In this document: one piece after another, positions 1 through 64,000 of the stretch
Position numbering within the stretch: position 1 is the first letter of the stretch
How the letters are laid out: the number at the start of each line of letters is the position of its first letter
From: Dictyostelium discoideum
Lineage: Eukaryota
Direction of reading: 5' to 3'
DNA: 64,000 bases
Assembly (NCBI GenBank): GCA_000004695.1
Contig: CM000154.2
Location: forward strand, 3,008,001 to 3,072,000
Notes under the pieces: model-generated
What the model was told of the DNA's origin: nothing
The model's input: the letters and a program-made list of their open reading frames with translations, nothing else
The model's database searches: none
Made by a program: the position numbers and the translations under genes

Positions 1-594
1 TTATTACAATTTAATTTTATATTTTATTGGAATATCCCTACTATAATAAAACTTAAAGTCTTTTGAAACTTTCATTCTTTTTTTTTTTTTTATCCCAATA
101 TATATAATATCCCAATATAGATAATATCCAATAATAACCTTTGAAAATTAAAATTTTTTTTTTTTTTTTTATTTTTTATTTTTATTTTTTTATTTTTTTT
201 TTTTTTTTATTTTTTATTTTTTTCAAAATATTTTTTTTTATTTTTTATTTTTTTTTTTTATTTTAGTGTTTTACCTCATTCGGTAGATAACAGAAATTTA
301 TCTAACACTTTTTATTAGAAATGGAGAGTGGAAGATAAAAAAAATAATAAAAAAAAAAAATCAAAAATATTAGTTCTAGCTTTTTTTATATAAATATTAA
401 TTTTAGGTGTTGAATCATTAATCAAACGTTATTGTTAAATGTTTAAAAATAAATGTTAATTTTGATCATAAAAAAAAAAAAAAAAAAATTAATTAAATTA
501 TTTTTGTTTAAGGGGTTATTATTATTTTTTATTTTTTAATTATCAAAGTAATTGTATTATATATAAAATCTATTTTTTTTTTTTTTAGACTTCG

Positions 595-2724
595 TTAGCA
601 CTTTTTTAAAATATTGGATTTTGAAATTAGGTCAAACCAAGAATATGAAATTTCATCATCACCTTGAGAATGATTATTTACAATATGATTAATTCTATCT
701 AAATGATTAAATATATACAGAGGTAGTGGATTATCATTTTCTTTTTTAACCAATATATTTAAATAATTAATAATTGAATGATAGGAACAAAATTCACTAA
801 ATTTTTTAAATGATTCTTTATCCATTATTTTAAATGAAAATTCATAAACTTCTTCAGATAAATAATATACTCTACCATTAATAATTTCAATTGTTGTTTC
901 ATCACAACATTTCTTATTTTTATTATTATTATTATTTTTTTTATTTTTATTATTATTAGAATGATAAAAATCTAATTCATTTGGGAATGAACCAATTACT
1001 AATGTTGAATTATTTTCAAATAATAATGATTGAATATAATTTAATTCTTTGAAAAATAAATCTAATCTTTTAATTTCCAATAAAAATTTTAAATTATAAT
1101 TTAATGAAAAACCAAGGAAATCATAATTAGTTGAAATGAATTCTTTATGATTAAATGATGGTGAATGAGATAGATGATGAATTAATTTCTCTAATATGTT
1201 ATCAAATGATTGATTAAATATAAAATTAAATGTGAAAACATTCTCATTTAAATATTGTTTGATATCATATTTATTAGTTTTAAAATTACCTCTATCTATA
1301 TTATAAATAATTTTATCATAATCTTGAAAATATTGAATTCCATTCTCAAATGTACCAATTAATGAATCTTCTAAATATGGATTTTCCATAACATATTTAA
1401 TAAACACCATTGATCTCTTTGAAAGATAATATATAATATGAAATAGTGAATTTGGTATTTCAATTGACGATGTTACAATTAAATTATAAATTTTACAAAT
1501 GATTTCTTTAGTTGTTTCTTTAATTTGTATTAATTTCTTAAAAAATGAATTAATTAAATTTTTTAAAGAGTTTAAATATTTAATTTTTTTATTTTCAATA
1601 GTATCATCAATTTCACCATCACCATCACTATCACTATAATTACCAGAATTAGTGTTGGCGTTATAATTGTCTTCAGTTTTTTGAATAATTTTAAAATGAT
1701 TAATTAAAATTTCAATTATATTTATTAAATCATTTAAAGATTCTTCTGTACTTGTTGATCTATAAAATTCTATATCATCATTAAAATTATTAATGAAATA
1801 ATTATCTAATTCTGAATTATTTGAGTAAACATAACCTTTTTCAATTAAATTATAATTATTTAAAATGAAATCAAGTGTTTTTGGTAAATAATTCTTAATC
1901 GAATAATTGAATAATTGAATAATATTGATTGATTTATCAAGTTTTTTAAAATTGAATGAAACTTTCGATAAATCAAAATTTGGATAATCAATTTCAATAA
2001 TCAATTTCATTATTTCATTAATAAATTTAGATGGGAACTTTTTAATATTTTTAAATAAATATTTAACTAAATTATTTATATCTTGAGTGAAAGTTTCACC
2101 ACCACTACTATTTTCAAATTTAATTTCTTGTTGATGTTTTTTTAAATTTGTTATTGTTGGAACTTGAAAATCAATAATATTTGTAATTATATAATCTAAT
2201 GTTATTATATCACATTTTTCAATTGCTTTAATGAATGGATAAATAAAAATGATTGATTTTTCAATTTTATAATTTTCAAAAAATGAAAAATTAAAACAAC
2301 AATCTTTTTTAGTTGATTCAAATTTACTATTTGCATAAATTGATAATTCTAAAGTTTCATAATTAAAAATTGATTTAATTTTATATTGTTCAACTTTTTT
2401 AATTATCTCTTGATAGGTACCTTTTAAATTTGAATTTAAAACAATAAAATCAATTGTTGATTTATCATTTGCCATTATTTCAAATTTACCATCCCAATTT
2501 AAAATTTTATTTAAAATTGGATTCCAACCATTTGGTATTGATTTAATAAACCTTTTTAAAGAAATTTCTGAAATTGATTTAACTAATTCATTAAATTCCT
2601 CTTCATTTCTAGAATTATTAATTAATTCACAAATAATTTTATCAAATTCTTTATTTATAAATATTAATTGTGATGTATATAAATTAATGAATTTATAAAT
2701 TTTTTCCATTCCATAGTTATTATT

Positions 2725-2795
<71 letters not shown>

Positions 2796-3873
2796 GAATA
2801 GTTTTAATATCAGCCATTGGGAAATTTAAATTTTTATTCCAATTACTAAAATCTCTATTTGTTGATTTTGTTTTAAATTCTGTTAATAACCATTGAAATG
2901 TTGATATATTAAAAGTTGATAAACTAAATTGGTAAACTAATAGTCCATTTAATCCATTATCAATTATTTCACCATATTTTAAAAGATAGTTTTTATAAGC
3001 TAAAAAGTTTTTATGTTCGTTTAATAATTCTATTGAATAAAGTTTAAAAATTGTTTTAATTTTATCATTGGAAGTAGTATTTTCACATTGTAATATTTCT
3101 TTAAACTCTTTTGAATTTGAATTGGTTTCACCTGAAATTGTATAATAATAATTGATATTTAATAATTTAATTGATAATTCACTTGAATTTAAAGAAAGAA
3201 TATCAATTAAATCAATCTTTGCAATTTTATCACTACTACTTCTAGTTAAACCTATTGGTTTAATTGAGTATGTTTTTTCATTATCTAATATTAATTTTAT
3301 CATTTGTTCTTTATATTTTTCATTTGAGAATGCGAGTTTAATAGAATTGAATTTTATTTTATTTGAAATTTTTAAATTGGGTGAATTAATTAATAATTTT
3401 ACAATTTCAAATGATGAATTTGATATTGCCCATTCCAAAGTTTTCTCTCCAATATTGAATGAATTTGAATTAATTAGTTTTTCAATTATTTCAATTTGTT
3501 GTTCTTTATTTTTTGAAATTATTAAAAATAAAAAATCAAAATCAATTATTGATTTAATTTCAATACTCTTTTTTTCAATTAATAATAATATTAATTCCTT
3601 TTTTAATTCTTTATCTTTAATTAAAAGTAAAAGAGATATTGAGTATTTTGAAATCTCTAAATTTTCATTTAATTTTAATTTATATTTCAATAGTTGATAA
3701 TGTTTATTGACCAATATCCATTCTAATGAATTAACATCTTTAAATCTCTTTTTATTTTCTATATGAATTTGAGAGTATTCATTATATTCTTCCCATTCAA
3801 TATTTTTTATATAATTTAATATTTTATAAAATAAAACTTTGTTACGTATAATCTTCCAAAATAATATTTCCAT
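595..3873 (-). CDS. Large Asn/Ile/Lys-rich hypothetical protein (1092 aa), member of a lineage-specific paralogous family (tandem paralogue of 5032..8634)
   Basis: Uninterrupted 3.3 kb ORF with an ATG start (cat at 3871-3873 on +). Codon-level poly-Asn tract, AT-biased codons. The N-terminus ('ILFWKIIRNKVLFYKIL') and C-terminal block ('LIHHLSHSPSFNHKEF...LLEIKRLDLFFKELNYIQSLL') align with 'IFWKVIHNVYLLKLIL' and 'LIHEVSHLPYFNDKMV...LLEIKRVDLFFNELNYIQKLL' of the downstream paralogue. No known domain recognised. Confidence 0.7.
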
Positions 3874-4970
3874 TTCGGTCAGTCAATTTAAAATAAAAAT
3901 AAAAAAAAAAAAAAAATAATTTATAAAAAAAAATAAAAAAGTGATGGTTTTTTTTTTGTAAAAAAGACAAGAAAAAAAAAAGAAAATGTAAAAGTATTTT
4001 TTTTTTTTAATTTTTTTATTTTTATATTTATCAATTATCTTTATCTTTTTTTTTTTTTTTGGTTAACAGTTTTTTTTATTTATTTTTATTTGGGGATAAC
4101 TGATTCAAATTATAGTATACTTTTTTTTTTTTTTTTTTTTTTACAATCACTCTCACCAAAACCACCACAACCACCACAACTACCACAACCACCAACAAAT
4201 GTCGCTGCTTCCTTATCTCGCCAAGTGGCGCTTTATCTTATAGTTTCATTACAGTAACTCAATTCAATTTCATTAACTTTAATTGTCTTCTTGATTCAAC
4301 CAAAACCGATAGAAGAACTGATATTCCTAAAGATAAATACAAAACAGTCAATACATAATCATATTGTATCAAGATGATCATCCCACCAGCACATTTTCAA
4401 CAAGTTATTCGATCTCAAGATTCTCCATTTTCAACAAGTTATTCGATCTCACTACCGCATCTATTATTAATGCCAACCTTGGTTTCATTTCACCTTTGAC
4501 TGTTGATAAACTTGCTTGGTTTGATCCATTTACCAACATCTCCCAACATTACCATGACAAATTTAGATTTACAAGGAAAACCAATCAACTGTTAAGGACT
4601 CAAATGGATTCCACCAATTTGTTAATGGTAACTATTGTATGAATGGAAATTATAGATTCGATAACAATCAAAACCAGCTCCAGTTACAAATCAATCCAAA
4701 CAGAAATCAATAGACCAATCTTGTTTAGTTCACAATCTCCTATAATACTCGCCAAGATAACAAAGAAAATCACCAAGTCAAAATGATAAAAAATAAGTGA
4801 TTTATCATTAGTTTTTATTATTAAATTTTAATAAAAACAATAACCGATCCGATAAAATTAAAAAATAACAAAAAACTAACAATAATAAAACTAATAAACA
4901 TTATTTAAATTTAAAAAATGTTAATACATATAAAATTTTAATTTTAATTTTAATTTAATTTTTTTAATTT

Positions 4971-5025
<55 letters not shown>

Positions 5026-5031
5026 CTAAAA

Positions 5032-7952
5032 TTACAAAAGCCAACTAATGAATCTAAAAGGATGGTGATTTTCTTTTGAGTTTAATTTTTGTGACAATTT
5101 TAATTTTAAAAATTGTATATTATCTTGATTTAAATAACCAAAATCATATAAATAATTTACAAAATTAAAATTAGAGGTTTTATATGCTTGATTTAATAAT
5201 TCATCATCAATTTGAAAATAATAATGGTTTGGAAAATTGTTTAAAACTAATTCTCTTAAGGGAATATTAAACTTTCCAGATTTATTCAATTTTTCTAAAA
5301 TTAAATCCATTAACTCACTATGATTATTATTACCAAAAAAAAAATTTGAATATTTAATTATTGTATTTTCGCTAATGTTTATATTAAAAACTTTATACCA
5401 AAAGTTTTTTAAATTATCATCATTTTGAGTATTAATTATTTGATTATTAATAATTTGATCGATTAGTTGTGAATGATCTAAAATTAAATCTAAAACACTT
5501 TTTGAAGATATTTCTGAATATTTAAAATTTTTAGTTTTACTTAAATAGTCTATAAATGAAAGATATGAATATGATTTTACAAATACAGAAAATGTATGAG
5601 TATCCATTAAAAACAATAAAGTTTTAAAAATAAATGGTGAAATAGGAAAATAAATAAAGTAACCATCATCTTTGATTAATTCATTATAAACATCCCTTTT
5701 AAAATAATTATTTTTTGTATTATTATTATTATTATTATTATTAATATCTTCTTGAATTTCATCTGGTATTTTTAAAAGTTTCGAGAAAGAAACTAATGGA
5801 ACTGTTTTATCTTTTAATAGTTTTTGAATGTAATTTAATTCATTAAAAAATAAATCTACTCTTTTAATTTCTAAAAGGTATTCTAAATTATAATTAAAAG
5901 TTTTAAAAAGGTAATTGTTTTCATGAATTACCATTTTATCATTGAAATAAGGTAAATGTGATACTTCATGAATTAATCTTTCTAAAACTATTGAAAATGG
6001 AGGTGGTTGAGCAAATTCATTTAAACTATTACTATTATTACCAAAAATGAATTCCCAAGTAAAGATATTTGATTTTAAATATTTTCCAATATCATAACCA
6101 TTATGATCATATATCTTTTCAGAATTATAATTTGGTATATTTTTTGATTTTAAAAGTTTTCCAATGAATGGTAATTTTATTAAGTATTGAATAAATTCTT
6201 GTGATTTTAATCCTAAATAATAAAAACTATGAAATAGAGAATGTTCTAAACTTATTGAATTATCTAATATTAATCTACGAATTTTTTCAACATCTTTAAA
6301 TTTTACATCATCAATTTTAATTAAACATCTAAATAAACGGTTAATTAATTTTTCTAAAATCTGATTATCTTTTGATGTCGTTGTCGTTGTTGTTGTTGAT
6401 GTTATTTTAAAGGATTTTATTAATGTTTCAATACATTCAATAACATGTTTTGGATTTTGACAAGTTGTTGGAACATAAACTTGATAATAATCATTATCAT
6501 TCATTTCTCCAGTTTCATAATAATAATCTTCATATATATATGAAAGAATTGAATTATTTGTAAATAATGAATCTAAATCTAATTTTGATAATGATGGTAA
6601 TAAAATCATTTGAAAATCATTTGAAAAACCATTCACTAGTTTAGTCATTAAAAGTGGTGATAATTCGTCAAATTTCTTTGAATATTGTTGAAATTGATCA
6701 TTAAATTTAATTTTAATTTTATCACTATTAAATTTAAAATCAAATAAAAACTTTTCAAATGTTTTTTCATTAAATGCTTTATAACCACTGTCATTTAAAT
6801 AATTTATTAATTTCTCTTGATTTTCAATTGTTGTGGTTTCATTTAAATTATTAAATGAATCTTTAAATTCTCTTTTATAGATTTTATAATAGCTATAATT
6901 TTCATCCGAATTTTGATTACTACTAAAAATCATATCATTTTCAAGTTTAAAACCCAATACATTTTCATCAATGAATTTTAATGTTTCAATATCATAATTA
7001 TTAATTGCATTGATATAAGTTTGATGATATAATAAACATTTGTAGAAATAACTATCACCATTTAAACTCTTTGGATAATATAGTATTGATGATTTGTCTG
7101 AAAATGCATCAATTGCATATTGTATTAATTCTAAACTTTCAAATTGAAATAATTCTCTAGTTGTAAAACTTCTTAATTTCTCTTTTAATAGGAATCCATT
7201 ACAATTCTCTAATATCCAATCAAACTTTTCTTTATTATTAATATAGATTTTTGAATAATTAAAACCCCAATTAGATAAATCAATTAAAACTTGATTCCAA
7301 CATTTTGGATATAAACTAATTGGTATTGAATTGATTTTACTATTTGGTGAAATTGAATTATAAACTCTTTCATATTCTTCACTTGTTTTTGATGATAATA
7401 AAAGTTGTTTAATTTCTTGATCAACATCTATATTTCTAAATGCAAGACATTCACTTTGTTTTGTATAGTATTCAATAAATTCATATGTAGATTCAAGTTC
7501 TCTTTTAATATTATTTTTTTTATTATCTAATGATATACTTTCAATTATTAGTTTTACTGTTAAGAAATTAAATGATGCTTTTTTATCTTTATCTGATGTT
7601 ACTGTTTTTGAGATTACCCATTTAAAAGTTTTTGGTTCAAAATTTAAAAAACTAAATTGAATTACAATCTCTAAATATTCAATATCTAAATCTTCAATTG
7701 GTTCAAAATATTTTAAAAGATAATTTTTATAATTATTTTTATCTTTTTTTACTAATATCTTAAAAACTTCTTTTATTTTATTTTCACTCTTATCATTTTT
7801 AATAATTTCTTTAATTTCATCATGATTTGAATTGTTGAAATAATTTAAATTTAATAATTGATTTATTATTTTTGAATCTTTTATAAATAGAAATTTATTT
7901 ATATCTGGAATTTTTTTTATTGATTGAAAGTTATTAAAATCATTATTATTAT

Positions 7953-7983
<31 letters not shown>

Positions 7984-8634
7984 ATTATAAAATTTATTTA
8001 ATAATAATCCAATAATTAATTCTTTATGATTATCATTATTATTATTACGAGTAAATGCTAAACTAATTGATCTATTCTTTAATTCTTCTGTTATTATTAA
8101 ATTATGTGAATTTACTAAAATATCTACCATTTGATAAGAACAATTTAAAATTACCCACTCTAAAACTGATGGGAAAATTTTAATTGAAAATGGTTCATTT
8201 AATAAAATTTCTACAGCATCATAATTTTCAACTCTTTTTTTATTATTTAAATCTTCAATTTCTAATGCTATTGATAATAAATCGAATTGAAGTAATTCTA
8301 ATTTCTTTTTTTCATATAATAAATTAAATATTTCTTTTATTTCATCTTCATTATTATTATTATTTAATCTGAATAATTTTTGAAATGAACTTTTTGATAG
8401 ATCAATATATTCATTTGCTTTTAATTTACATATTAATAGTTGGTATTGTTTCATTTTTAACATCAATTCCATTGATGTTAAATGTTTGAATTTAATTTGA
8501 CTACTTCTATTAATACCAACAACTTCAACCCTTTCTAATATTAATTTAAGTAAATATACATTATGTATAACTTTCCAAAATATTGGTTCATTATCGCTAT
8601 TAAATTTTTTAACTTTATTACAATTGTTTATCAT
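5032..8634 (-). CDS. Large hypothetical protein (1200 aa), tandem paralogue of 595..3873
   Basis: Uninterrupted 3.6 kb ORF with poly-Asn and poly-Thr tracts. Shares N-terminal and C-terminal conserved blocks with the 1092-aa neighbour (see that feature). Same strand, about 1.1 kb apart. Confidence 0.7.
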
Positions 8635-8816
8635 TTTCTTTAATGTTAAATGAAAAAAAAAAAAAAAAAAAAAAAAAAATTATAGTGTAATAAAAAAAAA
8701 AAAAAATATCTTTTGATCTTAAAAATTCAAAAAATAAAGAAAAAAATCAGAAAATTTTCAAAAGATATTTTTTTTTATTTTTTTATTTTTTTTATTTTTT
8801 TTTTTTTTCAAATTAA

Positions 8817-10382
8817 TTATTTTTTTCCAATATAATAATTATTATAGTCATTTAATATAATATTTCTTGAATTTGAATTTGAAAAAGGACCAATCATTCT
8901 GTAAAAAGAAGGATGAAATAATAGATTCCAATTTATATTATAAAATAAAGAATCATTTTCTTTTAATTTGTTAAAATCTGGAAGTGCACCAATTTCTTTA
9001 GCAAGATCATCACAAAAATAAACTCTATTTGGTAAAGCAAATTGTGGTCTACTATGTTTTTCATTTCTCTCTCTAATAATTTCAACATTTTTTATTTCTT
9101 CGAGCATTATTTCTTTAGTTGGTAATTTTGAAATACCAGCGAATCCATAAATTGCAAAACGTGCTTGACATTCCATTTCAGAAAAAACTGGTGTTCTATA
9201 CATTCCAATGAATGCCATATTATCTAAATGTGGTGATAGTGTATGTTTATATAAAAGTATTGGTAAATGAGGTACTGATAAATTCATTGAAATCTTTTTT
9301 TTAATTTCATTGTCAAAAAACGGTAAATCAATATCATAACCAACGCAAGTAATTATATCATCAACATTATCAATTATTTCAATATTTCCATTTGAATCTT
9401 TAAAAATCATTTCATTACCATTACAATCAATTAAAGTATTTTCAACCACCTTTATTTTATCAAGTTCTAAACATTTAAAAAAGGTGTCTGAAAATATATA
9501 ATAATGAGATTGATTTTCAGGTTTTTTATATTTAAATAAATTATTTTCTCTTTGATTCTCTGACGCTAAATTGAAATAAGAATCCGTCATTTTATTGATT
9601 TCTTCAATTGTTTTTTTACTTTCATAAATCATTGATCTTTTTTGGAAACAATAATCTACATGTGGTATATTTTCTTTATCTATTGGGTATCTTCTTTTAA
9701 ATATATAAACTGAATCTCTACAATTTAAATAAACCATTTTTGCTTTTTCAGCAACTGCTGATGAAATTTCAATTCCACTTGAAAATCCACCCACAACTAA
9801 AACTCTTTTATCAATAAAGGCATTTGGATCTTTAAATTCATCAGATGACCAAACTTTACCATTAAATTTATTTATTAATTTATCTTTGATATCAATATCC
9901 CTTTTTTTACTAAACATTCCAGTACAAATTATTACATAATCATAAATTTCTTCATGAATTTCTGATTTTTCTTTAATTTTATTTGATTTTATTAACCATT
10001 GGTTTTGGTCATTTTCACAAACTTCTGATATACTAATAACGTTTGTATTTAATCTTGTTTTTTCTAAAACTTTGAAATGTTTTGAATAATCATAAAGATA
10101 TTTAAACATTTGCTGTTTAGTTGGATGAAATGGTTTTTCATTTTCTTCTTCCCATATAAAATCTGAATAACTCATTGAAACATAAGAAATATGAGTTTTC
10201 ATATTATCCCATGCTTTACCACTTTCACCAATTGACCAAACTCCACCAATATTATCATTCTTTTCAAATAATACTACATCAAATCCACATTCTAATGCTG
10301 TTTTTGCACTAACAATACCACTTGGTCCAGCACCAATAACTGCAACTTTTTTATTTCTTTTTATTTCAATATTTTCATTCAT
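8817..10382 (-). CDS. Flavin-containing monooxygenase (FMO)-like FAD/NADPH oxidoreductase (521 aa)
   Basis: N-terminal 'KVAVIGAGPSGIVSA' FAD-binding GxGxxG, 'NIGGVW' FMO-type motif and a second dinucleotide fold 'VLVVGGFSSGIEIS'. The overall length and order are typical of FMO/Baeyer-Villiger-type monooxygenases. Confidence 0.7.
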   Translation of the reverse strand: MNENIEIKRNKKVAVIGAGPSGIVSAKTALECGFDVVLFEKNDNIGGVWSIGESGKAWDNMKTHISYVSMSYSDFIWEEENEKPFHPTKQQMFKYLYDYSKHFKVLEKTRLNTNVISISEVCENDQNQWLIKSNKIKEKSEIHEEIYDYVIICTGMFSKKRDIDIKDKLINKFNGKVWSSDEFKDPNAFIDKRVLVVGGFSSGIEISSAVAEKAKMVYLNCRDSVYIFKRRYPIDKENIPHVDYCFQKRSMIYESKKTIEEINKMTDSYFNLASENQRENNLFKYKKPENQSHYYIFSDTFFKCLELDKIKVVENTLIDCNGNEMIFKDSNGNIEIIDNVDDIITCVGYDIDLPFFDNEIKKKISMNLSVPHLPILLYKHTLSPHLDNMAFIGMYRTPVFSEMECQARFAIYGFAGISKLPTKEIMLEEIKNVEIIRERNEKHSRPQFALPNRVYFCDDLAKEIGALPDFNKLKENDSLFYNINWNLLFHPSFYRMIGPFSNSNSRNIILNDYNNYYIGKK

Positions 10383-10844
10383 TGTTTTTATAATTATTAT
10401 TATTTATTTATTATTACAAATAATTAAAATAAATAAATAAATTAATTTAAAAAAAAAAAAAAATAAAAAAAAAAAAAATAAAAAAAAAAAAAAAAACAAA
10501 AGGAGATTAATTATTAAAATAAATAAATAAAAATAAAAAAAAGAAAAAGGAGTTTAATAATTTAACACACCATTACAAATAATTATTATTTAAATTTTAT
10601 TATTTTAGATTAATTTCTGATTATTACCCCCTTCTTCATCAAACACCAAAATGTTGGGTGGTTGAATTTATTTTTTTAAAAAAAAAAAAAAAAAAAAAAC
10701 TTAGATATCAGATTAACATCTAATATCCAATATCTAATATCTTTTCAAGTATATATTAAATTACTATTTAAATATTTCATTAAAGAATTTGCTTTTTTTG
10801 TTAATTTTATTTAAATAATGAAAAAAAAAAAAAAAAAAAAACTG

Positions 10845-11348
10845 CTATATAATATCATCAATTTTTAAAAATGTTGTTGTAATTTTATAATTCTTTTTTG
10901 GACCCAAAACTGAATAAATTAAATTAAATTCTTTTGGTGATATTAATTGATAAATTGCATCGTATGTATCATTCCCACAAAGATGATGACCTTTTGCTAA
11001 TGAAGAGTTATTGAAATCTAATGTCTGAAATAATCGTTCTGGTTTCTCATCAAAATAAACTGAAATTATATCATCCTTTAATCTATAGATATACCTTTGA
11101 CTAATATTAAATGTTGTATTATCTGGTTGTTTTAATATTCCCTCCTCTTGATATTGATATGAAAATTCGTCATTATCTAATTGTTTAAATGATGCTATAC
11201 CTGAAACTATTGATATATCATTACTATTATTATTATTTTTATCAATTGTTGAAAATGTAAATTGTTGTGATACATCTATTACTGATTTATGAACAATTTT
11301 TCTATTAAAACTCCATTTTCCTGCAAATGATTGAAATACTTTGAGCAT
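10845..11348 (-). CDS. Small hypothetical protein (167 aa)
   Basis: Clean ORF with an ATG start and typical codon usage, flanked by AT-rich intergenic DNA. No domain recognised from sequence. Confidence 0.45.
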   Translation of the reverse strand: MLKVFQSFAGKWSFNRKIVHKSVIDVSQQFTFSTIDKNNNNSNDISIVSGIASFKQLDNDEFSYQYQEEGILKQPDNTTFNISQRYIYRLKDDIISVYFDEKPERLFQTLDFNNSSLAKGHHLCGNDTYDAIYQLISPKEFNLIYSVLGPKKNYKITTTFLKIDDII

Positions 11349-11825
11349 TTAAAAATATTATTTATTTTATAAAAAATAAAAAAAAAAAAATTGAAAAGTG
11401 AAAAAAAAAAAAAAAAAAAAAATTGTTTTGATTAATTTTTAAAATCTAACATATCTGGTTAGCTGAAGGTGTTGGATTATTTCTAAAAAATAAATATTTT
11501 TCATTTTTTTTTTTTTTAGTATAATAATAATAATTCATTATAAAAATTAAAACTTTTAAATTTCAATTTTTTATTATGTCCACTCATTTATCTTTTTTTT
11601 AAAAAAAATAATTAAAATAATAAATGAAAATATGAAATTTATAAAACACAAAAAAAAAAAAAATAAACCAATTCAAACAATATTAAAAAATAAAAAACAT
11701 AATCCTATATCAAAGTATTAAAAAAAAAAAAAAAAAGAAAATTCAAAAATTATTATTATTTAAAAAATAAAACAAATAAATAAAATTATCTATTATTTTT
11801 TTTTTTTTTTATTTTTTTTTTATTT

Positions 11826-12149
11826 TTAACTTTGTGGTGGTACTGGCTCTAAAACTTTAATTAATAAGTCCAATAGGTCAGATCTTGTTACCATTCCAAT
11901 TAAACGACCTTTTTTATCTAATACGGGTAATCCTCCTACATTTGTAACTCTCATTAATTTTGCTGCCTCTACAACTGGAGAAAAATCTTCGATAGTAACT
12001 GGATTTTGTTTCATAATAGAAGAAACTTTGTGAAGTCTTAATTTTTCCAATCTATCTTCATTATTCTCTGGAAGAAATGGTGAATCAGTTGCTAATCTTA
12101 AATCTCTATCTGTGATAATTCCTTTTAGATTACCTAAATAAATTAAAAA

Positions 12150-12196
<47 letters not shown>

Positions 12197-12394
12197 AGTT
12201 TTCTTTTTTAAAAGTATAAAGTTTATACTTTTTTTATAATTAATAAAATAATTACCGTCATTGTCAACTACTGGTAATCTATGAATTGAATTGGCATTTA
12301 AACTTTTTAAGGCAACATCTAAAGTTGTATCTAAATTAATAGTAAATAATGATTTACTCATTAATTGTTTAACTTTTAAATTGGATTGGTTCAT
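11826..12394 (-). CDS. Two-CBS-domain protein, 2 exons: join(12394..12256, 12133..11826), about 149 aa
   Basis: Exon 1 'MNQSNLKVKQLMSKSLFTINLDTTLDVALKSLNANSIHRLPVVDNDG' is the first CBS motif. It is followed by GTAATT, and a 122-nt AT-rich intron (12134..12255) ends in TTTATTTAG. Exon 2 '...GNLKGIITDRDLRLATDSPF...PVTIEDFSPVVEAAKLMRVTNVGGLPVLDKKGRLIGMVTRSDLLDLL' is the second CBS motif. The track split this into two ORFs (12143..12394 and 11826..12050). Confidence 0.6.
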
Positions 12395-12453
12395 TTTTTA
12401 TAAAGAAATTAAATATATGTTAATGTTTTATTATTTTAAAAGAAAAAAAGAAA

Positions 12454-12485
<32 letters not shown>

Positions 12486-13099
12486 AACTTACCAAGAACT
12501 TTCATAGTAATTATTTATTTTTATTTTCAAAACAAAAAAAAAATAAATTAAAAAAAAAAAAAAAAAATTAATAAAAAAAAATAAAAAATAAAAAGTAAAT
12601 AAAAAATAAATTAAAAATAAATAAAAAATAAATAAAAAATAAATAAAAAATAAAAAATTTAAAAAAAATAATTAAAAAAAAAAAAAAAACAATAAAAAAT
12701 TTAAAAAAAAGGGGTGAAGATCACCGATTAGGAAATTTATTAATAAATAATAAATTTCATTTAATGTGTTTAAAATATTCATTGTATTTTATAATGATCA
12801 ATTATCTTTTTTGCAATTTAAAAAAAATAAAAATAAAAATAAAAAAAAAAAAAAAAAGATAGGGACAAAAATAAAAAAAACAATAATTAAAAAAAGATAA
12901 ATACTGCTCTATTTTATTTCTAATGTTTAAAAAAAAAAAAAAATTAAAAAATAATTGGATACAGATAAGAAAATAATTAAAATAATGGTGTTCTAATTTT
13001 ATATTTATTTTTATTGTTATTATTTTATTTGTTTTATTATTATTGTTATTATATTATTTTTTTTTTTATTTTATTTTTTGTAATTTTTTAAAATTACAT

Positions 13100-13460
13100 T
13101 TAGAAATCATCTAATTCAATCTTTAAATCTACTTCTATTGGTCTAACTTTAGTATTATTTGAACTACCACCACCATAAAAAGATTTAGAATTACCACTAC
13201 CACCACTGTAAACACTCTTTGGCATTGAGAGTGCAAACTTATCATTATTCTCTGGATCATCTCTTGTATCTAAATAGGCAATTATATCACCATCCTTTAA
13301 TAGATATGGCTTACCTCTTAATTCTAAAACTGTTGAATTTTCTTTCTTTTTATTTGAAGGTGGAGGTGGTGGAGGTGCTGGTATTGATTTATTATCTATT
13401 TGTTCAGTTTCAACTATTGATACAGATGATGATGATGTTGTTGAGTTTATTGTTGTTGTT

Positions 13461-13494
<34 letters not shown>

Positions 13495-16400
13495 CTGTTG
13501 TTGTTGCTGTTGTTGAGTTTATTGAGTTTATTATAGTTTCAGTTTCTACTATTGATACTTTATTATTATCAACCGATTCAATGGTAACAGTTGAAGCATT
13601 TTGTTCAGATTGTTGTGGTTGTTGATCAACATCTTGAGGAGCACCACAACAAGCATCAATAATAACAATATTATCTAAAGCCACTGAACTACTAGATGAT
13701 GAAGATAATGTTTGTCTTTCTTCAATTATTCTCCATGGATTAGTTTTATTATTTGGGAAATACTTGTAAAGACGTAAGAATTGTTGATCGATATCAAAAG
13801 TGACTGAAATTTGATCAGTTAAATCTTTAATAGTTTTACCTTTGAAAGTGATTTGTTTTGCAGGATATTCAAAAGATTGTTCTTGTGGTACTCTCTTATG
13901 AACATAAAGTAATAACGGTGGTACTAATTTAACAAAACTAGTTGAATGTTGTTGAATATGATTTGCACCATTTAATTCATTAACTTTTTCAAGTAAATTA
14001 CCATTTGGCTCATCATAATCTTCAATTATATTTTGTTGTTGTTGGTCAATTTGTTTTGTATAAATTTCAATTGTAATTGAAGATTCTAAATGAATATGAA
14101 GTTTTGATAATGGTTTATTAAAAGAATTTAATAATTTTTCATCTAACCAAATTCTAATATCTTGTTCTTCCATATTAATAAATGATTGATTTAAAAATAA
14201 ATCCCAATTTAATAATTGATTTTTCAATTGTTGTAGAGTTATCTTTTTATCAGCCCAAAGATCACCAATTGGTATAATTGTGAATAAATCTGGTACCATT
14301 GGAATATAAGTTGGATTTAGATGAAGTATTGGTGAAGAAGGTACTGGTAAACATTGAGAAATGTTATTAATTTGGTAAAGTTTAACCTTTAATAGAATTT
14401 GATCTTTTGAAGGTAGTACACCCTCTTCTAGCCAAACGATATCCATTGATTTTATACCAGACTCTTCCAATGTCATATCCTCCTCAATGAATACATTGAT
14501 TGGTTTCTCAAAGAGATCAGTTTGTCTAAGTATATAACGATTTGAAAACTCTTCATTGATTGACAACTGTTTCAATATCTCCTTTTTCAATTGAGTGATG
14601 GTAGTTTGCTTTGAAGAAGAATTGGTAGTCAATAATTTTGGATCAGGGAAAACTGCTTTCTTATCGATTGCATAGAGATATTTAATAGAGAGATTTGATT
14701 TGGCGGGTTGTCCCTTCTCAAAGATTACCAATGAAGTATCGACGATATTTGCTTCTTTCAACATTAAACTATCGTCAGAGATACCAGTACCTTCATAACC
14801 ACCGACTAAAGTTTTTCTAATTACAGTTTGATCCAACCAAACCTTCTTTTGATTTGGATAAAGCATATCGAATATGGTCTCTTTCAATTGATAGATTGTA
14901 CTCTTTGGATCGGATAACACACGTACTGGTGGTGATTCAGTGAGTGGTGCACTAGTGGTTCTAAAACGATCTTTAACAAATATTTGAATCTTTGATTTAT
15001 TCAACTCGAAATCTTTTTTAACCAAACTACTAGATTGATCCAATGAATCTGATCCACCAATACTTTCAACATCGAATCCCTCTGGTAAAACCTCACACAA
15101 TATACTAATACCATTATAAATTCTTTGAGAGAATTTCAAATCCATATCATCCTCCAATGGCAATAAACAAGTTTGAGATGGCATCATATAGAGTAGCAAT
15201 CTATTTGGTGTTACCCTCTCATTGGTAAACATTAACTGATTAATACCATCACAAATTGTATCTTTAAATTGTTGAAAACTTGACTCCCTATCCACCATTA
15301 AATTCAAATCTTTCATTAAATAATCCACTGTTACCGATGATACAAATGAATCGGTAACGGTTTCATTCTCTTTTTCAATTTGTTCTTCTTCATCACAAAC
15401 CGTCGCATCCATTAAATTTGATAAACCTTTTGATTTATGATAGAAATATCTAACAGAGAATTTAATTGGTATATTTGATTTATCTTCACCCTTCCAAATC
15501 AATAATTGTGAACCCTCCCTAATACCAATCTTTTTAATGTTAACACTTGGTGAAGCTTGAATGGGTGGTTGTAAAATGATTTTACCATCTTTTACATAAC
15601 ATTCTTGAATTACGATACCACATTGCTTAGTTTCAATTTCAATTGACTCAATTTGATTTTTATACTTTTCTCTAATTAAATTAAATAAATCCTCTGTTGT
15701 ACTTGATACATCGATTGCCAATGACTCTCTTTCTCTTTCTCTATCTTTCTCTTTAATATTATTTTGAATATCATAAATCAGTCCATCACGAATTATAACA
15801 CTATCAATGAATCTTGGTTGTATATACATTGTATTCATACTTTTATCATAATCAATTCTTTCATTTACAATACTCTTATTAAATTCTGATATTTCCTTTT
15901 CAAAATGTGATGGTATATCCTTAAACTCCATTTTATCTCTTAATGCTACTGATCTATAAACCAACATATAAGCACATTCATCTTTACCACCAAATTGTCT
16001 CTTTAAAACATTATCTTTAATTGGTAAAACACTACTATCATTAAAATCAAACCAACCTGTAAATTTATTACCTTCTTCATCATTTTCTTCATCATTTTCT
16101 TTATTTTTATTTAATTTTTCTTTTTTTTCATTTTCTTCAATTTTATTATCTGATGCTGTATTTGTTGTTGTTGTTGTTGTTGTAGTATTTGTTGTCGTTG
16201 TTGTTGATGTATTAATATCTTTATCTTGTTGTTGATCAACTTTTAAAGTTGAATTACCAATTGATTGAAGATCTTTAATATAAGAATGATAATGACCACC
16301 AAAAGCACCACCACTATGAATTAAAACAGAGAACAATTCATAATTTAATTTCTCTGGTTCTGGTGTTGTATCAGGATTCTCTTTATGTTGTAAATAATCA

Positions 16401-17624
16401 ATAGTGAATGGTGTCATATCTAATTGTTGAGAGAATTCAAAACGATTATGAAGTTTAACACGAGTACCCCTTTGGAAATCATAATCGAATCTACGAAGTG
16501 CAAAAATTAATATTTTAGGGATTTTACCCAATTTAACTTGAAATGTTGCAACCACCTTTTCATTACACTTTTCACAAGAGTACATATTTCTACCATCCAA
16601 TGTTTCAGGAGTTGAAAAGGATCCAACCAAACTCTCTTCAATTGAATTGAAACCTTTTACACCAATGGGTATATCTTGAAAATGTTCTTGTGAATCCTTA
16701 ATGGTACCACACTTTGTACATGTTAATCTATTTACAAAATAACCTTTATATAAATCATTGAATAATGTTTCAATTGGTGTTTTCTTTATTGAATGTTCGA
16801 CTGCATCAAATAAAACTCTATTCAATTCATGTATATCTTGTTGATGAAATGATTGACTACCATTCCATCCAAAACTTTTTGTTAAATCTTCTGTTGAAAT
16901 TGCATAAACATCACCTTTTTGTAACATAGAAAATAATCTTTGTAATTCATATGGAATAATTCTACCTTTTCTTTTAGTTGTTGTTGTGGTTGTTGTTGTT
17001 GTTGTTGTTGTTGTTGTATTATTATTATTATTATTATTATTATTTACATTTGTTGTTGTGGTGGTTGTATTTGAAGTATTATCTGTTGTATTTTTATTAT
17101 TATTATTATTATTATTTTTATTATTCTCTAAAGCTTCACCAGAGAATACATTAATCTTTGTTGATTCATCATATAAAACTATTGCTTTTGAACTATCAGA
17201 TGGAATACCACTATCAATCATACCACTTGAATAATATTCACTTGTTGTACCATCACGTCTTGGATATGTATCAAATGCATCATAACAATCACCAAATAAT
17301 GATTGATCAACAAATGATGCATCATTGTCAAAATCATTATTATTACAGTTATTATTTACAGAAGGTCCAAATGGTACCTCATCATTATTATTATTTGATG
17401 CTCTATTATTATTATCATTATTATTATTATTATTACCACTACTACTAAAATCATCAAGGAATTGAGATTCATCACAAGTTAAAATCCAATCAATTAATCT
17501 TTCTTGTTGAGAAGGTAATGGGAATCTTTTTAAAGCAGCAATTAATTTATACTCTTCAAATCCAAATGCCATTAAACCAATTGCATACTCTGAATCTAAT
17601 AAATCATTATCATTTACAATATTA

Positions 17625-17685
<61 letters not shown>

Positions 17686-18224
17686 TAACACTATCATTAT
17701 TATTATTATTATTATTATTGTTTTTGTTGTTGTTATTATCACTATTGGTTATATTTGTTTCATTATCTTTTTCTTGTTCTTTTTCTTTTTCTTTTTCTTT
17801 TGTATTTTCTTTATCAATTTCATTTTTATTTTCTATTTCTTTTTGTTGTTTTAAGTCTGTTATTCCAAAATCATCAATTCCTAATTTATATATATCATTC
17901 TTTAATTCTGGTGTCATATAAAGCATTTGAATTAAACTATTTAGGTAACATGTTGCTCCTCTTTTTATTTTTTATATATTTTTTTTTTTAAGAAAAAATT
18001 AATATAGATAACTAGGATGATGATAAAAATAATAAGAAATAATTAACTTACTGATTTAATAAACCAACAAAACCATAACCTGATCTTTCACCAGTTGGTT
18101 TTCTCTTGTAAGATGTTGATCTACCATAGCCACCACCACCATTGCTTTGACCAGGTAATAAAGGCCCTATGAATTCCTCTCTATTTGTATCATCTTCATC
18201 GCCATCAAATAAACCACCAAACAT
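13100..18224 (-). CDS. Ubiquitin carboxyl-terminal hydrolase (USP family deubiquitinase), 2 exons: join(18224..18052, 17960..13100), about 1675 aa
   Basis: Upstream exon 1 (missed by the ORF track) begins ATG at 18224 and encodes 'MFGGLFDGDEDD...GYGFVGLLNQ'. It is followed by GTAAGTTAATT, a 91-nt intron, then AG. The spliced junction reconstitutes the USP Cys box 'GLLNQGATCYLNSLIQML'. The His box 'GGHYHSYIKD' and 'ECAYMLVYR' lie in the long ORF. The catalytic domain is interrupted by very long poly-Asn/poly-Thr insertions. The C-terminal half is large and non-catalytic. Confidence 0.7.
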
Positions 18225-18938
18225 TATTATGAAATATTTTTATTTATTTTTATTAGTATTTGTATTTTTGTATTCTTATTAATTATTAATTATTTATTAT
18301 TTTTTGGAAAAAAAAAAAAAAAAAGAAAACAAAAAAGTTTTGTGATCTTGTTTTTGTTGAAAAAAAAAAAAAGAAAAAAAAAAATAAAAATTTTTAAATT
18401 AATTTTTTAATTAAAAAAATAAAAAATAGAAAAAAAATGAAAAATAAAAAATATAAAAAAAAAAATAATGAGAAATTTCAAAGAATTATCCATAAAAAAA
18501 AAATTTTTTTATTTTTTTGATATAAATAAAATGATGTATAGATAAAACTTTTATTAATTAATATTTGTATTGGTCTGAGATTCTCAAAGGAATTTTCATT
18601 TCATTATAACCATTCTTTTTTTTTTTTTTTCAATTTTTTATTTTAGTAATAAATATGAAAAATAATAATTTGTGGGGGTCAATAATTTCCATTTTTTTTT
18701 TTTTTTTAATTTCCCACTTTTTATTGAAAATAGATAAAATTAGATCACAATTCCCAAAGTTTCATCTGGAACATGTACAGCTAGCTTGTTGTATTAAAAA
18801 AATGGTAAAATTAATTAATTAGGAAAAAAACAAAAAAAAATAATAACCTTTTTGTAAAGAGTGTTTAGTGATTCAGTGTTGTATGAAAATAAATAAGTTG
18901 TTTTTTTGTTTTTTTATTTTAATTTTAATTTTTATTTA

Positions 18939-23174
<4,236 letters not shown>

Positions 23175-23273
23175 GGTAAAGGGGTTGCAGGTTTTTTTTT
23201 TTTTTTTACAATGATTTTTTTATTTTTTTTTTTACAACAATTTTATTTTTTTTTTTTTACAATGATTTATTAT

Positions 23274-23310
<37 letters not shown>

Positions 23311-23856
23311 GGAAATATAATTTTTAAAAATAAATAAAAAAATAATAATGGGTTTATTAATTTACAACAAAATTGGGCGGAATTGGGTTAAAAAAAATTA
23401 TTTCAAAAAAAAAAAAAAAAAAAAATTTTAAAAAATTCAAATTTCAAAAAAAAAATCAAATTTCCAAAAAAAATTAATTTAAATTAAATTAAATTAAAAA
23501 AACCGGTTGTTCACCTGCTTTTTAAAAAAAAAAAAGGGGTTTTTTCCCCAATTTTCAAAGGGGGGGGGGAAAAAAAAGGCCAATTTTTTTTTTAAAAAAA
23601 TTAATTAATTTAATTTTTTTTTTTTTCAAAAAAAAGGGGGGTTTATTTTTTTTTTAAATAAAATTTTTTTTTTTTTTTTTTAAAGGGCCCAAAAAATTTT
23701 TTTTTTTTTTGGCCCCCAAGGGGAAAAATTTTTTTTTTAAGGGGTTTTTGGTTTAACCCGGGGGAGGCCCCCTTTTTTTAATTTTAAATTTTAAAAAAAA
23801 AAAAATTTTTTTTGAAAAAAAAAAAAAAAAAAAAAAGGTTTTTTTTTTTTCCCCCA

Positions 23857-23895
<39 letters not shown>

Positions 23896-24157
23896 ATTTT
23901 AAAAAAAATTATATTAATCCTTATTAATAATATATTATTATTATTATTTTAAAATTTCTTTTTTTTTTTCTTCAAATAAAATTATAATTAATAAATAAAT
24001 AAAACAAACAAATAAATAAAATAAAATAAAATAAAATAAAATAAAATAAAATAAAATAAAATAAAATAATATAAAATAAATAAAATAAATTATAAAATAA
24101 ATTAAATAAAATAAAATTAAATAAAATAAACACATAATAAAAAAAAAAAAAAAAATT

Positions 24158-25702
24158 ATGGAAAAATTATTTTTTAAAGTTTGGAAAAATAATATTTTAA
24201 GGAAATTAATATTTTCATATATTATAGAAATTAATAAAAGAAAAATTGGTAGAATTTTAAAATATTATGAAATTAAATCAGCAGATATTTTATGTGATAA
24301 TGGATATTGGTTATTATTAAAAGATATAGTTCAACAGAGAGAGATTAGAAGAAAACAAAAAGAAGAGGGTAAATCATGTTATCCAGGCCCATCAATAGAG
24401 ATAAAGATAACAGAATCATCATTAATTAAAATTTGTAAAGGTGTTTCAAATATTGATTTATTTAAATCACTTTATTATCAATTAGAAAAGGAGTTTAAAT
24501 ATCATGATTTCATGTTTATAGATTATGCAGCCGATAGCGGTTCATTGGAGGTGGTGAAATTCCTTCATGAAAAGGGCCACAGTGCGTCATTCGTTGCCTT
24601 GGATAACGCAAGTTGGAGAGGGCATTTCGATATAATTAAATTCCTAATCCACAACAGACATGAGCAATGCTCGAAAGGAGCCATCGACCAGGCCGCTGCC
24701 GAGGGTAATTTACCAATAGTGAAATATCTATCAAAGTACACACAATCTGGGTGTTCAAAGTCTGCTATTAATCTAGCATGCAAAAACGGGCATTTAGAAA
24801 TGGTGAAATACCTATTCGAGAATAGAAAAGAGGGTGCGTCAGCCAAGGCATTGGATTATTGCTGCGAGTTTGGTAGATTTGAAATATTTAAATATCTATT
24901 TGAAAACGATGTTTTGTCATTAAACAATATGGGCACTACCTCATTCAGCAGTCAAAGTGAGTCACAAAATAACAATGGTCATAATAAACAGTATATCACA
25001 GTTGACGGCTTGAAATTGGCTGTCAAAAGTGGTAATTTGCAATTGGTTAAATATATGATTGATAATAAAATTTTCATTAGATCAGATTGTAACATTGCCT
25101 ATCAACAAAGTCTATCCCAAAGAAATTGTGAAATCATTAAATTATTAGAACAATTCTCTAGTGAAAGAATTACAACAGTTGAATTCATAATGTATAATAT
25201 AAAAGCAATTGAAAATAAATTATTAAATAATATAATTTACTTATTTGACAAGTATCCTAAACAAGTACTATCTTCAACTCAATATAAAGAATTAATTTAT
25301 AAATCTGTACAATCTTCTGATTTCCAAATATTTCAATTCATTTTCCAAAATGCAATTAAAAAATATCCAACTTTTTTACAACAAACTTTAAAGAATTCCT
25401 CTTCTTCCTCTTCCTCTTCCTCCTCATCTTCTTCAAAAGGTGAAAAAAATCATTTAAATGAAAAATATTTATTTATGTTATCTATAAGATCTTTAAATTT
25501 AGAAATTGTTCAATTTATTTATAATCAATATCATATTCCTTCAAATTCAATTAATATTCAATTATTATTATCTTTTTCAATTTATAATTTTAATATACCA
25601 ATAACTGATTTTTTAATTTCAAACTTTTTTATAAATAATTTTTATTTAATTCAAAATGATCATCAAGATGATCATGATTTAGATAGTATTAATAATATGT
25701 AT

Positions 25703-25766
<64 letters not shown>

Positions 25767-26225
25767 GTTATAAAAATAGTAAATTAAATTTAGATAATTA
25801 TTTATTATCACCAATAATAAGATCAAATTCAAAAATTTATAATTATTTATTAAATTGTAAAAATAATATTTTACCACAATTACTATTACAACAAATTCAA
25901 CAACCACAACCACAACCACAACCACAATCACAACCTCAATTATCAAATAATAATAATAATAATAATACTAAAAAACAAAGTGTATTATTTATTAATAATG
26001 AAAATTATAAATTATTGTATAAATCAAATATTTCATCAATTTATGATGAAATTCATATATCAAACCCAAAATATTTTAAAATATTTTTAACCCATTTAAC
26101 TGATAGTATGATGTCGGAATTTGATGATTCTTTTAATCACATCTCAAGAGGAAATCATATTAGATTTGTTGATGCTTTTTCAGGTGATCATCATCTTTTA
26201 TATGGTTTTAATAATAATAATAAAT

Positions 26226-26230
<5 letters not shown>
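24158..26230 (+). CDS. Ankyrin-repeat protein (690 aa) with poly-Ser, poly-Asn and (QP)n tracts
   Basis: At least five ANK-like units ('DYAADSGSLEVVKFLHEKGH', 'DNASWRGHFDIIKFLIHN', 'AIDQAAAEGNLPIVKYLSK', 'AINLACKNGHLEMVKYLFEN', 'ALDYCCEFGRFEIFKYLFEN', 'LKLAVKSGNLQLVKYMIDN'). The N-terminus 'MEKLFFKVWKNNILRKLIFSYII' resembles the N-termini of the 595..3873 and 5032..8634 proteins. The ANK region (24528-25040) is conspicuously GC-rich. Confidence 0.7.
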
Positions 26231-26258
<28 letters not shown>

Positions 26259-26497
26259 CCAAACCAAAACAAGTTCAAAATAAAAGATCCAAGTAAGACA
26301 TTTTTTTTTTTTTTTTTTTTTTTTTCAAAATAAAAGATCCAACTAATTCCTTTTTTTTTTTGGTTTTTTTTTTTATTTTATAATTTCTATTTTTAACCAC
26401 TAATTTTATAATTATTTTTATTTTACAGTTTTTACTTAAAATAAACAACTAGCCATTTTTTTTATTTGTGAATAATAATAATAATTTAGGGGGAATT

Positions 26498-26532
<35 letters not shown>

Positions 26533-26657
26533 TCAAAATGTAAAATTTTTAAAAATAAACACAAAATTTTTTTTTTTTTTTTTGTTTTTGTTTCTGTTTA
26601 AAAATTTTGCTTTTTTTTATTTTTTATTAATTATCTTAAAATAATATATAAGGTTAA

Positions 26658-27131
26658 ATGGCAACAAGTGAAGATGATAAAGATAACAGTTATAAAAAAA
26701 TTAAATGTACAATTCATCCAAATAAAAAAATAAAACTTTTATGTTCAGATTGCAATTTAATGCCATGTTGTATTGAATGTATTTTAGATGGTGAACATAT
26801 TTCACATAAATATCGAAAGTTAGAATCAGTAGATTTTTCATTAATTAATAGTAAATTTAAAAATGATATATGTCCAAAAATAAAAGAAAAAATTGAAAAT
26901 AATAAAATAATATTAAAAGAATCTTATAATAAATTCCATGAAATTCAATCACAATTTTATAATAATAATAATTTAATAAAAAATGAAATTGATAAAATTC
27001 GAGAAACCATTTCAAATATTGAAACTGATTTTCAAAATGAATTAAAAGAAACCTTTGATAATAATAAAATAATAAATACAAAAATAACATCATCAATAAA
27101 TCAAGATAATGAATTACTCACAAACATTGAA

Positions 27132-27195
<64 letters not shown>

Positions 27196-27431
27196 GTTCA
27201 AATTGTATTGATGCAAATGAAACCATTAAACGATATCAACAATTATTAATATTAATAAATAATAATAAAAAAAATTCAAATAAATTAAAAGAATATAATA
27301 ATCAAGTGATTACATTTGAAAATTCAACACTTGATGAAATTAAAAATTATTTAAAATTAATATATTCTTTTAAAAATAATGATAATAATGATAATAAAAG
27401 TAATAATGAATTTGATAATGATGGAGATTAA
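26658..27431 (+). CDS. B-box zinc-finger / coiled-coil protein without FNIP repeats (257 aa), paralogue of the downstream B-box/FNIP genes
   Basis: 'KCTIHPNKKIKLLCSDCNLMPCCIECILDGEHISHKYRKLES' is a B-box-type Cys/His pattern near-identical to 27690.. and 31503... It is followed by a helical 'ILKESYNKFHEIQSQFYNNNN..' region. It ends before any FNIP unit. Confidence 0.6.
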
Positions 27432-27689
27432 TATATGTATATATATGTTAATTATTTTCATTGTGTTTTCCTCAATTCAAAAATAAATAAAAGTAAAAAT
27501 CAGATTGTAACAAAGACACCATAAATAGTAATTTTTTATTTTATTTTTTGTTTTTTTTTATTTTTTTTATTTTTCTTTTTTTTTTTTTATTTCCATGCAT
27601 TTTGGGTCACTTTTTTTATTTTTACACACATTTCGCTTTTTTTTTAATTTCTCTTTTTTTTTTTTTTTTTAGTATTAAGTTTATTACCA

Positions 27690-28449
27690 ATGACAACAAG
27701 TAATAATAATAATAATAACAATAATAATAATAAAAATAAAATTCATAAAAATATTAAATGTACAATACATTCAAATAAAAAAATAAAACTTTTATGTTTA
27801 GATTGTAATTTAATGCCATGTTGTATTGACTGTATTGCAGATGGTGAACATAATACACATAAATATAGAAAGTTAGAATCAAAAGATCTTTCATTAATTG
27901 ATAATAATTTAAAAAATAATGTATATCCAAAAATAAAAGAAACAATTGAAAATAATAAAATAATATTAAAAGAATCAAATAAAAAATTCAATGAAATTCA
28001 ATCACAATTTTATAATAATAATAATTTTATAAAAAATGAAATTAATAAAATTCAAAATATAATTTCAAATTTTAAAAGTGATATTGAAAAACAATCAAAA
28101 GAAATATATAATAATAATATAATAATAAATACAACAATAACATCATCAATAAAACAAGATAATCAAATACTCACAAACATTGAAAATAATAATAATGAAT
28201 CCAACCCAAATGATATAAATGAAATAATTAAACAATTTCAACAATCATTAATAATATTAAATAACAACAATTCAAATAAATTAAAAGAATACGATTGTAA
28301 AATGGTTCAATTCGATCATTCAACAATTGATCTTATTAAAAATTATTTAAAATTAATTTATTCTATAAAAGATAATTGTAATAATCAATTTTATTACGAT
28401 GAAGATTTTCAATTTATATGTGAACCAGAAGGTAATAATGAGCCGGTCG

Positions 28450-28535
<86 letters not shown>

Positions 28536-30059
28536 CTGCAACAACAACAACAACAACCAACACCAATTTCACCAACAACAACAACAACAACAGCAACAAC
28601 AACAACAACAACAGCAACAGCAACTACAACATCAACATCACCAAATAATAAAAAAAGAAAGAATCCAGATTCTGATGATTATGATGGTAGTGATGGTTAT
28701 GATGGTCATGATTCTGATGATGGTCATGATTCTGATGATGACTCTGATGATGATGATAATAATAATGATAAAAATGATGACAATAATAATAATAATAATA
28801 AAAATAAAAATGGACCGAATAAAAAATATAGACCACGTGTATTAAGTAAAATAACAAGTAATGTTAAAACGTTGCATATACATTGTTTAAGACAAGAATT
28901 AGAGATTGGTTGTATACCTAATACTATTGAAACCATCTTTTTAAAAGGTGGATACAATCAAAGATTACTCACTGGTATAATACCAGAAGGTGTTAAAAAG
29001 TTACAATTTGGTAGAATGAATCAAGAATTAATTATTGGATCAATTCCTAAATCAGTGACGTGTGTAGCTTTAAAAGGTGGATTCAGTCAAAAATTAACAC
29101 CAGGTTTAATACCAGAAACTGTACTAGACTTTAAAATTGGTGATACCAATCAAGTTTTAATGGTTGGATCAATTCCAAATAGTGTAAAGAGACTCTATCT
29201 ATTCCGTAAATTCAACCGAAAATTAAGACCTGGTATAATTCCAAAAGGTGTTACAGAGTTGTATTTAGGTAATAAGAATGATGTATTAAAGGTTGGTTCA
29301 ATTCCAAATACTGTAAAGACTATCTATTTAGAGAAGGATTTCAACCAAAAGTTAATACCTGGCATATTACCAAACGATGGTTTTAAAGAACTACATATTG
29401 GTCCCATAGAATTAAAAGTATTAGAGATTGGTTCAATTCCTAAAACTGTAAAGAGGGTCTATTTGAATAGTAAATATCCACAAAAATTTAAACCAGGTAT
29501 ATTACCAGAAGGTGTTCAAGAATTACATTTAAGCGGAAAGAATCAACCCTTAATGATTGGTTCCATTCCAAAAACTCTAAAGAGTATTTATTTGGAAAAA
29601 GGATTCAAACAAGCATTACCACCTGGTATAATAACTGAAGGTGTAGAAAACCTATATTTACGTTCTATAGGTAAGGTTCAAATTGGTTCAATTCCTAATA
29701 CTGTAACAAGTGTCCATATATTGAAAGAGTTTAATCAAACATTAAAACCTGGTGTTTTACCAATAAGCGTTAAACATTTACATCTATATGATTTCAAATC
29801 AACATTAACTATTCATTCAATTCCTAATACTGTGGATAATGTATATTTAAATGATGGATTCAGTCAAAAAATAATGCCTGGTATATTACCAATAGGTGTT
29901 AAATCTTTACATTTAGGTGATATAAAAAAAGAAATAACCATCGAATCAATCCCCTTCACTTTAGAGACTATAAATATATATAGAGGTTTTAAACATCCAA
30001 TTGAACCATTCATTTCAAAAAATATAAAAATTGTCAATCACTTAAAGAGACTTAACTAA
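27690..30059 (+). CDS. B-box zinc finger + poly-Gln/poly-Thr linker + FNIP-repeat protein (789 aa)
   Basis: N-terminal B-box 'KCTIHSNKKIKLLCLDCNLMPCCIDCIADGEHNTHKYRKLES'. A (CAA)n/(ACA)n low-complexity linker follows. The C-terminal half carries at least 18 tandem units of about 22 aa of the form 'GSIPNTVKxLYLxxxFNQKLxPGxIPxGV'. This FNIP repeat is characteristic of Dictyostelid proteins and giant-virus proteins. Confidence 0.75.
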
Positions 30060-30085
30060 AATATTATTTTTAAACTATTTTTTTT

Positions 30086-30261
30086 ATTTTATACTACAAC
30101 TACAACATCAATACCAACATCACCAAATAATAAAAAGAGAAAGAATCCAGATTCTGACGATTATGATGGTCATGATTCTGATCATGATCATGATCAGGAT
30201 TATGATAGTCATGATTCTGATCATGATCACGATTCTGATGATGATTCTGATGATGATGATG

Positions 30262-30357
<96 letters not shown>

Positions 30358-31090
30358 GTGAAACCATCTTTTTAAAAGGTGGATACAATAAAAGATTACT
30401 GATACCAGAGGGTGCTAAAAAGTTACAATTTAATAGAATGAGTTGGGAATTAATTATTGGATCAATTCCTAAATCAGTGACGTGTGTAGCTTTAAAAGGT
30501 GGATTCAGTCAAAAATTAACACCAGGTCTAATTCCAGAAACTGTATTAGACTTTAAAATTGGTGATACCAATCAAGTTTTAATGGTTGGATCAATTCCAA
30601 ATAGTGTAAAGAGACTCTATCTATTCCGTAAATTCAACCGAAAATTAAGACCTGGTATAATTCCAAAAGGTGTTACAGAGTTGTATTTAGGTAATAAGAA
30701 TGATGTATTAAAGGTTGGTTCAATTCCAAATACTGTAAATACTATCTATTTAAAGGGGAATTTCAATCAAAAGTTAATACCTGGCATATTACCAAACGAT
30801 GGTTTCAAAGAACTACATATTGGTCCCATAGAATTAAAAGTATTAGAGATTGGTTCAATTCCTAAAACTGTAAAGAGTGTATTTTAATAGTAGAAATATA
30901 CAAAAAATTAAGCCAGGTATATTACCAATAGGTGTTAAATCATTACATTTAGGTGACATAAAACAAGAAATACCCATCGAATCAATCCCCTTCACTTTAG
31001 AGACTATAAATATATATATATAGGTTTTAAACATCCAATTGAACCATTCATTTCAAAAAATATAAAAATAGTTAATCACTTAAAGAGACT
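30086..31090 (+). pseudogene. Truncated tandem duplicate of the 3' half of the 27690..30059 gene (FNIP-repeat region plus 3' flank)
   Basis: 30086-30260 repeats 28615-28760 (the 'TTTSTSPNNKKRKNPDSDDYDG..' region). 30360-30890 is near-identical to 28925-29470 (FNIP units) with a small internal deletion. 30900-31090 repeats 29890-30090, including the 3' UTR, after skipping about 400 bp. There is no B-box or N-terminus, and the frame is broken. Confidence 0.65.
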
Positions 31091-31129
31091 TAACTAAAAT
31101 ATTATTTATAAACTATTTTTTTTATTTCT

Positions 31130-31185
<56 letters not shown>

Positions 31186-31378
31186 GATACATCTATTTAA
31201 TTAAGTAAAAAATATGTTTTTGTTTTAAAAAAAAATAAAAAAAATAAAAAGTAATGTTTTGAAAATATCTCGACATCATTTTGTTTTTCTACTTTTTGGC
31301 ACAAAACAAGTAAAATTTTTTTTTTTATCAGTTTTTTTTTCTTTATTTTTTAAGTCTTCCATTTTATTTTATTTTATT

Positions 31379-31414
<36 letters not shown>

Positions 31415-31502
31415 ATATACTGGATATTGATCCAACAAAATTTTTTAAAAATATTTATTTTTTTTTTTTTTTTTTTTTTGATAAACTATAATTCCAAAAA
31501 CA

Positions 31503-33122
31503 ATGATATCCAACAATAATGCAATAAATAAAATTGATAATAATAAAAAGTGTACACTTCACCCAAACAAAGATATAATATTCTTTTGTTTAGATTGTAA
31601 ATTAATGCCATGTTGTACTATATGTATATCAAGTAAAGGTGAACATCATGCTCATAGAATTGATCCATTAGAATCTAGTTCAAATATTCTTTCATTAATG
31701 AATAGTTTTAAAGATGATGTACATCAAAAAGTAATAGAAAGAATTGAAACTAATGAAATAATTTTAAAACAATCAAGTGATAAATATAATGAAATTCAAT
31801 CACAATTTGATAATAATAATAATTCATTAAAAAAAGAAATTAAAAAAATTCATGATATCATTTCAATCATTGAATTGGATATTAAAAAACAATTAGAAAC
31901 AGCCTTTGGAAATAATACATTAATAAATTCAATGATAAATTCTTCAATCAATAATGATAATCAAATACTTTCAACAATAATTAATAATGAAAATGAAAAT
32001 GAAAATGAAAATGAAAATATTAAAACCATTGAAAAATTAAATGAAATTTTAAAATTAAATGATCAACAAATTAATGATAATGGAGATGATGATGATTTTT
32101 TTATTGATAGAGATATTATTAAAATTATTAAACAATATCAACAATCATTGATAGTATTAAATAAAAATAATAATATCGATAACTCAAATAAATTAAATGG
32201 ATATGATAATCAAATAATTCATTTCCATAAGATAATTGAAGATATTAAAAATAATTTAAAATCAATTTATTCTTTTAATGATAGTAGATTTAAAATTGAA
32301 ATCGATGAAAATAATAATAAATTTTTTAATTGTAAGCTTTTACATTATACAGTTGTTTTTTTTTTTATAAAAATTATTTTCACACATTATTCTAATTACC
32401 AAAATATAGGGAACAATTTAAAGTTTTATACTTATATAGAGGGTGATTTTATTAATTTTAAGACTAACGAAGGTATAGCATTCAAAGATAATTGTAATAT
32501 TTTATCAAAATTAAAAAATCAATTACCCTCAAATGTAATGCTATTGGATGGATTCAATCAAAAATTAAAACCAGGTATAATACCAAATGGTATTAAATGG
32601 TTGTATTTAGGTGATATTAAACAAGAATTAATGCCTGGTTCAATTCCTAATACTGTAACTCTTGTCAATTTGTTGGATGGATTCAATCAAAAATTAACAC
32701 CAGATATATTACCAGATAGTGTTAAATACTTGTATTTACATGATTTAAAACAAGAATTAATAATGGGATCAATTCCTGAAACTGTAACTCATCTCTATTT
32801 AAAAGATGGATTCAATCAAAAATTAAAACCAGGTATATTACCAGGTGGTATCAAATGGTTGCATATTGGTGATTTAAAACAAGAATTAATAATTGGCTCA
32901 ATTCCAAACACCGTAAAGAATATCACTTTATTGGATGGATTCAATCAAAAATTAACACCAGGTATATTACCAGATGGTATTGATTCTTTGTATTTAGATG
33001 ATATAAAGGAAGAATTAATGATTGGTTCAATACCTAATTCTGTAAAGAGAGTGAAAGTTTCCAAAAGTTTTAATCTACAAATTGAACCCTATGTTTCAAA
33101 AAATGTTATAATTGTTAAATAA
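31503..33122 (+). CDS. B-box zinc finger + FNIP-repeat protein (about 513 aa if a 78-nt in-frame intron 32332..32409 is removed)
   Basis: B-box 'KCTLHPNKDIIFFCLDCKLMPCCTICISSKGEHHAHRIDPLES'. C-terminal FNIP units 'LLDGFNQKLKPGIIPNGIKWLYLGDIKQELMPGSIPNTV..'. A candidate intron GTAAGC...TATAG (78 nt, AT-rich, in-frame) has a translation 'KLLHYTVVFFFIKIIFTHYSNYQNIG' that is non-protein-like. Confidence 0.65.
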   Translation: MISNNNAINKIDNNKKCTLHPNKDIIFFCLDCKLMPCCTICISSKGEHHAHRIDPLESSSNILSLMNSFKDDVHQKVIERIETNEIILKQSSDKYNEIQSQFDNNNNSLKKEIKKIHDIISIIELDIKKQLETAFGNNTLINSMINSSINNDNQILSTIINNENENENENENIKTIEKLNEILKLNDQQINDNGDDDDFFIDRDIIKIIKQYQQSLIVLNKNNNIDNSNKLNGYDNQIIHFHKIIEDIKNNLKSIYSFNDSRFKIEIDENNNKFFNCKLLHYTVVFFFIKIIFTHYSNYQNIGNNLKFYTYIEGDFINFKTNEGIAFKDNCNILSKLKNQLPSNVMLLDGFNQKLKPGIIPNGIKWLYLGDIKQELMPGSIPNTVTLVNLLDGFNQKLTPDILPDSVKYLYLHDLKQELIMGSIPETVTHLYLKDGFNQKLKPGILPGGIKWLHIGDLKQELIIGSIPNTVKNITLLDGFNQKLTPGILPDGIDSLYLDDIKEELMIGSIPNSVKRVKVSKSFNLQIEPYVSKNVIIVK

Positions 33123-34144
33123 AATTTAGAAAAATAATATTTAATTTAATTCCAAGAAAAAAAAAAATAAAAAATAAAAAAGTAATTTTTAGTACTATAT
33201 CATTTTGCGTCTAATTTTTGATATAAAACAATTAAATTAATTAAAAAAAAAACACTGTTGCATGGTTCGTTTTTTTTAGTTTTTTTATTTTAATTTTTAG
33301 ATATTTTTATTTTATTTTATTTTATTTTATTTTGTTAATTTTTTATTTTATTTTTATTTTTCTTACAATTTTTGATGATTTCTAGAAATAAAAAAAATAA
33401 AAAACAAAATGAAAAATAGTATAAAAAATGAAATAACCTCAACAAAACATATAATTTTAATAAAATCTAAATTTAAATGAAACAATTTAAAGAGGAAAAT
33501 GAAGAAGATAATGAAAAATGAATTTGAATCAAATTGTAAATTAATTGAAGGTATAATTTTTTAAAATGGTCCAACAAGTGGAAATCCATCAACAATAAAA
33601 AATTTCATTAGACTTAATAAAATAACTCAAAATGGAAGTGGTTATGAAGCTACGCATCGTCATTATGAATCTGCCAAAAAAGTTATTATTTATTATTGGA
33701 TAATCGAATTTAATTGTTTGATTTAAAAATAAAGGATTATTATTATTGTTATTATTTTTTAAAATTAATAATGATTGTTGATATTGTTTAATTAGTTTAG
33801 TTGTATCATTGTTATGGTGGTGATGGTGATTTTGATTATTTATGATTATATTTTGAAGTATTTCATTATCATGAATGATTGAAGATACTATTTATATATT
33901 CAATCATGGATTTCCTTGATAATTGTGAAATATGTTCATCAAATAAACTATCCAATATTAAATATAGTCTTATATTATTTGAAGAAAGAAAAGAAGGAGG
34001 AGGAGGAACAAAAGGAGGAGGAGGAGGGGAAGAAGGAGAGGTTGTACCATATCAATCAGTATTAAATAATAATAATAATAATATTCAAGAAAATAATGAA
34101 GAATTTATTGAAAGTAAATATTTTATTATTTTATTTTTATATAT

Positions 34145-34178
<34 letters not shown>

Positions 34179-34214
34179 TCTAACTATAATTTAATTCTAT
34201 TAGGTTTTTAATAT

Positions 34215-34816
34215 ATTCTGATAATGATAATTTTGGTATAACACAAAATATAGCATTTAAGGAGAATTGTAAAGATTTATCAAAAGTTGGTAAAAAAATA
34301 AGAGTGACTCTTTTGGATGGATTCAATGAGAAATTAACTCCAACAACGTTACCAGAAGGTATTAAATCATTACATTTATTTGATATTAAACAAGAATTAG
34401 AGATTGGTTCAATTCCTAATACTGTGGTGAGTCTATCTTTGGAGGATGGATTTAACCAAATTTTAAAACCTGGTGTAATTCCAGAAAGTGTGAAAGAGTT
34501 GTATATACATGATATAAAGCAAGATTTAATAATTGGATCAATTCCTAATACAGTGAGGAATGTATATTTTCAAGATGGTTTCAATCAAATATTAACACCT
34601 GGTATAGTGCCTAAAGGTGGTGTTAAATATTTATATTTTTACAATATAAAACAAAAATTAATTATTGTTTCAATACCTGAGACTATAACAACTGTATTTA
34701 TTTTAAATGGAACCAATCAAAATTTAACACCAGGTATAATACCAGAAGGTGTTAAATTGGTTTATTTAATTGATACAAAACTCAAAACTTCACAAAATAA
34801 AAAGATAAAAATATAA
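34215..34816 (+). CDS. FNIP-repeat C-terminal gene fragment; N-terminal exons not identified (possible pseudogene or multi-exon gene)
   Basis: 'TLLDGFNEKLTPTTLPEGIKSLHLFDIKQELEIGSIPNTVVSLSLEDGFNQILKPGVIPESVKELY...' are FNIP units. The upstream '..NIAFKENCKDLSKVGKKIRV' is homologous to the pre-repeat segment of the 31503.. gene. No B-box exon with an intact frame was found in 33400-34200. Confidence 0.4.
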
Positions 34817-35517
34817 ACTCTTTCTTTTTTTTTTTTTTTCAAAAAAAATTTTATTTTTGTATATATAAAAAAAAAAAAAAAAAAAATTTTAATGTATTTT
34901 AAAACTAAAAAAAATATTTATTTATTTATTTTTTTTATTTATTTTTTTAATGATTGGTAACGGTCTTTTACCTGGTTATTTTGTTTTTCCTTACTAATTT
35001 TATTTTTTTTTTTTTTTTTTTTTTATTTTTTTTTTTTTTTTCATTTGGCCTTCGATTACTTAAAGTAAATGCATTGAATTTCAAAATACTGTTTAGCTTT
35101 TTTTAGGTTGAAAAAAAAAAAAATAAAAAAAATAAAAAAAAAGAAAAAGAAAAAGAAAAATAAAATAATAAAAAAAATAAAAAAATTGAATTTTAAATAA
35201 AGTAATTAAAAACGAACATTCACACCGATAACTGTTCGTTATTTATTCACTAAATGACTCCATAACTTTTTTTTTTTTAATTTTTTTCATTTTTTTTATA
35301 TTTTTATTTTTATTTTTTTTTTATTTTTTTTTTTTTTTTTATTTTTTAAAATTTTTTTTTTTATTTTTTTTTTTTCTAATCAACATCATCACCAACCACA
35401 TACAACACGTTCATTTATTTTTTTTTTATTTTTATTTTAACCACACCAATTATTAAATAAAATTTATATATAAAATATATTTATATATAAATTAATAAAA
35501 AAAAAAAAGAAATAAAG

Positions 35518-36234
35518 ATGATGTCAAATAAAATGACAGATATGGCCATTACATTTGGTTCATTATTTTTAATTCAAAAGATTGATTTCACCAATCCACA
35601 AAATGCATTCTATGCACAATGTACATTTGGAGCACTTCAATTAGCTACTTTACTTGTCTATGTTTACATTTACAATAAAGTCAATAGTAAACCAAACAAT
35701 ACAATCGTTCGTGTACCAACCAATCCACCATCAATGTTTTCAAGACCAGATCCAAATGAACCAATGACCGAACAAACTACAACTGAATACGATTTAGCTC
35801 AATTAAAGAAATTATTCACTCAATCATTATTTTCAATTGGTATCACCGTCTTTTTATTCATTAAAATGGGTATCATTCAACCAATGGCCATGCAATCTGT
35901 TATGGCTCCACAAAATTTATTCAAAAATAAGCTTTTCAAAATCTATATTTTAGGTCAACCAGAATCTAAATTCCCACGTCCTTGGGTTGAAGAATCACCA
36001 TTTTCAATGGGTCAACCAGCTGCTGAAGAAACTCCAGCAACTGAACAAATCGATAATTCTAATAATATTACAATTCCAAAAGCAAAAGATACTAAAACAT
36101 CATCAACTACCACCTCCACCTCCACCTCCACCAAATCAAGAGCAAAAGTAACCGAAATTAATGAATCTGAATCATCTTCTGAAGAAAGCGAAAAAGAAGA
36201 AAAAACTAAAAAAAATAAAAAGAAATATTTATAA
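35518..36234 (+). CDS. PHO88/SND3-family ER membrane protein (238 aa)
   Basis: The block 'TEYDLAQLKKLFTQSLFSIGITVFLFIKMGIIQPMAMQSVMAPQNLFKNKLFKIYILGQPESKFPRPW' aligns with yeast Pho88/Snd3 'RDYDLKEI...MQSISPVKSALEHNEVKIHLFGKPATGDLKRPF'. It has an N-terminal TM helix and an acidic Ser/Thr/Glu-rich tail. Confidence 0.65.
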   Translation: MMSNKMTDMAITFGSLFLIQKIDFTNPQNAFYAQCTFGALQLATLLVYVYIYNKVNSKPNNTIVRVPTNPPSMFSRPDPNEPMTEQTTTEYDLAQLKKLFTQSLFSIGITVFLFIKMGIIQPMAMQSVMAPQNLFKNKLFKIYILGQPESKFPRPWVEESPFSMGQPAAEETPATEQIDNSNNITIPKAKDTKTSSTTTSTSTSTKSRAKVTEINESESSSEESEKEEKTKKNKKKYL

Positions 36235-36412
36235 ATAAATAAAAATAAAGATTATTATTTATTTTAAAAATATAATGTTTTAAAAAAAAAAATTAAAAAA
36301 AAAAAAAAAAAAGGTTCTAATTTATTTTATTATTTTAATTTATATATTTATATTTATTTTTGGAAATTAATTTTTATTTTTATTTATTTTATTATTTATT
36401 TTTAATTAAAAT

Positions 36413-37177
36413 TTATTTTGGCCACATTTGATAAGCACCAATTAATGCAGAAATTATACCAGAAATACCAATTGTACCTTGAGAGAATGGATAAATTTTT
36501 AATAAAGTTGAAGCAATGATTAAATCTGAACCATTCTTTGCACAATTTAAATAGATTTCATTCTTCTTTTTAATGACTTCATTGAATTGATCGATGATTG
36601 CTTTATTTTCGACTTCAGAGGTGATTGTATGAGTATCGATGTTATTATTATTTGCATTGATTTTATTTTGAGTGATTGTTAATCTGAGTGATTTCTCTTT
36701 CTTTAACATGATGGCCAATGTATTTAAATCGATAATGATTGAACATAATAAACCAAAGAACCAACTAACACTTGAATACCAACCCAATTTGACAGTATCA
36801 AATTTACATAAACCAATGTTGGTACCAAGGATTAAATGATCGAATACCCAATAGAAATACATTCCACTTTGTCTAATCAATGCTAGAATATTTAAAAAGG
36901 CAAATGGATTCTTTACTTTGAATAATGCTAAAATCTTTTGTTGCTCGGCCAATGTATTACCTAAACGCCATACTTTACGTGCTGATCCACTTGTTGTCTC
37001 TAATTTTTTCATAACATCAACCCAATGTTTTGATCTCTTTAAAAATATATATCCTAATAATTTGGCACCATATTGTAAAATCTTGGCAATCTTATCTTTA
37101 CCTGATGTTTGTGCTAAAAGTTTAATTAAACTTTCTAAAAATTGATTATAATTTGGTTTTGATAATATTCCTGCCAT
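36413..37177 (-). CDS. pex11: Peroxin-11 (PEX11 family peroxisomal membrane protein, 254 aa)
   Basis: N-terminal 'FLESLIKLLAQTSGKDKIAKILQYGAKLLGY' matches the PEX11 signature ('...GRDK..R..QY..R'). 'ARKVWRLGNTL' and C-terminal hydrophobic segments are present. Size is typical of PEX11. Confidence 0.65.
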   Translation of the reverse strand: MAGILSKPNYNQFLESLIKLLAQTSGKDKIAKILQYGAKLLGYIFLKRSKHWVDVMKKLETTSGSARKVWRLGNTLAEQQKILALFKVKNPFAFLNILALIRQSGMYFYWVFDHLILGTNIGLCKFDTVKLGWYSSVSWFFGLLCSIIIDLNTLAIMLKKEKSLRLTITQNKINANNNNIDTHTITSEVENKAIIDQFNEVIKKKNEIYLNCAKNGSDLIIASTLLKIYPFSQGTIGISGIISALIGAYQMWPK

Positions 37178-37339
37178 TTTTATTTTATTTTATTTTATTT
37201 TATTTATTTATTTATATAAATAGAGATTAAAAAAAAAAAAAAAAGTTTTTAATATATTTAAAAATTTCTTTTTTTTTTTTAATAAAGAAGTTGTATAAAA
37301 AAACAAAAAAAATAATAAAAAATAAAAAAAATATTTTTT

Positions 37340-37381
<42 letters not shown>

Positions 37382-37457
37382 AAAACAAAATAATAATTAT
37401 AATAATAACAATAAATAAATAAATAAATAAAAAATCAATATAGACTCAGAATTAGAA

Positions 37458-38178
37458 ATGGATATTGAAGATGCAAATTCTTTTTTTAATGGGAATCAAA
37501 ATACAAATATATTAGGTCAATCACCACGTCCAACTGGAATCCTAATGAAATTTATATTTTTATTTCATCCAATGTTATTATTCCTATTCATTTTACCAGG
37601 TGTTTTAACATTTTGGATATTATTTATTGCAGGTGAAAATTCAATTAAACCATTTATGTATATTATTTTCTTATTGGTTCCATTAGTATTTCAAATAGTT
37701 TTATTGATTTATCATTCACATTCATTTGTGTTTTTAAATTATGGTCTTCAAGCATTTTCACGTAAATGTAATTAAATAATTTATTATTATTTATTTAAAC
37801 TCTTTTTTAAACATAAAAATAAATATTTTAATTATACTAATGTTTTTTTTTTTTATTTTATTTAAAATTTTAGATAATAATAATTCATCAGATCAATATA
37901 CACAATTATATCAATTAGTTGATATGCAATCAGGTAGTGTTGTAACTTTATTAGATCAAAGAATAGCAGATGAAAGGGCAATGTATCTATATATACCAAT
38001 TTCAAAAGAAGTTTTCAATATGTCTTATTACGAATCAACATTTAGAGTTAATTCGCTTGGTCATTGGCAAGTTGTTCTAACTTGGAAAGCATTACTTAGT
38101 TTCTTTGTTTGTGGTATAATGTTGGTTGAATTTATTTTACTATTCGTTTTAAGAAATTGGTTTTTATTATTATTTTAA
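37458..38178 (+). CDS. Small multi-pass membrane protein, probably 2 exons: join(37458..37761, 37874..38178)
   Basis: Exon 1 has two hydrophobic helices and ends at CAC|GTAAAT. A 112-nt AT-rich candidate intron ends in TTTTAG. Exon 2 continues in phase ('..NNNSSDQYTQLYQLVDMQSGSVVTLLDQRIADERAMYLYIPISKEVF...') to a C-terminal TM helix. The track shows the two halves as separate ORFs. Confidence 0.4.
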
Positions 38179-38185
38179 ATTATAA

Positions 38186-38186
38186 A

Positions 38187-38280
<94 letters not shown>

Positions 38281-38290
38281 TTAATAATAA
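38186..38290. repeat. (AAT)n microsatellite, about 35 units, intergenic
   Basis: Direct reading: uninterrupted aataataat... run. One of many AT-rich simple repeats in this window. Others are (ATT)n at 52021..52135, (ATAAA)n at 24017..24070, (AAAAAG)n at 12441..12480 and T/A homopolymers longer than 30 nt at 4977..5026, 56880..56932 and 62963..63018. Confidence 0.9.
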
Positions 38291-38499
38291 TTAAAAAAAA
38301 AAAAAAAAAAAAAAAAAGAAAAAAAAAACACAACAATAACATTCAAGAAATTAGAAAAAAAAAAAAAAAAAAACAAATATACCTATATATGTATATTTGT
38401 GAATAGTTTCAATTATTTTTTTTTCCTAAAAAATAAACTTATCAAAACATTGTACATATTTTTCAAAATAAAATTAAAGTTTATTATTATTATTATTAT

Positions 38500-40726
38500 T
38501 TATTGTCTTCTTTTTTTATTACTTATATAATTATCGTCACTATCACTAGTGTTAATTTCTTTTCTTTTTGGTTTTGATCTCGATTTTGAAGAGGATGATG
38601 ATGATTTTGAGGAGGATTTTGAAGAAGATGATGATTTTGAGGAAGAAGATTTCAAAGTGGATTTAGAGGATGACGATTTTGAAGAAGAAGAAGATTTTAA
38701 TATTGGTTTCCTTCTTGAATTAAATGATTTATCATGCGATGATGATGATGATTTTGATGATTTTGATGCATTTTTAGCTTTTAATAATGGTTTCTTTTTA
38801 GATTTCTTTTTGTTATCAGAGTCTGAACTATCGCTATATCCATAATTATCACTATCACTATCGCTATTACTATCACTATCGCTATCACTATCACTATCGT
38901 TATCGCTATCACTACTTTCACTACTATCTATATTAATTTTCTTTTTACTATTTCCATTACTACTTCCATTATTTGTTATTACTTTTTTAGGTATTGGAAT
39001 TGATGCTAAAGGTATTTTACCTGTAATAGATAATGCTAAATTTGTATTTGTTATTGGTGAAGTTATAGATGTTGTTGTTGTTGTTGTTGTTGTTGTATTA
39101 TTTGTTGTTGGTGTAGTTGTAGTAGGTGGGGTTGATACTGTTGTTGGTATTGTAGCTTTTGATTCAGAAGTAATTGGTGTCGTAGGATTTGATTGAGTTT
39201 TTGACGATGATGATTTGGATTTCTTTTTTACAGATTCTGGTGATTTTTCATCAACCAAACCATCTGATCCCTTTTGTTCTTTTAATGATTTTATTACATT
39301 TGAAATATTATCAGTTATTGCTTTACAAACATCATTACTTTCATCATTTATTAAATTTTGAATTTCTTTTTGAATATATACAGCAACTCTATTAATAATA
39401 ATAATAATATATAATCAACATATAGATATTATGTATAAATATTAATATTTTATGATATTGTTAGAATTTTCTAATTTTAAAATTATATATACATACGATT
39501 CAGTATTTTTTTTTAATTCACTCATTACATGTCTTTTTTGTAAACTTTTTGTTACAGCATATGCTTCTAATGTTTCATTATTCTTTAAAACTTCTTGAGT
39601 TTTCTTTAAAATACTATCACCAATACCTTTACAATTGATTTGAGTTGTAATAATATCTCTAATCTTATCAAATGTACCATTATTCTTTAATATATCTACA
39701 ATTTGTATCGATTTTTGTTGATAAAAACTAAATTCTGCTTGACTCATTGATTCTATAATAGATTTAGATTCAATTTCATCTTTAATTTTAACTATATTAT
39801 TATTATTGTTATTATTATTGTTATTATTATTATTATTATTACTATTACTACTACTATTATTACTATTATTACTATTATTATCTTCTTTCTTTACTTGAAT
39901 TGTTGTTGTTGTTGATGATGAAACTATTGATGGTGTTAATGTTGTTGGTGTTAATGTTGTTGGTGTTAGTGTTGGTATTGATGTGGTAGTTGTTGTTGTT
40001 GGTGTTGATGTTTGTTGAGGTATTTTTAATGGTGTTTCTACAGGGGTAATACTATCCCATTTTGAAGTTCTTGCTTCTAGTTTTACAGATGGTTGTATGT
40101 TATTACTATTATTGTTATTATCTACAGTTGTGGTGGTTGATGTTGTTGTTGGAGTTGTTGAAAATTTAGATTGAATAGGTGTAATTAGCGTATTTGGGAT
40201 TTGGGTTGGTGGTGAATCTTTATTATATCTATCATTAAATCTTTCAGAATAAGTTTCCCTACCTCTATCAATGAATCTATGATCATTATATTCACCACCA
40301 CCGCCACCACCTCTAAAACCACCACCTCCGATACCTCTATCACCACCACCACCATATCCACCCCTATGTGTGATACCTCTACCACCTCTAAAACCACCTC
40401 TACCTCTTTCATAGACACCTCTATCATATGCACCCATATCTCTATCATAATCTCTTTCATAGTAACCACTTATACCTCTATCGTAAGCTTCCCTTCTATC
40501 ACTCCAACTATTTTGATGATGATCTCTACCACCACCCCTCCAACTCGTTCCATAGTAACCACCGCCACCTCTATCATATCCAACACCACCCATTGTGGTA
40601 TTTCTATCATGATATCCACTATTATGATATCCACCAGAGGGTATGGTTGTATTTATTGGACTGTTTATTGTTGTATTAGTTTGAGTGTGAGTGTGAGGAA
40701 GAGGTATTGTTGGTATTTGAGTGTAA

Positions 40727-40761
<35 letters not shown>

Positions 40762-40833
40762 TTGTTGATAACCACCACTACCAATTAGTCCCATATGTTG
40801 ATGGTGTAATTGTTGTGTTTGTTCACTCATCAT
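38500..40833 (-). CDS. Poly-Gln / RGG-box (Arg-Gly-Tyr-Asp-rich) / Ser-rich protein with a central alpha-helical domain, 2 exons: join(40833..39497, 39388..38500), about 741 aa
   Basis: Exon 1 ends '...LKKNTES' at TC|GTATGT. A 108-nt intron ends in TTATTAATAG. Exon 2 continues in phase as 'VAVYIQKEIQNLINDESNDVCKAITDNISNVIKSLKEQKGSDGLVDEKSPESV...'. This joins the 463-aa and 252-aa track ORFs. The N-terminus has (CAA)n Gln, then 'YDRGGGGYYG...RGRGGFRGGRGITHRGGYGGGGDRGIGGGGFRGG' RGG repeats. The middle segment 'ILKNNGTFDKIRDIITTQINCKGIGDSILKK...' weakly resembles the BOD1/Shg1-type helical domain. The tail is poly-Ser, Asp-Ser and Lys-rich. Confidence 0.55.
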
Positions 40834-41901
40834 ATATACATGTAAAAAAAAAAAAAAAAAAAAAGTGGGGGATTAGTTTTGTTGTGGTTTACACACAAAT
40901 TGAACAATTTAAAGAACTAAAAATTTAAAAAAAAAAAAAAAATAAAAAAAAAAAAAAATATTCGTTATTTTTTTTAAAATTTTCATATTTTTTTTTTTTT
41001 TTTTATAAATTTTTTTTTATTTTTAAATTTAAATCCAAAAAATATATTCTAAAAAAGGAAAAACGAGATATTATTTTTTTTTTTTTTACAATCCCAATAA
41101 AAAAAGAAAAAAAAATTAATTTAAAAAAGGAATTTAAAATATTTTGGAATGTTCATGAACATTTACTATTATTAATTTTTTTTTTTTTTTTTTTTATTTT
41201 GGTATTATTTTTTTTTTTATAATCAAGAATTATTTTTAGAATTTAGTTATTAATTATTTATTTTTTTTTGAAAATTTTTTTTTAGATTTGAAAAAAAAAA
41301 AAAAAGAAAAATTAATTTGGAAAATTATGAATTCCTTATTTTATTTTATCTTTATTTATTTTTTATTAATTTATTTTTTAAGAATAATTATTCCAACTGG
41401 GATCCCACCAACCACGTAGATTTGAAAATTTTTTTTTTTAAATAGTAAGAATTTAATTGATTGAATATTATAGATATTCCTTTTTGTTGTTATTGTAGAT
41501 TAATTTGACCTTCATGTACAGCCTGAATCTTGAATACCAAATTGTCAGTATGATTTGGAGTGAACATGATTTCATATTTTGCCTTTTCTAATGAAAATAA
41601 TTGGGTTTTTATTTTATTTTATTTTTTTTTTTAGGTTAAGATATAGTTTTTATTTTAGTTTTTTTATTTTCATAGAAATAAAGAAAAAAAGTGATTAAAT
41701 TAATTCGAAAAAGATTTTTAATTTATTTATTCAAATCATTTTTTTATTTTTTTATTTATCAATTATTTTATTTTATTATTATTTTTTATTTTTTTATTTT
41801 TTTATTATTTTAATTTTTTATTATTATTACTATTATTTGTATTATTATTTTTATCTTTTTTTTTTTTTTTATTTTTTTTTTTTAATTTTTTTTTATTTTT
41901 T

Positions 41902-44227
41902 TTATTCATCATCAAAGGTCAAAGGAATTTTGTTTTTATTTTGGTTTGTTGATCCTTGAACGGTTTCCAACTGTCTTATTTTTGATTCTAATTCTATAAT
42001 TTTATTTTGCAATATACTAACCTCGCTCTTGTGTAACATTAATGGAAAATTTTCCATCCTAAGTTTTTCATTCATTTTCTTGATCATATGGTCGGTTTTG
42101 TGAGAATAAATTTTTATAAAATTTTTAGGTTCTCTATTATTTGTTACAGTGGCCATTATGGTACCCTTTTTCGATTCAATTGTAAGTGATTGATAATTAA
42201 TTGCTTTAACACTATCATTTGATACAAGGGTCAAATTGCCTGAGGATTTAAATTTTGAATTGGAAATATTTTCTTGTTTTGGAGCAGATAAAGAAATGTT
42301 TTTTCCTGAACACTTAATAAATTGTTTAAAGGAAAGTGTTCCAGATTTTCCAATTGTGTTAATTGAAAATTCTTTTCCTTTGCCATTGACCTCCACATCA
42401 GCAGAAATATTCAATCTACCACATTCTTTAATTAATAATTGAAATGGTTCATCATTTTTTAAATATTCTGTGCCTATTGAGCCATTGCTTATTGTAATCG
42501 AACAATAATTTGATTTGTTTTGGTAACTGATATTTGTACCATTTTCCCCCCTTATTAATAATTTCTTACCTCCATATATCATTATACTATTTCCTTTGGG
42601 CAATTCTACATTGTCTACAGTGACCGAGCCGTTGGAAGTAACAAGTATATCACTAAAAGACGTTAATCCAACCACAACACCAGATTCACCAAAATCTTTT
42701 CCAACATCTATTTTAAAGTTACCATCTTGGTCAATTGATAGATCTCCCTCTAATTTTAACTTATTAATAGGTCCTGTAATTGGATATTTAGGATCGATAT
42801 TAAGTTTTTCACAAATTTTATTAAATGATTCCGAATCACTTGTAATGGAACCGTCTTTTTCGATGCTAATTTCACAACCTTTTTTAATTTCAATTGCAAG
42901 TTTTGTTGAAGTGTTGATGCTACTCTCTACTACATTTAGTTGATATGCAGATTCATATTCTTCTAATAATGTTCTTGAAAATGGTACGTGACTTAATTCA
43001 TTTGAAAAAATGGCAAACAAACAATGACAGTAAGTCATAAAATACCTACAAACTTGATAGCAGTTTGTATCTAGCATTGCATCAGCTTCGGATTTGGAAG
43101 TTTTTTGATTATAAAAAACAATTCTTAGAGTGTTTTTCCAAGTTACTTCTTTTAAACTGTTTTTAAAATTTTCAAATTCAGCCATTGAATTATTCTTTAA
43201 GAATATTTTTTCAAATTCCAATCCAGAGTCACCCAACGATTGCTCGTCATACACAATATTGAAGTGGGAAAATGCATTTCTTAAAAGAACAGAATCTGTA
43301 TTTGAATTTGGTTTTTTGTCAATCCAAACAAAAATTCTAAGAAAAATATCATCCAATAGATGTAAAATCCGTAATCCTTCAAAGGTTTTAGATTGCTTCT
43401 TTTTAACTTTTTCAATGATTTCAGTGTAATAGTATCTAAGGAGGTGAAATTTTTCTTTGATATTAATGTTCTCATTCTGACTTGATTTTTTGAAATCTGA
43501 ATAAACTTGTGACATATCTAAAATTGTTTGACCTATTTGAAATATCCATTTTTTGTATGACTCGTCATCGTTTAGTTTTGAAATTGTTGATCTTAAATAT
43601 TCTGAAATACTTTTGTTAAACCCCGAATTTATTATTTTTGCAGTTTCTCTATAATAATGATAATTAGAAGATAATAAAAATAATAGTTATAATAATAATA
43701 GTTATAATAATAATATTTATAATAATAATAATAATAATAACAATAAAGTTCAATTGAATTATAACTGACTTTTTTTGTTTGTATTACACTTACTCGTTTG
43801 GGTTTGGCTTTTCTAATTTTTCTACATAATTATATTTCATTTTAAAAACTTCAAAGCTATCACTTTCCAAAACAAAATTATCAACTTTTGTTTTATAATC
43901 TCTAATTTTGGAATTCATAATCTGCTTTATAATATCTATTCTTTTATCTTTATCCTGGGTATTTATAATTCTTGTAGCTTGCTTATTATCATTGTCTTTA
44001 TCACCATCAACTATTTTATTTAAATCTTCTTTTTTTAAAATTTTTTCCTGTTCGATTAATGTTTTAAAATAGTAAGATGATAAAACATCACTATATACAT
44101 GATCAAGAAAAAATTCAAAATTTTCAATTGATACCATATCTGATGTTTCGCTCATATCTAAATTTCCATCTTGAGCTGATCCAGACTTAAAAGGAGGAGA
44201 TTTAGTGGGAGTATCTTTATTTATCAT
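41902..44227 (-). CDS. Hypothetical protein with Gly/Ser/Asn-rich beta-type repeats, 2 exons: join(44227..43794, 43648..41902), about 727 aa
   Basis: Exon 1 ends '..KLEKPNPN-GA' at GA|GTAAGT. A 145-nt AT-rich intron ends in TTATTATAG. Exon 2 '(E)ETAKIINSGFNKSISEYLRSTISKLNDDESYKKWIFQIGQTILDMSQVYSDF...' runs in phase into the 537-aa track ORF, whose M is internal. No domain recognised. Confidence 0.5.
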
Positions 44228-44861
44228 TGTGTATTTTTGATTTAAAAAAAAACAAAAAAAAAAAAAAATTTTTAAAAAAATAATTCATCAAAAAAGAAAA
44301 ATTAAAATAATTCTTTTTTTAAAATTTTTTTTTTTTTAAAATTTTCGAGTAGAAAAAAAATGAACTTCCTGTCAGATAAAAACGCGGTTATGAAATTATT
44401 TTTTTTTTGATTTAATTTTTTTTTTTTTTTGAAAAATAAAAAAAATAGATATTTTTAATTGATAAAATAAAAATTTTAAAAAATAATAGTAATTATTTTG
44501 TTTTATTTAAAATTTTTTTATTTAAAAATAAATAAATATAAAAATGAGATATTATTTTTTTTTTTTTTTTTTTTATTTTTTTTTTTTTTAATATCCAATA
44601 AAAAAACAGAAAATAAAAAAAAAAAAATTTATCAAATAAAAAAGAAATTTTAAATTTCCAAAATCTTTTATTTTTTATTCATTTTTCTAAATAATTTAAT
44701 TTTTTTTCTTTTTTTTTTTTTTTTTTTTGAAAACTATTAATTAAATTTTGGTTAAAAATAGTTTTCTTAAAAAAAAAAAAAAGAAAAAAAGAAATATATA
44801 TTTGAACAGAGTTTACTTTTATTTTTATTTTTTTTTTTTTTTTTAAAAAAGCTAAAGAAAA

Positions 44862-45733
44862 TCAATTAAAAAAAACACAGATTAAAGCAAAAGAAATTAT
44901 TGAATTAAAATAGGAAGCTTTAGAATTTGGATGTGGTGATGGTGATGAAGATAATGAAGAAGATGATGATGAAGAAGAGGATGATGATGAAGAATTAACA
45001 ATAAAATTTGTAGTTTTTAATTGTGTTGGATATTGGTATGTATAAATAATTTCAAATTGATTTGATAGATATTGTTTATTATTTGTTTTACAAGTCCATT
45101 GTTTAAAATCAACTTGTACAAAACATTTTAAACTTTCAGATATTGTACCATTATTAAATTTTCCAGTAATTGTCATACCATTATCTTTTGTAGCAATACC
45201 ATTTCTTGGTAATAATGCATCACCTTTGATTGTAATTATATCTTTATTTATATCAATTTCTGATATAGCTTGTTCATTGAATGAAATGGTTACATTTGAA
45301 TCGTAAACACCACCACTTGTTAAAACTGAGTCATTTGAAAATAAAAAGTTAATTACAACTGGTTCAGAAATTGTTAAATTCTTTGGAATTATACAAAAGA
45401 ATGGTCCTCTTATATTACCACCACCTTTTGGAATTACATTACAAGATAGACTAGTTTTTATATTATTTCTATCAATTAATGTTATTGTTGGATCTGGTGA
45501 AGCTATATTGAGTTGAGAGGTACCAGTGGTTAATTGTGATTGTTGATCTTCATTATAATAAAATGAATTTGAATTAATGACTGCACATTTTTTGGTTACA
45601 CTACTGTATGGACAAAATAGTGTAAAATCATATGAAAGATATTCAATAATAAAGCATCTATATTATTATAATTATAATTATTATTTATTTTAATTTTATT
45701 ATTAATTAATAAAAAAAAAAAAATTAATAAAAA

Positions 45734-45771
<38 letters not shown>

Positions 45772-45837
45772 ACCTAGATAGTGAAATAAGAAGGAATAAT
45801 AAAAAAATATTTGTAAATTTCTTCATTTGTGTCTAAT
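44862..45837 (-). CDS. Secreted Ser-rich cell-surface protein, probably GPI-anchored, 2 exons: join(45837..45785, 45657..44862), about 282 aa
   Basis: Exon 1 'MKKFTNIFLLFLLISLS' is a signal peptide and ends at AG|GTAGGT. A 127-nt intron ends in ATAATATAG. Exon 2 encodes Cys-containing modules ('CAVINSNSFYYNEDQQSQLTTG...CNVIPKGGGNIRGPFFCIIPKNLTISEP...CFVQVDFKQWTCKTNNKQYLSNQFEIIYTYQYP'). A poly-Ser stalk follows ('SSSSSSSSSSSSSLSSSPSPHPNSKAS'), then a hydrophobic tail 'YFNSIISFALICVFFN' consistent with a GPI-anchor signal. Confidence 0.55.
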
Positions 45838-46470
45838 TTTAATAAAAAAATTATGTGTAATTTTAAATTTCTTTTTTTTTTTGATTGAAACAAAAAATTA
45901 TATGAGGAAAGAATGAAATAAAAGTTAAAAAAAAATAAAAAGTTTTTTAAATAAGTAAAAAAATAAAGTCTGAGAGAATCTTATAAGAAAAAAAAAAAAA
46001 AATTGATAGTTTTTCTTAGGTTTTTAAGACAAAAATAAAGTTATAGAGAAAAATTTAAAAATCCTTTTGTTTTTTTGAATCATTTATTTTTTTATCTGCA
46101 AAACATCATGATAATATCTTGAACCTTTAAGAAAATTGGTTTTTTTTTTTTTTAATTATTTTTTTATTTTTAATTTGTTTTTTTGGGATAGCACACAAGA
46201 AACACTTCTTTTAATCATTGGAATCATATAAAAATAAAAACACAAATCCTGCCACAAAAAAACTTGTGATCTGCTTTAGATTTGAATTCTTGGATATTTT
46301 TAATTTCTTTTAATTTTTTATTTCTTTTAATTTTTAGAAATAATAATATTGCCACATCTTAAATGCAACATATGCACTAAAATAAAAATAGAATCTAAAT
46401 TTTTGAAATTTTTTTTTTTTTTTTACCCCTTAGAAAAAAAAAAAAAAAAAAGAAATTAAAAAATATTCCA

Positions 46471-47419
46471 CCACCTTTGATGAAAATATTACACCACCTT
46501 TGACGAAAATGAAGAAATTTACAATAGTTTTTTATTATTAATTTTTTTTTTTTTAAAAATTATTAGTTTATATATTTCTATTAAATTTTTTGTTATTAAA
46601 ATATAATAATTATATAGATGCTTTACTCCAGAATATTTTCCATTTAATAGTACACTACATTGTTCATACAATACTAAAACCAAAGAATGTGCAGTTATTA
46701 ATTCATTTTATTATAATGAAGATCAACAATCACAATTAACCACTAATACAAGTAGTAGACTTGGAGTTGCACCAGATCCAACACTAACTTTAATTGATGG
46801 AAATAATATAGCAACTAAATTATCATGCTATATATTCCAACTGGGTGGTGCTATGTTAAGAGGACCATCTTTTTGTGTAATTCCAAAGAATTTAACAATT
46901 TCTGAACCAATTATAATTAATTTTTTATTTCCAAATGGTTCACTTTTAACAACTGATGGTGTTTACGATTAAAATCAAACCATTTCATTCAATGAACAAG
47001 CTATATCAGAAATTGATATAAATAAAGATATAATTACAATCAAAGGTGATGCATTATTACCAAGAAATGGTATTGCTACAAAAGATAAATTTAATAATGG
47101 TACAATATCTGAAAGTTTAAAATGTTTGGTAGAAATTGATATTAAACAATGGACTTGTAAAACAAATAATCAAAAATATCTATCAAATCAATTTGAAATT
47201 ATTTATACATACCAATATCCAAAACAATTAAAAACTACAAATTTTATTGTTAATTCATCATCATCATCTTCATCATCATCTTCATCATCTTTTTCTTCAC
47301 CATCATCATATTCTTCATTATCCTCATCACCACCATCACATCCAAATTCTAAAGCTTCCTATTTTAATTCAATAATTTCTTTTGCTTTAATCTGTGTTTT
47401 TTTAATTGATTTTCTTTAG
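46471..47419 (+). pseudogene. Inverted duplicate of the 44862..45837 gene, disrupted
   Basis: It has the same two-exon layout, on the opposite strand about 0.8 kb away. The exon-1 remnant 'ATGAAGAAATTTACAATAGTTTTTTATTATTAA' (MKKFTIVFYY*) is truncated by a stop. Exon 2 (46620..) is about 85% identical to the intact copy but carries an in-frame TAA at about 46968 ('GTTTACGATTAAAAT' versus 'GTTTACGATTCAAAT' in the paralogue). The C-terminal poly-Ser/GPI region is retained (track ORF 47126..47419). Confidence 0.55.
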
Positions 47420-47771
47420 AATATAGCTATTACAGAGCTCTACTCGAAATCAATTTATTTATATTTCATTGCAAAAATCCCGAATAAACTCGATCTTTCT
47501 AAAAAAAATTTCTTTTTTTCATTATCTCAATTATTCACAGAAAGGTCCATTTCCAACTAGTATAAAAAAAATTAAAAATAAAAATAAAATAAAAAAAAGT
47601 CATTTTTAGTACTTATTTTATTTTATTTTAATTTTTTTTTTATTTTCACATTTTTTATTTTATTTTTTTTTTTTTTTTATTTTATTTTTTTTTTCAATTT
47701 TTTTTTTTTTTTTTTTTTTTTGTTATGTGTGATCACATGATTTTTTTTTTTTTCCAAAACAATAAGAAGAA

Positions 47772-48586
47772 ATGGAAAAAGGGTTATCATCTGATTTAAT
47801 CATTGCATTTGTTGCAATTGTTTTACATGTTGTCAATTATAATGTTACAGCACAATTCGAATATAAAACTAGATATTTTACAAAGGTATTTATAATTTAT
47901 AATTCAAAATTTATAATCATTATTATTAATTATTAATTTATTGTTATATTAATTAATTAATTATTTCAATAATAATAATAATTATAATAATTTGAAACTA
48001 GTTAATTGGTAGAAATGCAATTTACTATTATGCAGTTTTTTTAATTATTTCAGCATTAATTAGAGATCATTTTATCAATGTTGCAGTATTATCAGATAAA
48101 GATTCAATCATATTATTCCCAACTGAAATTGCAAATATGATTGGTGATAGTTGTTTTATTTTTGGTATTTTATTAAATATTTGGACTTTAAAAGCATTGG
48201 GAATTAAAGGAATGTATAATGGTGATAGTTTTGGTCACATTATGGACTCACCAGTAACTGGTGGACCATATCAATTTTTCAGTGATCCACAATATGTTGG
48301 TACTACTATCGCTGCTTTAGGTGTTGCTATTAGAAATCAAAGTATTTATGGATTCTGTAAGTTTTATTTTTTTAATAATAATAATAATAATAATTTTGAA
48401 GAAATTTTATTAACTGTAATAATTTTTTTAATTTTTTTTTTTTTTTTTTTAGTATGTACAATTTTGGTAGGTGTTGTTTTTTACATTTCAGCTACATTTG
48501 TTGAGACACCACATTTGAAAAATATTTATTCAAATAGATCTTATTCAAAAATCAACTTTAAAAATTTAAAATCATTAAAAAATTAA
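47772..48586 (+). CDS. Phosphatidylethanolamine N-methyltransferase (PEMT/PLMT family), 3 exons: join(47772..47885, 48002..48356, 48453..48586), about 200 aa
   Basis: Exon 1 'MEKGLSSDLIIAFVAIVLHVVNYNVTAQFEYKTRYFTK' followed by GTATTT. A 116-nt intron ends in AAACTAG. Exon 2 continues '..LIGRNAIYYYAVFLIISALIRDHF...'. The region aligns with human PEMT '[55 protein letters not shown]'. 'GDSFGHIMDSPVTGGPYQFFSDPQYVGTTIAALGVAI' matches the PEMT SAM-binding motif '..VTxxPFNxLDNPMYWGSTANYLGWAI'. A second candidate 96-nt in-frame intron (GTAAGT...TTTTTAG) has the translation 'KFYFFNNNNNNNFEEILL..', which looks intronic. Confidence 0.6.
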
Positions 48587-48609
48587 ATAAATAAATGAAT
48601 AAATAAGCG

Positions 48610-48643
<34 letters not shown>

Positions 48644-48781
48644 TTTTTAATTATGATATTATTTCAACAAATATTTATTGATGGATTAAATATAGGAAAT
48701 TAAGAGTATTTTATAACATGTGGGTTGAAATTGAAGTTAAATCTATTCATTTCTAAATAATTTATTGAGTGTTTTAGTTAA

Positions 48782-49175
48782 CTAAGGACGAGATTGATGT
48801 TGATGGTTTTTCATTTTATGATAATTATTTTCAATTGTATTGTTATTTTTATTATTCAAATTAATTCTTAAAATACGAATACTATTAATAATGGAATGAT
48901 TTAATTTTAAAGCATTTCGAATATCATTTATTAAATTTTCATTAAAAATTATGGTTTGTTTATTGTATTCTTTTAATTGTTTGGAATTATCTATATGAAC
49001 TTGGTTATTTAAAATTATTAATGATTCTTGATATTTTTTAATTATTTCAATTATACCTGTATCTACTTTAAAATCTTCACCCCCATCATAACATTCTTGA
49101 TTTTTATTGTTTATAATAAAATGATTTAACTTTTCAATGAATTTTTTATCATTATCCTCATATTTACTTTTATTT

Positions 49176-49270
<95 letters not shown>

Positions 49271-49843
49271 AAAATGTGATATTGCTTCATCAATTAATGA
49301 AGTAGTATGATTTTTTAATGTATCTGTTGTTTTAAGAGTATCGGTATTATTTTCTTGGTCATTAAAAATTGATAAGAGTTTTTCATTATCATGATTGATT
49401 GATGAATCCAAAGTTTGATTAATTAGTGTATTTGAATCGAATATGGTTTCTAGTTGTTTTTCAATATCATTTTCAATACATTGAACTGAAATATGAATTT
49501 TTTTCATTTCAGATTTTAACAAACTATTGTTTTTTTCATATTGAATTTTGATTTCATTGAATTTATCATTTGATTCTTGCAATATTTTTTCATTATTTTC
49601 AATCCTTTCAATTACTTTTGGAAATACATCATCTTTAAAACTATTAACAAATGAAAGAATATTTTTTATTGACTCTATTGGATCAGTTTTATGAGCATGG
49701 TGTTCTCCTTTACTTGATATACATATAATACAACATGGAATATATTTGCATTGTAAACATAATACTTTTATATTTTTACTTGGATGTAAAGCACACTTTT
49801 TTTTGTTATTAACTGGATTTTTATTATCAATGTTTGATGCCAT
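48782..49843 (-). CDS. B-box zinc-finger / coiled-coil protein without FNIP repeats (353 aa), inverted paralogue of the 26.6-33 kb cluster genes
   Basis: 'KCALHPSKNIKVLCLQCKYIPCCIICISSKGEHHAHKTDPIES...FKDDVFPKVIERIENNEKILQESNDKFNEIKIQ' is near-colinear with the N-terminal 200 aa of the 31503.. protein. A long poly-Asn tract follows. There are no FNIP units. Confidence 0.6.
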
Positions 49844-50470
49844 TGTTAAAAGATTATATAATCAATATATTTAAAAAAAAACTAAAATTAAAATTAATAA
49901 AAATAAAAACCAACTTTTGTGGTTTGGCCTAAAAAAAAAAAAAATTAAAAATTAAAAATAAAAAATAAAATCATGATTTTATTTTCATCAAAAAAAAAAA
50001 TTAAATAAAATCAAAAAAATTGTTTTTTTTTGTTTTTTTTTTTATTTTTTTTTTATATTAATTTTATATGGAAAAAAAAAAATAGTGAAAAATTAAAAAA
50101 TAATTGATTATAATAAATTCATTATTAAATTATTTTATTATTTATTGTCATTTTTTTAAGATTTTTCTTTGGATCTCTTATTGGTTTAAACAAATTTATA
50201 ATATAGCCTACAACACACCATGTTTTGTGGTGTTTTTCTTGAACACTATCCATATCAATCGATCCTACTGAAAATTTATATCTTAGTGGCATACTTGTAA
50301 TAAATCATGATCAATTTTTATTTTTTATTTTTTATTTTTTTATTTTTATTTTTCAAATTACAAACAAACTTTGGGTGTTTTTTTTTTTAAAAAATAAAAT
50401 AGAATACTCAAATGGGTTGGAATAAATTTAAATCTTTTTTTTTTTCTTTCAAATTTTGAAAATGAAAAAA

Positions 50471-50612
50471 TCGAGGTCAGATGGTGAAGTTACTTTTTTT
50501 TTGAATTGGATAACGCAATTATTAGTTGCTTCTCCTTGAGATACTAGATCCCATTTTATTTTTAGTTTTTTTTTTTTTTTTTTTTTTAAAGGGTGTATAA
50601 AAGAGGGGTTAG

Positions 50613-50657
<45 letters not shown>

Positions 50658-51061
50658 TTTCGAATTTTGAATTGTATTATTACTTTTGATTAAAACATCT
50701 TTTTTGTCCAAATTTTTTTCTAAATCTTTTTTTATTTTATCATCAGCTTCATGATTGATGTTGATGACATATTTGAATTGTTTTTTTTTTGTTTGAGTTT
50801 TATCCACAATTTCCCTTATTTTTTGTAGGCATTTGTGTTGCTTAATATTTGTGGGGTTGTTTGTAATTTTCATCTTTTTTTCTTTCTATTTTTTTTATTT
50901 TACTTTGAAAAGTTAAAAATCTGGAAATTNNNNNNNNNNNNNNNNNNNNNNNNNNNNNNNNNNNNNNNNNNNNNNNNNNNNNNNNNNNNNNNNNNNNNNN
51001 NNNNNNNNNNNNNNNNNNNNNNNNNNNNNTTGGAAATTTCCTGATTAACTTAGGTTCCCCG

Positions 51062-51113
<52 letters not shown>

Positions 51114-51397
51114 TTTTTTATTTTTTTTTTTTTTAAGTCTTTTTTATATGAAAAATGAAACAATCAAAAAAAGAGATTGTTGTTGTTGTTTGTTTTTTCG
51201 ATCTGATTATTTTTTGCTTTTTTTTTGAAAATTTTCAAAACGAAACAAATAATAAATTACAACAAAGTAAAAAGATGGCTTTTTAAAATAGTTTATTTAT
51301 TTATTTATTTGTTTTTTAAGTCTTTTTTATATGAAAAATGAAACAATCAAAAAAAGAGATTGTTGTTGTTTGTTTTTTTCGATCTCTGATGGTGAAG

Positions 51398-51438
<41 letters not shown>

Positions 51439-51526
51439 AATTGGATAACGCAATTATTAGTTGCTTCTCCTTGAGATGTTAGATCTCATTTTATTTTTAG
51501 TTTACAGGGTCTCTAAGAGGGGTTGG

Positions 51527-51565
<39 letters not shown>

Positions 51566-51855
51566 TTTCGAATTTTGAATTGTATTATTACTTTTGATTA
51601 AAACATCTTTTTTGTCCAAACTTTTTTCTAAATCTTTTTTTATTTTATCGTCTGGTTCGTGATTGATGTTTATGACGTATTTGAATTGTTTTTTTTTAAT
51701 TGAGTTTTATCCACAATTTCGCTTATTTTTTGTAGGCATTTGTGTTGCTTAATATTTGTGGTGTTGTTTGTGATTTTCATTTTATTTTCTTTCTATCTTT
51801 TTATTTTTCTTTAAAAAGTTAAAAATCTGGAAATTTTCTGATTAACTTGGGTTCC

Positions 51856-51908
<53 letters not shown>

Positions 51909-51970
51909 GGTGAAGTTTTTTTTTTTTTTTTAATAACATCACTCAATTTGAGTGTGTTCTAGGAGAGTTT

Positions 51971-52019
<49 letters not shown>

Positions 52020-52134
52020 CTTGTTATTCTTATTTTTTTTATTATTATTATTATTATTATATTATTATTATTATTATATTATTATTATTATATTATTATT
52101 ATTATTATATTATTATTATTATTATTATTGTTAT

Positions 52135-52140
<6 letters not shown>
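50471..52140 (-). mobile_element. Non-coding, poly(A)-punctuated repeat modules of a non-LTR retroelement cluster (TRE-like, oriented on the - strand); at least two copies of a unit of about 480 bp plus internal 65-bp direct repeats
   Basis: 50481-50929 and 51381-51860 are near-identical ('gatggtgaagttac-T(n)-gaattggataacgcaattattagttgcttctccttgagat..-T(n)-..gtttcgaattttgaattgtattattacttttgattaaaacatc...gtaggcatttgtgttgcttaatatttgtgg..'). Each is subdivided by long poly-T runs, which are poly(A) on the - strand. 51137-51203 and 51320-51380 repeat 'aagtcttttttatatgaaaaatgaaacaatcaaaaaaagagattgttgttg'. The short - strand ORFs (for example 50586..50873, which reads through poly-A as poly-Lys) are not credible genes. 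Confidence 0.55.
50930..51029. other. Assembly gap (100 N)
   Basis: A run of 100 'n' characters inside the repeat cluster. The true copy number and length of the repeat array are therefore unknown. Confidence 0.99.
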
Positions 52141-52169
<29 letters not shown>

Positions 52170-53332
52170 AGTAGTTGGTGTTATATGAGCAGTATGGTAT
52201 GAAGTGTTCCGGGATGTTTATGGTCATGAGTTTCGAGTTCCAGTTGTGGCTGAATTTTTCGAGTCTTCTTTTTATTGATGCGGTCCGATTGATTGACTCT
52301 CGGTTATCAGTGCATCTTAGTTCTTGACGTAGTTGTTTTTCTACTATCTTTCTTGTTCTATCCCATTCGGCATCTCTCGCTTTTTTGATTTTATGAATTA
52401 TTTGGTTCTCTGTTATTATTGTAGTGTTATCGTTGAATTTTATTTGATTTCTTCTGTACCATATCGATTCCATAATGGCTCCTATCAGATTTGATGAGAA
52501 TGGTGTGAGTAGTTTTCCGAGAACTTTTTCGCTCCATGGACCGTGGTAAGTGTTGTTGGAGTCTTTACAGACCTTTTGATAGATTGAGTCGATATTCTGT
52601 TTTATTGATTTGCATTCGAAGAAGATGTGCATAGACGATTCTTCTTCTTTACATGAGTGGCAATTCTCCCCATGGTGTTTTGGAAGTGCCTTGATTAGAT
52701 ATCTCCATGCTAAGTCTCTTCCTTTGATAGTTGTGATTGATCTGGCTTCTCTAAATGGTAGAATTGGGTGATTAATGTTCTTTTGAATCAGTTTTTGACC
52801 TGTTGTTGGCTGGTGTTTGTTCCATCCCTTGTATTTGATATCCATCATGTTTCTATAGATTACTTTTAATTTTTGTTTGTTTTCGTATTTGGGTTTGACT
52901 TGGTTTAGTTTGAGAGTTATTCGCTCTCTTGGGTGGTGCAACAACTTCCAGGCTTTCCAGCATTTGATGTGAATCCTTGATAGTGAGTTTTCTTTTTCCG
53001 ACTTCCAGACTTCCATATGTGGAGGGCAGTTCTGGTCGTCTTTTTCTCTGAGGTATTGTTCGTATATCCATGCTTTCTGGGCATTGGATCTGGTTGCCAT
53101 ATTCCAGAGTTCCAGGCCTCCAATTTCATAGTCTCTTCTGCTCCTTTCTTTTGAGATAGCCCACCTGTCCCCTTTGAATAACATGTTGGCATTAACGTTC
53201 TCCAGTTTCTTTATGTCATTTATTTCGTTGATGTATAGTTGGAATGTTAGTTGGGACAGGAGGTATGATTTGAGGATTGTGATTCTACCTTTTAGCGTTG
53301 ATGACACGCTCGAGTAGCATTGGTGAAGTTAC
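52141..53332 (-). mobile_element. 5'-truncated non-LTR retrotransposon: ORF2 C-terminal fragment (380-aa ORF 52165..53307) ending in TAA followed directly by a 26-nt poly(A) tail
   Basis: The ORF has atypically GC-rich, non-host codon usage. It contains a Cys/His knuckle 'HHGENCHSCKEEESSMHIFFECKSIKQ' typical of LINE ORF2 C-termini. The stop is followed by poly(A), seen as T26 at 52141-52166 on +. The 5' end abuts the motif GTAACTTCACCA (53332..53321) about 45 bp upstream of a tRNA gene and in opposite orientation. This is the classic arrangement of Dictyostelid tRNA-gene-targeted TRE5-type elements. Confidence 0.6.
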
Positions 53333-53364
53333 TTATAATACTACGATAGCAATAGATTTTGCAA

Positions 53365-53438
53365 GGTCAGATGGTGTAGTCGGTTATCACGGTTGCTTTA
53401 CACGCAACAGGTCTCGAGTTCGATCCTCGGTCAGATCA
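53365..53438 (+). tRNA. tRNA-Val(UAC): tRNA-Val (anticodon UAC), 74 nt
   Basis: Hand-folded cloverleaf. Acceptor GGTCAGA/TCAGATC (one A-A mismatch at 5:68) and discriminator A. D-arm GTGTAGTCGGTTATCACG, nearly identical to the eukaryotic tRNA-Val D-arm. Anticodon stem GTTGC/GCAAC with loop TTTACAC (anticodon TAC). Variable loop AGGTC. T-arm TCGAG-TTCGATC-CTCGG with an intact A-box (TGGTGTAGTCGG) and B-box (GGTTCGATCC) for pol III. Confidence 0.75.
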
Positions 53439-54084
53439 TATGTTGGTATAAATTTGTGTATTTTACGAACTTCGGGTTTTACAGGTAAAAAAAAAAAAAC
53501 GAACTTCGGGTTTAATGCCAATATTGATATAAGGAACACAATTAATATTAAATGAATGCTGTTAAACCTGAATCAAAACTAACTTTATTTTTTCAGTTTT
53601 CATAGTTTTCGAGTTTTAGTTATTTTCGAGAAGTTTCTAAAATATATAAAACTAAATAAATTAATTATTTTTATTATTATTGTTTGCAACAGTTGGTTCA
53701 AAACATTGGTGGCAAATAACTAGATACAAAAACAATAAATGTTTTAATAGAATTACACCTATAATTCCTCCAAATATAATATATCATGAGGTTAACATAG
53801 ACTACTCAAAGAATACTTTGAAGGGTATAAATTTGTAAATTATAATTTCTATATAATGTCTTTGATAATTCATAACATTTGGATTCAGGTATAGTAATAA
53901 AAAATCAAAAAAATTAAATCAAACTGTTTAGAGACCCAAAAGATTTCCTAAACAAATAATAAAATTAAGAAAACTATTCAAGTGTCAGAGCTTCCAAACA
54001 TTTTTACTTTGACTAATTCATTTTATTAATTTCATTTTATTATTAAATTTATTTTAATTATTTTATTGATTTAAATTTAAATAC

Positions 54085-54115
<31 letters not shown>

Positions 54116-54302
54116 TCTCAAAAACTATATTTAAAATTTAAAATTATTTATTTGATAATCTAAATTAAAAAAGGAATAAAAAATATTCATCTTAAAAAAA
54201 CTAAATAAACACTACATAACAAGTACCTTAGTTTGGTAAATAATTATTTACCAATTTTTAAAAATATATATTATTATTATTATTATTATTATTTAAAAAA
54301 GT

Positions 54303-55884
54303 TTATCTTTTTTCTTTATTTAATTTTGAAATTGCCCAATAACCACTTACAAAAAAGAAACAAATCCACAATATAATAATACCAATACCTTTTTGAAGTG
54401 TCCAATCTTCAAGATTATAAAATTTTAAAACATCATTACCATTTGGGAATTGACAAAAATCATTTGGACATTCTAATGGATAATCTTTAAATTGAGCGAC
54501 CATTACAGTTGCATAACCATAGTATAAAGGATTTAACCAATGGATCCAACCAAAACTTTTTGGTAATTGTTTCACAGGAACTAAATGGCCCATAAATAGT
54601 AAAAAAGTAATTGAAATTGTTGTACCATAAATAAAAGTTAAATCAGATTTACCAGTTATATTAGAGATTGCAATAATATATAAATCTGATAATAAATTAA
54701 TTAAATATAAAATGAAATAAGTAATGAAAAAGCTTGAAAAATTCCATCTTAAATGATTAATTGTATAAACTAGTAATGATACGATTAAGGAAACCAAAAA
54801 TTGAATAAATGCTTCAGTTGTAATTGTTGATAGATAAAATGGTAGAGAATGATAAATTTTTGAAGCTCTTTCTGAATTGAAAACTTCACGATTTGATAAG
54901 AACAATGTAATACATGTAAATGGTATTAAGTTTAAAACTGCAATTAAAAAGAATAAAATACCAGAAATTTTTAAAACATCCTCTTGACTTGGTGATAATG
55001 TACCAAAACAGGCGGAAAATAATAAACCAATCATAAAACCACCAGATAAACGTGTAATATATTGAGTTGAATTTCTAAAGAAATCTTTGAAATTTCTATT
55101 CAATAAAATTTTATATTGATATAGTAATGAGCAACTTTTATTTGGTTCAATTGAACGATTAAAAGGTTGAATTCTTGAAACTGCCAACATATTATCTCTC
55201 CAATTGGTTTCCCATGATTCACAAATTTCTTCATAATGATCACATTCGGAAATTTCATGACATGTATCCAATATGAAATCTGCAGGATTTGTATAGTTTG
55301 GACATTGATATTGATTTGGTAATGATGAAAGATAATTTAAAACATCATTACCACAATAAATCATTCTACCTTTTAACATAATCATAATTTTATTAAATAA
55401 ATGATAAATTTCTGGACGTGGTTGATGAATTGAACAAATTACAGTTACACCTTTAATTACGGTTAAATTCATTAAAACTTTCATAACTTTTAAAGCATTT
55501 AATGAATCTAAACCACTTGTAGGTTCATCTAAAAATAATAAAGATGGATTTGTAACTAATGCACAACCAATTGAAACTCTTTTCTTTTCACCACCTGATA
55601 AACCTTTTACAATCATACCACCAGGTAAAATACCACCAATTTTTGATTTTGATTTTTTTGTTAAACCAATATCTTTTATTACTTGTTCAACAACTTTCCA
55701 TTTATCTTGATCACTTAAACCTGGTAATCTTAAATCTGCATGAAATTTTAAAGTTTCTTCAACTGTTGAAGTTTGTAATAATATTTCATCTTGAGTTACA
55801 TAAGAACAATACTAATTTAAATTTTAAAATAAAAAAAATTTAAAAAAATAAAAAATAATTAATATAATTAAATAAATAAATAAA

Positions 55885-55920
<36 letters not shown>

Positions 55921-56459
55921 TTTTTATATGCATCTCCAATTTCTTTACCATTAACTAAAATTTTACCACTAATTGTACCAGTTGATTTTCTATTTGCAAG
56001 AATATCTAATAATGTTGATTTACCACTACCAGAAGGACCAAATAAACCAACCATTTCACTTTTTTCAATTATACCACTAACATTTGAAAGAATTGTAATT
56101 TCCTTTTCAATTTTACCATTTGTTGTTGATCTTGTTTGTTGTGGATTCATTGATTGATCAATTTTTGAAATATTTAAACTATTTGTTGGTAAAATCGATG
56201 ATCTTGATTGTTGTGGGGTTTGTAAACCTGATGCTGAAGATTCAACATCATATGATGAATTTGAGTTAGAAGAGTTAGATCTTTCCATTTCCAATTTTTT
56301 TTTTCTTTTTTTTTCATCTTTTATTTGTTTTTTATAATTTCTATTTTCAGTTTTATAAGAAATATTTTCAAAAATAACTTGAACACCAATATTATTATCT
56401 GAATTTAAATTTGTTAAATTATTATTATTATATGGAAAATTTGGGGTTGATATTTCTGA

Positions 56460-56490
<31 letters not shown>

Positions 56491-56506
56491 AAATTATAAT
56501 TATCAA

Positions 56507-56563
<57 letters not shown>

Positions 56564-56858
56564 CAATATTATTATAATTGTTACTATTATTTTTATTATT
56601 GTTATTATCAATATTATTGTTATTATCAATATTATTATCAATATTATTAATATTATTAATATTATTATTAGCAATATTATTATTATTATTATCAATATTA
56701 TTATTATTATTTCCAATACTATTATTATCTATATTATTATTATCAATATTATTATCAATATTATTTTTATTATGAATACTATTAGTATCAATATTAGTAT
56801 TATCAATATTATTATTGATGTTATTACAATTTGTATTATTTATTGAAATAACTTCCAT
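54303..56858 (-). CDS. ABC transporter G-family half-transporter (NBD-TMD), 2 exons: join(56858..55920, 55811..54303), about 815 aa
   Basis: Exon 1 has an Asn/Ile/Asp low-complexity N-terminus, then Walker A '[24 protein letters not shown]...GDAYKK' ending at AAG|GTAAAA. A 108-nt intron ends in TTAAATTAG. Exon 2 '[30 protein letters not shown]...[40 protein letters not shown]' carries the ABC signature and Walker B, followed by a 6-TM ABCG-type domain ending '...[13 protein letters not shown]'. It is colinear with the intronless paralogue at 58245..60641. Confidence 0.7.
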
Positions 56859-56863
56859 GCTTT

Positions 56864-56934
<71 letters not shown>

Positions 56935-57131
56935 TATTTACAAAATGGAAATAAATAATTTAAAAAAATTAAATTTACAATATAAAATTTTTTATATAGA
57001 TAATATTTAAATTATGATTGAAATTATTTAATAATTTAATATAAAAAAAAATTATTATTAAAATTGATTCAATAAATAGAAAAATTATTTGTAATTTAAA
57101 AAATCTATTTTTTTTTTTTTTTATTTTAATA

Positions 57132-57171
<40 letters not shown>

Positions 57172-57173
57172 AA

Positions 57174-57222
<49 letters not shown>

Positions 57223-58003
57223 AAAACAATCAAATAAAATATTTAATTATTTTCATGATACAAAATAACCCTCATGGATACACCAATTCACAATAGTAAA
57301 AGAAAAAAACAAAACAGCTACAAAAGCAACAACAACAGCAATACCACCAGAATAAAAAAAAAAAAAAAAAAAAAAAAAAACCCAATAATGTAATGTATCA
57401 AAAAAAAAAAAATTACTACAAACAAATAAACAAAAACTACCACCCTAAATAGTATACCTATATCTAAAATTATTTTTAATTTAAAAAAAATTTAAAAATA
57501 GAAAAAAAATTAAAAAAAAAAAAAAAATTTGTATTCCAAAATGGTGGGTCTATATTAAATATTTACACAATGTTAAAATACTGTTTGAAAAAATGGCATG
57601 TGTTAAAAGGGGTTTGTGTCAGTCTGAAATCCAAAAGGCGTTTTTATAAAAAATAATTTTACTGATCCTTAAATGGGAACAAAATTTTGATATGAATAAA
57701 AAATAAATAAATTAATAAATAAAATAATTATTTAAATAAATTCAATTTTTTTATAATGTAAATATTTGAATCTGTCCTATTATAAAAAAGTAGTGCTAGT
57801 AAATGGAAAAATATTTGATTTATTTTTTTTTTTTTTTTTTTTTTTTTTTTATTATTATTTTTATTATTATTATTTTTGGGGGTTATACACTACTTTTTTT
57901 TACTTCTTTTTTTATTAATACATTTAACAGTGTGAGGTTATACGAACTAACTTGTTGATATATTATTTATTTTTATTATTATTATTATAAAATTAAAATT
58001 AAC

Positions 58004-58043
<40 letters not shown>

Positions 58044-58244
58044 TACACTAATAAAAAAAAAAAAAAAAAAAATTATTATTTAATTTAATAAAAAAAAAAA
58101 AAAAACTGATATGAATTATAAATATTTTTAAAACTATTGAAAATAACAATAAAAATTTAAAAACTTTATTCTTTTAATGAGTTTTTTTTAATTTTTTTTT
58201 GGTTTTTTTTTTTTTTTTTTTTTTTTTTATTATTTATTTTAAAA

Positions 58245-60428
58245 TTATCTTTTTTCTTTATTAAATTTATAAAGTCCAATATAAGCTAAAATATAAAAAA
58301 ATGCTATCCAAATTGTTAAAATACCAATTGATTTATTATATTCCCAATTTTTTAAACCTAAAAATTCAATTAAATTATTACCATTCGAATAAAGACATGG
58401 TATTGGTGGTTGAGGACATTGAAATTCAAAATCTCTATATTGAATGATTACTATTGATGAGAAACCATAAAATAGATAATCAATATGATGAATCCAACCA
58501 AAACTATCAGGTAATGAATTAATTGGTACTAAAAATCCGGAGAATAATACCAATACTACTGATACACCTGTACAATATGAAAATGTTAAATCAACAGTTC
58601 CAGCAATATTTGACATTGCTATTACCATAAAAACTGATGCTAAAAATACCATATAAAATGAAATCAATGATAATATATATGCTTCAAATGACCATCGCAA
58701 ATGAACAATACAATAAATTATTGTTGTAATAATTAATACAACAAAGAATGATGATACAATTTCAATTAACATTGATCCTATAAAATAAGGAAATGGATGA
58801 TAGATTTTTGATGCCCTTTCAGAATTAAATAAAGTTCTAATTGAAACAAATGTTGAAATACTTGAATATGGTAATAAATTTAATGAAGTTATAATAAAGA
58901 AAAATAAAGCTGATACTGATTGAGCCTCATTTTGATCCAACCCATCATAACCAACTGTCCCAAAACATGCAGAGAACAATAATCCAATTAATATTGCAAT
59001 TACAATCTTTGAGAAAAACACTACCCTATTCCTCACAAAACTTTGATAACTTCTTTTTTGACAAACCCAATATTGATAAATGAAACCAACTCTCTTTGGT
59101 ATATCAATATTAATTGGATCATTGGAAATGGTTGGCTGTATTTCATGTTTCCAATATTTTTCCCATGTATCAACAGTTGTTGAATATTGAGATGGATTAT
59201 TAACAATTTCATCACATACATCCAATATGAAATCAGCAGGATTCATTTGTGGTGGACATTTATAATTTGAATCTATACTTGAGAGATATTCTAAAATATT
59301 TGAACCACTATAAACCATTCTCCCTTTTAATACAACCATAATATTACTAAATAAATAAAAAATTTCAGGACGTGGTTGATGTACTGAGCATACAACTGTT
59401 ACACCTTTCATTTTAGTTAACTCTAATAAAACTTTCATTACTTTTAATGAATTTAATGAATCTAAACCACTTGTAGGTTCATCTAAAAATAATAAAGATG
59501 GATTTGTAACTAATGCACATCCAATTGAAACTCTTTTCTTTTCACCACCTGATAATCCTTTTACTATCATACCACCCGGTAGAATACCACCAATTTTTGA
59601 ATTTAATTTTCTATCTAATCCAACATCTTTTAAAACTTGTTTAATTCTTATATCTTTTTCAGTATCTGTCATATCTGGTAACCTTAAATCTGCATGAAAT
59701 TTTAAAGTTTCATAAACTGTTGATGTTTCTAAAAACACCTCTTCTTGAGTTACATATGAACAAAACATTTTATAAGCTTCACCAATTTCTTTACCATTTA
59801 CTAATATTTTACCAGTGATTGTACCTGTTGATTTCCTATTTGCAAGTATATCCAATAATGTAGATTTACCACTACCTGATGGACCCATTAATGCAACCAT
59901 TTCACCTTTTTCAACAATACCACTAACATTTGATAAAATTGTTAATTCCTTCTCAATAATTCTATCAATTGGTAATTTATTAACTTGTGATTCAATATCT
60001 TCAATATCAATTTTACCAGATTCTAATTTTTTAATAATTTTTTTTTGTTCATTATATTTTTTATTTAAAACTTTATAACAAATATTTTCAAATGTAACTT
60101 GAACTCCAACATTATTATTAATATTAATAATTTCATTATCATTTGATCTACCATTAGTAATTTCATTATTAAAAGTACCACTTGAATCACTATTAATACT
60201 ATTCCTTCTATTTTCAATGTTTTTAATTTTTGTTTGAATTCCACTTTCAATATCTTTATTATTATTATTACTATTACTATTTAAATTTGAATTATCTGAA
60301 ATTAATTTTTCACTTAAATTGATTTGTGGTGTTTGTGGTGATAAAGAGAGTGATGATAATGAATATTCATTATTTGGTTGCTTTGGATGTAATGTATTTA
60401 TTACTTCGTTTTTAAATTGTTGTTGTTC

Positions 60429-60517
<89 letters not shown>

Positions 60518-60641
60518 GATTTGATAAAATTTGTTCCTCATTTATATTATTTCTTGAATTTTTATCTTCAAAATTTTCATCATTTTTTTCATCAGACTTA
60601 TCATCAATAATTTCAAAATTATTATTTCCTATATCTTCCAT
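58245..60641 (-). CDS. ABC transporter G-family half-transporter (798 aa), intronless paralogue of 54303..56858
   Basis: Poly-Gln N-terminal extension. Walker A '[21 protein letters not shown]'. '[30 protein letters not shown]'. ABC signature and Walker B '[33 protein letters not shown]'. C-terminal 6-TM domain ending 'LYKFNKEKR'. The single ORF has an ATG start. Confidence 0.75.
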
Positions 60642-61413
60642 TTTTTTTTTTTTTTTTTTAATAAATTTGTTAATTTTTTTTTTTTTTTTTTTTTTACCCT
60701 AAATTAAAACAAGGTAATTAAAATTAAAATATAAAAATAAAAATAATTTCAAGTATGTATAATTGTTAAAAAAAAAAAATAAAAAAAAAAAATATAAAAT
60801 AATTAAAAATAAAATTAAAATAAAAAAAAGAAATTAATAACAAAAGAGAAAAAAAACAATTTTTTTTCTATTTTTTGTTTTAATTACCCTATAAAATAAA
60901 TTAACTTTACAAATTTCATTATCAATAATATTGTTATTAGTAAAATATTGTTGAATTAATTTTGTTGGTAAAAGGGGGGTGAGGGGGTTAATTCTTTAAA
61001 AAAATTTATTTTTACCACTTTTTTTTTTATTTTTAAAAAAACCTTCAAATAGTTTTTTTATTTTTTTCTTTTTCTTAAATAGCTCCCATTAGTCTTTACA
61101 TACCCCAGAAAAAAAAAATCTGTTCAAATCTCCTTTAAAAAAAAATTTAAAAATTTACACTTTTATTAATAAAACAAAGGTGATATAATTTATCATTTTT
61201 ATTTAATTATTTAATTTCTAAATGTAATATTTTATATCGGATCTTTTTTTTTTTTTTTTTTAATTTTAAATTTTCTAAATATATTTATATATATATATTT
61301 TTTTATATATTTAATTAATTTTAAATTTTTTTTTATTTATTTTTCCTTGTTTTTTTTTTTTTCCTTGTTTTTTTTTTTTTTTTTTTTTTTTTTCCCTTTG
61401 GGCATAAAATTTT

Positions 61414-62959
61414 TTACATTAATGGAACTTTTGAACGTTTCTTTTTATTTTCTTCCTCCTCTTCTTCTTTTTCTTTTTTTTTATCATTATTATGATTATC
61501 AACAACTTTTTTTTCTTTTTTATTTACCTTTTCTTCATATTGTTTATTACTACTATCTTTGAAAGGATCTTCATTTTCTTGATCATCTTCATCACCATCA
61601 TCATCTTCTTTGTCTATTTCACCATCATTTTGTTGTTGTTGTTGTTGTAATTTTACATTTTCATCATAACCATCATCTTCATCATCATTATTATCATCAT
61701 TCTGTAAATTATTTGTTTTAACAAAAGTTTGTTTACTTGGTGAAGTTGGATCTGGTACCATTGTTAATTCATAATCTTCTTGAAGTTGTGTTGAAGTTTC
61801 TAAATTACTCTCGATTGAATTTGATGATTTATCAATTGAACTTGGTAATGGAGGTGGTGAAATAATTGATGACAATGATTTTGTTGGTATTTGATCTTGG
61901 ATTGGATTTTGAGGTTTTAATTCTTTAATTTGTTGTTTAGATTGTTTTTTACTTTTTTTAACTTTTTTATTATTTTCATTTTTATTATTATTTATTGTTG
62001 CTGAAGAAGATGATGCTGATGATGATGATGCTTCATTATTCTCATTATTATTATTATTATTAATATTATTATCATTTAAAGTTGTAGTTGTAGTTGTAGT
62101 ATTATTTTTATTATTTTTATTTTTATTTATTGAAGATGATTCTAATTTTAATAAAGTTTTTTTAATTTTCTTTAATAATACTGGTGAATCTGGTTTATTT
62201 TTGAGTGAATCTTGATAAGATTCTAATGCTTCTTGATAACGACCTAAAAAGTAAAGTGAGTTACCTTTTGCATAACGTGGTAAATAACTATGATGACTAT
62301 CTCTATTTTCAATATCGATTGCTTTTTGAGCATCTTCCAATGCCTCTTGATAACGTTTCAATTTATTGAAACACATTGAACGATTTGAAAAGAGTATATT
62401 ATTTCGTTGATCGATTTCAATGGCCTCTGTGTATAATTCAATTGCTTCTTGATATTTTTTAGCATAATATGAATCATTGGCTAATCTAAATAGATTCTTT
62501 GCTTCCGTTGTTGAGAAATCAATTAAATCATCAATCATTTGTAACATTTCATCAAATTCTTGACATTGTTGAATCACAATTGCACTCTCAATACATGTTC
62601 TACTCTCTTTCAATTGATTTGCACCAAGATATGCTGATCCCATTCTAGCATATGCTTTCGATAGAATTGAATCAATCTCTTCAATTTCTTTTTTTCTTTT
62701 TTTCTTTTCTTTTATTTCTTCATCCCCATCACCATCTTCCTCTTCCTCTCCATCCTCCCCCTCTTCTTCCTCTTCTTTCTTAGATAATCCTTTTGATTTC
62801 TCTTTTCTAATTTTATTACCTTTTTCTAATGTAATTTTGCATTCTTTAATTGCATTTGAAAATAATCCTGATAAATTATAAACAGCTATTTTTTAAAATA
62901 AAAAAAAAAAAAAAAAAAGGAATGGGTTTTTATAGTTTTTTTTTAGAGGAAATGTCTCA

Positions 62960-63022
<63 letters not shown>

Positions 63023-63188
63023 ATAAATATTTACCTGCTCTTGACAAATGGTATTCAATATTCTCTGGATCTAATTCCAATGCTTCTGTAAATAAATTTA
63101 ATGCAGATGTATAATTTTTATTCCATAACTCAATATTTGCTTTTTCTTTAAGTACTATTGCTTGTTTAGTTTTAATTATTGAAGTCAT
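61414..63188 (-). CDS. TPR-repeat protein related to the TPR2A/TPR2B module of Hop/STI1, with acidic low-complexity C-terminus, 2 exons: join(63188..63035, 62885..61414), about 542 aa
   Basis: Exon 1 'MTSIIKTKQAIVLKEKANIELWNKNYTSALNLFTEALELDPENIEYHLSRA' ends at G|GTAAAT. A 149-nt intron ends in AAAAAATAG. Exon 2 '(A)VYNLSGLFSNAIKECKITLEKGNKIRKE...KAYARMGSAYLGANQ' parallels Hop '[41 protein letters not shown]'. Further TPRs follow ('YAKKYQEAIELYTEAIEIDQRNNILFSNRSMCFNKLKRYQEALEDAQKAIDIE'). Then come a Ser/Asn/Lys-rich stretch and a Glu/Asp-rich tail. The track ORF 62943..63221 begins at an upstream poly-A-encoded Lys run, and the ATG at 63188 is the more likely start. Confidence 0.55.
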
Positions 63189-63625
63189 TATTATTTTTTT
63201 TTTTTTATTTTTTTTTTTCAAAAATTTTTTATATATTTTTTTTTATTATTTCTTTTTTATTCTCTGCTGATTGAGCAGAAGATTTTTTTTTTTAAAACTT
63301 ATTAATTAAATATTTAAAAACAAAAAAAAAAATAAAAAAAAAAAAAGAGAAAAAATAAATTGGAAAAAAAAAACAAATGTTTAGAAAATAAAAACCAAAA
63401 AAAAAAAAATAAAAATAAAAATAAAAATAATAATATATAAAATAAAAATAGTAAAATATTTTTTTTTATTTATTTTTTTATTTTTATTTTTATTTTTTTT
63501 TCATACTACACATTTCATAAAAAAGTTTAACTGTGAACCCCCACTTTTATTTCTTTTTCTATTAATTATTATCTAATATTTCATTGTGTGTGTGGTCCAA
63601 AAAAGTTTAACTATTTTCCATTTTA

Positions 63626-63662
<37 letters not shown>

Positions 63663-64000
63663 TAAAAATTAAATGGAAACTTGTAATTTTTTTTTTTTTT
63701 TTTTTTTTTTTTTCTTTAGTCTGAAAACCATGGTTTTAAAATTATTATTATTATTATTATTATTTTTTTTTTTTTTTTTTTTTTTTTCAACAAAAGTAAC
63801 ATCGTCATATGATTGAATATTTAAACAAAGGTGTTTTTTTATTGGACATTTAATGAAAAGATTTTACTATAAAAATAAAATGCCCACTTTTTTTTTTTTG
63901 CAGGCTTGTACCAATTAAATAAAAATAATTTTGCATATGAAAATGATTATTGATTGTTTACACTTATTAATAAGCAAAGTATTTTTTATGAACTATTTTG

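Follow-up and report, generated by a model that had tools for sequence, protein, structure and literature searches.

The 64,000-nt stretch of DNA analysed here (the window) belongs to chromosome 5 of Dictyostelium discoideum AX4, as shown by a PEX11 homologue that is identical to EAL62629.1 and has DDB_G0289629 next to it. The window is very AT-rich (GC content of ~15–33%) and carries, between 26.6 and 34.9 kb, a plus-strand cluster of B-box zinc-finger/FNIP-repeat genes. The cluster comprises a B-box-only ORF of 257 aa (26658..27431), followed by an intact gene, hereafter referred to as X (27690..30059). The latter is a single ORF encoding a 789-aa protein with a B-box zinc finger, a coiled-coil, a polyQ/Thr/Asp linker and 10 FNIP matches (Pfam zf-B_box, 1.7e-06; FNIP, 7.3e-70 in 10 stretches). 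Downstream of X resides the fragment which is the subject of this study (~30093..31131) and which we consider a remnant of another gene, Y. It is followed by a second full B-box/FNIP gene of 539 aa (31503..33122) and by a FNIP-only tail (~34.15–34.85 kb). Besides the fragment, a cluster member at ~34 kb also appears truncated in the laboratory lineage.

FNIP (IP22/FGxxFN) repeats (PF05725) constitute a leucine-rich-repeat class very abundant in Dictyostelium and giant viruses. The family is reported to be of very large size in Dictyostelium in a paper which retrieved 557 sequences and also presents structures (PMC9525666). An exact-sequence look-up of the 789-, 257-, 149- and 539-aa ORFs of the cluster in a sequence collection returned no match, and the 149-aa ORF, which is contained in the fragment, had no record as a called gene. 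A homology search with the FNIP domain yielded nothing above 56% identity in an index from which X and Y as encoded in the new assemblies are apparently missing, while matches to the full protein X were dominated by low-complexity words. In turn, the orthologous loci in other assemblies were reached via neighbour anchors, i.e., PEX11 and the upstream ankyrin gene. A literature search retrieved no account of this B-box/FNIP locus.

Similarity between the fragment and gene X

The fragment and X were compared by BLASTN and global alignment. The stop codon of X (TAA, 30057–30059) is followed by 33 bp of 3' UTR, after which the sequence of the X linker (~28615) resumes at position 30093, as described in the initial annotation of this region. 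From there, the fragment follows X through its linker, FNIP units and C-terminus into the 3' UTR, up to position 31131. It stays in frame with the gene, a single TAA at 30057 being placed between the 789 codons of X and 276 further open codons. The replay of FNIP units at more than 95% identity, also reported at that stage, was reproduced in our alignments: the whole FNIP block (30358–30892 vs. X 28927–29472) is 95.7% identical and its core (30442–30876 vs. X 29020–29454; 435 bp, with 420 matches and 10 mismatches) reaches 97.7%. What had been estimated as a jump of about 400 bp corresponds to 384 bp of X absent from the fragment. Here, the alignment passes from 29493 directly to 29877, with the crossover located in a CC(A/T)GGTATATTACCA motif common to two FNIP units. 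Beyond this point follow the C-terminal tail (30901–31097 vs. X 29865–30059; 94.9%) and the 3' UTR (31098–31128 vs. X 30060–30090; 93.5%). Overall, 34 substitutions were counted in 766 columns, which gives 95.6% identity with the low-complexity linker excluded. This is, as had been claimed, well above the values for the older paralogues, since the remaining FNIP units and paralogues of the window reach 61–78% identity.

The identity is unevenly distributed along the fragment, with a 193-bp perfect run (P = 0.0015, permutation) set against flanks diverged by ~9%. The differences between the fragment and X are spread over codon positions 1:2:3 as 11:7:14, a near-even ratio of the kind expected without constraint, which may be taken as indirect support for the lack of function. 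The 149-aa ORF of the fragment (30438..30887) is recognized by the Pfam FNIP profile (PF05725; 3.4e-27, 94.8 bits against a cut-off of 21, in 3 stretches), and at this gathering score the fragment belongs to the FNIP repeat family. The B-box + FNIP subfamily was delimited by its architecture, i.e., an N-terminal zf-B_box (PF00643), a coiled coil, a low-complexity linker and a FNIP array within one ORF, as found in X, Y, the 539-aa gene and gene G of related assemblies (see below). The fragment does not display this architecture: its sequence sets in within the linker, and a B-box, a start codon and an upstream region are all absent.

Gene Y in other lineages

For comparison, one genome per lineage was used. 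The assemblies compared with the window belong to a series in which AX2-214 and wild isolates are described as having been assembled de novo from Nanopore and Illumina data (Holland et al., 2025; PMC12745789). Among them, GCA_054883475.1 (L002/L005), labelled D. discoideum, is probably AX2-214, judging from its label and assembly statistics. AX4 and GCA_054883475.1 have the same gene order: the ankyrin gene, the 257-aa B-box gene, X (789 aa), the fragment and the 539-aa gene. In GCA_054859385.1 (L013/L004), the ankyrin gene is followed by a 309-aa B-box gene, X (898 aa), a gene Y of 748 aa and a 539-type gene. An X–Y pair is likewise present in GCA_054859355.1 (L006), with Y encoding 787 aa and preceding a 536-aa gene. 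Both of these genomes are labelled D. discoideum and show ~91% identity to the window in syntenic DNA. In D. cf. discoideum, represented by two assemblies (L014/L012 and L015), the position of X–Y is taken by one gene, G, of 814 or 809 aa. The locus of D. citrinum (L016) gave no alignment upstream of ~35.1 kb, and thus no outgroup information.

In L013 and L006, Y is a complete, stop-free gene with zf-B_box and FNIP domains and its own promoter region; X of these lineages is also stop-free and retains both domains. Collinear orthologues of X extend over 13591–16287 in L013 (898 aa) and 13834–16278 in L014 (814 aa). The dN/dS of X against its orthologues equals 0.28–0.34 vs. 0.6–0.8 in the comparisons of Y, which indicates that Y is evolving faster.

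Positions 27371–28200 and 28747–30090 of the window are collinear with X in L013 (28747–30090 corresponding to L013 14972–16318 at 95.6% identity). Further downstream, 30093–30952 matches L013 17470–18364 and 30838–31127 matches L013 18635–18924, both in Y, whereas 31257–33127 aligns with the next gene at L013 18960–20852. As the flanking blocks are collinear, L013 16319–17469 (~1.15 kb) is simply missing from the window. This segment holds the X–Y intergenic DNA, the Y upstream region with the start codon, the B-box/coiled-coil half and polyQ. At the junction, TTTTATTTTAT on the left is joined to ACTACAACTACAACATC on the right (the sequence across the junction is also given as TTTTATTTTAT joined to ACTACAACTAC), with microhomology of at most 1–3 bp.

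The relationship of the fragment to Y was examined in an alignment of six sequences, i.e., AX4 gene X, the fragment, R_X, R_Y, W_Y and G as the outgroup, with 902 ungapped columns. Here, R_Y and W_Y denote Y of two other D. discoideum lineages, and R_X the orthologue of AX4 X. At 29 of the 902 sites the fragment agrees with R_Y and W_Y against AX4 X and R_X, and at 25 of these 29 the outgroup G has the X state. Only 5 of the 902 sites unite the two AX4 copies against R_X, R_Y and W_Y together; private states were counted at 18 sites in the fragment and at 10 in the AX4 gene. The fragment and Y also have in common a 9-bp deletion (parent 28969–28977) and a 5-bp gap. In neighbor-joining trees (1000 bootstraps), the clade of fragment and Y received 100% support from each of three column sets, i.e., the FNIP flanks (318 columns), the linker (154 columns) and the entire set of columns; the low-complexity linker is aligned with less certainty than the FNIP part, yet the FNIP flanks alone agree. 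In the flanks, the fragment is diverged by 9.1% from AX4 X and by 7.9–8.2% from Y, and in the linker by 15.6% from AX4 X. Since dozens of states as well as indels are common to the fragment and Y of the other lineages, we regard it as the orthologue of the Y 3' half and not as a recent copy of X.

This bears directly on the reading put forward in the initial annotation, according to which part of X was recently duplicated in tandem by unequal crossover or replication slippage. Here, this was considered as an event within the AX4 lineage that copied X from its linker through the 3' UTR, the copy having acquired a few lesions since. The arrangement does resemble a-X-X-b, with the junction between the UTR end and the linker, and the core, at 97.7% identity, pairs the fragment with AX4 X in its own tree (63% bootstrap). 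Such a copy should, however, be sister to X along its full length with uniform low divergence, while the values obtained rise from 2.3% (core) through 9.1% (flanks) to 15.6% (linker). The 29 sites, the 9-bp deletion and the 5-bp gap common with Y would then require dozens of parallel changes, the clade of fragment and Y has 100% bootstrap outside the core, and relatives possess a complete gene at exactly this position. We therefore consider a fresh duplication of X very unlikely. The accompanying claim of a truncated pseudogene of the 3' half of the FNIP gene holds in part: the fragment is a truncated B-box/FNIP copy in tandem with an intact gene, to which it is much closer than other paralogues are, but its source is Y and not X.

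The identity of more than 95% between the fragment and X is misleading because X and Y appear to have been homogenised over a core of ~430 bp in each of the two lineages. In the core partition used for the trees (29026–29455; 430 bp), the fragment is 2.3% diverged from AX4 X and 5.1–5.6% from Y, and its pairing with AX4 X is weak (63% bootstrap). Considered alone, the core thus speaks against a relic of Y, as the fragment is closest there to AX4 X, which fits a recent copy, and gene conversion is needed to reconcile it with the flanks. The ratio of orthology to Y-only sites is 1:8 in the core vs. 28:15 in the flanks (Fisher P = 0.0068). A similar pattern was seen in the other lineage, where R_X and R_Y are 3.5% diverged in the core and 11.3% in the flanks. 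Four of the five sites classified as "concerted" fall in the core (29165, 29206, 29254 and 29390). At 29165 and 29390 both AX4 copies have AX4-specific derived states; at 29206 and 29254, and perhaps also at 28707, X and Y of the other lineage have derived states in common. From the singleton counts, ~0.07 coincident parallel changes are expected, and two AX4-specific shared derived sites were observed, although these are few sites and ancestral polymorphism is possible. The clustering of identity in the 193-bp run (P = 0.0015), together with the switch in topology between core and flanks, is the signature of interlocus gene conversion. This mosaic pattern suggests recurrent conversion between X and Y in the core in both lineages, and part of it, as judged from a small number of sites, may well have taken place after the lineages split.

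Parts and lesions of the fragment

The left edge of the deletion junction is formed by a 33-bp stub of the X 3' flank (30060..30092), which ends in TTTTATTTTAT and matches L013 16288–16318. Beyond 16318, L013 runs into the X–Y intergenic region, which is absent from the window. The right edge of the ~1.15-kb deletion is a remnant of the Thr/Asp-rich linker of Y (30093..30263), collinear with L013 from 17470 and containing 11 Y-specific substitutions (28619–28719) common to R_Y and W_Y. Next to it lies an expanded (AAT)31 microsatellite (30264..30356; 31 units by regex), which takes the place of the linker end and of the beginning of FNIP unit 1, so that X 28812–28918 has no counterpart in the fragment. 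The AAT-rich replacement itself and the 5-bp gap near 28812–28840 are common to the fragment and Y; only the fragment shows the additional loss and the expansion.

The FNIP units of the Y remnant, delimited by alignments, occupy 30358..30912 and include the Y-type 9-bp deletion (parent 28969–28977). Within them is located the homogenised core (30442..30876; parent 29020–29454), 97.7% identical to X and a probable X/Y gene-conversion tract. A fragment-private 2-bp deletion near 30877–30880 causes a frameshift into TAA at 30885–30887, and the translation of the fragment in the parental frame stops at …KTVKSVF, followed by two stop symbols. The junction of the internal 384-bp deletion, which removed three 43-codon FNIP double units, is placed at 30913..30927 and lies in the motif CCAGGTATATTACCA. 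This 15-bp motif is found at parent position 29493 and, as CCTGG…, at 29877. The 384-bp deletion is also private to the fragment, as it was not found in X, Y or G of any relative compared.

The last FNIP unit and the C-terminal tail of the Y remnant (30928..31097; relic stop at 31095–31097) carry Y-specific states common to R_Y and W_Y (29906A, 29921C, 29928C, 29937C and 29983T). A fragment-private AT insertion in the (AT)n run at 31010–31021 produces a second frameshift with an in-frame TAG at 31021–31023. The tail is followed by a stub of the Y 3' UTR (31098..31131; 93.5% identical to 30060–30090), in which 30070A is common with Y. After an A50 run (31134–31183), the sequence continues with DNA collinear with the downstream flank of Y in relatives, and the motif AAATATCTC(G/A)ACATCAT…TTTTGTTTTTC, found 3' of the fragment, is also found 3' of Y in L013 and L006. 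By its syntenic homology and its lesions (loss of the 5' half, two frameshifts, premature TAA and TAG, and disappearance of the first FNIP unit), the fragment is a non-processed, deletion-truncated pseudogene. Judged from these sequence features, the remnant is presumably non-functional.

History and significance of the locus

Taken together, we conclude with high confidence that the fragment is what is left of the 3' part of a formerly complete tandem paralogue, Y, whose front part was lost by a deletion of ~1.15 kb in the AX4/AX2 lineage. Its history could be outlined as follows. A whole-gene tandem duplication would have generated the X–Y pair before AX4/AX2 split from the lineage of GCA_054859385.1 and GCA_054859355.1, and Y would subsequently have diverged faster than X. 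In the AX4/AX2 lineage, one deletion of ~1.15 kb, from 33 bp past the X stop to the Thr-rich linker of Y, would have taken away the X–Y intergenic region, the Y promoter and start codon, the B-box/coiled-coil half and polyQ. Devoid of promoter and start codon, the remnant would then have decayed through the 2-bp deletion leading to TAA, the slippage insertion in the (AT)n run, the (AAT)31 expansion, by which the first FNIP unit was erased, and the in-register loss of 384 bp from the array between the 15-bp direct repeats. In turn, gene conversion between X and Y may have kept the ~430-bp FNIP core near-identical in both lineages. We infer both the direction of change (deletion and not rebuilding) and the order in time of conversion and deletion, the former because of parsimony and because the normal X 3' flank is missing in AX4.

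The opposite polarity would make the partial copy ancestral, with the full-length Y of relatives rebuilt later by the gain of a second promoter and 5' half. No outgroup bearing Y was found to polarise the change, as the locus contains just one gene in either assembly of D. cf. discoideum, and the 5' halves of Y and X in L013 (93.5% identical) are somewhat more alike than their 3' halves (91.4%). Yet, for rebuilding, promoter, B-box and polyQ would have had to be inserted precisely, in an extra step, so as to restore one continuous ORF of 748–787 aa, compared to which a single deletion is far simpler. In L013, the similarity between the X and Y units starts 5' of the start codon (13513 vs. 16572), as a whole-gene duplication predicts. 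Furthermore, the AX4 junction falls 33 bp past the X stop and the usual downstream flank of X is gone, which denotes sequence lost in AX4. An ancestral partial copy seems to us highly improbable on these grounds.

The region is rich in repeats and has low-complexity flanks, including (AAT)31, A50 and polyT, and an assembly artefact, in which reads of one gene or of a paralogue located elsewhere were placed in tandem, had been named as another option. Still, GCA_054883475.1 reproduces window positions 26600–31500 with 0 substitutions and three homopolymer-length differences; the A run after the fragment differs by 13 nt between the two assemblies. Both flanks also follow the X–Y–539 order of relatives, and the fragment has 34 substitutions and several indels of its own and, therefore, is not a collapsed or duplicated pile of reads. 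The chance of a mis-join is accordingly negligible.

Hardly any credence can be given to a 5'-truncated processed pseudogene (retrocopy) of X or Y mRNA, to which the 5' truncation and the 50-nt A run 36 bp past the relic stop might point. Processed pseudogenes are characterized by a non-syntenic insertion, a poly(A) tail and target-site duplications, a combination which the fragment does not exhibit: both in its position and on either side, it is collinear with genomic Y, the DNA past the A run is the downstream flank of Y, and no target-site duplication was seen at its junctions. The A50 run is unremarkable, because the window contains 33 A/T runs of at least 25 nt, 8 of them of at least 40 nt. 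Finally, in three other lineages the B-box-only ORF (26658..27431) is likewise found at this position as a conserved gene in its own right, which speaks against this ORF and the fragment being halves of one gene split by the insertion of a full gene, or products of one complex template-switching event.

The fragment, interpreted as the relic of Y, is of a well-known kind, i.e., a deletion-truncated non-processed pseudogene in a birth-and-death tandem family with local gene conversion. Like the FNIP proteins of PMC9525666, X and the fragment are built of PF05725 repeats, but the fragment is a non-coding relic, and that paper does not deal with the B-box + coiled-coil + FNIP architecture, the term "B-box" being absent from it. 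Partial fragments of tgrB/tgrC genes have been described in variable Dictyostelium clusters (PMC12745789). The two cases are alike in that a tandem paralogue was disabled by deletion and then decayed, intactness depends on the lineage, and fragmented neighbours occur in a variable cluster. The family studied here (B-box + FNIP) is a different one, however, its cluster is small and simple in contrast to the hypervariable, unalignable tgrBC region, and the comparison is one of sequence, not of allorecognition or function. The locus also resembles cases of concerted evolution between a gene and a pseudogene in its mosaic structure, with a homogenised tract within older flanks, lineage-specific states in both paralogues and a neighbour closer than the orthologue. 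Here, though, the tract is short (~430 bp) and its putative post-split part comprises few sites per lineage.

It is conceivable, though unlikely, that the remnant is not inert and serves as a conversion reservoir of FNIP variants for X. Given that X retains a mere 33 bp of its 3' flank and that the remnant lies in frame with it, X mRNAs could also include the remnant in an extended 3' UTR, or it could occasionally be translated by readthrough of the stop codon. For a large, fast-evolving family of repeat proteins none of this is unexpected. As regards method, the locus calls for caution, as high identity to an adjacent fragment was taken for a fresh duplication where there was really an older paralogue, half lost and partly converted. 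Within one genome, a fresh copy and a converted older paralogue are inseparable, so that synteny with diverged strains decided. The annotation is affected as well: in GCA_054883475.1, X and the pseudogene are erroneously fused into one protein model of 1061 aa. For the biology of the family, the finding constitutes a strain difference, in that the AX4/AX2 laboratory lineage is without the B-box/FNIP gene Y, which is intact in two diverged isolates, and this is relevant to studies of the family carried out in laboratory strains.

Reading phase of the 789-aa gene and its pseudogene fragment

The public annotation of GCA_054883475.1 joins the intact 789-aa B-box/FNIP gene (27690..30059, plus strand) and the pseudogene fragment directly behind it (30093..31131) in a single 1061-aa model, at positions 6208-9541 of the corresponding locus, L002 (window 27690..31023). 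This fusion arose because the fragment shares the reading phase of the gene: over 30057..30887, only the TAA at 30057 stands between the 789 codons and 276 more open codons. The shared phase is probably due to chance: one phase in three would match, and 11 codons of UTR need to be free of stops. Since a real stop codon and a frameshift must be skipped, the model needs predicted introns (~148 nt), and it ends at a TAG arising from the AT insertion of the fragment. We consider the 1061-aa fused model to be probably an annotation artefact.

Directly 3' of the 3' UTR of the fragment lies an A50 homopolymer (31134..31183); the other assembly has 13 nt fewer in this run, and in the relatives the matching interval is rich in T and shorter by about 95 bp. 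Elsewhere, the window and L002 are near-identical, and 96 of their 114 mismatches fall within 23250..24000, an intergenic patch of ~750 bp that lies upstream of the ankyrin gene. This patch may represent low-complexity sequence that is hypervariable or was misaligned, or the two assemblies may differ locally.

Related reading frames outside the 789-aa gene

Upstream, a B-box-only ORF of 257 aa (26658..27431, plus strand) shares 86-90% DNA identity with the 5' half of the 789-aa gene. We rejected it as debris of the event behind the fragment, since stand-alone counterparts occupy the equivalent position in L013 (309 aa; D. discoideum), L014 (299 aa) and L015 (283 aa; both D. cf. discoideum), and they have the same N- and C-termini as the ORF in the window. 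The dN/dS value is ~1.0 against the 789-aa gene and 0.7-0.8 among the orthologues. The ORF looks like an old partial copy whose reading frame has been kept open by weak constraint.

A further family member, a 353-aa ORF, is found on the minus strand at 48782..49843. At the protein level, its N-terminal half and the B-box/coiled-coil half of the 789-aa gene share 42% identity; with the C-half as query, no FNIP match was detected at this position.

Decayed and possibly broken members across lineages

A second decayed B-box/FNIP member of the cluster (about 33400..34850, plus strand) retains only its FNIP tail, open at about 34150-34850. The syntenic gene of L006, a diverged D. discoideum locus (736-aa model, reverse-complement 6044-8326), has a B-box N-terminus, which the window lacks, and window 33684-33893 runs in the opposite orientation to its counterparts in L004, L006 and L015.

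The 539-aa paralogue (31503..33122) is intact in AX4/AX2 and also in L006 (536 aa), whereas its counterpart in L013/L004 (L013 19222-20847) is annotated as two pieces, of 123 aa with the B-box and of 354 aa. Breakage of cluster members may therefore depend on lineage, different members being broken in different lineages.

Follow-up and report, generated by a model that had tools for sequence, protein, structure and literature searches.

Why does one 13-nt motif recur at the junctions of a pile-up of retroelement pieces upstream of the tRNA-Val(UAC) gene, the only tRNA gene in the 64-kb stretch of Dictyostelium discoideum DNA analyzed here (the window, ~20% GC)? We consider it highly probable (about 0.9) that this gene was hit three times, at the same site, by TRE5-class non-LTR retrotransposons (E1, E2 and E3, numbered outward from the gene; Table 1). 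Judging from their sequence, two different TRE5 families are represented in the stack, TRE5-A (E2 and E3) and a TRE5-B-like family (E1). Within the window, TRE-like sequence is confined to the upstream side of the gene (50491-53317), and the protein homologues found were all from D. discoideum or D. dimigraforme.

Table 1. Features of the tRNA-Val(UAC) locus, from the gene outward (window positions; TSD, target-site duplication).
Feature	Position	Strand	Remark
tRNA-Val(UAC) gene, intact	53365-53438	+	ARAGORN; Rfam; consensus A and B boxes
Spacer, 32 bp, tRNA gene to proximal TSD copy	53333-53364	.	
TSD copy 1, GTAACTTCACCA	53321-53332	-	exact GTAACTTCACCA; -44 to -33 relative to tRNA +1
E1, 5'-truncated TRE5-B-like element	51918-53320	-	
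E1 ORF2 C-terminal 384 codons with CCHC knuckle	52165-53320	-	
E1 (AAT)n microsatellite	about 52040-52130	-	A-run on either side
E1 46-nt hairpin-forming 3' tail	51932-51977	-	
E1 A14 tail	51918-51931	-	
TSD copy 2, shortened, AACTTCACCAT	51907-51917	-	GT replaced by poly(A) of E1
E2, 3' end of 5'-truncated TRE5-A (B-C)	51402-51906	-	
E2 5' junction			2 extra T, then A45
E2 B-module	51565-51859	-	then A32
E2 C-module	51438-51532	-	
E2 poly(A) of 36	51402-51437	-	
TSD copy 3, GTAACTTCACCAT	51389-51401	-	exact GTAACTTCACCA at 51390-51401
E3, 5'-complete ORF-less TRE5-A derivative, A-A'-B-C	50494-51388	-	
E3 A-module, 183 nt	51206-51388	-	
E3 partial A (A')	51135-51205	-	
E3 A-run	51064-51134	-	
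E3 B-module, interrupted by N gap	50657-51063	-	93.5% identical to 3' B-modules of TRE5-A.1 copies
Assembly gap, 100 N, inside E3 B-module	50930-51029	.	
E3 A-run	50618-50656	-	
E3 C-module	50503-50617	-	
E3 A9 tail	50494-50502	-	
TSD copy 4, GTAACTTCACCAT	50481-50493	-	exact GTAACTTCACCA at 50482-50493; runs on into original upstream flank
Partial copy of tRNA-Val 5' end, pre-existing, AGGTCAGATGGTGAAGTTACTTA(T)	50474-50496	+	TSD inside

The identity of the tRNA gene, proposed in a first-pass annotation of this DNA, was upheld by an ARAGORN call and by an Rfam tRNA score of 54 bits over the full-length model (gathering score 29). Both of its boxes, which that annotation had wanted checked, were intact: TGGTGTAGTCG, the A box at +8, agrees with the consensus TRRYNNARYNG of PMC5391098, as does the B box, GTTCGATCC, with GTTCRANNC from the same paper. 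A duplicated 15-mer downstream of the gene was considered as an external B box and rejected, as it gave no GTTCRANYC match on the tRNA strand.

TRE5 elements integrate 47 +/- 3 bp upstream of tRNA genes (37-211 bp in the reference genome), their 5' end always faces the tRNA 5' end, the B box is required for targeting, and insertion of a tagged element 46 bp upstream of a tRNA gene created a tandem with a resident TRE5-A.1 (PMC5391098). At the present locus E1, E2 and E3 all lie on the minus strand, with their 5' ends facing the tRNA gene and their poly(A) distal; 44 bp separate the first base of E1 (53320) from tRNA +1 (53365), head-to-head, and the original insertion site, taking the 13-nt TSD of E2 and E3, is 45 bp upstream of the gene. 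The head-to-head arrangement at ~45 bp noticed earlier is therefore correct, the motif copy ending 32 bp and the nearest element base 44 bp from the tRNA, and the position-specific TRE5 integration proposed from it agrees with the published rule (44-45 bp, 5' end toward the tRNA). Elements have the same orientation relative to the tRNA gene in four other loci (L001, L003, L004 and L007). Moreover, the hallmarks of non-LTR elements were present: i) poly(A) of 14, 36 and 9 nt; ii) 5' truncation of E1 and E2; iii) four TSD copies. In position, orientation and hallmarks, E1-E3 are TRE5-class insertions.

The recurring motif itself was confirmed at four junctions. GTAACTTCACCA is found exact at three of them, and the four GTAACTTCACCA(T) copies that bound the three elements include two of 13 nt and one shortened copy. 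When at most one mismatch was allowed, the search gave four matches, a number reached in none of 100 shuffles (shuffle mean 0.15). The fourth of these matches, at 39055 (one mismatch), is unrelated to the stack. TSD copy 2 retains 10-11 of 13 nt, so that a slightly shifted nick would be needed for E1.

Of about 5.2 kb, E1, the element nearest the tRNA gene, retains only the last 1.4 kb. Its 380-aa ORF (52165-53307, minus strand) aligned to residues 663-1038 of the TRE5-A.1 ORF2 (1047 aa) with 36% identity (E = 2e-72); the aligned part starts directly after RVT_1 (397-638) and includes the C-x2-C-x7-H-x4-C knuckle, and homologues of the ORF extend N-terminally into RVT_1. E1 keeps only the post-RT part and CCHC knuckle of ORF2, the endonuclease and RT parts being truncated away. 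A Pfam scan of the ORF gave no match, and the homology was seen only by direct comparison with Dictyostelium ORF2 proteins. The first-pass reading of this region as an ORF2 fragment, staked on similarity to LINE ORF2, was borne out by that alignment; of its TAA-A26 ending, the TAA running into an A-run stands, while the run measures ~28-30 rather than 26.

Downstream of the stop codon E1 continues with an A-run, (AAT)n, a second A-run, the 46-nt tail and poly(A), and this 3' end has no similarity to the B-module or C-module. A full-length two-ORF element in L001, which sits behind an inner resident copy in a stack upstream of a tRNA-Phe gene, shares ~80% amino-acid and 77-82% nucleotide identity with E1, and the match extends over the (AAT)n tract and the tail. 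It is the sole full-length relative found, and E1 is ~20% diverged from it. Identity to C-type copies (L003, L004 and P0001) was only 54% (amino acid) and about 64% (nucleotide). In L007, a 27-nt copy of the E1 3' tail lies exactly 47 bp upstream of a tRNA-Ser gene, with its own TSD. Because E1 has no C-module and differs from A-type and C-type copies, we label it TRE5-B-like, an assignment made by exclusion.

E2 and E3, on the other hand, consist of the A-, B- and C-modules of TRE5-A (modular structure in PMC3159450). As diagnostic of TRE5-A we took a B-module (290 bp) and then a C-module (134-137 bp) at the 3' end, and an A-module of about 200 bp at the 5' end. In both E2 and E3 a B-module is followed, after an A-run, by a C-module, and E3 has an A-module. 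The modules are 92-99% identical to those of full-length TRE5-A copies, and B and C match a full-length TRE5-A.1 in L005 (444-aa ORF1, 1047-aa ORF2, then B and C); the unrelated satellite that the first-pass annotation had allowed for is thus not what they are. At finer scale, C-module bases T15, C26, A35 and C38 from the 3' end, which are the positions mutated in PMC3159450, are all present within two predicted hairpin stems, and residue 10 of the B-module ORF is Ile, as published. A GC-rich block fused to a B-module in L001 (5127-5620) matched no Rfam family.

Positions 51135-51388 of E3 are about 92% identical to a 199-nt A-module array in L006 and to L007, and its 5' terminus, (CA)GAGATCG, is that of the A-module copies in these two loci. 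The E3 B-module (ORF1 start plus 70 codons) runs straight into an A-run and the C-module, and E2 contains no coding part; E3 and E2 are therefore ORF-less derivatives or fragments and neither TRE5-A.1 nor TRE5-A.2. A similar A-B-C copy lies at a tRNA-Phe gene in L004. In the literature searched, neither a name for the ORF-less A-B-C form nor "TRE5-A.3" was found. A ...ORF2-B-ORF1... tandem in L005 indicates that B-module recombination occurs in the TRE5-A family.

E2 lacks an A-module because it is truncated. Its B-module shares 99.3-99.7% identity with those at the 3' end of TRE5-A.1 copies, and on this similarity E2 would be a young TRE5-A copy, whose source could equally be a 5'-truncated A-B-C element instead of a truncated full-length TRE5-A. 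Between E2 and E3, identity is 93.5% in the B-module and 88-96% by segment over the shared B-C part. Thus the two units of ~480 bp reported earlier both exist (51402-51906 and the B-C part of 50494-51063), but they are not near-identical. Since E2 is ~99% identical to copies elsewhere and only 93.5% to E3, E2 and E3 are taken to be independent insertions, and E3 is probably the older. No complete protein is encoded by E1, E2 or E3.

Could the stack have been built not by independent insertions but from one element that was duplicated in tandem together with its flank, locally or through unequal crossing-over? E2 and E3 do share the B-C module order, each followed by poly(A) and the same motif, and the tandem in L005 documents recombination of B-modules. 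However, the E2 B-module is closer to copies on other chromosomes than to E3, the 5' ends differ (E2 truncated at an A-run, E3 with a complete A-module), poly(A) is 36 nt in E2 and 9 nt in E3, the C-modules differ by an internal A-run, and the motif also bounds E1, a member of another family; such a duplication was already disfavoured and is, in our view, highly improbable. That the motif is a conserved terminal sequence of the retroelements hardly deserves credence. It always abuts an element end, and past it, at the E3 5' end, come bases (TCAGAGATCGA) with a loose resemblance to the distal flank (TCTGACCTCGA), but it was absent from all TRE5 termini (at least eight) in six other loci, where the same element types are flanked by unrelated, locus-specific duplications of their own, repeated in the analogous stacks as TTCATTACAAA (L001), GCTGTCATCGATGAC (L007) and CAGaTATTAGAAAT (L004). 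Moreover, other full-length copies begin with (CA)GAGATCG directly after their own TSDs, and here the motif bounds elements of two families. By this distribution the motif is duplicated target DNA and not element sequence, which sustains the earlier TSD reading (four copies around three elements).

An assembly artefact, with repeats collapsed or mis-joined around the N gap, is suggested by the 100-N gap within a repeated module, by the long homopolymers of the region and by contig ends that overlap redundantly (by about 9 nt) at the gap. Against this, the three elements and four motif copies recur, in unchanged order, in the gap-free independent assembly GCA_054883475.1, where only homopolymer lengths differ, leaving the artefact scarcely believable. 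The independent D. discoideum assembly, L002, is collinear, identical save for homopolymer lengths, and reads ...GTTAATCAGGA|AATTTCCAGATT... uninterrupted across the gap, which the first-pass annotation had proposed to close: the 100-N gap is an assembly artefact. Finally, the motif might be a functional tRNA-derived sequence (a degenerate tRNA-Val promoter half or pseudogene) that attracts insertions. The TSD lies within a 23-nt copy of the tRNA 5' end, AGGTCAGATGGTGAAGTTACTTA(T), which is placed 51 bp upstream of tRNA-Val and matches its positions -1 to +22 at 19/23, its A-box-like part fitting the consensus at 10/11; similarly, in L007, 39-nt tandem units (5' end plus leader) lie upstream of all three tRNA-Ser(GCU) genes and contain TRE5 TSDs. 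Yet a distance of 44-45 bp from the intact tRNA gene suffices, as at Phe and Leu genes without such copies, the copy has no B box, which is required for targeting (PMC5391098), and the insertions fall within the copy and not about 47 bp upstream of it. An attracting role is therefore improbable.

Two other sources of the tRNA-like copy were rejected: template switching or 5' transduction, as the copy lies beyond the E3 poly(A), within target DNA, and in the wrong orientation; and a simple 51-bp tandem duplication, as only the first 23 nt are similar. It is a speculative and unlikely idea that upstream 5'-end copies are scars of Pol III- or TRE5-associated duplication, or auxiliary A-box-like sites shaping TRE5 cuts; scars might, as one possibility, stem from abortive target-primed integrations in which widely staggered nicks were filled in without an insert.

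Repeated TRE5 insertion at one site, the reading we prefer, would have proceeded as follows. According to the literature, targeting depends on TFIIIC (through the B box) and on an interaction of ORF1 with TFIIIB, and the TRE5 pre-integration complex would recognize the TFIIIC/TFIIIB complex on the tRNA gene; integration by target-primed reverse transcription would follow about 45-47 bp upstream, with the element 5' end toward the tRNA, each event producing a 12-15-bp TSD. Because the proximal TSD copy stays at a fixed distance from the gene, the same bases would be cut and duplicated again. E3, now distal, would have inserted first; E2, truncated to the B-C 3'UTR, next; and E1, truncated to its last 1.4 kb and now 44 bp from the tRNA, last. 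We infer this order (E3, E2, E1) from the fixed-distance rule and the E2/E3 divergence only; the element identities, termini, orientation, distance, TSD copies and gap closure are shown by the present data. An empty site would read ...ATCGAGGTCAGATGGTGAAGTTACTTATAATAC... with one motif copy. Exact-protein look-ups of three neighbouring genes reached one other assembly only, with identical occupancy, and no partly filled site was seen among the strains so reached.

Published work already covers TRE5 targeting and orientation, the distance of roughly 47 bp and the formation of tandems beside residents, and the locus is a textbook example of this behaviour that leaves the understanding of TRE5 biology unchanged. 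It nonetheless preserves, in clean form, a natural history of one integration site used again and again, and illustrates how retrotransposons are confined to a "safe" landing pad beside Pol III genes in a haploid, gene-dense genome. Its practical value lies in a resolved assembly gap, in base-exact termini for all three elements, a mapping called for by the first-pass annotation, and in an ORF-less A-B-C TRE5-A form documented beside its reciprocal tandem form, a pair that suggests production by recombination between B-modules.

Compared with TRE5-A (formerly DRE), the tRNA-gene-targeted non-LTR retrotransposon of D. discoideum with the structure AB-ORF1/ORF2-BC, E2 and E3 carry the B-module (292 nt, 93-99%), the C-module with its essential 3' hairpins, poly(A) and TSDs of 12-13 bp, E3 has the A-module too, and new copies likewise land between the tRNA gene and resident copies. 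They differ in that ORF1 and ORF2 are missing from both, E2 being 3'UTR only, while the 5' and 3' UTRs of E3 are linked through one B-module. Like E3, the published non-autonomous form TRE5-A.2 (AB-ORF1-BC, lacking 72 bp of the BC region) retains modules A, B and C, which transcription and 3'-end recognition require, and E3, as well as TRE5-A.2, would have to be mobilised in trans; E3 nevertheless lacks ORF1, and its C-module is longer, 115 nt (including an internal A-run) versus 87 nt.

TRE5-B has no C-module and no 3' B-module (PMC3159450, PMC4559204). Both are lacking in E1 and its L001 relative, which have TRE5-type position and orientation, and the 5'UTR of the full-length L001 type is related to modules A' and B of TRE5-A, its ORF1 being only weakly similar to that of TRE5-A; E1 differs in being 5'-truncated and about 20% diverged from the L001 copy. 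In TRE5-C the C-module directly follows ORF2, without a 3' B-module, and E1, having no C-module, is not TRE5-C. Nor are the copies of the TRE3 class, which integrates about 100 bp downstream of tRNA genes, as all those in the window lie upstream. Beyond Dictyostelium, Ty3 of Saccharomyces cerevisiae also uses Pol III factors, notably TFIIIB, as a landing pad, and Ty3 and other Pol III-targeted elements similarly keep insertions out of the genes of a compact genome. Ty3, however, is an unrelated LTR element whose insertions, made by an integrase, fall at the transcription start, whereas those of TRE5 arise by target-primed reverse transcription at about 47 bp upstream.

Three minus-strand TRE5-type retroelement copies (E1, nearest the gene, then E2 and E3) are stacked upstream of tRNA-Val(UAC), the only tRNA gene detected by ARAGORN in the 64-kb window. 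The gene matches the Rfam tRNA model end to end (54 bits vs. a gathering score of 29). Its promoter boxes, which the first-pass annotation had wanted checked, both agree with the D. discoideum consensus (PMC5391098): the A box (TGGTGTAGTCG, from +8) with TRRYNNARYNG and the B box (GTTCGATCC) with GTTCRANNC. E1 lies 44 bp from the gene, the 13-nt duplications give 45 bp, and all three elements are head-to-head with the gene, fitting the published rule of insertion 47 +/- 3 bp upstream with the 5' end always toward the tRNA (PMC5391098); the TRE5-type placement proposed from the sequence alone thus held. The sequence does contain the 380-aa ORF, A-runs, pair of similar units and 100-N gap described in that annotation, and the exact element termini were fixed.

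Features of the tRNA-Val(UAC) locus and of compared Dictyostelium loci
Feature	Locus	Position	Strand	Description
tRNA-Val(UAC)	window	53365-53438	+	ARAGORN
E1	window	51918-53320	-	family distinct from E2/E3
E2	window	51402-51906	-	TT, A45, B, A32, C, A36
E3	window	50494-51388	-	A (183 nt), partial A (71 nt), A-run, B, A-run, C, A9
100-N gap	window	50930-51029		in E3 B-module
Two-ORF element, full-length	L005			444-aa ORF1, 1047-aa ORF2 (RVT_1 at 397-638), A-run, 292-nt module, A-run, ~112-nt module, poly(A)
Tandem A-modules	L006	4511-6194		~nine tandem 199-nt units (A-module, promoter module), then one 292-nt B-module + ORF1
tRNA-Ser(GCU) tandem units	L007	8818-8942, 11330-11410, 14757-14850		

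Read on the minus strand away from the gene, a 32-bp spacer is followed by GTAACTTCACCA, E1, a shortened copy AACTTCACCAT (51907-17) and E2, and then by GTAACTTCACCAT, E3, GTAACTTCACCAT and unique flank, such that four motif copies bound three elements. The 12-mer GTAACTTCACCA is exact in three of them (50482-93, 51390-401 and 53321-32), and none of 100 dinucleotide shuffles gave four matches at <=1 mismatch, which bears out the recurring boundary motif. At the TRE5 termini of six other loci the motif was not found. Because locus-specific duplications take its place there (TTCATTACAAA twice at the L001 tRNA-Phe; GCTGTCATCGATGAC twice plus GTGTCATCGA at the L007 tRNA-Ser, whose first element begins 47 bp upstream), the motif is, judged by sequence comparison, target DNA, namely the regenerated target-site duplication that had been suggested. 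L004 follows the pattern too: an A-B-C element there has gone into the opening 14 nt of a TRE5-C-like fragment already in place.

The stack contains two families. In E1, the 380-aa ORF, on whose LINE ORF2 homology the first-pass interpretation hinged, lies in 384 open codons that align to TRE5-A.1 ORF2 residues 663-1038 (36% identity, E = 2e-72), including the knuckle (CHSCKEEESSMHIFFEC vs. CQQCGEDETSEHIFFNC). Identity is 54% to C-module-bearing (TRE5-C-like) copies and ~80% to a full-length element at L001, with which E1 has in common an unusual 3'UTR (A-run, (AAT)n, A-run, 46-nt hairpin tail). Neither a B-module nor a C-module was found at the E1 3' end. Since TRE5-B is described as being without the C-module, unlike TRE5-A and TRE5-C (PMC3159450, PMC4559204), E1 is by exclusion classed as TRE5-B-like. 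That E1 has a true TRE5-type 3' terminus is shown by a 27-nt insertion at L007 (14804-14830): this consists of TGAGTGATGTTAATAA (the last 16 nt of the E1-type tail) plus A11, lies exactly 47 bp upstream of tRNA-Ser and has its own 12-bp duplication GTCATCGAAAAC, and is a retrotransposition event 5'-truncated almost completely.

E2 and E3, on the other hand, derive from TRE5-A. Reference TRE5 copies were obtained by look-ups of homologous proteins, and the layout at L005 and L006 is the published TRE5-A.1 architecture, AB-ORF1/ORF2-BC, with an A-module of ~200 bp, a B-module of 290 bp that holds the ORF1 start and recurs in the 3'UTR, and a C-module of 134-137 bp (PMC3159450). The B- and C-modules of the stack match these copies, confirming that the repeat modules are TRE5 pieces. 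Numbered from its 3' end, the E2 C-module has T15, C26, A35 and C38, the set of positions altered by mutation in PMC3159450; all four fall in the two hairpins predicted within its last 54 nt. E3 starts with CAGAGATCG, the 5' terminus of other full-length copies, and its one A-module (183 nt) has a 16-nt deletion. It is 5'-complete and without ORFs, one B-module joining the 5' and 3' UTRs.

L004 has a similar ORF-less A-B-C copy (7792-8396), located upstream of tRNA-Phe. Reciprocal to this form, L005 1-6347 holds a TRE5-A tandem (...ORF2-An-B-ORF1-ORF2-An-B-C) with one B-module in common, which suggests that B/B recombination or copy-choice gave rise to both as counterparts. The ORF-less copies would have either been mobilised in trans, a route demonstrated for TRE5-A.2, or been cut down once inserted.

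An independent D. discoideum assembly (GCA_054883475.1), reached via a neighbouring 353-aa gene, is collinear with the window and differs from it over the entire region in homopolymer lengths alone; being gap-free, it rules out a mis-assembled stack. It joins GTTAATCAGGA directly to AATTTCCAGATT; the counterpart in the window is CAGGAAATTTCCAA-N100-AATTTCCAG. Because it reads through, the gap, which had been flagged for closure, is an artefact between contig ends overlapping by ~9 nt; the scaffold has a spurious gap plus a small redundant overlap at 50921-51038, where both sides repeat ~9 nt (AATTTCCAG / AATTTCCAA, minus strand). Window GC content is ~20%, and all protein homologues of the 380-aa ORF are from D. 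discoideum or D. dimigraforme. Local duplication of E2 and E3 is disfavored: the E2 B-module is 99.3-99.7% identical to 3' B-modules at L005 and L007 vs. 93.5% to that of E3, indicating independent events. Given the fixed-distance rule, we infer the insertion order E3, E2, E1, with which the greater divergence of E3 than of E2 is consistent.

The motif sits inside an older feature. On the plus strand, AGGTCAGATGGTGAAGTTACTTA (50474-50496) matches tRNA-Val positions -1 to +22 (53364-53386) at 19 of 23 nt, with an A-box-like part that agrees with the consensus at 10/11; this copy predates the insertions and, in the reconstructed empty site, is 51 nt away from the gene on its upstream side. As to its origin, neither template switching nor transduction nor simple tandem duplication fits. 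All three tRNA-Ser(GCU) genes at L007 have upstream tandem units (period ~39 nt), each comprising the gene's first 18 nt and a 21-nt leader, and TRE5 duplications fall inside them; no such copies were found at the compared tRNA-Phe, tRNA-Leu and tRNA-Ile genes. The main conclusion is untouched, because the real tRNA gene explains the insertion position.

In the scheme established for TRE5-A, TFIIIC on the B and A boxes would place TFIIIB, which the ORF1 protein would touch; the ORF2 endonuclease would nick ~47 bp upstream, RT would copy the RNA, in many cases only in part, beginning at the 3' hairpin and poly(A), and staggered second-strand cleavage would yield the duplication. E1 may have entered the proximal duplication of E2, a nick 2-3 nt further in leaving the shortened second motif copy. 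At the window locus this mechanism appears as structural footprints only.

Outside E1-E3 the window contained no further TRE-like sequence. A 15-mer (ACGAACTTCGGGTTT) occurs at 53465-53479 and 53499-53513, 26 and 60 nt downstream of tRNA-Val, the region in which two of every three D. discoideum tRNA genes are reported to have external B boxes; read on the strand of the tRNA, however, it disagrees with GTTCRANYC. At 54303-56858 (minus strand), gene calls in the other assembly make the long ORFs of 437 and 344 aa exons of one 815-aa gene, with no Pfam family on record, and a 798-aa ORF (58245-60641) is a single-exon gene without Pfam match. At L001, a non-coding block of ~495 nt (5127-5620, ~50% GC, beginning GGGCCCTGATAGTGCAGTGG) is joined to a TRE5-A B-module that begins at ~codon 7 and is followed by a C-module; the block lies 46 bp upstream of tRNA-Phe, with the TTCATTACAAA duplication. 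It had no Rfam match and could represent a retrocopy of chimeric origin or part of a different element, and L007 8098-8200 is related to it. Two L001 insertions with terminal inverted repeats (5825-6400 and 11104-13123) lie within TRE5 copies: one is MITE-like (~575 bp, GGACCTATCAGTGAATAATTGA...), and ORF2 is broken by the other, which is AT-rich and 2 kb long (ACACAGCAAAGAAAATCACACC...).

The finding of the first-pass annotation is accurate, and useful additions are the exact element boundaries, the two-family assignment, the closed gap and the recognition that TRE5-A has an ORF-less A-B-C form. Stacked TRE5 elements at a tRNA gene are already well documented, and the genome is a much-studied one, so that little new is added; a tagged element has landed 46 bp upstream of a tRNA gene, in tandem with a resident TRE5-A.1 (PMC5391098).
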